Assembly (NCBI GenBank): GCA_037380845.1
Contig: JARRRI010000024.1
Coordinates: 1-35,599, forward strand
DNA length: 35,599 nucleotides
Reading direction: 5' to 3'
Origin: Candidatus Sulfobium sp.
Lineage (GTDB): Bacteria > Nitrospirota > Thermodesulfovibrionia > Thermodesulfovibrionales > UBA6898
Below the pieces are notes generated by a model, which was not told the DNA's origin, did no database searches, and saw nothing but the letters and a program-made list of their open reading frames with translations. Each line of letters opens with the position of its first letter. Position 1 is the stretch's first letter. The translations under genes were made by a program, and so were the position numbers. This document shows, piece after piece, positions 1-35,599 of this stretch.

Positions 1-239
1 AAGGGGGGAGGCACACCCCGTTTTTCAAGGGATACCGGCCGCAGTTTTACTTCCGTACGACTGACGTGACCGGAGTGGCGGAGCTTCCCGAGGGAGTGGA
101 GATGGTGATGCCGGGGGACCATGTGAGCCTGACAGCCGAACTGATATCTCCGATAGCGATGGAGAAGGAGCTCAGGTTCGCGATAAGAGAAGGCGGCCGC
201 ACGGTGGGTGCCGGTGTCGTTACCGAGGTACTGGAGTAA
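1..239 (+). CDS. tuf: Elongation factor Tu, C-terminal part (5' truncated by window)
   Basis: Frame from base 3 reads [24 protein letters not shown]...MVMPGD...[16 protein letters not shown], the EF-Tu domain III signature; TAA at 237-239. Not in the ORF track. Confidence 0.98.
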
Positions 240-241
240 AC

Positions 242-547
242 GTGAATCAAAAAATCAGAATAAAACTGCGGGCTTACGATCACAGGGTGCTGGATCAGTC
301 CTTGAAGGAGATTGTCGACACGGCTCAGAGAACCGGGGCGCGGGTAGCAGGACCCGTACCTCTGCCGACACATGTGAACAAGATAACCGTTCTGCGCTCC
401 CCCCATGTGGACAAGAAGTCCAGGGAGCAGTTTGAAATCCGGACACATAAGAGGTTGATTGACATTCATGACGCAACTCCCCAGACCGTGGACGCCCTCA
501 TGAAGCTGGAGCTGGCGGCGGGGGTGGATGTGGAGATAAAGCTATGA
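242..547 (+). CDS. rpsJ: 30S ribosomal protein S10
   Basis: [15 protein letters not shown]...GPVPLPT...[16 protein letters not shown] start 2 nt after tuf stop. Confidence 0.98.
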
Positions 548-1167
548 CAGGGATTCTGGGGAAAAAACTTGGTATGACGCAGGTTTTTGATGAAAACGGC
601 AGGATGATGCCCGTTACCGTGGTAGAGGCCGGTCCTTGTTGCGTCACCCAGATCAAGACCGTCGACAGGGACGGCTATGAGGCGGTAAAGCTGGGATTTG
701 CGGAAATCAGGAAGGCGAAGCGGGTCAATAAGCCGACGGAGGGGGTGTTCAAGAAAGCCGGCCTTAAGCCTCATAAGATCCTGAAGGAATTCCCTATGGG
801 GGACGTAAAGGTGGGAGACATGGTGACGGTCGATAAGTTCCAGAAAGGCGATATTGTCACCGTCACGGGCATTTCCAAGGGAAAAGGCTTCCAGGGTGTC
901 ATGAAGCGGCATAACTATGCCGGCGGCCCCGGCTCCCACGGCTCAATGTTTAACAGGGCGCCCGGCTCGATCGGGCAGAGCTCCTATCCTTCGAGGGTCT
1001 TCAAGAACAAGGGCCTGCCGGGCCATATGGGGTCCGGAAGGGTCACGGTCAAGAACCTGAAGGTGGTGGACGTCAGGACTGAGCAGAACCTCCTTCTTAT
1101 CCTGGGTGCGTTGCCCGGCTCCAAAGGGACATATCTCGAAATTAGAAAGGGAAATCAGGATGCCTGA
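544..1167 (+). CDS. rplC: 50S ribosomal protein L3
   Basis: [13 protein letters not shown]...[13 protein letters not shown]...RAPGSIG; ATGA overlap with rpsJ. Confidence 0.98.
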
Positions 1168-1789
1168 AGTTGCGGTAAAAGATAAAGATAACAACCAGGT
1201 GGGGAAAATGGACCTGCCGGCGGATGTTTTCGGCATTAAGGTAAAAAAGGCCGTTATTCACGGGGCGGTGGTAAACTTCCTGGCGAACCAGCGGCAGGGT
1301 ACACACGCAACGAAAACAAAAGGGCTGGTCAGCGGAGGCGGCAAGAAACCCTGGAAACAGAAGCATACCGGCAGGGCGCGCTCCGGAAGCAACAGATCTC
1401 CGCTCTGGAGAGGCGGCGGGACGGTATTCGGCCCCCAGCCCAGGGACTATTCTTACGACATGCCCAGGAAGGCCAGAAGGCTGGCGCTGAAGGCGGCGCT
1501 GTCCGAAAAATTCGGCGCCGACGAGGTAACGGTTATTGAGGGCTTCGCGATGGAAAAGCCGAGAACGAAGGACATGGTTTCGATCCTCCGTAACCTCGAG
1601 CTCGACGGTAAGAGCACTCTCGTGGTGATACCTGAATACAACGAGGCCGTCCTGCTTTCAGGGAGGAACATCCCGGGTGTGACCGTTCGGCGGGCGTCCG
1701 ATCTCAATTCGTATGAAGTGATGGCGCACAGCAGGCTTTTGATGACCAGACAGGCGGCCGAGATATTAGCGGAGGTTGGGAAGAAATGA
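1160..1789 (+). CDS. rplD: 50S ribosomal protein L4
   Basis: RQGTHATKT...[19 protein letters not shown]...WRGGG; start taken at ATG 1160 (MPEVAV) rather than the ORF-track 1106. Confidence 0.97.
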
Positions 1790-2076
1790 AGGGTCTGTAT
1801 ACCATCATAAAGAGGCCGTTGTTTACGGAAAAAGGGACCGCCCTGAAAGAAGGGGAAAACAAGCTGCTTATTGAAGTCGACAAAGACGCGAACAAGGTTG
1901 AGATAAAGAAGGCTTTGGAAGAGATATTCAAGGTGAAGGTGGAGAAGGTCGCGACTATCAAGCGTTACGGCAAATGGAAGAGGTACGGCAAGTCCATAGG
2001 AAAGAGACCGGACAGAAAGAAGGCCTTGATTACTCTCAAGAAGGGAGAAAAACTTGATTTCATTGAGGGCGCATAA
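1786..2076 (+). CDS. rplW: 50S ribosomal protein L23
   Basis: [10 protein letters not shown]...[18 protein letters not shown]...KKALITLK; operon position. Confidence 0.97.
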
Positions 2077-2894
2077 TGGGCATTAAGAAATATAATCCGA
2101 CATCTCCCGGCAAGAGGTTCCGTTCGGTGATGGATTATGCGGAAGTCACTACGGATACACCCTGCAAATCGCTTGTAAGACCGCTGAAGAAGACCGGGGG
2201 GAGAAACAACATGGGGTGTGTGACCTCCTGGCAGCGGGGCGGAGGGAATAAGAGAAAATACAGGGTCATCGACTTCAAGCGGGACAAAGTGGGAGTGCCG
2301 GCGGTTGTAAGTTCGGTAGAATACGACCCCAACAGGTCCGCCCGTATCGCCCTTTTGAAATACAGGGACGGTGAAAAGAGGTACATTATTCTTCCTGTCG
2401 GAATAGGGGTGGGAGACGAAGTGGTTTCCGGGAGCGGCTCGGAAATAAAGACGGGCAATGCCCTTCCGCTCAGCGGCATTCCGCTCGGTACGTTTATCCA
2501 CAACGTTGAGCTCAGGCCCGGGCAGGGGGCAAAGATGGTCAGAAGCGCGGGTTCTTCCGCACAGCTGATTGCGAAAGAGGCGGACTATGTCCAGATCAAG
2601 ATGGCGTCCGGCGAGGTAAGAAGGGTGCCCGCAAAATGTATGGCGACTATCGGTCAGGTCAGCAATCCGGAGCATGAGAACATCTCCTCCGGCAAGGCCG
2701 GGCGGAAGAGATGGCTGGGCAAGAGGCCCCATGTGAGGGGCGTGGCCATGAACCCCATCGACCATCCTCTCGGCGGCGGTGAGGGAAGAAGCTCGGGCGG
2801 CAGGCCGCCCTGCACCCCGTGGGGCAAGCCGGAAGGCATAAAGACGAGGCGCAGCAAACGGACGGACATGTTTATTGTGAAGAGGAGGAAGTAA
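2076..2894 (+). CDS. rplB: 50S ribosomal protein L2
   Basis: GGRNNMG...[12 protein letters not shown]...[17 protein letters not shown]. Confidence 0.98.
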
Positions 2895-2895
2895 A

Positions 2896-3180
2896 TTGCC
2901 ACGGTCACTGAAAAAAGGCCCTTATGTGGAAGAAAAACTGGCGAAGAAAGTGCACGAAATGACGGCGTCAGGAGAAAAGAAACTGATAAAGACATGGTCG
3001 AGGCGGTCAGTGATTTTGCCCGAATTCATAGGCTATACATTCGCCGTACACAACGGCAAAAAATTCATACCTGTGTACGTTACGGAGAATATGGTCGGAC
3101 ATAAGCTCGGTGAGTTTGCGTCGACCCGTACTTTCAGGGGCCATGCCGGTTCCGCAAAGACTACGTCGGTGAAGGGTTGA
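2896..3180 (+). CDS. rpsS: 30S ribosomal protein S19
   Basis: RSLKKGPYV...IKTWSRRS...GHKLGEF; TTG start after GGAGG. Confidence 0.98.
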
Positions 3181-3184
3181 TATA

Positions 3185-3520
3185 ATGGAGTCCAGGTCAG
3201 TTTTAAGATACGCGAGAATTACCCCGAGAAAGGCCAGGAGGGTCGTCGACCTCATCAAGGGAAAGAAGGCGGGAGATGCGCTTCTGACCCTGAGGTTCAT
3301 GCCTTATAGAGGTGCACGATTCGTGGAGAAGATACTCAAGTCAGCGATGTCGAACGCTGAACAGAAGAATGCAAACGTTGATTCCGAAGCGATGATTATC
3401 AGCAAGGCCTTTGTCGACGACGGGTCGGTCATGAAACGCATAGAGCAGAGGGCCATGGGAAGGGCGAACGTGATCAAGAAGAAGACTTGCCATATAACGC
3501 TGATATTAACCGAGGAATAG
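3185..3520 (+). CDS. rplV: 50S ribosomal protein L22
   Basis: [17 protein letters not shown]...SAMSNA...RAMGRA. Confidence 0.97.
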
Positions 3521-3533
3521 TCAGGAGGACAAT

Positions 3534-4196
3534 TTGGGCCAGAAGACGCACCCTATAGGGATAAGACTTGGAATTACGAGAACCTGGGACTCCAGATGGT
3601 ATCTCGGCAAGGGCTATAAGGACCAGCTCGTCGAGGATATTACCATTAGAAAAGAGATAAAGGACAAACTGTTTCACGCCGGCGTCTCGAGGATTGAGAT
3701 TGAACGGGCTGGACAGAAAATGAGGGTGATCATTCATACCGCCAGGCCGGGCATCATAATCGGCAAGAAGGGAGCAGAAGTAGAGAAGCTGCGGAAGGAC
3801 CTTGAGCTGATAAGCGGGAAGCAGGTGTCAGTGGACATCAAGGAAATTCGCAAGCCCGAGATAGATGCTCAGCTGGTGGCGGAGAACATCGCTCTTCAGC
3901 TGGAAAAGAGGGTGGCCTTCAGGCGGGCGATGAAAAAGTCCGTCGCCTCGGCCCTGAGGTTCGGCGCACAGGGCATCAAGATAACCTGTTCGGGGAGGCT
4001 TGCAGGCGCCGAGATCGCGAGGACCGAATGGTACAGGGAGGGAAGGGTCCCCCTGCACACCTTCAGAGCCGATATAAATTATGGTTTCGCCCAGGCCAAG
4101 ACTACTTACGGCATAATAGGCGTGAAGGTCTGGGTTTACAGCGGCGACGTTCTGCCCGAGGCCACCAGGCCCGGGACCGAAGCCGTTGCCATATAA
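3534..4196 (+). CDS. rpsC: 30S ribosomal protein S3
   Basis: [13 protein letters not shown]...[10 protein letters not shown]...[15 protein letters not shown] start with AGGAGG SD. Confidence 0.98.
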
Positions 4197-4210
4197 GGGA
4201 GTAATAAGCC

Positions 4211-4630
4211 ATGTTGATGCCCAAAAAGGTCAAGTTCAGAAAGATGCAGAAAGGCAATATGAACGGGAAGGCCTATACCGGATCGGAGGTCTCTTTCGGC
4301 GAGTATGCCTTGAAGGCTACCGAGCCGGGCTGGATAACGAGCAGGCAGATCGAGGCCGCAAGGATCGCGATCACCCGGCATGCGAAGAGAGGCTGCAAGG
4401 TATGGATAAGGATCTTTCCCGACAAGCCCATAACGAAGAAGCCGGCGGAAACAAGGATGGGAAAAGGAAAAGGCGCCCCGGAATACTGGGTCGCGGTTGT
4501 CAAGCCCGGCCGGATTATTTACGAGATGGCGGGGATACCTGAAACGGTCGCGAAGGAAGCGCTCAGGCTCGCTTCCCATAAACTTCCGATAGCAACGAAG
4601 TTTGTCAAACGGGAGGAGGGCGTGATATGA
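4211..4630 (+). CDS. rplP: 50S ribosomal protein L16
   Basis: [11 protein letters not shown]...QIEAARIA...RMGKGKG. Confidence 0.98.
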
Positions 4631-4839
4631 AGGCCGCGGAACTGAGGGAACTCTCGCAGGATGAACTCAAGGGAAAAGAGCAGGATATGAGAAGAGAGCT
4701 TTTCAATCTCAGGTTCCAGCAGGCCACGGGCGAGATAGAAAACCCGATGCGGATCCGCTCTCTCCGCAAAGATATCGCCAGGGTGTTGACGATTATGGCC
4801 GAAAAGAGCGGGCAACAGGGCGGCGCAGATGCGCGATAA
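4627..4839 (+). CDS. rpmC: 50S ribosomal protein L29
   Basis: [12 protein letters not shown]...[13 protein letters not shown]. Confidence 0.97.
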
Positions 4840-4860
4840 AAATAGTTTTGGAAGGTAGAG

Positions 4861-5121
4861 ATGACTGATAAAACGTATACCGGCAGAGTGGTAAGCAACA
4901 AGATGGACAAGACGGTCGTGGTCGCAGTCACACGGCTTTTTCAGCATCCTGTTTACAAGAAGACCGTGAAGAATGTATCAAATTTCAAGGCTCACGACGA
5001 CAAGAACGAGTGCATGGTCGGGGACGAGGTAAAAATCATAGAGACCAGACCGATAAGCAAAGACAAGAGATGGAAGGTCCTTGAGATTATGAAGAGGTCG
5101 GCAAGGAGCGGCGAAAAATGA
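4861..5121 (+). CDS. rpsQ: 30S ribosomal protein S17
   Basis: [14 protein letters not shown]...KAHD...[18 protein letters not shown]. Confidence 0.97.
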
Positions 5122-5486
5122 TCCAGCTCAGGAGCGTACTTGAAGTAGCAGACAATTCCGGTGCAAAGCGGGTTCGTTGCGTGAAGGTGCTCGGCGGTTC
5201 CCACCGAAAGTACGCGCGTCTGGGAGATGTGGTCGTGGTGAGCATCAAGGAGGCTCTGCCTGACAGCAATCTCAAGAAAGGGGCGGTTACAAAGGCCGTG
5301 GTGGTCCGCACCAGGAAAGAGGCCAGGAGGCCCGACGGGTCGTATATCCGCTTTGACCAGAATGCCGTTGTTTTGATAAATGCACAGGGCGAACCTGTGG
5401 GGACGAGAATATTCGGGCCCGTGGCCAGGGAGCTCAGGTGGCGCGACTATATGAAGATAATATCTCTTGCTCCAGAGGTACTGTAG
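5118..5486 (+). CDS. rplN: 50S ribosomal protein L14
   Basis: VADNSGAK...[13 protein letters not shown]...SLAPEVL. Confidence 0.98.
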
Positions 5487-5494
5487 GAGGATAC

Positions 5495-5812
5495 ATGGGT
5501 TTAGGGATCAGGAAAGAGGATACTGTTTATGTTACTGCCGGCAAGTTCAGAGGCCGCCGCGGCAGGGTGCTCAAGGTCGATAGCGGCAAGGACAGGGTGT
5601 TGATAGAAAAGATCAATATCATCAAGAAGCATATGAAGCCGAACAAGACATATACTCAGGGCGGCATAATAGAGAAAGAGGCGCCCATACACCTTTCAAA
5701 CGTGATGCTGGTCTGCCCCAAGTGCGCCAAACCTACGAAGATCGGGGTGACCGTTCTCGAAAGCGGCAAGAAGCACCGCACATGCAAGAAATGCAAGGAG
5801 GTCATTGACTAA
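5495..5812 (+). CDS. rplX: 50S ribosomal protein L24
   Basis: [12 protein letters not shown]...[15 protein letters not shown]; start at ATG 5495 after AGGAGG; C-terminal CPKC...CKKC. Confidence 0.97.
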
Positions 5813-5814
5813 TA

Positions 5815-6357
5815 ATGGCTCCACGACTCAAAGATACGTATAAAAACCAGATCGTGCCCGAGATGATGAAGCAGTTTTCCTATGCCAACGTCATGCAGGT
5901 TCCGAAAGTAGAAAAAATCGTGCTGAACGTAGGTCTTGGTGAGGCGATCCAGAACATCAAGGTCCTCGACGCGGCGCAGAAGGAACTGGAGATGATCACC
6001 GGACAGAAGTCCGTGGTAACGAAGGCCAGAAAGTCGATCGCGACATTTAAACTGAGGAAGGGCATGCCGATCGGGTGCAAGGTGACGCTGAGGGGCGGCA
6101 GGATGTACGAGTTCCTCGACCGGCTGATAAGCGTTGCGCTGCCGAGAATAAGGGACTTCAGGGGCATTTCCGGTAAGTCTTTTGACGGAAGAGGAAACTA
6201 TGCGCTCGGCATAAGGGAGCAGATAATCTTTCCCGAAATAGACTACGAGAAGGTGGAGATGGTGCACGGGCTTGATATTAATATTTGCACGTCCGCGGGT
6301 AACGACAAGGAGAGCAAGGCGCTCCTGCGCCTCCTCGGTATCCCGTTCAGAAACTAG
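5815..6357 (+). CDS. rplE: 50S ribosomal protein L5
   Basis: [11 protein letters not shown]...GCKVTLRG...LPRIRDFRG...QIIFPEI. Confidence 0.98.
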
Positions 6358-6368
6358 CGAGGTCCATT

Positions 6369-6554
6369 ATGGCGAAGAAGAGCATCATAGAGAAATCGAA
6401 GAGGAAGCCCAAATTTGAAGTCAGGGCATACAACAGGTGTAAATTGTGCGGCAGGCCGAGAGGCTATCTGAGGCAATTCGGGATGTGCCGTATCTGTTTC
6501 AGAACGCTGGCGCTCCGCGGGCAGATACCCGGGGTGACGAAGTCGAGCTGGTAG
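6369..6554 (+). CDS. rpsN: 30S ribosomal protein S14, short zinc-binding (type Z) form
   Basis: 61 aa; [10 protein letters not shown]...CRICFR...IPGVTKSSW. Confidence 0.97.
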
Positions 6555-6574
6555 CCGGCAGCGAGGAGGTACGA

Positions 6575-6970
6575 ATGTTAACAGACCCGATAGCAGACAT
6601 GCTCACAAGGATAAGAAACGCGGTCCTCATAAGGGCCGAAAAGGTTGATATACCCGCTTCGAGGATGAAGCTGGAGATCGCAAAGATTCTGAAGGAAGAA
6701 GGGTTCATACGGGCCTATAAGATACTGAAAGACAAGAAGCAGGGTATTCTGAGGATAACCCTCAAGTATACGCAGAACGGCGAGGCGGTGCTCTCCGGCC
6801 TTAAGAAGGTGAGTAAGCCCGGCAGAAGGGTCTATGCCGGCAAGGATGAAATCCCCAGCGTGATGGGAGGCGTGGGCATCTCCATAATTTCCACATCCAG
6901 GGGAGTTCTGGGAGACAAGTCGTGCCGGCGTGAGAAGGTGGGCGGAGAAGTCCTCTGCTATATCTGGTAA
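6575..6970 (+). CDS. rpsH: 30S ribosomal protein S8
   Basis: [14 protein letters not shown]...SKPGRRVY...STSRG...GGEVLCYIW; start at ATG 6575 after GAGGAGG. Confidence 0.98.
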
Positions 6971-6982
6971 AGGAGAATCAGG

Positions 6983-7525
6983 ATGTCGAGAATCGGAAAG
7001 AAACCAGTAGATATTCCGGCGGGTGTAGACGTGAAACTGCTGGATAGCCATATAACGGTGAAAGGGCCGAAGGGAGAGCTCAGCTGGGACGTTCCTGCCG
7101 GGGCTGTCGTATCGGTCAGGGACAACAGTCTGATTATCGAGAAAACGGAAGACATCAAGAAGGTAAGGGCGTTGCACGGCTTGGCCAGAAGCATTATCGC
7201 CAATATGGTGCACGGGGTGACCCAGGGCTACCAGCGCGTCCTCGACATCACCGGTGTCGGATACAGGGCACAGGTCCAGGGGGGGAAAATTCTCCTTTCG
7301 CTGGGATATTCACACCCTGTGGAGTTTCAACTTCCTGAAGGGATAAGCGCCGCGGTGGACCAGAGGCAGACGCAGATTACTCTTAGCGGCATTGACAAGC
7401 AGAGAATAGGACAGGCGGCGGCAGATCTCCGGTCCCTCAGAGTTCCGGACGCGTATAAAGGCAAGGGCATCCGATATTCCGGCGCAAGGCTGAAGCTGAA
7501 GGTCGGCAAAACCGGGAAGAAATAA
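6983..7525 (+). CDS. rplF: 50S ribosomal protein L6
   Basis: MSRIGKKP...GVGYRA...LGYSHP...PDAYKGKGIRY. Confidence 0.98.
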   Translation: MSRIGKKPVDIPAGVDVKLLDSHITVKGPKGELSWDVPAGAVVSVRDNSLIIEKTEDIKKVRALHGLARSIIANMVHGVTQGYQRVLDITGVGYRAQVQGGKILLSLGYSHPVEFQLPEGISAAVDQRQTQITLSGIDKQRIGQAAADLRSLRVPDAYKGKGIRYSGARLKLKVGKTGKK

Positions 7526-7582
7526 CTGTATGCATACGGCATAAAGGACTTTGGATTTAACATACAGACGCAGGAGGCGAGA

Positions 7583-7945
7583 TTGGTAAAGAGCAGGGAA
7601 GCAGGCAGACAGCGGCGCCATAGCCGGACCAGAAAGAAAGTATCCGGGCTGAAAGAGAGGCCGAGGCTCTCCGTTTACAGGAGTTTGAACCACACATATG
7701 CGCAGATTATCGACGATACCGAAGGAAGAACGCTGGTGTCCGCCTCCAGTCTCGGCAGTCATACGAAGGATACGAAACAGCATAAGGGCAATATCACGAC
7801 TGCACGGGAGGTAGGAACCCTCCTTGGGAACAAGGCCCGGGAGAAAGGCATTACGAAGGTCGTTTTTGACAGAAGCGGGTATCTTTATCATGGAAGGATC
7901 AAGGCGCTGGCCGAGGCGGCGAGAGAGGCCGGACTGGAGTTTTAA
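7583..7945 (+). CDS. rplR: 50S ribosomal protein L18
   Basis: RPRLSVYRS...[31 protein letters not shown] start. Confidence 0.98.
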
Positions 7946-7975
7946 TATGATCGAAAACTGTTCAAAGGAGGTAAG

Positions 7976-8485
7976 GTGGGAAGGATTGACCCCGAAGGTT
8001 TAACCTTAAAGGACAAGGTCGTTTACATAAACAGGGTAGCGAAGGTTGTGAAGGGCGGAAGGCGTTTCTCCTTCAGCGCCCTGGTGGTCGTCGGAGACGG
8101 CGAGGGGACGGTAGGCATGGGAAAGGGCAAGGCGTCGGAAGTCCCCGAGGCGATCAGGAAGGCGGTGGAGCAGGCGAAGAAATCCCTTCTGAAGTTCCCT
8201 CTGAGAGACGGTACGATACCCCATAGGATTATCGGTCGGTTCGGGTCCGGAACAGTCATAATGAACCCCGCTCAGAAAGGGACCGGCCTTATTGCCGGGG
8301 GAGCTGTCAGGGCCATTCTTGAAGTGGCCGGGATACAGGATATTGTGGCGAAATCGCTTGGCAACCATAACCCTTTCAATACGGTGCAGGCGACGATCAA
8401 CGGTCTGGTGAACCTCAAGGACCCCGAATACGTGGTGAAGCTCAGGGGCAAAGGCGAGGAAGAGGTGCAGGAGGCAAACGGCTAA
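7976..8485 (+). CDS. rpsE: 30S ribosomal protein S5
   Basis: [16 protein letters not shown]...[14 protein letters not shown] start after AGGAGG. Confidence 0.98.
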
Positions 8486-8665
8486 ATGTTGCGAATAATT
8501 TTGAAACGCAGTCATATCGGGATTCCCCGGGATCAGAGGAAGGTCCTCGAGGCGCTCGGGTTGAAGAAGATCGGAAAGGTCGTGAGTAAGGCCGACAATG
8601 ATTCGACAAGGGGCATGATAAACAAGGTTTCCCACCTGATAGCCGTGGAAAAAACCGAAGAATAG
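8486..8665 (+). CDS. rpmD: 50S ribosomal protein L30
   Basis: Hand translation (59 aa, missing from ORF track): [12 protein letters not shown]...[13 protein letters not shown]...[14 protein letters not shown]; between rpsE and rplO. Confidence 0.95.
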
Positions 8666-8685
8666 TCTGGAGGATTGGCTTTACT

Positions 8686-9126
8686 ATGAAGATCGAAGAC
8701 TTAAGACCGGCTGCTGGAAGCAGAAAGCGGACCAAAAGGATAGGAAGGGGCGTCGGCTCCGGACTCGGGAAGACTTCGGGGAAAGGGCACAAGGGCCAGA
8801 AGGCCAGATCGGGCGGCGGCACCGGCCCCGGATTTGAGGGCGGACAGATGCCCATGCAGAGGAGACTTCCCAAGAGAGGTTTTAAGAACAGGTTCGGCAT
8901 AGAATATGCGGTTGTGAACCTCGACAGGATCAACGATCTGAAAGACTACAATGAAATAACTCCCGAGCTTCTTTTGGAAAAGAGGGTAGTAAGGGATATA
9001 AAGGACGGCATCAAGATACTGGGGAATGGAAAGATAGAAAGGGCGGTCACTGTAAAGGCCACGGCGTTCAGCGCCTCTGCGACGGAAAAGATTGCGGCCG
9101 CCGGCGGCAGGACCGAGGTGATCTAG
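8686..9126 (+). CDS. rplO: 50S ribosomal protein L15
   Basis: [26 protein letters not shown]...[15 protein letters not shown]. Confidence 0.98.
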
Positions 9127-9127
9127 A

Positions 9128-10435
9128 TTGCGCCTTGTCTCGATCTTCCAGAACATATTCAAGATAACCGAGCTTAAAAACAGGATCCTTTTTACGCTGG
9201 CCCTTCTGGCCGTGTATAGAATCGGCTGCCACGTACCCACCCCTGGAATTAACGGAGACCAGCTGAGCAAGTTCCTGGCGGCAAAGGGCGGCGCCGTCAT
9301 GGGATTTTTCGACATGTTCTCCGGCGGCGCACTGTCGAAGGTTACGATTTTTGCCCTCGGGATCATGCCCTATATCAGCGCTTCGATCATCATGCAGCTG
9401 CTTACGGTCGTCATACCCGCAATCGGGAAACTCGCCAAGGAGGGGGAGGAAGGCCATAAGATAATCACTAAATATACACGTTACGGCACCATTCTCATCA
9501 GTGCCATACAGTCCTTCGGCATCGCCGTCGGACTGGAGGGCATGGCTCAGGGACAGTTCGTTACCAACCCGGGATGGTCGTTCAGGCTGATAACGATGAT
9601 AACGCTGACATCGGGGACTGCCTTTATCATGTGGCTGGGAGAGCAGATTACCGAGAGGGGGATAGGAAACGGCATATCTCTTATTATATTTGCCGCAATC
9701 GTGGCGCGCTTTCCGTCGGCGGTGGTCAGTACGGTCAGGCTGCTGCAGGCCGGGGAGCTTTCCCTTCTTTTTCTCATTTTCCTGTTCGTACTGATGGTCG
9801 CGGTGATCGGGGCCATAATATACATGGAAAAGGGACAAAGGAAGATACCCGTCCAGTACGCCAAAAGGGTCGTGGGCAGGAAGGTATACGGCGGCCAGTC
9901 CACTCACCTGCCGCTTAAGATAAATACCGCCGGGGTTATCCCGCCGATTTTTGCTTCGTCCATTATCATGTTTCCGGCGACGGTTGCAGGATTTATTGCC
10001 ATTCCGTGGGTGCAGTCGCTGGCCCGGCACATGTCTCCCGGAACGGTCTCATATACCGTTCTGTATGTCAGCATGATCTTTTTCTTCTCCTATTTCTATA
10101 CGGCTATTGTATTCAATCCCGTTGATATTGCGGACAACCTCAAGAAATACGGAGGCTACATACCGGGCATACGACCCGGACAGAAGACTTCCGAATATCT
10201 TTACCGTGTTCTGTCGAGGCTGACCTTTGTGGGCTCCATTTACCTCGCCATAGTCTGCGTAATACCCGAGATACTTATAACAAAATTCGGGGTACCGTTT
10301 TATTTTGGCGGTACGTCCCTTCTGATTGCTGTTGGTGTAGCGCTCGATACTGTCTCGCAGATTGAGTCCCATCTGGTTACCAGATCCTATGAGGGGTTCC
10401 TGAAGAAAGGGAAATTCCGGGGCAGACGCGCCTGA
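9128..10435 (+). CDS. secY: Preprotein translocase subunit SecY
   Basis: IFALGIMPYISASIIMQLL, WLGEQITERGIGNGISL, IPGIRPG, FGGTSLLI; ~10 TM; TTG start. Confidence 0.98.
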   Translation: MRLVSIFQNIFKITELKNRILFTLALLAVYRIGCHVPTPGINGDQLSKFLAAKGGAVMGFFDMFSGGALSKVTIFALGIMPYISASIIMQLLTVVIPAIGKLAKEGEEGHKIITKYTRYGTILISAIQSFGIAVGLEGMAQGQFVTNPGWSFRLITMITLTSGTAFIMWLGEQITERGIGNGISLIIFAAIVARFPSAVVSTVRLLQAGELSLLFLIFLFVLMVAVIGAIIYMEKGQRKIPVQYAKRVVGRKVYGGQSTHLPLKINTAGVIPPIFASSIIMFPATVAGFIAIPWVQSLARHMSPGTVSYTVLYVSMIFFFSYFYTAIVFNPVDIADNLKKYGGYIPGIRPGQKTSEYLYRVLSRLTFVGSIYLAIVCVIPEILITKFGVPFYFGGTSLLIAVGVALDTVSQIESHLVTRSYEGFLKKGKFRGRRA

Positions 10436-10502
10436 TGCCAAAGTTGTCCATATATCGGCCGCAATATCAACGACCGAGCTGAAACAGAAGCAGAGAAATC
10501 CG

Positions 10503-11252
10503 GTGATTATCCTGAAGTCTCGGGAAGAGATACAAAAAATGGCCGATGCAGGCCGGATAGTGGGAGAGATACTGGAGTCCTTGAAGGAAATAGTTGCCGC
10601 AGGTATGACTACAAGGGAGATCGAGACTTATGCAGTCGAGCGCATAAGGGCCCGTGGAGGGTTGCCGGCGTTCAAGGGATACAGGGGCTATCCGGGCAGC
10701 ATCTGCACGTCGGTAAACGAACAGGTTGTGCACGGCATACCTTCATCCCGCAAACTGAAGGAAGGGGACATAGTCAGTATTGACCTGGGAGTATATATGA
10801 ACGGCTTTTATGGCGATGCCGCGGTGACGATACCGATAGGGACCGTCTCCGGGAAGGATGCCGAGCTGATCAGGGTTACTGAAGAGGCCCTTTACCGGGG
10901 GCTCGAGAATGTTGTGGAGGGAAAACGCCTTTACGATATATCCAGTGCGATTCAGAAACATGTCGAGGGGCACGGGTTTTCCGTGGTGAAGCTCTTTGTC
11001 GGCCATGGGATCGGGCGGGAGTTGCATGAAGAACCGCAGGTGCCCAATTATGGAACGGCGGGACACGGCCCCCGCCTCAGGGAGGGAATGGCGCTTGCCA
11101 TAGAGCCGATGGTGAACGCGGGATCCCACGATGTGAAGATACTTGATGACGGGTGGACGGCTGTGACGGTGGACGGCCGAAAGTCAGCTCATTTTGAGCA
11201 TACCGTCGTGGTAACATCGGGAAGTCCGCTTATCTTGACTAAAGTAAACTAA
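10503..11252 (+). CDS. map: Methionine aminopeptidase type I
   Basis: CTSVNEQVVHGIP, GHGIGRELHEEP, AIEPM, SAHFEHT metal-binding motifs; GTG start. Confidence 0.97.
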   Translation: MIILKSREEIQKMADAGRIVGEILESLKEIVAAGMTTREIETYAVERIRARGGLPAFKGYRGYPGSICTSVNEQVVHGIPSSRKLKEGDIVSIDLGVYMNGFYGDAAVTIPIGTVSGKDAELIRVTEEALYRGLENVVEGKRLYDISSAIQKHVEGHGFSVVKLFVGHGIGRELHEEPQVPNYGTAGHGPRLREGMALAIEPMVNAGSHDVKILDDGWTAVTVDGRKSAHFEHTVVVTSGSPLILTKVN

Positions 11253-11273
11253 GACGACTATAATATTTGTTTC

Positions 11274-11492
11274 ATGGCGAAAGAAGATAACATCGAAGTG
11301 CAGGGGACGGTCCTCGAGACCCTGCCGAATGCCACTTTCAAGGTGGAGCTTGAAAACGGGCAGACGATCCTTGCCTACGTCTCCGGCAAGATGCGGATGC
11401 ACTTCATCAAGATCCTGCCGGGAGACAAGGTTACGGTGGAACTATCGCCCTACGATCTCACTAAGGGTCGAATTACATACAGGTTCAAATAG
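11274..11492 (+). CDS. infA: Translation initiation factor IF-1
   Basis: [11 protein letters not shown]...[13 protein letters not shown]...SGKMR...[13 protein letters not shown]. Confidence 0.98.
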
Positions 11493-11517
11493 TTATGTTT
11501 AATGATAAGGAGTGACC

Positions 11518-11631
11518 ATGAAAGTCCGTTCATCAGTAAAACCGATGTGCGCCAAGTGCAGGATAATACGGCGGAAAGGCGTTATCCGCATCATCTGCGA
11601 CAATCCCAAGCACAAGCAGAGACAGGGATAG
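11518..11631 (+). CDS. rpmJ: 50S ribosomal protein L36
   Basis: Hand translation (37 aa, missing from ORF track): [45 protein letters not shown]. Confidence 0.97.
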
Positions 11632-11703
11632 GCATGATGGAGATGATGAGAGCAGCCTGCGGGCATTTCCCTGGATGCTCCGAACAAATAGAGGAGGTTC
11701 ATA

Positions 11704-12078
11704 GTGGCTAGAATTGCTGGAGTTGATCTGCCCAAGAACGAACGTATTGAAATTGGGCTGACGCGCATATTCGGTATCGGCAGGTCCCTGTCCAATAAAA
11801 TCCTCGAAGAGGTGAATGTGAGTCCTGCCGTCAGGGTCAAGGACCTTTCCGATGAGGACGCAGTAAAGATAAGGTCCGTCATCGAGAGGGACTACAGGGT
11901 TGAAGGTGATCTGAGACGTGACATTTCCATGAATATAAAGAGACTTATAGATATCGGCAGCTACCGGGGACTCAGGCACAGGGCCAGTCTGCCGGCGCGG
12001 GGCCAGAGGACGAAGACGAACGCCCGCACCAGAAAGGGCCCCCGAAAGGCCGTAGTCGGGAAGAAGAAGGAGGCATAG
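11704..12078 (+). CDS. rpsM: 30S ribosomal protein S13
   Basis: [10 protein letters not shown]...[24 protein letters not shown]. Confidence 0.98.
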
Positions 12079-12081
12079 GGA

Positions 12082-12468
12082 ATGGCGCAGAGGAGAAAAG
12101 GGGTCAAGAAGGAGAAGAAGCATATAACCAGCGGGGCAGCCTACATTCAGGCCACCTTCAACAATACTATTGTGACGATAACGGATCCCGCGGGCGGGGT
12201 GGTTACATGGGCCAGCGCCGGCAACCTTGGCTTCAAGGGTTCCAGAAAGTCCACCCCCTATGCCGCGCAGATCGCGGCGGAGTCGGCGGCCAAGAAGGCC
12301 ATTGACATTGGTATGAGGCAGGTCGATGTTTACGTAAAGGGGCCGGGAGCGGGCAGAGAGTCCGCTATTCGCGCTCTGCAGGCCGCGGGCCTCGATATAA
12401 ACCTGATTAAAGACGTTACGCCTGTGCCTCACAATGGTTGCAGGCCGCCCAAGAGGAGGAGGGTATAA
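12082..12468 (+). CDS. rpsK: 30S ribosomal protein S11
   Basis: [12 protein letters not shown]...RKSTPYAAQ...[18 protein letters not shown]. Confidence 0.98.
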
Positions 12469-12469
12469 A

Positions 12470-13096
12470 TTGGCGAGATATACTGGGCCTCAGTGCAAGC
12501 TATGCAGACGGGAGACCGAGAAACTCTTTTTGAAGGGTGACCGGTGTTATACCGAAAAGTGCGCCGTGGAGAGAAGGCAGTACCCTCCGGGACAGCACGG
12601 ACAGCGCCGGGGAAAACTGTCTGACTACGGCATCCAGCTGAGGGAGAAGCAGAAAGTAAGGAACTCTTACGGCCTGCTCGAAAAACAGTTCAGGAAATAT
12701 TTTTACAAGGCTAACAGGAAAAAGGGTGTAACCGGCGAAGTGTTGCTGCAGTTTCTGGAAACACGCCTGGACAACGTGGTTTACCGGATGGGTTTTGCAC
12801 CTAACCGGAACAGCGCGCGGCAGCTCGTCAAGCATCGTCACTTTAGTGTGAATGGAAGGGACGTCAACATACCGTCATACAATGTCCAGGTGGGGGATGT
12901 CGTCGAGGTGAAAGAGCCGAGCCGCGATATCGAAATTGTCAAGGAAAGCGTGTCCCGGAGCGAACAGAGGGGGATCCCTTCGTGGCTCGACATGGACTTG
13001 CAGAATTTCAGAGGCAAGGTGTCACAGATACCTACTAGGGAAGAAATCCAGCTTGTGGCCCAGGAACAGTTGATCGTTGAGCTTTATTCCAAATAG
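12470..13096 (+). CDS. rpsD: 30S ribosomal protein S4 (zinc-finger, C+ type)
   Basis: [14 protein letters not shown]...DRC...KC...LREKQK...[11 protein letters not shown]...IVELYSK; TTG start at 12470. Confidence 0.97.
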
Positions 13097-13120
13097 GGAC
13101 GCTCTCGATCCCGGATTGCG

Positions 13121-13141
13121 GGAGGCGTAGCTTCCTTTTTT
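13121..13141 (+). terminator. Putative intrinsic terminator after rpsD (overlaps an alternative upstream hairpin)
   Basis: GGAGGC-GTA-GCTTCC stem (one G-U) followed directly by TTTTTT. Confidence 0.5.
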
Positions 13142-13194
13142 AATTACAAATATATCTTAAATATCTAAAATATAATCGACGGATGGGAGGCCTT

Positions 13195-14232
13195 ATGAAT
13201 CTCAGGAAAAAAGGCTTTCAACTGCCTGACAAGTTCAGGTTTGATGAAGAGACTGTAAGCAGTACATATGGAAAGCTTGTCGTCGAGCCGCTGGAACGCG
13301 GCTTCGGGACTACTATCGGGAACGCACTCAGGAGGGTGTTGCTGTCTTCGCTTGAGGGGGCCGCGATTACCGCGGTGAAAATCTCCGGGGCGCTGCATGA
13401 ATTTTCGACGATCAACGGCATAAAGGAAGATGTTGTCAACATAATTCTGCGTATGAAAGGGCTGAGGTTCAGGTCCCACGCGGAAGAGGCGAAAGTCGGC
13501 ACTTTCAACGTGAAGGGTCCGGCGCGGGTTACGGGAGCCGACCTTAAGTGCGATCCCTCAGTGGAAATTCTGAACCCGGAGCAGGCCATCGCGACGCTCG
13601 ACAAGGGGGGGAATTTCGATGCCGAGGTGTACATAAGAAAAGGCAAGGGCTATGTCTCCTCCGAGCTGAACAAGGAAGACCTGCCGGTGGGCATGATCGC
13701 TGTCGATGCGGTCTTTACCCCTATCAGGAAGGTCAACTTCTGGGTGGAGAAGACCAGGGTGGGTCGTGAGACTGACTATGACAGGCTGATCATGGAGATC
13801 TGGACGGACGGGAGCGTGACACCCGAAAAGGCTGTTTCGCAGGCGGCCTCGATAATTATTGAACATATGGACCTCTTTATAGCCGAAGAGGAGGAGGACG
13901 AGTCCGCGTCCGCGGAGGAGCCGGCAGTTGCGCATTCTTCCGAGCAGCTCTACGCCTCGACTAACGACAATCTGTTCAAAAACGTGGACGAGCTCGAACT
14001 TTCCGTGAGATCATACAACTGTCTGAAGAACGCCAATATCAGGACAATAGCGGAACTGGTTCAGAAGAGCGAAACGGAGATGTTGAAGACCAAGAATTTC
14101 GGAAGAAAATCGCTCAACGAGATCAAGGAGATTCTGGGCAGGATGGGGTTGCACCTGGGGATGAAGGTCGACCTCGAAAACGTCCAGAACCAGGCGGTAC
14201 ATAGTGGAGGTATAGAACAAGATGCGTCATAA
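13195..14232 (+). CDS. rpoA: DNA-directed RNA polymerase subunit alpha
   Basis: EPLERGFGTTIGNALRRVLLSS...LELSVRSYNCLKNA...KNFGRKSLNEI; start at ATG 13195 after GGGAGG. Confidence 0.98.
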   Translation: MNLRKKGFQLPDKFRFDEETVSSTYGKLVVEPLERGFGTTIGNALRRVLLSSLEGAAITAVKISGALHEFSTINGIKEDVVNIILRMKGLRFRSHAEEAKVGTFNVKGPARVTGADLKCDPSVEILNPEQAIATLDKGGNFDAEVYIRKGKGYVSSELNKEDLPVGMIAVDAVFTPIRKVNFWVEKTRVGRETDYDRLIMEIWTDGSVTPEKAVSQAASIIIEHMDLFIAEEEEDESASAEEPAVAHSSEQLYASTNDNLFKNVDELELSVRSYNCLKNANIRTIAELVQKSETEMLKTKNFGRKSLNEIKEILGRMGLHLGMKVDLENVQNQAVHSGGIEQDAS

Positions 14233-14629
14233 AGTGGATGGAAGGCTGTTTGGAAGGACGGCAAATCAGAGGAAGGCGCTCCTGCGCGGACTGGTGACGG
14301 CACTGCTTGAGAATCAGCGGATAGAGACGACCGTTGCCAAGGCCAAAGAGACGAAGAGGATAGCCGAGAAGATGGTTACTTTCGGGATAAAGGGAGACCT
14401 GCATTCAAAGCGGCAGGTTCTGTCATATGTGACGGACAGAGCGGTAGCGTCAAAGTTGTTCAACGAGATCGCACCCCGTTTTTCCGGAAGGAACGGCGGC
14501 TACCTGAGGATCGTGCAGACGCGGAACCGCCTGAAGGATTCTGCCCCGATGGCGGTGCTTGAATTCATAGATTACGAGTCGGTAGAGGTGGCCAAAGGCA
14601 AGGCCGCGAAGGAAGAGAAGGCGAAATAA
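14222..14629 (+). CDS. rplQ: 50S ribosomal protein L17
   Basis: MRHK...IETTVAKAKE...RNGGYLRI...DSAPMAVLE. Confidence 0.98.
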   Translation: MRHKVDGRLFGRTANQRKALLRGLVTALLENQRIETTVAKAKETKRIAEKMVTFGIKGDLHSKRQVLSYVTDRAVASKLFNEIAPRFSGRNGGYLRIVQTRNRLKDSAPMAVLEFIDYESVEVAKGKAAKEEKAK

Positions 14630-14631
14630 TC

Positions 14632-14766
14632 GTGGGCAATCTCCTTATCGGCATCGTCATATTTGCTGTCTGGATAATCCTTCAGATTTTCGTTTTCCCC
14701 AGGATGGGGGTCACAACTTGAGGGGTCGATCCGAAGGTCCCGTGCAAGACCGATAAAAAGAAATAA
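14632..14766 (+). CDS. Candidate small single-TM selenoprotein (44 aa if TGA 14719-14721 is Sec; otherwise a 29-aa peptide ending at 14721)
   Basis: GTG 2 nt after rplQ stop; MGNLLIGIVIFAVWIILQIFVFPRMGVTT-(TGA)-GVDPKVPCKTDKKK-TAA; clean TM helix, open frame continues past TGA with a Cys; hairpin 3' of TGA. Confidence 0.5.
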
Positions 14767-14945
14767 ACCTGAATAAGAGAGTTGTGAGAGCTGATATCCG
14801 CCCCGGCCGCCCCTTTCCGCCGTGAAACTCATTTCGCAGTCCACAAGGCATTCGGGATTACGTTCCACGTGCCCCTTGATATGGAAGGTTATTTTACGGA
14901 TGCTGGTTCGGCCTGATTTAACTCCTCCACATAGACGAAAATCGC

Positions 14946-14975
14946 TTGTCAGAAATTTTAAAGATGGGATATACT
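14946..14975 (+). promoter_or_regulatory. Sigma70-like promoter for smc
   Basis: TTGTCA-18 nt-TATACT, 35 nt upstream of smc ATG. Confidence 0.6.
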
Positions 14976-15010
14976 AAACACCAAAGCAGCGACACTTCTT
15001 CTGAATAATA

Positions 15011-18000
15011 ATGCGAATCGAAAAAATCGAACTCATAGGTTTCAAATCGTTTGCGGACAGAACTACCTTCGTCCTTCATCCGGGCATAACCTGTATAGTG
15101 GGCCCTAACGGCTGCGGCAAAAGCAATATCGTGGACGCCTTCAGGTGGGTCCTGGGCGAGCAGAGCGCCAAGAGCCTGAGGGGCGAGAAGATGGAAGAGG
15201 TCATTTTTAACGGCTCCTCTCTCAAGAAGCCCAAGGGTATGGCCGAAGTGACGATGGTAGTCTCCGGCTTTAATGGAGGCGGACAGGGAGGCAACGGGGG
15301 ACATGCCGAAACGGCGACCATCTCCAGGAGGCTTTACAGGTCGGGGGAGAGCGAGTACATGGTCAACAGAACGCCCTGCCGGCTGAAGGATATCAGGGAC
15401 ATATTTCTCGATACCGGGCTGGATTTCAGGAGTTACTCCATCCTTGAGCAGGGCAGGATAGGGGAGATCCTCAACTCAAAGCCCCTCGACAGGAGGTTCA
15501 TTATCGAAGAGGTCGCCGGCGTTATGAAATACAAGGTCAGGAAGGCCGAAGCGCTGTCGAAACTCGAGTCGTCGAGGGCGAATCTGGTAAGGATAAACGA
15601 CATCATACTGGAGGTAAAAAAGCAGATCAACATACTGGACAGGCTGGCCCGGAAAGCGGAGAGATACAAGAAGCTTTCATCCGAGATGCACGCCATAGAA
15701 CTGAAGATTGCCCGCAGGGAATTCGAGCAGGTAAAGGAAGAGCACGGCAAGATCGCGGAGGAGCATGCTTCCCTCAAGGAGGAAGAGGCCGTCAAGGGCG
15801 CGCGGATATCAGAGACGGAAAATCAGACCGATTCAAGACGACTGGTCCTGATCGAAAAGGAAAAGGAACTTGAATTCCTGCAAAACGACTTTCAGGCGCT
15901 GGAGCGGGACATCTCGGAAATCGAAAGACGTATAGCCGTTGCGAAGGCCGATATAGGCAGCCTGGGCGAATACCTCAAGAAACTTGAATACCGGCAGCAG
16001 GAGGCGGAGGCGAGAAACGATGAGACTACGGCCAGGATCGGAGAACTTGGGACGGCTGAAGAAAAAATATCCGGCGATATCGAGAACGGCCAAGAGGCCC
16101 TGAGGGAAAAGACGGAGGCCTTCAGGGCGCTCGAGGCTGAGCTGGCGGAAGAAGAAGGCCGGATCGAGGAGAAGAGGAAGGAAGTCTTCAGGATATCAGA
16201 AGAGTTAAGCGGAATGAGAAATGACCTCTCCAGGCAGCAGTCTCTGGTCGAGTCGCTCGAGCGAAGAGAGACAACGTCCGTGAAAGAATCGGAGGAGACG
16301 GGAGAATCGCTCGGCGAGATCGAGGCGGCCATGAGTTCCGTCGAATCGGAGATCCTGGCAAACAGCAACGAATTGCTTCTGCTGGAGGAAAAAAAGGCCG
16401 TATTGGTCAGCGAGCTGTCCTCCGGCAAGGAGGGGCTCGAGGAACTCTTCAGGTCACTCTCGGATGCCAGAGAAGACCTGGCCTCGCATTCCTCCCGCCT
16501 CGAATCGTTAAAGGAGATTGTCCTTGACAGGCCGGCCGGAGATCTTATCCCGGCGGAAGGTCTTCTCGGCACGCTCTCCGATGTCATAGAGGTTGAGGCG
16601 GAATACGAGAAGGCCGTGGAAGGCGTTTTGTCCGAAAAGGCCGAGCTGCTCATCCTCCGGTCACAGGAGTACATACGGGATGCCATAGAGGCACTGAAGA
16701 GGGCGGAGGCGGGCAAGACGTCTTTTATCTCCCTGTCACCCGCGCCGGCAGAAGCGGCCGCCGCCTGTCCGTCCGGCGCGGTCGGCCCCGCACTTGACTT
16801 TGTGCGGGTCAGAGAAGGATATTCGCGCATTGCGGAAAACGTCCTTGGCAGAGTGTTCATCGTAAGAGACATCGATGCTGCCTTTGCCATGACGGGTATG
16901 AATGGGGACACTGTTCTTGTCACCCTGGAGGGGGAGGTCATGGAACCTTCAGGCGCAGTGGTGGTCGGCGGCGGAAAGGGTATCTTTCGGAGAAAGAGGG
17001 AGATAAGGGAACTTGAGGAGACGATCGCTTCCGAAAGGGACGCCATAGAGGCGATGAAAGGCCGGGTGCAGGAGATGCAGAACCTGATCCTCGAGAAGGA
17101 AGAGGAGATAAAGGCCGTGGAGTCTTCAATCCATAAGATCGAAAAAGAAGTGTCCCTCCTGCGACTGACCGTCGACAATTACAGCAATGACAAGGAACGG
17201 TTTAACAGGAAACTCTCCTATCTGGCTCTGGAACTGGAGGAGATTTCCAGAGAAAAGGAATCCCTGCAGAAGACGATTGCTGATAACGGGGACAAGATAG
17301 CGGCGGTGGAGACAGCAAAGAATGCGCTGGAGGACGAAGCCGCTTCCGTGCGTGACGGCATTGCCAGCAAGAAGACTGAGCTGGAGGAGCGAAGGTCGGA
17401 TGTGACGGACCTCCGGCTTCTGATCGCCTCGTACAGAGAGAGGATGGAGGCCATCAGGAATGAAAGGGATTCGTTGACCAGGGCCGTAGAGGAGTTTAAA
17501 CAGAAGAAGGCGGACCTCCACGCCGAGCATGGCGACGTAGTACTTCGGATAACCCGCCGGGAGACGGAAGTGACCGAAGAGGAGATGCGGCTCAGGAAAT
17601 GTGTCGCAGATGCCGACAGGCAGAGGGGCGAAATATCACAGAGGAAAGAGGAGATCGAGAGAGAAAACGGGGACCTGATTCTGGTTGAACAGGGCCTCAG
17701 GACTTTGAGGCAGGAGATTGCCGCCATGAGATCCAGATTATCGGAGCTTGATGTGGCGAGGGCCGAACACAGGATGAGAATGGACAATATTGCCGGGAGC
17801 GTGAGGGTAAACTACGGAAAGGAAGTAGGCGAGCTTCCGTTGGAGGAGATTGAGCCGGAGGAGGAGGAAAGGCTTTCGGAACTGAGACGGAAGATACAGG
17901 AGATGGGTCCGGTGAACCTCGGGACGCTGGAAGAATACGAAGAACTGCGCGGCCGGTATGAATTCATGACGAAACAGCAGGATGACCTGACGAAGTCCAT

Positions 18001-18508
18001 TGCCGAACTCGAAGAGGCCATTTCAAAGATCAACAGCACGACGCGGAAGAAGCTGAGGGACGCCTATGAGGCACTGAACACCAAGTTCGGAGAGGTCTTT
18101 ACCAACCTCTTCGGAGGCGGACGGGCCGGACTTGTCCTGACGGACGAACACAACATACTCGAATCGGGCATCGAGATCGTGGCCCAGCCCCCGGGCAAGA
18201 AGCTCCAGAACCTTCACCTTCTCTCGGGAGGAGAAAAGGCCCTGACGGCCCTCGCAATACAGTTTGCGAGCTTTCTTATCAAACCCACCCCCCTCTGCGT
18301 ACTCGATGAAGCGGATGCGCCTCTTGATGAATCAAACACGGAGAGATATTCAAAGATGCTGGAAGAACTTTCCCAAAGCACACAATTTATCGTCATCACC
18401 CATAACAGGACCACCATGGGCTCCGCTCAGCATCTTTACGGTATAACCATGGAGGAGGCGGGCGTATCGAAGGTCATCTCCATGCAGCTTGAGGAAGTGG
18501 AGGCCTGA
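15011..18508 (+). CDS. smc: Chromosome partition protein Smc
   Basis: 1165 aa; GFKSFAD, Walker A GPNGCGKSN, long coiled coils, Gly hinge motif, LSGGEKALTA signature, LDEADAPLD Walker B/D-loop, FIVITH. Confidence 0.97.
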   Translation: MRIEKIELIGFKSFADRTTFVLHPGITCIVGPNGCGKSNIVDAFRWVLGEQSAKSLRGEKMEEVIFNGSSLKKPKGMAEVTMVVSGFNGGGQGGNGGHAETATISRRLYRSGESEYMVNRTPCRLKDIRDIFLDTGLDFRSYSILEQGRIGEILNSKPLDRRFIIEEVAGVMKYKVRKAEALSKLESSRANLVRINDIILEVKKQINILDRLARKAERYKKLSSEMHAIELKIARREFEQVKEEHGKIAEEHASLKEEEAVKGARISETENQTDSRRLVLIEKEKELEFLQNDFQALERDISEIERRIAVAKADIGSLGEYLKKLEYRQQEAEARNDETTARIGELGTAEEKISGDIENGQEALREKTEAFRALEAELAEEEGRIEEKRKEVFRISEELSGMRNDLSRQQSLVESLERRETTSVKESEETGESLGEIEAAMSSVESEILANSNELLLLEEKKAVLVSELSSGKEGLEELFRSLSDAREDLASHSSRLESLKEIVLDRPAGDLIPAEGLLGTLSDVIEVEAEYEKAVEGVLSEKAELLILRSQEYIRDAIEALKRAEAGKTSFISLSPAPAEAAAACPSGAVGPALDFVRVREGYSRIAENVLGRVFIVRDIDAAFAMTGMNGDTVLVTLEGEVMEPSGAVVVGGGKGIFRRKREIRELEETIASERDAIEAMKGRVQEMQNLILEKEEEIKAVESSIHKIEKEVSLLRLTVDNYSNDKERFNRKLSYLALELEEISREKESLQKTIADNGDKIAAVETAKNALEDEAASVRDGIASKKTELEERRSDVTDLRLLIASYRERMEAIRNERDSLTRAVEEFKQKKADLHAEHGDVVLRITRRETEVTEEEMRLRKCVADADRQRGEISQRKEEIERENGDLILVEQGLRTLRQEIAAMRSRLSELDVARAEHRMRMDNIAGSVRVNYGKEVGELPLEEIEPEEEERLSELRRKIQEMGPVNLGTLEEYEELRGRYEFMTKQQDDLTKSIAELEEAISKINSTTRKKLRDAYEALNTKFGEVFTNLFGGGRAGLVLTDEHNILESGIEIVAQPPGKKLQNLHLLSGGEKALTALAIQFASFLIKPTPLCVLDEADAPLDESNTERYSKMLEELSQSTQFIVITHNRTTMGSAQHLYGITMEEAGVSKVISMQLEEVEA

Positions 18509-18512
18509 CAAT

Positions 18513-18539
18513 GGGTATCCCGAACCCCGGGAGGTACCC
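18513..18539 (+). terminator. Hairpin after smc (possible terminator, no U-tract)
   Basis: GGGTA-TCCCG...CGGGA-GG-TACCC inverted repeat 4 nt after the stop. Confidence 0.3.
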
Positions 18540-18767
18540 GTGCTATTGCCATATCCCCAACGTTTCCAGAAAGCACCGAAGGAACACCGAAAAAGTCTTG
18601 TAACGACATGATCTTATTTATATTCCACATAGATGAGTGCCCGATGTTCGGTGACTTCCAGAACAAGGCCGGCAGGCCCCTCGCAGGACTGCAATGTGTC
18701 ACCACGAGACATTTTTTAGCGCCCCTTCCGTGCTTTCCCCGTATGTCATCGCAACTTTGAGGTTTAG

Positions 18768-20121
18768 ATGAATAAACTGGCTGATCTCTTGCCCGGCAAA
18801 ATATCGACAGAGCCGGAAGACCTGATATGTTACGGTTTCGACGCCTCGGGGCTTGAAGGAGCGCCCGCGGCTGTCGTCTGGCCCCGGGATTCAGGGGACG
18901 TAGTAGAGGTCATGACTTTCGCCTCCGATAACGACATCGCGGTTATCCCCCGTGGCGCCGGAACAGGAATGACAGGGGGCGCGATTCCTTCCAAGGGCGC
19001 GGTTGTGATCAGCATGGAAAAGATGAACAGGATAATCGCGGTGGACGCTGAAAACCTCAATGTCCTCGTTGAGCCGGGGGTAATCAACGGAAGACTTCAG
19101 AGAGAACTCGCACCCCGCCGGCTGTTTTATCCGCCAGACCCTGGCAGCATGAATTTTTGCACCATAGGGGGCAATGTCGCCGAAAACGCAGGCGGCCCGA
19201 GGGCCCTGAAATACGGGGTCACCAGGGACTATGTAATGGCGCTGGAGGCCGTGCTTCCGGACGGCAGGGTGGTCCACACCGGCGTGCGCACTCCGAAAGG
19301 GGTCGTCGGTTACGATCTTACGAGACTGCTTGTCGGGTCCGAGGGTACTCTTGCTGTGGTCACAAAGATCAGATTGAAAGTTATGCCGGTCCCCGAGGAC
19401 GTGGTGACGCTGCTCGTGCTCTTCAGGGATTTCAACAAGCCGGGAGAAGCCGTGACACGGATAATGTCGTCGGGGATTATTCCCAGGACGCTGGAATTTC
19501 TTGACGGTGAGGCCGTCAGAGCGGTCGAAAATTACAGGCCGGTGGGACTTCCGAAGGATGTGGAAGCCCTCTTGATCATCGAACTTGACGGGTCGGCGGC
19601 GGCAATCAGGAAAGAGGCTGAGAGGGTATCCGATATCTGTATAGACTTGGGGGGAAGCCATAATGGCGGAGAATGAACTCGCGAGGGAAAAGATCTGGGA
19701 GTCCAGACGCGCGGTTTCCCCCGCCTTGTACCACCTTGCACCTTCGAAGATCAACGAGGATATCGTCGTGCCTCCCAGCATGATCCCTCGCATGCTCACC
19801 ACACTGAAGAGACTGTCTGAGGAGAGCGGGATAAAGATCGTCAATTTCGGACATGCCGGGGACGGCAACATCCATGTAAACCTTATGGTCAACAGGCAGG
19901 AACGGGATGAATACGCACGGGCGCAGGACCTTGTAAGAGAAATATTCAGATTCACTCTTGAAATGGAGGGCACCATTTCCGGGGAACACGGCGTAGGCCT
20001 GACGAAATCGGATTACATAGGGATGGAAATTCCGCCGGCCGAACTCGAGTTGATGAAGAAGATCAAGGGCGTTTTCGATCCGAAAGGGATTCTGAACCCC
20101 GGCAAGATATTCCCCGGGTGA
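18768..20121 (+). pseudogene. glcD: GlcD/D-lactate dehydrogenase-family FAD-linked oxidase, split by a frameshift at a G6 run (ORFs 18768-19676 and 19663-20121)
   Basis: N-part has PRGAGTG and GGNVAENAGGPRALKYGVT; C-part has GHAGDGNIH, GEHGVG, DPKGILNPGK; frames differ by +1 at GGGGGG 19649-19654; joined length about 450 aa. Confidence 0.8.
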
Positions 20122-20149
20122 GCGGACTTGGCGTCGGGCGAGGAGACTG

Positions 20150-20178
20150 TTGCCAATTAAGGGCGGTGACTGTAGAAT
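20150..20178 (+). promoter_or_regulatory. Sigma70-like promoter for tlpA-like gene
   Basis: TTGCCA-17 nt-TAGAAT, followed by AGGAGG SD. Confidence 0.6.
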
Positions 20179-20196
20179 AACAGAAGGAGGCGCTTT

Positions 20197-20703
20197 ATGA
20201 AGGTGAGAGTAAAAATTCTGGCAGTTGTAGCGATTGCATTTCTGGCTGCGATGAACTTTAGCCTTTCAACCGCCGCTGCCAGTGCCGGTGAACAGGAGGC
20301 AGCCGACTTTTCTCTTAAGGACCTCGGCGGAAAGACCATAACCCTTTCATCGCTGAAGGGCAAGGTCGTTATCCTGAATTTCTGGGCCACGTGGTGCCCA
20401 AGCTGCGTCTCCGAGATGCCGTCTCTGAACACCCTGTACAAAGAAATGAAATCGCGCGGCCTTGAAGTCATAGCCGTCTCCACTGACAGGTCAGCCAGCA
20501 GCGTCGGGGATTTTAAGGACACGCACGGACTTGCCTTCCCTGTCGTGATGGACGAGGACCGGGAAGTGACGCGTCTGTACCACGTTTTTTCGCTGCCCAC
20601 CAGTTTTCTGATAAACAAGAAAGGGATTATAGTCGAGAAATTCTACGGAGAGTACGACTGGACCGAGCAGGAGATGAAGGAAAAGATAGAGAAGCTGTTT
20701 TAG
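20197..20703 (+). CDS. TlpA/ResA-family thiol:disulfide oxidoreductase (exported thioredoxin)
   Basis: Signal peptide; LKGKVVILNFWATWCPSCVSEMP; cis-Pro LPTSFLI. Confidence 0.92.
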   Translation: MKVRVKILAVVAIAFLAAMNFSLSTAAASAGEQEAADFSLKDLGGKTITLSSLKGKVVILNFWATWCPSCVSEMPSLNTLYKEMKSRGLEVIAVSTDRSASSVGDFKDTHGLAFPVVMDEDREVTRLYHVFSLPTSFLINKKGIIVEKFYGEYDWTEQEMKEKIEKLF

Positions 20704-20728
20704 AATGTTATTGCGGTCCAGCAGCAAG

Positions 20729-20762
20729 GTGGCAGGGGCAATTCGCAAATTGCCCCTGCCAC
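20729..20762. repeat. Perfect 15-bp inverted repeat, REP-like, probable bidirectional terminator
   Basis: GTGGCAGGGGCAATT-CGCA-AATTGCCCCTGCCAC between convergent genes. Confidence 0.75.
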
Positions 20763-20776
20763 TAATAAGGGAAGTG

Positions 20777-21382
20777 CTAGAATCTGAATCCCAGCACCCC
20801 GGATGCCACAAAGCCGTCGAGTTTAATCTTTGTCCCCAGCATATGTGCGCCGGTCGTGACAACATACTTACCCTCCGCGCCGACGAATATTTTCTTCGTA
20901 ATATCGAAGTTGAGCCCCACCACGGCGTGTCCTTCCACTGCTGTCGCATGAGCGTCATTGGAGTAGTTGCCTGAAACCGTGTTTGTCCCGTCCGCCGTCA
21001 GATTTGCAAAATAAAGCCCTGGTCCTACGCCTGCATTCAACTCGCCGCCTCTGAAAGGTATGATCCCCTTGAAGGTTACCGTAACGGGTATGACCCATAG
21101 GTCGTCATCCTCGCTGAAATCGGCTCCGGTCCTGGATGACTCGGTACGGAAGTATCCGACTCCCGCCTCCAAAGCCAGATGACGACTATAGTAAGTCCCC
21201 ACCGCCACCTCGCCGGAAAATGACTTGTCGAACCCCTTATGGTCCAGATCGTTGGTCGGGATGAAGGCCCCAGGTTTTAGCAGTATGTAGCCGCCTGTTC
21301 TCCCCAGTGCAAAAGAATTGGCCGCTCCAGACAAAATAAACAGCAGGACTGCAAACAGAATTACGGTTATCGAACGATTCAT
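20777..21382 (-). CDS. Outer-membrane beta-barrel protein (OmpW/OmpA-like, ~8 strands)
   Basis: Signal peptide MNRSITVILFAVLLFILSGAANSFA; amphipathic strands; C-terminal GVLGFRF; start at 21382 after GGAGGGG. Confidence 0.85.
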   Translation of the reverse strand: MNRSITVILFAVLLFILSGAANSFALGRTGGYILLKPGAFIPTNDLDHKGFDKSFSGEVAVGTYYSRHLALEAGVGYFRTESSRTGADFSEDDDLWVIPVTVTFKGIIPFRGGELNAGVGPGLYFANLTADGTNTVSGNYSNDAHATAVEGHAVVGLNFDITKKIFVGAEGKYVVTTGAHMLGTKIKLDGFVASGVLGFRF

Positions 21383-21462
21383 TTCCCCTCCTTCATTATT
21401 GTCCAATTTTCCACGCCTTATGATATATAGATTCTTTTATCCGAAACCTTCATCTTCTTCCT

Positions 21463-23235
21463 CTACTTTAATCCGTTATTCACAGCGTCCTTACGGAACC
21501 TTGGCCAAGGCGTATCGGCAAGGGGACTGTCTCCGATGACGGCGTAGACCTTACTGTCGCCGGAGCCCGTAGCAAAGTAAACGGTCCCGTCAGGTGCGAT
21601 GTTGGGTGACGAGTTCACTGCTGCCGTCTGTGTGGTAATGATACGTGACTTCAATGTGCCGTCGGGGTTAAGAGCATAAAGACTGCCGTCGTCCGAACCG
21701 ACGTAAATCGTCCCGTCTGAGGCAAGAGCCGGTGATGACCTCACAGGCCCCCTCGTCGGGAATTGCCACTTTATAGAGCCGTCCGGGCTCAGGGCGAAGA
21801 AGTCTTCCTTGTCCGAGCCGACATAGATAGTACCGTCATTGCCTATCGCGGGAGATGACTTTACATTGCCGAACAGGTCGGTGAACCACTTCAACTGGCC
21901 GCTCGGGTCTAAGGCATATAAATATCCGATGGTCTTCGGAGCGACCGTTACGTACTCATGGCTTGTGGCCCCATATCCAGTGACGGTTCCGTCAGATCCG
22001 ACATAAATCGTGCCGTCTGAGCCTATCGAAGGTGAGGAGTCCATAGGACCCAGCGCCCTGAACTCCCATTTCAGGGTGCCGTCTGGATTTAGGGCATAGA
22101 GATGGCCGTTTACCGGATAGCCCGGATCGGCGTCACTTGGCGGGAAGTCTGAAGTGTCATCGCATATATTTGTTCTGTCGTTTAAGATATCACCTTCAGA
22201 CGCAATGTAGATCGTCCCATCGGTCCCTATTGTAGGAGATGAATTTACGACGCCTGACAGAGCGAATTCCCACTTCTTCGAGCCGTCGGGGTTGACAGCA
22301 TAGAGGCGGCCGATCGTCACCGTTACACCGCAGCTGTATACAAGCACGTCCATATTCGTTCCTCCCGCATAAATTGTCCCGTCGCTTCCAATTGCCGGAG
22401 ATGAGGAAAGAACGGTCTTTGTAGGGAAAACCCATTTCAGAGCGCCGTCTGGTGATAGCGCATAGAGCTGCCTGTCATAAGAGGCGGCATAAATCGTCCC
22501 GTCGCTTCCTATGGCTGGAGATGCCGACATGGCCTGACCAGCGGCCTGTCCCGCTTCATATGTCCATTTAAGGGTTCCGTCCGGATTTACCGCGTATAGA
22601 AAATCGTTGCCGGATCCGGCATACAGTGTTCCGTCCGGGGCAATTGCGGGGGAAGAGATAAAAGGCGAAGGGAACGGTGAACCAGAGCCGTTCACTGCAA
22701 TATTGAAACTCCACTTCACGGGACTGAAAAAACCGAAGTTAACGTTCTGGATGCTTCCGTTTGGATCGGTTATGTCGACCCGTAGTGTGGCGGTGGGAGT
22801 CAGAGCTTCTATTTCGAAGGCCGGTTCTTCGTTATTTGTAGTCAGCGTAAGACCGTTGATGGATGGCTGGGTTTCGTCGACGCTTACGAAGTATCTTCCC
22901 CCGGATGTCACAGTGAAACTGTAGCTTCCGTTTGAATCGGTGGTCGTGGTTGACACCTGTTCGTCGGTGCGGTCGAGACTCCCGTTTCCGTTGGAATCCT
23001 TAAACAGGACGAGATGAACATCCGGGATGCCGGGCTCGCCCGGATTTATAGTTCTGTCCTTATTGAAGTCTTTCCAGACAGCGCCGTTAATCGACCCGGA
23101 GCCTGTGCCGCCCCCGGTAGTTGCTTCACCGCCTCCTCCTATTATGGCGCTGGAGCCACTACTACTGTGACCGCAACCCGAAACAAGCAGACATAAGATG
23201 CCGAACAAGAATAATAAATGAACCCGTTTTTTCAT
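21463..23235 (-). CDS. Lipoprotein with SdrD B-like domain and 8-blade PQQ-like beta-propeller
   Basis: Lipobox LVSG-C; Gly/Ser linker; VWKDFNKDRTINPGEPGI...TTTDSNGSYSF; eight SSPxIxxDGTIY...LYALxPDGxLKW repeats. Confidence 0.85.
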   Translation of the reverse strand: MKKRVHLLFLFGILCLLVSGCGHSSSGSSAIIGGGGEATTGGGTGSGSINGAVWKDFNKDRTINPGEPGIPDVHLVLFKDSNGNGSLDRTDEQVSTTTTDSNGSYSFTVTSGGRYFVSVDETQPSINGLTLTTNNEEPAFEIEALTPTATLRVDITDPNGSIQNVNFGFFSPVKWSFNIAVNGSGSPFPSPFISSPAIAPDGTLYAGSGNDFLYAVNPDGTLKWTYEAGQAAGQAMSASPAIGSDGTIYAASYDRQLYALSPDGALKWVFPTKTVLSSSPAIGSDGTIYAGGTNMDVLVYSCGVTVTIGRLYAVNPDGSKKWEFALSGVVNSSPTIGTDGTIYIASEGDILNDRTNICDDTSDFPPSDADPGYPVNGHLYALNPDGTLKWEFRALGPMDSSPSIGSDGTIYVGSDGTVTGYGATSHEYVTVAPKTIGYLYALDPSGQLKWFTDLFGNVKSSPAIGNDGTIYVGSDKEDFFALSPDGSIKWQFPTRGPVRSSPALASDGTIYVGSDDGSLYALNPDGTLKSRIITTQTAAVNSSPNIAPDGTVYFATGSGDSKVYAVIGDSPLADTPWPRFRKDAVNNGLK

Positions 23236-23329
23236 AGCTTTCTCCTGGTTTAGATTTTGTTTGGATTTCGCCCGACCCCGACCTTGTAACGAACCCCGGA
23301 ATTACATAATCCCCCCGGTTTTTTTCTAA

Positions 23330-23357
23330 ATGATACCAGAGTTGCAATCGATGTCAA
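23330..23357 (-). promoter_or_regulatory. Sigma70-like promoter for the propeller lipoprotein
   Basis: Minus strand TTGACA-16 nt-TATCAT with TG extended -10. Confidence 0.55.
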
Positions 23358-23525
23358 GTCTTTAGTAGGGGAAGGGGAAAATTTTCTGATAACCCGCATT
23401 AGTCATAAACTTCAGAGAGGCTTACAGCACCGAGGTGGATAGAGCTTCGGGGCACAGGGAAATGGGGGAGGAGTTTTTGTTTCGCGGCACGTTTATGAAA
23501 TAATCCTGGTTAAAAGCTGTTCGGA

Positions 23526-24497
23526 TCAATAGGGATTCCACAGATGGCAGGAGACCATACGTCTGTGGCTTTCTTTCAGCATCGGCACGACCTTGTCACA
23601 GGGTTCGAACCTCTTGGGACATCGGGGGTGAAAAGGGCACCCGGGAGGGATGTTTATAGGGCTCGGCACTTCACCCTTGATGGGTGCGGCGTGTACTCTT
23701 TTTTCGCCCGCGGCTTCCAGTTTAGGTGCGGCTGCGAGGAGGACCTCCGTGTAGGGATGAAAGGGCCTTTCGAACAGCTCGCCTGTTTTCGAATATTCCA
23801 CGATCTTCCCCAGGTACATTACGCCCACGTTGTCGCTGAAGTAGTTGACCACCCTCAGATCATGGCTTATAAACAGGAAGGAGATCCCGGACTTTTCCTT
23901 CAGACCTGCAAGAAGATTTATAATCTGCGCCTGAATGGAGACGTCCAGCGCCGACAGGGGCTCGTCCGCAACAATGACCTCCGGAGAAACGGCCAGTGCC
24001 CTCGCGATACATATCCTCTGTCTCTGGCCGCCGCTGAATTCATGGGGATAGCGGTTTACAACGTCCGGTCCCAGACCGACCCTGCCGATGATTTCCACGA
24101 CCATGTCCTTCAAGTCCCGGCGGGCCGAGATTTTGTGGATTATCAGCGGCTCGGAGATGGTTTCATAGACCGTCCTCCGCGGGTTAAGAGACGCGAAAGG
24201 GTCCTGGAATATGATCTGGACCGACTTTCTGAAGCCCTTCATGGCCTGTCTGTCCATGCCGAAGACATCCATGCCCTTGAACATCACCCTTCCCGATGTT
24301 GGTTCCATCAGCCTGAGGACAAGCTTTGCAACTGTGGATTTGCCGCAGCCGCTTTCGCCGACCAGGGCCATAACGCTGTTCTGGGGAATGGAGAAATCTA
24401 TGCCGTCTACCGCCTTCAGCACCCTGCCGGGGCCTTCGGCCCTGCCCTTTACCTCAAAATGTTTCCTCAAGGAATTGACTGCCAGGAGTTCCGTCAT
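23526..24497 (-). CDS. Oligopeptide/dipeptide ABC transporter ATP-binding protein (OppF/DppF-like)
   Basis: GESGCGKS, QIIFQDPFASLNPR, FSGGQRQR, ADEPLSALD, HPYT, C-terminal CPFHPRC..C..C; start at 24497 (MTELL). Confidence 0.93.
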   Translation of the reverse strand: MTELLAVNSLRKHFEVKGRAEGPGRVLKAVDGIDFSIPQNSVMALVGESGCGKSTVAKLVLRLMEPTSGRVMFKGMDVFGMDRQAMKGFRKSVQIIFQDPFASLNPRRTVYETISEPLIIHKISARRDLKDMVVEIIGRVGLGPDVVNRYPHEFSGGQRQRICIARALAVSPEVIVADEPLSALDVSIQAQIINLLAGLKEKSGISFLFISHDLRVVNYFSDNVGVMYLGKIVEYSKTGELFERPFHPYTEVLLAAAPKLEAAGEKRVHAAPIKGEVPSPINIPPGCPFHPRCPKRFEPCDKVVPMLKESHRRMVSCHLWNPY

Positions 24498-25450
24498 AAA
24501 TCCCCGGTCCTCCGGCATCTCACAAAATGGCCGCCGGCCACTTCCACAAACTCCGGCTCCCGCTCCTCGCAGACCCGCCGGGAGTTGTCGCATCTTTCCG
24601 AATAAGCGCATCCTGCAGGCAGGTCTTCGGGCCGTGGCACGGCACCTGAAATGGGATTTAGGGGCTTCCCCTTTGCCTGTGGTATCGACGCCAGAAGACC
24701 CTTTGTGTAAGGGTGCTTCGCGTTGCGGAACAACTCCCCCGTGTCGGCGACCTCAATGAGTCTTCCGGCATACATGACCGCTACTCTCGCGGCGTTTTCA
24801 GCAAGTACCGCCAGGTCATGGGTTATGAGAAGGATTGCCATTCCGTGCTCTTCCCTGAGTCCCTGGATAAGTTCGAGGATCTGTGCCTGGATCGTAACAT
24901 CGAGAGCTGTTGTCGGCTCGTCGGCTATCAGCAGAGAAGGGTTGCACGCTATCGCCATGGCTATCATGACGCGCTGTCTCATCCCCCCGGACATCTGGTG
25001 CGGGTATTCGCCCACCCTTGTTTCGGGAGAAGGTATTTTCACCGAACGCAGGAGGTCCACGGCCCTGGTCCGCGCCTCCTTTTTGGACATCGACAGATGG
25101 GTGACCAGAACTTCTTCGATCTGGTACCCGACAGTGAGCACCGGGTTGAGGGAAGTCATGGGTTCCTGGAAGACCATGGCCATGTCTCTTCCCCGCAGAT
25201 GCCTCATCGGTTCCGGATCCAGCTTGAGCAGGTCTCTTCCCCTGAAGAATATTTGTCCCCTGGCGAAGGCACTGGGCGGCAGAAGCCCCATTATGGAAAG
25301 AGCGGTTATGCTCTTCCCGCAGCCGCTCTCTCCCGCGAGTCCGAAAATTTCGGCTTCTTCTATCCTGAAGTCGAGACCGGAAACGACGGGAAGCGGATTT
25401 GAGGCTGAGCCGAAAAAGACGCTCAGATCCCTTACTTCCAGAAGGGACAC
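24494..25450 (-). CDS. Oligopeptide/dipeptide ABC transporter ATP-binding protein (OppD/DppD-like)
   Basis: GESGCGKS, FQEPMTSLNP, YPHQMSGGMRQR, ADEPTTALDVTIQAQIL, HPYTKGLL. Confidence 0.93.
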   Translation of the reverse strand: MSLLEVRDLSVFFGSASNPLPVVSGLDFRIEEAEIFGLAGESGCGKSITALSIMGLLPPSAFARGQIFFRGRDLLKLDPEPMRHLRGRDMAMVFQEPMTSLNPVLTVGYQIEEVLVTHLSMSKKEARTRAVDLLRSVKIPSPETRVGEYPHQMSGGMRQRVMIAMAIACNPSLLIADEPTTALDVTIQAQILELIQGLREEHGMAILLITHDLAVLAENAARVAVMYAGRLIEVADTGELFRNAKHPYTKGLLASIPQAKGKPLNPISGAVPRPEDLPAGCAYSERCDNSRRVCEEREPEFVEVAGGHFVRCRRTGDL

Positions 25451-25456
25451 GTCCTG

Positions 25457-26164
25457 CTACTTTTCCTCTTTTTTCAGAAGTCTGAGGTAATTTTCGGCCT
25501 CTTTCAGGTCGGGCATTCTTTCAAGCGCCCTCTCCCACTCCTCGAATGCCAGGCCGGTGAGACCTTCCATGTAATAACTCAGGCCCAACTGTACCCAGGC
25601 GGGTCCGTAAGAAGGATTGACCGCCTTCGCCTTTACAAAATGTACGACGGCCTCCTCGACGAGTCCCTTGTTCCTGAGTGCGATGCCGAGTTTGGTATGG
25701 ATGTCGGGCAGCTTCGGATGCAGCTTCACGGCCTTCCTGTACTCCTCGATGGCCTCGTCATTCATGTTGAACTGGAGGTAGAGGTTGCCTACCCTGAAAT
25801 GCTCGTTCGCCAGCTTGCCGGCGATGAAAGGGTCGAGCGCGTCAGGGGCGGGATGGGCGATCTGAGCTGCCATGGAAAAGACTTCCTGCGCCCTCTTGAA
25901 TTCCCCGAGGTCGTTATATGTGACTGCGAGGTTCAGGGAAGCCTCCGTATAGCTGGGGTTGATCTCCAGCGCTTTCTCGAAATGTTCGGCCGCTTTTGCC
26001 AGATCGCCGCCGAGATTGGAGATGACACCCAGTTTGTTGTGGACATCAGCGTACCGGGGGCTTATCTTGACGACTTCTTTGAGAATAGGTTCGGCCTCGG
26101 TCAGCTTGCCTTCTCCGTAAAGTCTGTTGCCGAGGTCATAAAGTTCTTGGAGGTTGGAATTCAT
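25457..26164 (-). CDS. Tetratricopeptide-repeat protein
   Basis: About six TPR units (YADVHNKLG, YTEASLNLA, PDIHTKLG, PAWVQLG); start at 26164 because the ORF-track start coincides with the -35 box. Confidence 0.88.
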   Translation of the reverse strand: MNSNLQELYDLGNRLYGEGKLTEAEPILKEVVKISPRYADVHNKLGVISNLGGDLAKAAEHFEKALEINPSYTEASLNLAVTYNDLGEFKRAQEVFSMAAQIAHPAPDALDPFIAGKLANEHFRVGNLYLQFNMNDEAIEEYRKAVKLHPKLPDIHTKLGIALRNKGLVEEAVVHFVKAKAVNPSYGPAWVQLGLSYYMEGLTGLAFEEWERALERMPDLKEAENYLRLLKKEEK

Positions 26165-26176
26165 GTATCTCAGGAA

Positions 26177-26206
26177 ATTATATGGACAGGGAGAAAAAAT
26201 TGTCAA
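26177..26206 (-). promoter_or_regulatory. Consensus sigma70 promoter for TPR-oppD-oppF
   Basis: Minus strand TTGACA-18 nt-TATAAT; ATG 12 nt downstream of the -10. Confidence 0.8.
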
Positions 26207-26233
26207 GGAAAACGTTGACTTGCCAGCGGTTCT

Positions 26234-26980
26234 TCATTCTCTCAGTGTGCCTGCCGGCTCCTCTCTCCTCGCCTTCAGCAGGAGCAGGAGGGACATTCCC
26301 ATCAGGAAGAAGAAGCCCCCGGCCAAAGCAAAAGGAGCACCGGGTTCCCTGCTTAACTCGATCAGAGCGACAGGGTAGGGCGACTGACGGACTGTCCTTA
26401 CATATATACCGAAGCCGTCGTGAAAGGAAGGATCGTTGGGCCTGATGACATCCCTGGTGACCACCCTGTTTTTTCTGTAATAGGTGATATCCGCCGACCA
26501 GCCGGTAACGTATCCCGTGGGGTCGACAGTTGTCTTTATCCGGTCAAAAACGGCCTCCGCGCCGCCGGGCAGACGCAGGACGGAACCCTCATACGCATAG
26601 GCCATTCCCTTGTAACTGCCATAGGAACTGAGAAGGTGTGCGAGAAGTATGAACAGAAAGCCGACATGAACGACCTGGGGAGAAATTATCAGCAGCCAAT
26701 TCCTTGCCCCTCTTTTTTTCACCACTGAGTCTACGCTGCATGCGAGGGTATTGATTGTAATAAGAGAGAGGACGGCGATCGACAGCCAGAGCCACCACGT
26801 CAACCGAAAAGGGCTTCCCGTCAACCACCGGAACAACGGGAGGGTGTATAACTCCTGAAACTCCGGCCGGGACGGCATGATCAGGGACCCGTAAAACAGA
26901 ACGACCAGAAGCACCAGAAGGAGCCAGACCGTGGTCTTCAGGGAGAGGAAAGTCTTTAAGGCTTTCTTCAATAAATCCAT
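26234..26980 (-). CDS. Short ResB/CcsB-like cytochrome c biogenesis protein
   Basis: FLSLKTTVWLL...INTLACS...VVHVGFLFILLAH (TM His)...IRPNDP...REPG then C-terminal TM; directly downstream of ccsA. Confidence 0.78.
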   Translation of the reverse strand: MDLLKKALKTFLSLKTTVWLLLVLLVVLFYGSLIMPSRPEFQELYTLPLFRWLTGSPFRLTWWLWLSIAVLSLITINTLACSVDSVVKKRGARNWLLIISPQVVHVGFLFILLAHLLSSYGSYKGMAYAYEGSVLRLPGGAEAVFDRIKTTVDPTGYVTGWSADITYYRKNRVVTRDVIRPNDPSFHDGFGIYVRTVRQSPYPVALIELSREPGAPFALAGGFFFLMGMSLLLLLKARREEPAGTLRE

Positions 26981-26990
26981 TTTACACTCT

Positions 26991-27722
26991 TCAGAACGAA
27001 TGGGAACTCTTCATGAGCAGACTCACTCCGAGATAAGTGAACATCACTATTATGAAGCCCACGATCCCCAACAGGGCTGCCGGCCTGCCGGTCCATCTGG
27101 ACGTAAGGCGCGCGTGCAGATAAAGGCCGTAAAACAGCCAGAGTATTACGGTCCACAACTCCTTCGGTGTCCAGAGCCAGTAGGTGCCCCATGCCAGATA
27201 GGCCCAGATACCCCCGAACACCATGGCTGCCGAGAAAAGGAAGTATCCTACGACAATGGTCTTGTACTGAAGGAGTTCGCTCCGTTTCTCCCCTGCCGAC
27301 AAGAAAACTGCGCCCAGCACCGCCCCTATTCCAAACAGGGCGTATGAAAAGAAGGAAAGCGCCACGTGAGCCTCGAACCAGACGGTTTTCAGCACCGGGG
27401 GAAGGGGGGAACTGTGCGGCTTAAACGGCAATGAGAGGAAGAGGAATAAGAGCGACAGTGCCGTGACAGAATAAAAGAGCGGCCGGGAGTTTTCCTGTTT
27501 AAAGGTCAGGGGGAAACCAAAAAGGGCGATGGAGGCGGAAAGGAAAAAAAGGGTATCGTGGGGCCCCACAATGGGCATTCTCCCGAGCAGCATTCCCCGG
27601 TAGAACATATAGCCGGCCTGGATGAGAAAAGCCGGCAGGATGAAAAATTTGCGACGGCAACCAAGCGTATAGAAAGCGGCTGCCGCCAGCGTCAGCAGGA
27701 GAACCGGATTGCCCAACGACAT
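26991..27722 (-). CDS. ccsA: Cytochrome c biogenesis protein CcsA/ResC (System II heme lyase)
   Basis: PPVLKTVWFEAHV, GGIWAYLAWGTYWLWTPKE (WWD-like), YLHAR, YLGVS...SSHSF. Confidence 0.88.
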   Translation of the reverse strand: MSLGNPVLLLTLAAAAFYTLGCRRKFFILPAFLIQAGYMFYRGMLLGRMPIVGPHDTLFFLSASIALFGFPLTFKQENSRPLFYSVTALSLLFLFLSLPFKPHSSPLPPVLKTVWFEAHVALSFFSYALFGIGAVLGAVFLSAGEKRSELLQYKTIVVGYFLFSAAMVFGGIWAYLAWGTYWLWTPKELWTVILWLFYGLYLHARLTSRWTGRPAALLGIVGFIIVMFTYLGVSLLMKSSHSF

Positions 27723-27725
27723 CCC

Positions 27726-28322
27726 CTATTCCCCCGCCAGTCTTCTGAACCTCAGGAACATATAAAAACCTATCAGAAAAGGTTCAAACCTTATGACCAT
27801 ATTGTCGGTAAAGCCCCACAGGAACTGAGAGATGACGAGCCGGGGCATGCTTACCGTCTCAAATCCCCTGTTCATCAGTACTTCCGTCAGCTCTTTTACT
27901 TCGAGAGAGAATACGTAGAGCAGATGAACGCCGAAAAGGACCAGAAGGGCCTCTGCGTAAGCCCTTTTCCTCCGGCGCAAAAAGAGGAACAGTCCACCCA
28001 TTACCGCAAACGTCAGAGGTGCGTTGAATGTATAGTTCGAAATCGTGACGGGGATGTCAATCAGCATTCCGGTGTTGCCGGAGAGAGGAGAAAAAGTGGC
28101 CATAATTACATCGCCTTTCCTCTCCAGTCCGTCGAGTTTAACGTCTTTGACTCCGCTGACGATCCAGGATGCCGTCAGGGTTACGCCGTGACCATAATAG
28201 TCCTTTACCTGTATCCAGGCAAGGAGGCCGACAAAATAGACCAGGAGGAAGATGCCCACGGCTATTGCCGCGGACGGCTTACTAGGAGGCCGCACCGGGT
28301 TTCGCATAGCGGAGATAGACAA
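27726..28322 (-). CDS. Exosortase-associated membrane protein (start may be 28307)
   Basis: About 4 TM segments, topology parallel to the upstream exosortase, no Cys; overlaps the exosortase 3' end. Confidence 0.6.
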   Translation of the reverse strand: MSISAMRNPVRPPSKPSAAIAVGIFLLVYFVGLLAWIQVKDYYGHGVTLTASWIVSGVKDVKLDGLERKGDVIMATFSPLSGNTGMLIDIPVTISNYTFNAPLTFAVMGGLFLFLRRRKRAYAEALLVLFGVHLLYVFSLEVKELTEVLMNRGFETVSMPRLVISQFLWGFTDNMVIRFEPFLIGFYMFLRFRRLAGE

Positions 28323-28842
28323 AGAAGAGTCCGAGGGAGATGGCGATCATAAGTCCCTGTGCCACATAGATGTGGATATACTCAAAGAGGCTCCTGTAAT
28401 GTATCCCTGAGTAGGCCAGACCGACGATGCGAAAAATGTTGACGATCTGCAAAACCACGAAGCCTGCCAGCACCCCGAGAAGCCGCTTCTTCCATGTCGA
28501 GGGAAAGGCGACTACGGCGACGGAGTATATCATCACGGCTTCAAGCCCGTTGCATCCGAATTTCACATCGAGAGAGATTGCCGGCAGCTGTAAAACCGAA
28601 TTATGGACAACACAGGGGATGCTCACAACCCCGAGGATCCAGGCGGTGACAAGAACGACCCCCCTTGTATACATACCGTTTACGTCTATTATCTTCTGCA
28701 GCGGGGTGTAGCCGATTATAAAGAAGAACGTTCCCATCAGGACCAGGTATATGAGAGCGAAGCGCCTTATGCTGATATAATTGAGGCCGGACTTTTTTTC
28801 TACCGGCCCCTTTTGCCAATTTTTTGTCTTCTTTCTGCCCAT
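28282..28842 (-). CDS. Exosortase/archaeosortase-family protein (exosortase H-like)
   Basis: Cys-Arg-His triad in the expected contexts: VKFGCNGLEA, VNIFRI, FEYIHIY; AFPSTWKKRLLG; ~4 TM; start at ATG 28842. Confidence 0.88.
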   Translation of the reverse strand: MGRKKTKNWQKGPVEKKSGLNYISIRRFALIYLVLMGTFFFIIGYTPLQKIIDVNGMYTRGVVLVTAWILGVVSIPCVVHNSVLQLPAISLDVKFGCNGLEAVMIYSVAVVAFPSTWKKRLLGVLAGFVVLQIVNIFRIVGLAYSGIHYRSLFEYIHIYVAQGLMIAISLGLFFVYLRYAKPGAAS

Positions 28843-28854
28843 GATCCAGACTCT

Positions 28855-28884
28855 ATTATACAACAACCGCGCGGCGGTCGTAAA
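28855..28884 (-). promoter_or_regulatory. Sigma70-like promoter for the exosortase-ccsA-resB unit
   Basis: Minus strand TTTACG-18 nt-TATAAT; ATG 12 nt downstream of the -10. Confidence 0.55.
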
Positions 28885-29037
28885 AAGCCCGAAGTTGTCG
28901 CCTCGGGAATGACGACTGACTCCTCCCCGGATCGTGTCGCCGAAATCCCTGGTCGCCGTTCTTCAGGGAATGGTTTTTCAGAGTTCACGAGTAAAGAGAT
29001 TCCCGCGCAGGATCACAGTCATCGCGGGGCGCGCCCG

Positions 29038-29511
29038 TCAGCGCTTGAAGTGTCCGCTCCTGCCACCGCTCTTTTCCACCAGGAGTATGCCCGAGATCAC
29101 CATTTCCCTGTCGACGGCCTTGCACATGTCATAGACGGTGAGGGCAGCTGCGGCAACGGCCGTCAGGGCCTCCATCTCGACGCCAGTCCGGCCTGTAACC
29201 TTCACCCGTGACAGAATGCCGATGCGAGATTCTCTTTCGTCGATCTCGAAATGTATCGCTATGGAAGCGATGTTCAGGGGGTGGCACAGGGGAATGAGCT
29301 CAGGCGTCCTCTTGGCAGCCATGATTCCCGCGATACGCGCCGTTGCCAGCACATCACCTTTAGGGACATTCCCGTCAGCGATCAGTTGAAGGGTCTCTTT
29401 TTTCATGCTGATCGAGCCTTGGGCTACCGCCTCTCTCAGGGTCGGTTGTTTTCCGGAGACATCTACCATCCTGGACTGACCTTTGTCGTCTGCGTGGCTG
29501 AGCTTGCTCAT
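29038..29511 (-). CDS. moaC: Cyclic pyranopterin monophosphate synthase MoaC
   Basis: MVDVSGK, KGDVL, AGIMAAKRTPELIPLCH, TGVEMEAL, YDMCKAVD, KSGGRSG. Confidence 0.97.
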   Translation of the reverse strand: MSKLSHADDKGQSRMVDVSGKQPTLREAVAQGSISMKKETLQLIADGNVPKGDVLATARIAGIMAAKRTPELIPLCHPLNIASIAIHFEIDERESRIGILSRVKVTGRTGVEMEALTAVAAAALTVYDMCKAVDREMVISGILLVEKSGGRSGHFKR

Positions 29512-30548
29512 CCGCCTATTTTCGACATCGGTCTATTTCCGGACGATCCGGTGGAAGAGGTGGGCGATCCGGCCATTTTCCGGCTTTTGGCGCTGAGCAG
29601 GGCATCGGGGGAGAGGTTTCTGAAATGGTGACCTTCCGGTTTCACCTGCACCGCCAGACGCAGAAGGCGGGCTATTTCAGAATCGGGAGCGCCGTTGCGC
29701 AGCGGGGATTTCAGGTCGATTTCGGACTCCGAGAAAAGGCAGGGTCTCAGCTTTCCATCCGCCGTCAACCTCAGGCGGTTGCAATCTTCACAGAAGTGGT
29801 GGCTGAGAGCGCTTATGAAACCCACTACGCCTCTTGCCCCTTTTAGCCTGAAATATCGTGAAGGGCCTTTCTTCCTGGGACGGACAGGTTCAAGGGGGCC
29901 GAGGTCCTCTATTTTTTCCCGTATTTGTTCGGCCTCGATATATCTTTCAGGGCTCCAGAAGTCGATGCATGCAGACGGCATCAATTCAATGAACCTCACC
30001 TGGTAATCCGAATCGATGGTAAGCCGGGCGAAAGCCTCTATCTCGGCATCGTTTATCCCCTTCATGGGCACCATGTTTATCTTGATGGGAAGAAGACCCG
30101 CCTTTTCTGCGGCGGAAATTCCCCTCAGAACGGTCTGAAGCTCTCCTGTCCTTGTGATCTCCCGGTATCTCTCGGGCAAGAAGGAATCCAGGCTGATGTT
30201 GACCCTGTCCAGCCCTGCTGACGCAATTTCATCCGAGTATTTTTCCAGCAGGACGCCGTTGGTGGTCATGCTTAGGTCTTCGATGCCCATGACAGCTTTC
30301 AGCGAGGATATGAGAAAGACTACGTTCTTCCTGGTGAGCGGTTCGCCTCCGGTAAGTCTGATCTTTCTCACTCCCAGACCGGCTGCGATCCGTACTACCC
30401 GGATAATCTCCTCGTATCTTAGTATGTCTTTATGCCCGCAGGGGAAAACCCCGTCTGCTGGCATACAGTAAATGCACCTCAGATTGCACCGGTCGGTGAT
30501 AGATATTCTCATGTAATCTATCACCCTGAGGAAATTATCCTTCAACAT
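29508..30548 (-). CDS. moaA: GTP 3',8-cyclase MoaA
   Basis: RISITDRCNLRCIYCMP radical-SAM motif, LTGGEP, FCEDCNRLRLTADGKLRPCL second cluster, C-terminal MSKIGG. Confidence 0.97.
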   Translation of the reverse strand: MLKDNFLRVIDYMRISITDRCNLRCIYCMPADGVFPCGHKDILRYEEIIRVVRIAAGLGVRKIRLTGGEPLTRKNVVFLISSLKAVMGIEDLSMTTNGVLLEKYSDEIASAGLDRVNISLDSFLPERYREITRTGELQTVLRGISAAEKAGLLPIKINMVPMKGINDAEIEAFARLTIDSDYQVRFIELMPSACIDFWSPERYIEAEQIREKIEDLGPLEPVRPRKKGPSRYFRLKGARGVVGFISALSHHFCEDCNRLRLTADGKLRPCLFSESEIDLKSPLRNGAPDSEIARLLRLAVQVKPEGHHFRNLSPDALLSAKSRKMAGSPTSSTGSSGNRPMSKIGG

Positions 30549-30554
30549 GGTTGC

Positions 30555-31532
30555 CTACTTCTTTCTGCCCGGTTTTTTCTCCAGTTGGGCGATCTTCTTC
30601 CTGGCGACCGCGGCCTCCTTTGAGTCCGGAAACTTCTCGATGAGCCTTCTCAGGATGATCGTCCCGGTCTTGGCGTCTCCTATGTCGGTGAAGGCCAGCC
30701 CCTGCTTCAACATGGCGGCGCTTGTCTTGGCGCTCCCGGGATACTTTTTCAGCAGGGTTTCATAGGCAAGGATGGCGCCTTCGTAATCCTTTTCAGCGTA
30801 GTAGGTTTCACCTATCCAGAACTGGGCGTTGTCGGTAAGATCATTCTTCGGATAATTCTTTATAAAGGATTCGAATTTCCGCCTGGCCTCCTTGTATTTC
30901 TTGTCCTTGAATGCCTGGTAAGCCTCGTCATAGGCCTTCACTCTCTCCTCTGAGGCGCTTTCTGCCGGTGCTGTCTGCTCCGCCGGAGCCGTTTCCTTTT
31001 TCATCTGTCCCGGTGCTTTCTCCCCAGGGGATGGTGAAGGCGAAGGGGAAAGGGAAGGCTTTTTCGGTCCCTCAGATAGCGCCGCCTGAGCCCCAGGGGT
31101 CGGGGCAGCCGCTTCCGGTGCGCCGCCAAGCCTGTCCCTGAGGGCCTTGACCTGTGCTTCGAGCCCCTGTATCTGGGTCCTCAGGAGATCCCGGTCAGTC
31201 CCGGAGTCCTTCAGTGTCTTTTCCACGTAATATTTGTTTTCCTCGAACCTGCCGCGCAAGGACTGAAGGTCCTGCGAGATTTCCGTGAGCCTCGAGTTTA
31301 TTTCGGCCTGGCCTTCACGAACGGCGCCAAGGGAGCCTTCCTTGCCCATTTTCAGCGACCCTACTTCCTTCGTGGCAGCATCCGTCTTCTGCCTCAGTAC
31401 ATTAAGCTCCTTCTGCATTTCAAAAGAATTCCGTTTCAGGTCGTTGATGTCCTGCCTCATGAGGTCAATATCGCTTGACGCACATGCGGCAAGAGAAACG
31501 AGCAGCAGGAGTGAGATGATGGTCTTCGCCAC
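30555..31532 (-). CDS. cpoB: Tol-Pal system protein CpoB/YbgF (lipoprotein form)
   Basis: Lipobox LAA-C, coiled coil, Pro/Ala linker, TPRs (YP..DNAQFWIGE, AMLKQG, FPDSKEA); follows pal. Confidence 0.88.
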   Translation of the reverse strand: MAKTIISLLLLVSLAACASSDIDLMRQDINDLKRNSFEMQKELNVLRQKTDAATKEVGSLKMGKEGSLGAVREGQAEINSRLTEISQDLQSLRGRFEENKYYVEKTLKDSGTDRDLLRTQIQGLEAQVKALRDRLGGAPEAAAPTPGAQAALSEGPKKPSLSPSPSPSPGEKAPGQMKKETAPAEQTAPAESASEERVKAYDEAYQAFKDKKYKEARRKFESFIKNYPKNDLTDNAQFWIGETYYAEKDYEGAILAYETLLKKYPGSAKTSAAMLKQGLAFTDIGDAKTGTIILRRLIEKFPDSKEAAVARKKIAQLEKKPGRKK

Positions 31533-32089
31533 TATTTGCCCTCACCGAGGATCACAAAATGGGCCCGCCTGTTCTTTGCCCAGCACGTCTCGTTATGTTC
31601 GGTGCAGACGGGTTTTTCCTCACCGTAGCTCAGCGTTTCGATCCTGGAAGAAGGCACCCCGAGAGAAACGAGGTAGTCCTCGACAGCCTTTGCCCTTCTG
31701 TCGCCGAGAGCCAGGTTGTACTCGTTGGTTCCCCGTTCGTCGGTATTTCCTTCTATCGAAAGCCTGGCACCGGGATGCTGAGTCATCCAGTCGGCAACTG
31801 ATTTCAGTTCATCTTTGTATTTGGGCTTCACGTCGTATTTATCGAAATCGAAGAGGATGTCGGGCCACTTTCCTTCTTTTCGCTCCATCTCCATTTCCCT
31901 GGAGCCGACGGATTCGACCTTGGAGCCGACTTCCGCCTCGGTGACTTTTTCAGGTGCCTTGGTCTGCATCTGCTCCGATTCTTTTTGCTGCTGGGCCGGC
32001 TGTGCCTCGGGCTTTGTTACCATCCTCTGCTTGCAGCCGAATGAGATCGCAACGGCCAGTAAAACGAGAAAAATCCAGTACCTTTTCAT
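31532..32089 (-). CDS. pal: Peptidoglycan-associated lipoprotein Pal
   Basis: Lipobox SFG-C; ILFDFDK, EGNTDERGTNEYNLALGDRRA, SYGEEKP, WAKNRR. Confidence 0.96.
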   Translation of the reverse strand: MKRYWIFLVLLAVAISFGCKQRMVTKPEAQPAQQQKESEQMQTKAPEKVTEAEVGSKVESVGSREMEMERKEGKWPDILFDFDKYDVKPKYKDELKSVADWMTQHPGARLSIEGNTDERGTNEYNLALGDRRAKAVEDYLVSLGVPSSRIETLSYGEEKPVCTEHNETCWAKNRRAHFVILGEGK

Positions 32090-32105
32090 AACATCCTCCT
32101 AAAAA

Positions 32106-33392
32106 TTAATTCGGCGACCATCTTGGGCCGAGGGCCTTCAGGTCTTTCTCTGTAATTCTTTTTTGGGATTCCCCGTTTGCTCTCATAATGTATATGCCCT
32201 TTGTCCTGTCCCGGTCCGAGGAGAACGTTATGTACCGCCCGTCGGGGGAAAAAGAGGGGTCCTCGTTATTGCCCGACTCGGTCAGCTGCATCAGCTGTGA
32301 GCCGTCCGGCTTCACCGTGAAGATCTGGTTCCTGCCGCCGCGCCTGCCCGCAAAAACGATCCTGTCGCCCGCCGGGGACCAGCTCGGGGACGTATTGTAA
32401 GAACCTTCGAATGTTACCCTTCTTATATCTGTGCCGTCGGAATTCATCACGTAGATCTGCGGACTGCCTCCCCGGTCCGAGACGAACGCTATCTGCCTGC
32501 CGTCCGGGGAGACGGCGGGGGATACCTCGATGCCGTAAGAGGAGGTCAGCCTTCTCACTGAGCCGTCGGTCAGGGAGTAAGTATAAAGGTCGGGCGTACC
32601 TTTTCGGGACGAAGAAAAGACAAAGGAATTTCCGTTCGGGAAAAAATCGCCCGCCATGTTTATTCCCGCGGATGTGAAGACCCTCTTCTCCGTCATTCTC
32701 AGGAAGTCTAACAAATATATGCTCCATTGTCTACCCCGTTCTGCAGAGTAAATGATCTTGGTGCCGTCGGGCGACCAGTGCGGCGAAAGCACCGTACCGG
32801 CCCTCAATCCGATCTTCTTCATCCGCCTGCCGTCCCAGTCCGTTATGTATATGCCGCCCTTGCCACCGGCGACACCCACGAAAGCGATTTTCGTCCTGAA
32901 GACGCCCCGCTGCCCGGTCAAGGCGGTATATATATCGTCGGCGATGCTGTGGGCCAGGGGTCGGAGAAGGTCTGACCCGGCCTGGTATTGCTTCCTGAAG
33001 ACGGCCTTGCCTTCGAGCGTATCATAGAGCGTTACGGTTGCGGTCAGATTCGCGCCGCCCGCGACCGTCCCTTTTACCACCGCCTCCACACCCAGAGGGG
33101 TCCAGTTCCCGGGATCGAAGGGCTGGGAAGCCGACTCTATGAAGGATGCCTTGTCGAGGCAGACAAAAAAACCGGTAAAGGTGAGGTCGTCCCTGATGAT
33201 GTCCGCTATCCTGTTTCCCCCCGGCCCTTCGAGATCGAAGACCGCGACAGGCAGCTTCTTCGCTTGTGGTGAAGTGATATCGATATAGACCTTGGCGAAG
33301 GCCGGGGAAGACGCCAGAAACAGGCAGAGGAAGCAGATCGCAGCAGCAAAGAGACTGCTTATGGCCGTTATGCCCGCGCGTCGACTCGTCAT
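32106..33392 (-). CDS. tolB: Tol-Pal beta-propeller protein TolB
   Basis: Signal peptide ending AFA, VYIDIT, AHSIAD, GVFRTKIAFV, PD40 repeats (SPDGRQIAFVSDRGGSPQIY); start at 33392 (ATGA overlap with tolA stop). Confidence 0.95.
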   Translation of the reverse strand: MTSRRAGITAISSLFAAAICFLCLFLASSPAFAKVYIDITSPQAKKLPVAVFDLEGPGGNRIADIIRDDLTFTGFFVCLDKASFIESASQPFDPGNWTPLGVEAVVKGTVAGGANLTATVTLYDTLEGKAVFRKQYQAGSDLLRPLAHSIADDIYTALTGQRGVFRTKIAFVGVAGGKGGIYITDWDGRRMKKIGLRAGTVLSPHWSPDGTKIIYSAERGRQWSIYLLDFLRMTEKRVFTSAGINMAGDFFPNGNSFVFSSSRKGTPDLYTYSLTDGSVRRLTSSYGIEVSPAVSPDGRQIAFVSDRGGSPQIYVMNSDGTDIRRVTFEGSYNTSPSWSPAGDRIVFAGRRGGRNQIFTVKPDGSQLMQLTESGNNEDPSFSPDGRYITFSSDRDRTKGIYIMRANGESQKRITEKDLKALGPRWSPN

Positions 33393-34034
33393 AGGAAGAA
33401 CCTTATACCTATTTCCATCTCCATCCTGTTGGGAGGCGGACTGACGGGGGATGCACTCCTGAGAGCCATAAGCGCCGAGCGGTCGAAAATGCGATTCCCC
33501 GAGCTTTTTTCGATTTTCTTTACCGTTATTGTTCCATCCCTTCCTATAAGCACGGAAATGACGGCTTCCAGATTCTTTTCTCCCATAGTGGGATCCCATC
33601 CCCATTGCTTCCATATCTCGCCGGTGATCTTGTCCATGTAAGTCCCTTCACTCATTTGGCCGGTCCCTTTGCCGACCCCCCGGGCCTGCGATGTCTGTTT
33701 TGCGTCGGATTCCTGGCCTTTGACAGGTATCGAAATTATCTCACGCAACCTGCTTCTTTCCTTTATCCTTTCCAGGGCCGCCAACTCGGCTATTCTGTCT
33801 GCGACCCTCCGTTCGTCTGTCTTTTCATTTACCGGGGCCCGCATCTTTTCTTTCACCTGCGCCCTTTTTGTGCCGGGACCCGGCGGACCGCGACTGACTG
33901 ACCAGGTCCACAACGTAAGGTGAGGGAAGTTTCATGTGGTTCGACTGTCTCAGGACGACGGCAGCTACCAGAAAAAGAGTCAGGTGAAGGAATGCCGACA
34001 GAACGGCGGTTTTCTGCAGGCTCGGGGCCTTCAT
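33389..34034 (-). pseudogene. tolA: TolA/TonB-family protein split by frameshift (ORFs 33825-34034 and 33389-33913)
   Basis: N-part TM with SxxLH (SAFLH); C-part TonB/TolA C-domain (IGRDGTI...SSGNRIFDRSALMAL..ASP); between tolR and tolB; frames rejoin on removing one CAGT from GTCAGTCAGTC. Confidence 0.78.
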
Positions 34035-34432
34035 TTTACATCGAGTTTCGGCTCGGTTATCATCCCCAGTTTTTCTATGCCCGCATCCTTGACTTCACCC
34101 ATTACCTGGACCACAAACCCGTAAGGCACGTCCTTGTCCGCCTTCAGAAATATGTCGGGGTTGAGTTTGCTCATCGCGGCAAGTTTCTTCCTGAGTTCGG
34201 GAAGCGTATAACGTGTCTTGTTGAGATAGACGGTCCGGTCTTTTCTGACCACCAGAGATATCCTTTCCTGGGGCGGAAGGTCCTTCCCCTTGGCCTGAGG
34301 CAGGTTGACGTCGATTCCCTGCTGCATAAGCGGCGCGGTCACCATGAAAATGACCAGGAGAACGAGCATGACATCCACAAAGGGGGTGACGTTGATCTCC
34401 GAGAGTACTCCCCTGTGTCTGTTCGCCTTCAC
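34031..34432 (-). CDS. tolR: Tol-Pal protein TolR
   Basis: SEINVTPFVDVMLVLLVIFMVTAP...VNLP...KADKDVPYG. Confidence 0.95.
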   Translation of the reverse strand: MKANRHRGVLSEINVTPFVDVMLVLLVIFMVTAPLMQQGIDVNLPQAKGKDLPPQERISLVVRKDRTVYLNKTRYTLPELRKKLAAMSKLNPDIFLKADKDVPYGFVVQVMGEVKDAGIEKLGMITEPKLDVK

Positions 34433-35058
34433 TCTTCGCCCCTGCTGAAGATCTCAATCAGGTCTTCGGAGAAGTCCTCCATCTCTATGATCATCTTCCT
34501 TGCCATGCTGAGATAATAATTATAGGCGATCACGGCGGGTATGGCCGCGACAAGCCCGACAGCGGTAGCGATAAGGGCTTCGGCGATCCCGGGGGCGACG
34601 ACCGCCAGCGATGCGGAGCCGGCGAATCCGATACCGTGGAAGGAGGTCATGATGCCCCAGACCGTGCCGAATAGCCCTATAAAGGGCGCGGTAGAGCCTG
34701 TGGTCGCAAGGAAATTGAGATACCTTTCGAGCTTTACCGATTCCAGCGTGCCATACCTTCTCAAGAGTCTTTTGACTTCGTTCTGGTCCCTTCTGACGTC
34801 GTCTGTGTACACCGACTTGAAAACGTTCGCTATCGGGCTCAAGGAAAGTCCTTTGGTGGCTTTGTAAAGCTGACGGGGAACCCTGTTGGTCCTGAAAAGG
34901 CGGAGAAACTGTTCGGACTCCTTGTTCGCCTTGGAAAAATATCTCTGCTTGAAGAATATTATGGCCCAGGAAACTACGGAGAAGAAAAGAAGAAGGAGCA
35001 GAACGCCCTTTACAACTATCCCGGCCTGCAATACCAGAGTTAAAACGGATTCTTTCAT
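34429..35058 (-). CDS. tolQ: Tol-Pal protein TolQ
   Basis: LATTGSTAPFIGLFGTVWGIM...VAPGIAEALIATAVGL.AAIPAV. Confidence 0.95.
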   Translation of the reverse strand: MKESVLTLVLQAGIVVKGVLLLLLFFSVVSWAIIFFKQRYFSKANKESEQFLRLFRTNRVPRQLYKATKGLSLSPIANVFKSVYTDDVRRDQNEVKRLLRRYGTLESVKLERYLNFLATTGSTAPFIGLFGTVWGIMTSFHGIGFAGSASLAVVAPGIAEALIATAVGLVAAIPAVIAYNYYLSMARKMIIEMEDFSEDLIEIFSRGEE

Positions 35059-35083
35059 GTGTTACCTCATCATTCGTTTCTTG

Positions 35084-35112
35084 AATTTAAAAAATCAGGT
35101 TTGAAAAGTCAA
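35084..35112 (-). promoter_or_regulatory. Possible sigma70 promoter for tol-pal operon
   Basis: Minus strand TTGACT-17 nt-TAAATT; GAGG SD before tolQ. Confidence 0.45.
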
Positions 35113-35174
35113 ATCTGATCCTGAACCGCTCATATATTATAGTACAAACGGAGAGTAATAAAATAATGGGCTTT

Positions 35175-35183
35175 TGTTATAAT
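35175..35183 (+). promoter_or_regulatory. Extended -10 promoter for tRNA-Ser
   Basis: TGTTATAAT 9 nt upstream of the tRNA 5' end, in AT-rich DNA. Confidence 0.6.
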
Positions 35184-35192
35184 AATCCACCC

Positions 35193-35282
35193 GGAGGGGT
35201 GGCCGAGCGGTTGAAGGCGACGGTCTTGAAAATCGTTGTAGGGGCGACTCTACCGTGAGTTCGAATCTCACCCCCTCCGCCA
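35193..35282 (+). tRNA. tRNA-Ser (anticodon TGA)
   Basis: GGAGGGG/CCCCTCC acceptor stem, discriminator G + CCA, anticodon arm ACGGT-CTTGAAA-ATCGT, long variable arm GTAGGG..CTCTAC, GTTCGAATC T-loop; 90 nt. Confidence 0.96.
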
Positions 35283-35531
35283 GTTACTTCGGCGGCGACA
35301 TAAATAGACGGGTTAGACTTCGTGATGTTTATTATTCCTTCCCGACCTGCCGGATCACGGTGCCGCCGGGTCACTTTCCACACCTTCCGTGAATAGTTCA
35401 GAACTGCACATCCGGGAAACGGAAATTGTGCGGAAAGGTACAGTTCCGGCCATTTTTATCTTTATTTTCCGGGCATGTCTCTTGCTCTCAATCGTAGTGT
35501 GACGAGATATTTTACAAATTCAGGGTTCGTG

Positions 35532-35599
35532 ATGAGAGTGGCCCTGGTGTCTTGCCTTTTTCTCTTTGCCTTGAGCGCACCAGCTCACGGGTCGGCAAA
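35532..35599 (+). CDS. Start of a probable secreted protein (3' truncated; alternative in-frame ATG at 35475)
   Basis: MRVALVSCLFLFALSAPAHGSA... reads as a Sec signal peptide; frame open to the window end. Confidence 0.45.
   Translation, partial: MRVALVSCLFLFALSAPAHGSA

Follow-up and report, generated by a model that had tools for sequence, protein, structure and literature searches.

Organization of the locus

The window, a stretch of 35,599 nucleotides from a Candidatus Sulfobium genome (contig JARRRI010000024.1), carries behind the last ribosomal gene of an operon a short frame which is interrupted by one in-frame TGA and predicted to encode a membrane selenopeptide. The gene name rplQ is taken from an earlier note on this DNA and from features of the sequence. 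The parts of the locus are:

14222..14629, plus strand: rplQ (ribosomal protein L17), last ribosomal gene of the operon; context, outside the family
14617..14621, plus strand: GAAGG, a weak Shine-Dalgarno-like site overlapping the rplQ 3' end and preceding the GTG by 10 nt; seen in the sequence, function putative
14632..14766, plus strand: predicted 44-codon single-pass membrane selenoprotein gene, GTG to TAA; from sequence and comparison
14638..14706, plus strand: transmembrane helix, residues 3-25, predicted N-out, C-in from AlphaFold2 and charge flanks
14719..14721, plus strand: UGA very probably read as selenocysteine (U30), from TGA invariance and Cys codons in homologs
14736..14751, plus strand: SECIS-like stem-loop GGUC/GACC with loop CCGUGCAA; from comparison
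14743..14745, plus strand: Cys38, candidate partner thiol (U-x7-C), encoded inside the hairpin loop; from the sequence

The GTG at 14632 lies 2 nt past the rplQ TAA (14627-14629), the TGA occupies 14719-14721, the TAA 14764-14766 and the lone Cys codon (14743-14745) stands eight codons past the TGA, exactly as the earlier note had described. The single transmembrane helix that it had proposed is also predicted by AlphaFold2, which on a 47-row alignment (mean pLDDT 73) gave one helix (3-25) and an unstructured tail of low confidence. Net charge is higher after the helix than before it in 46 of the 47 sequences, with means of -0.7 before and +3.3 after, and from these charge flanks the tail is predicted to be cytoplasmic. 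A conserved W-x2-L-Q-x4-P-[RK]-x-G-x2-T motif marks the end of the helix, and the start codon sits exactly 29 codons before the TGA in 30/30 loci. The nearest titled relatives, 83% identical, belong to the Thermodesulfovibrionales (Nitrospirota).

The next gene downstream begins 245 nt later. A sigma-70-like site, TTGTCA-18-TATACT, is found at 14946-14975 (plus strand) before an smc-like gene, one such site being present where 0.9 are expected by chance. Elsewhere in the window, a run of membrane-protein genes beside a TPR protein occupies 26234-28866 (minus strand), genes which we take to resemble cytochrome c biogenesis and exosortase-type genes, and a tRNA gene at 35193-35279 (plus strand) is the sole Rfam match.

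Codon 30 and the reading frame beyond it

Homologous loci from Nitrospirota were read at 70 places and 69 were kept. The one dropped, L058 (G141), is a TGC-bearing match after a yidC-like gene which has no in-frame start; it was rejected as a chance match and stands outside the counts. L057, with a run of N in its tail, was kept in the 69-locus counts and excluded from the hairpin test, the Cys-position and codon counts and the tree. Codon 30 is TGA in 69/69 of these loci and in 61/61 of a second, overlapping Nitrospirota set, and the homologs with TAA or TAG at this position that would speak against selenocysteine number 0/69 and 0/61 in the two overlapping sets. In the same loci the rplQ stop is TGA in 29, TAG in 20 and TAA in 12 cases (n=61), and the final stop of the peptide gene itself is TAA in 27, TAG in 27 and TGA in 15 of the 69; because an ordinary stop would drift as these two do, codon 30 does not appear to be one. 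Among related genomes, 52/61 match at E 0.004 or better, each match containing one TGA, and a divergent copy in G049 that the profile missed likewise follows rplQ and has the TGA, the hairpin and a terminal Cys.

Beyond the TGA, 13-31 further codons can be read in frame at 69/69 loci, and the other two frames close before 13 codons in 9/69 and 44/69. Exactly one Cys is present in 63/69 tails, none in 5 and two in 1 (tails without Cys also occur in 2/30 Acidobacteriota loci), and a Cys codon falls within the first 16 codons at 61/69 loci in frame versus 7 and 9 out of frame. This residue is encoded in the hairpin loop in 29/68 loci and at the distal lysine-rich end in 34/68, where the codons are TGC (18) and TGT (17). 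Across the family U and C are 4, 7 or 12-14 residues apart, a looser spacing than an enzyme site would lead one to expect. When the tail is left out of the alignment for a tree of 59 loci, the Cys position changes 8-10 times on it by parsimony, 2-3 of these changes being forced by well-supported branches. Since RNA structure alone would not retain a Cys codon outside the hairpin, the tail seems to be selected as protein too. Codons +1 to +5, on the other hand, show little third-position bias: in the spacer after the TGA, length and frame are held more tightly than the sequence. The region beyond the TGA, where an absence of conservation would have spoken against recoding, is thus constrained both as RNA, by the hairpin, and as protein, by the open frame with one Cys.

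Among 1.84 billion protein representatives, 732 match the family at E 0.001, and of the best 150 of these, 122 have column 29 as their last, whereas 14 go on with Cys and 7 with Trp, the Trp forms probably being gene-caller choices. The supposition of the earlier note that the gene falls below gene-calling thresholds does not hold in this form, as the front half of 29 residues is frequently annotated as a gene (the 122 of the best 150). Searching with a profile built from the Cys forms yielded 1244 proteins, and among the 106 new ones listed, 76 have Cys at column 30, mostly as C-x4-C; named sources of Cys forms are a Myxococcales and a Planctomycetaceae genome, both annotated 'hypothetical protein'. 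The DNA of 78 metagenome loci reads TGC in 56 and TGT in 22 at this column, counts which show existence and not frequency, the search pattern having required Cys. The profiles of the Sec and the Cys form align at 99.5% probability, with U passed as C, so that column 30 matches by construction. With TGA in the Nitrospirota loci and natural TGC/TGT forms aligned to it, the expectation that homologs carry TGA or Cys at position 30 is borne out, and the alignments identify codon 30 as a Sec/Cys position. Four homologs (P0011, P0072, P0102, P0220) have C, R or G at column 30 and a tail that starts with AVP and lacks a second Cys, which suggests either that some lineages have lost the reactive residue or that the sequences contain errors. 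The Atlas holds one cluster of 123 members without a name. In NCBIfam 20.0 and Pfam there is no model that matches the peptide, the 47 Sec members or the Cys members; no PDB sequence matches below E 0.1, and plasmids gave no match.

The SECIS-like hairpin

The consensus for bacterial SECIS elements comprises a loop of 3-9 nt with G in its first two positions, a stem of >=4 pairs, a spacing of 16-37 nt and an energy of <= -7.5 kcal/mol (PMC13188914). A simplified form of our own of that consensus, at -4 kcal/mol or better and distinct from bSECISearch, was applied to all copies. Such a hairpin is present in 101/128 TGA copies (Nitrospirota 45/68, Desulfobacterota 26/30, Acidobacteriota 30/30) versus 10/36 dereplicated Cys copies and 120/954 ordinary TGA stops, and 222/1351 internal Cys codons of the host pass the same test. 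In 41/68 Nitrospirota loci the loop of the best hairpin begins 19-20 nt after the UGA. By these counts the hairpin goes with the TGA form, and at the family level it agrees with the SECIS consensus. Stem letters change on both sides in 73 cells versus 33 in shuffles and at 4/4 pairs, with the reservation that a register slid by one column scored higher (0.58 versus 0.44 for the named register) because loop lengths differ.

The copy in the window is a poor representative. Of the fold drawn in the earlier note, the GGUC/GACC stem around CCGUGCAA stands, with the loop G at 14742 indeed 21 nt after the UGA; the lower AUC/GAU stem does not, as it brings the energy to -3.9 kcal/mol versus -4.8 for the 4-bp hairpin alone. 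A competing fold exists as well, the main competitor being GGGGUC/GGUCCC (-6.5) rather than the GAUC/GGUC pairing (-1.8) named there. The hairpin lies where it should and its loop sequence is of the right kind, but the loop is, as noted there, no textbook match, its G being third in the loop and the stem reaching -4.8 against the limit of -7.5 kcal/mol. The four pairs have a pairing probability of 0.28, and the fold is no better than shuffles (z -0.45 to +0.90), single-sequence folding being uninformative here; the evidence that rises above chance is the comparative one. Three congeners have U at 14740, which gives a fifth pair and a conforming loop, CGUGCA, so that the window copy is one base away, and the hairpin of the host selD has the loop CGUGC, the commonest loop type of the family. 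No SECIS control could be drawn from the HdrA and MvhD matches of the host, since neither contains an internal stop.

Selenocysteine machinery and distribution

The genes on which selenocysteine insertion depends, and whose presence the earlier proposal had made a point to confirm, are all found in the host genome: selA, an adjoining selB, selD with an in-frame TGA of its own and tRNA-Sec. Several other host frames contain in-frame TGA codons. Two paralogous frames, near 13401 of G000:C31 and near 4811 of G000:C96 (both minus strand), read U-P-x-C and share the same hairpin with loop CGGGAG 21 nt after the TGA; they are DsbC/DsbG-like and probable selenoproteins of known type. A frame near 68732 of G000:C13 (minus strand) reads Y-C-A-U-P with a hairpin 21 nt after the TGA and resembles rhodanese-like CxU selenoproteins, and a possible further selenoprotein is the 207-codon frame near 154640 of G000:C9 (plus strand), in which the TGA is followed by 58 further codons and, after 17 nt, by a hairpin. 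Two formate dehydrogenase alpha-like genes (G000:C29:36573-37307 and C13:49022-49813) also have an in-frame TGA, the C13 copy reading C-A-R-L-U-H with a strong hairpin.

A profile search matched 109/401 genomes of the phylum Nitrospirota, 105 in the class of the host and 4 weakly outside it, and the gene was found in 100/132 sampled genomes of the order. Two more phyla were searched, which we take to be Desulfobacterota (from G422, a Desulfatiglandales record) and Acidobacteriota (from G425, Thermoanaerobaculia). In the former 136/301 genomes match and 141/143 matches contain TGA, though the query was built from Cys proteins; in the latter 93/301 genomes match, 94/94 matches with TGA. Thirty loci were read in each: codon 30 is TGA in 30/30 from Desulfobacterota, with Cys at +5 in 27 and +6 in 3, and in 30/30 from Acidobacteriota.

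Carriage of the gene follows the Sec machinery, in counts that include one unpublished genome (G749, selA-positive, no match). Of the Acidobacteriota, 91/229 selA-positive versus 2/72 selA-negative genomes have the gene (P = 5e-11, overstated since the genomes are related); both exceptions have selB, so that 93/93 carriers possess selA or selB, and the other 70 selA-negative genomes include 0 carriers. In Desulfobacterota selA is found in 281/301 genomes, 7/20 selA-negative ones carry the gene, all 7 with selB over the cut-off, and 0/10 genomes without both selA and selB carry it. G010, a 99% complete genome from the family of the host, is without selA, selB and tRNA-Sec and has no such gene after rplQ; three of its congeners have selA and the gene. 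In the genomes checked, which are drafts and kin, so that absence means not found in those searched, the putative Sec-encoding TGA form occurs only with Sec machinery. The converse does not apply: in genus g25 selB is present and the gene unmatched in 14/14 genomes, hence Sec use does not require the peptide gene. In two g25 genomes that were checked (L264, L265), a tRNA-like sequence directly follows rplQ, then an rplT-like gene, and the peptide gene is absent there. As selB is nearly universal among close relatives (59/61), it discriminates little. In G554, a genome without a selA match, a single contig carries two selB-like matches that exceed the cut-off (G554:C19:91285-92403 and 103087-104979).

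Gene neighbourhood

Proximity to rplQ, found within the stretch taken in 61/69 Nitrospirota loci with a stop-to-start gap of -8 to +5 nt in 55/61, is on present comparisons restricted to the lineage of the host; rplQ is nearby in 0/30 Desulfobacterota loci. At 7/10 non-rplQ loci examined in the order of the host, a secG-like gene precedes the peptide gene. Such housekeeping neighbours suggest borrowed expression.

Neighbours were scanned at 36 Cys loci (94/102 chosen ORFs), 30 Desulfobacterota loci (122 ORFs) and 30 Acidobacteriota loci (108/140 ORFs). Thiol- or sulfur-related ones occur, as raw counts, at 17/36, 11/30 and 11/30 loci, and include thioredoxins, CcdA, YgaP-like TM proteins, DUF302, TauE, rhodanese, NrfD, a persulfide dioxygenase-like fusion, a CoA-disulfide reductase-like enzyme and DsrC with DsrE; such a neighbour is missing from about 60% of the 96 loci, and as a clue to function this neighbourhood is a lead. 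A stand-alone zf-HC2 protein adjoins the gene at 14/36 Cys loci. In a recurring cluster of Cys forms (L212, L201, L231, L219, L218, L220) the zf-HC2 protein and the peptide are often joined by a YgaP-like TM protein, and at its end lies a divergent protein resembling cytochrome bd subunit I, which in L220 also has a cytochrome c domain fused to it.

Proposed function and alternative readings

Given a host with Sec machinery, a codon 30 that is never TAA or TAG and a constrained region past the TGA, the proposal of a 44-residue membrane selenopeptide is supported, and as far as sequence can decide it, the gene almost certainly encodes Sec. Ribosomes finishing rplQ would reinitiate 2 nt downstream, and SelB with Sec-tRNA would bind the hairpin 18-19 nt past the UGA, leading to insertion of Sec. 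The peptide would lie in the inner membrane with its short N-terminus outside and its lysine-rich tail inside, where U30, directly below the membrane, could join with the lone Cys of the tail in a reversible selenenylsulfide, to be re-reduced by thioredoxin-type proteins; a membrane partner may be bound through the conserved helix face. The position after rplQ would provide steady expression and imply no ribosomal role. The reading that we favour is thus a redox or sulfur relay tethered to the membrane, whose most likely task would be the handling of thiols or of sulfane sulfur. That U and C constitute a redox-active pair is probable; that sulfane sulfur in particular is handled has somewhat less than even odds.

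A bolder reading, held tentatively at a probability of about 0.35, is that of a minimal membrane selenol/thiol relay, an independent counterpart of SELENOK/SELENOS, by which electrons or sulfane sulfur would pass between thioredoxins of the cytoplasm and small sulfur-handling proteins of the membrane. The family would be among the most widespread bacterial selenoproteins, missed because its members have only 43-60 residues, and the partner Cys would have changed place several times, from the loop of the SECIS to the end of the tail or back, because a single RNA stretch has to be recoding signal and active site at once.

The same two residues could instead bind a soft metal (Cu, Hg, As, Zn), making the selenoprotein a membrane-anchored chaperone or sink without redox cycling. 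The C-x4-C and extra Cys of some tails would fit this, as would ArsR, RND efflux parts and zinc-finger proteins among the neighbours, and the variable spacing would suit two peptides sharing one ion. Each chain, however, offers only two ligands, thioredoxin, CcdA and sulfur-transfer proteins make up most of the neighbours that recur, and the Pfam hits of the neighbours include two MerR-family regulators but no heavy-metal ATPase, copper chaperone or mer structural gene, so that metal binding in place of redox cycling is unlikely. Distinctly improbable is a selenium-dependent switch, in which the cell makes forms of both 29 and 44 residues and adjusts a membrane partner or the downstream gene through their ratio: although conservation is highest in the 29-residue part, which could enter the membrane alone, and the window copy has a weak hairpin with a competing fold, Cys forms, which cannot truncate, are common, the downstream genes vary (the next one here being the gene 245 nt away), and genomes without Sec machinery have no gene at all instead of keeping a 29-codon form.

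Two further readings dispense with Sec altogether. A plain membrane peptide of 29 residues ending at the TGA, with a hairpin that is RNA of another role, is the form that databases mostly hold (the 122 of the best 150), and the poorly conserved tail sequence with its near-absent third-position bias at codons +1 to +5 would accord with it; against this stand the invariant TGA, the in-frame Cys, the Cys homologs and the link to selA/selB, and the hairpin has no U run and no terminator-like site was found, which together render this explanation very improbable. Decoding of UGA as Trp or Gly by an alternative genetic code could appeal to the seven W forms at column 30 among the best 150 representatives, yet 954 long host ORFs end at TGA and the aligned natural residues are mostly Cys, so that it is scarcely credible.

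With a family so frequent in the order of the host and in the two further phyla missing from the 119-family table and NCBIfam 20.0, the selenoproteomes of sulfate reducers and acidobacteria have probably been counted one family too low. The peptide, with its 44 residues, is within reach of chemical synthesis, so that Sec and Cys can be compared directly in their chemistry at the surface of a membrane, nature supplying pairs of the two forms.

Comparison with known systems

The family is widespread and uncatalogued in NCBIfam 20.0 and the 119-family selenoprotein table, from which it is absent by motif or description (PMC13188914); Haft and Tolstoy 2025, Haft and Gwadz 2023, Deng et al. 2026 or supplements, and BSepDB Table S2 could list it. 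Literature searches for a small membrane selenoprotein with rplQ and for CMSGAC gave no hit. The catalogued KCU-star (NF033934), dual CXXC (NF041197), UXX-star (NF041114/NF041211) and HesB-like proteins are also short and truncated at the UGA by gene callers, and their models gave no hit on 47 Sec or 14 Cys members at E 0.1. In the 119-family table none of them has U-x4-C, U-x7-C or U-x12-14-C after a membrane helix (PMC13188914). Thioredoxin-like UxxC/CxxU proteins differ from the peptide, which has one helix only and a spacing of 4, 7 or 12-14. Several family members lie inside sulfane-sulfur detoxification clusters with rhodanese, persulfide dioxygenase, TauE, CoA-disulfide reductase-like protein and YgaP (e.g. 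L169, L173, L305); the peptide differs from the enzymes of such clusters by having no catalytic domain, and the window has no such neighbours.

The layout of a single helix with a Sec-bearing tail, predicted to be cytosolic from charge, is shared with SELENOK/SELENOS, with no claim of homology. The peptide, presumably less than half their length, has its Sec four residues past the helix and 14 from the end, whereas theirs is third from the C-terminus; as 13-31 residues follow Sec in the family, in place of the last few, we do not file it there. SELENOK/SELENOS possess one transmembrane helix, carry Sec in a C-terminal part that faces the cytosol, and lack a CxxU motif (PMC9344019).

The mechanism of recoding is already known. 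Known SelB/SECIS selenoprotein genes, represented in the host by selD and a formate dehydrogenase-like gene, share with the present one the in-frame UGA, the hairpin downstream, Cys homologs and co-occurrence with sel genes (PMC13188914). The peptide is set apart from them by its length of only 44 residues and by a post-Sec tail of which nearly all is SECIS-coding sequence, a clean case of one sequence that would be under selection for RNA structure and for protein together.
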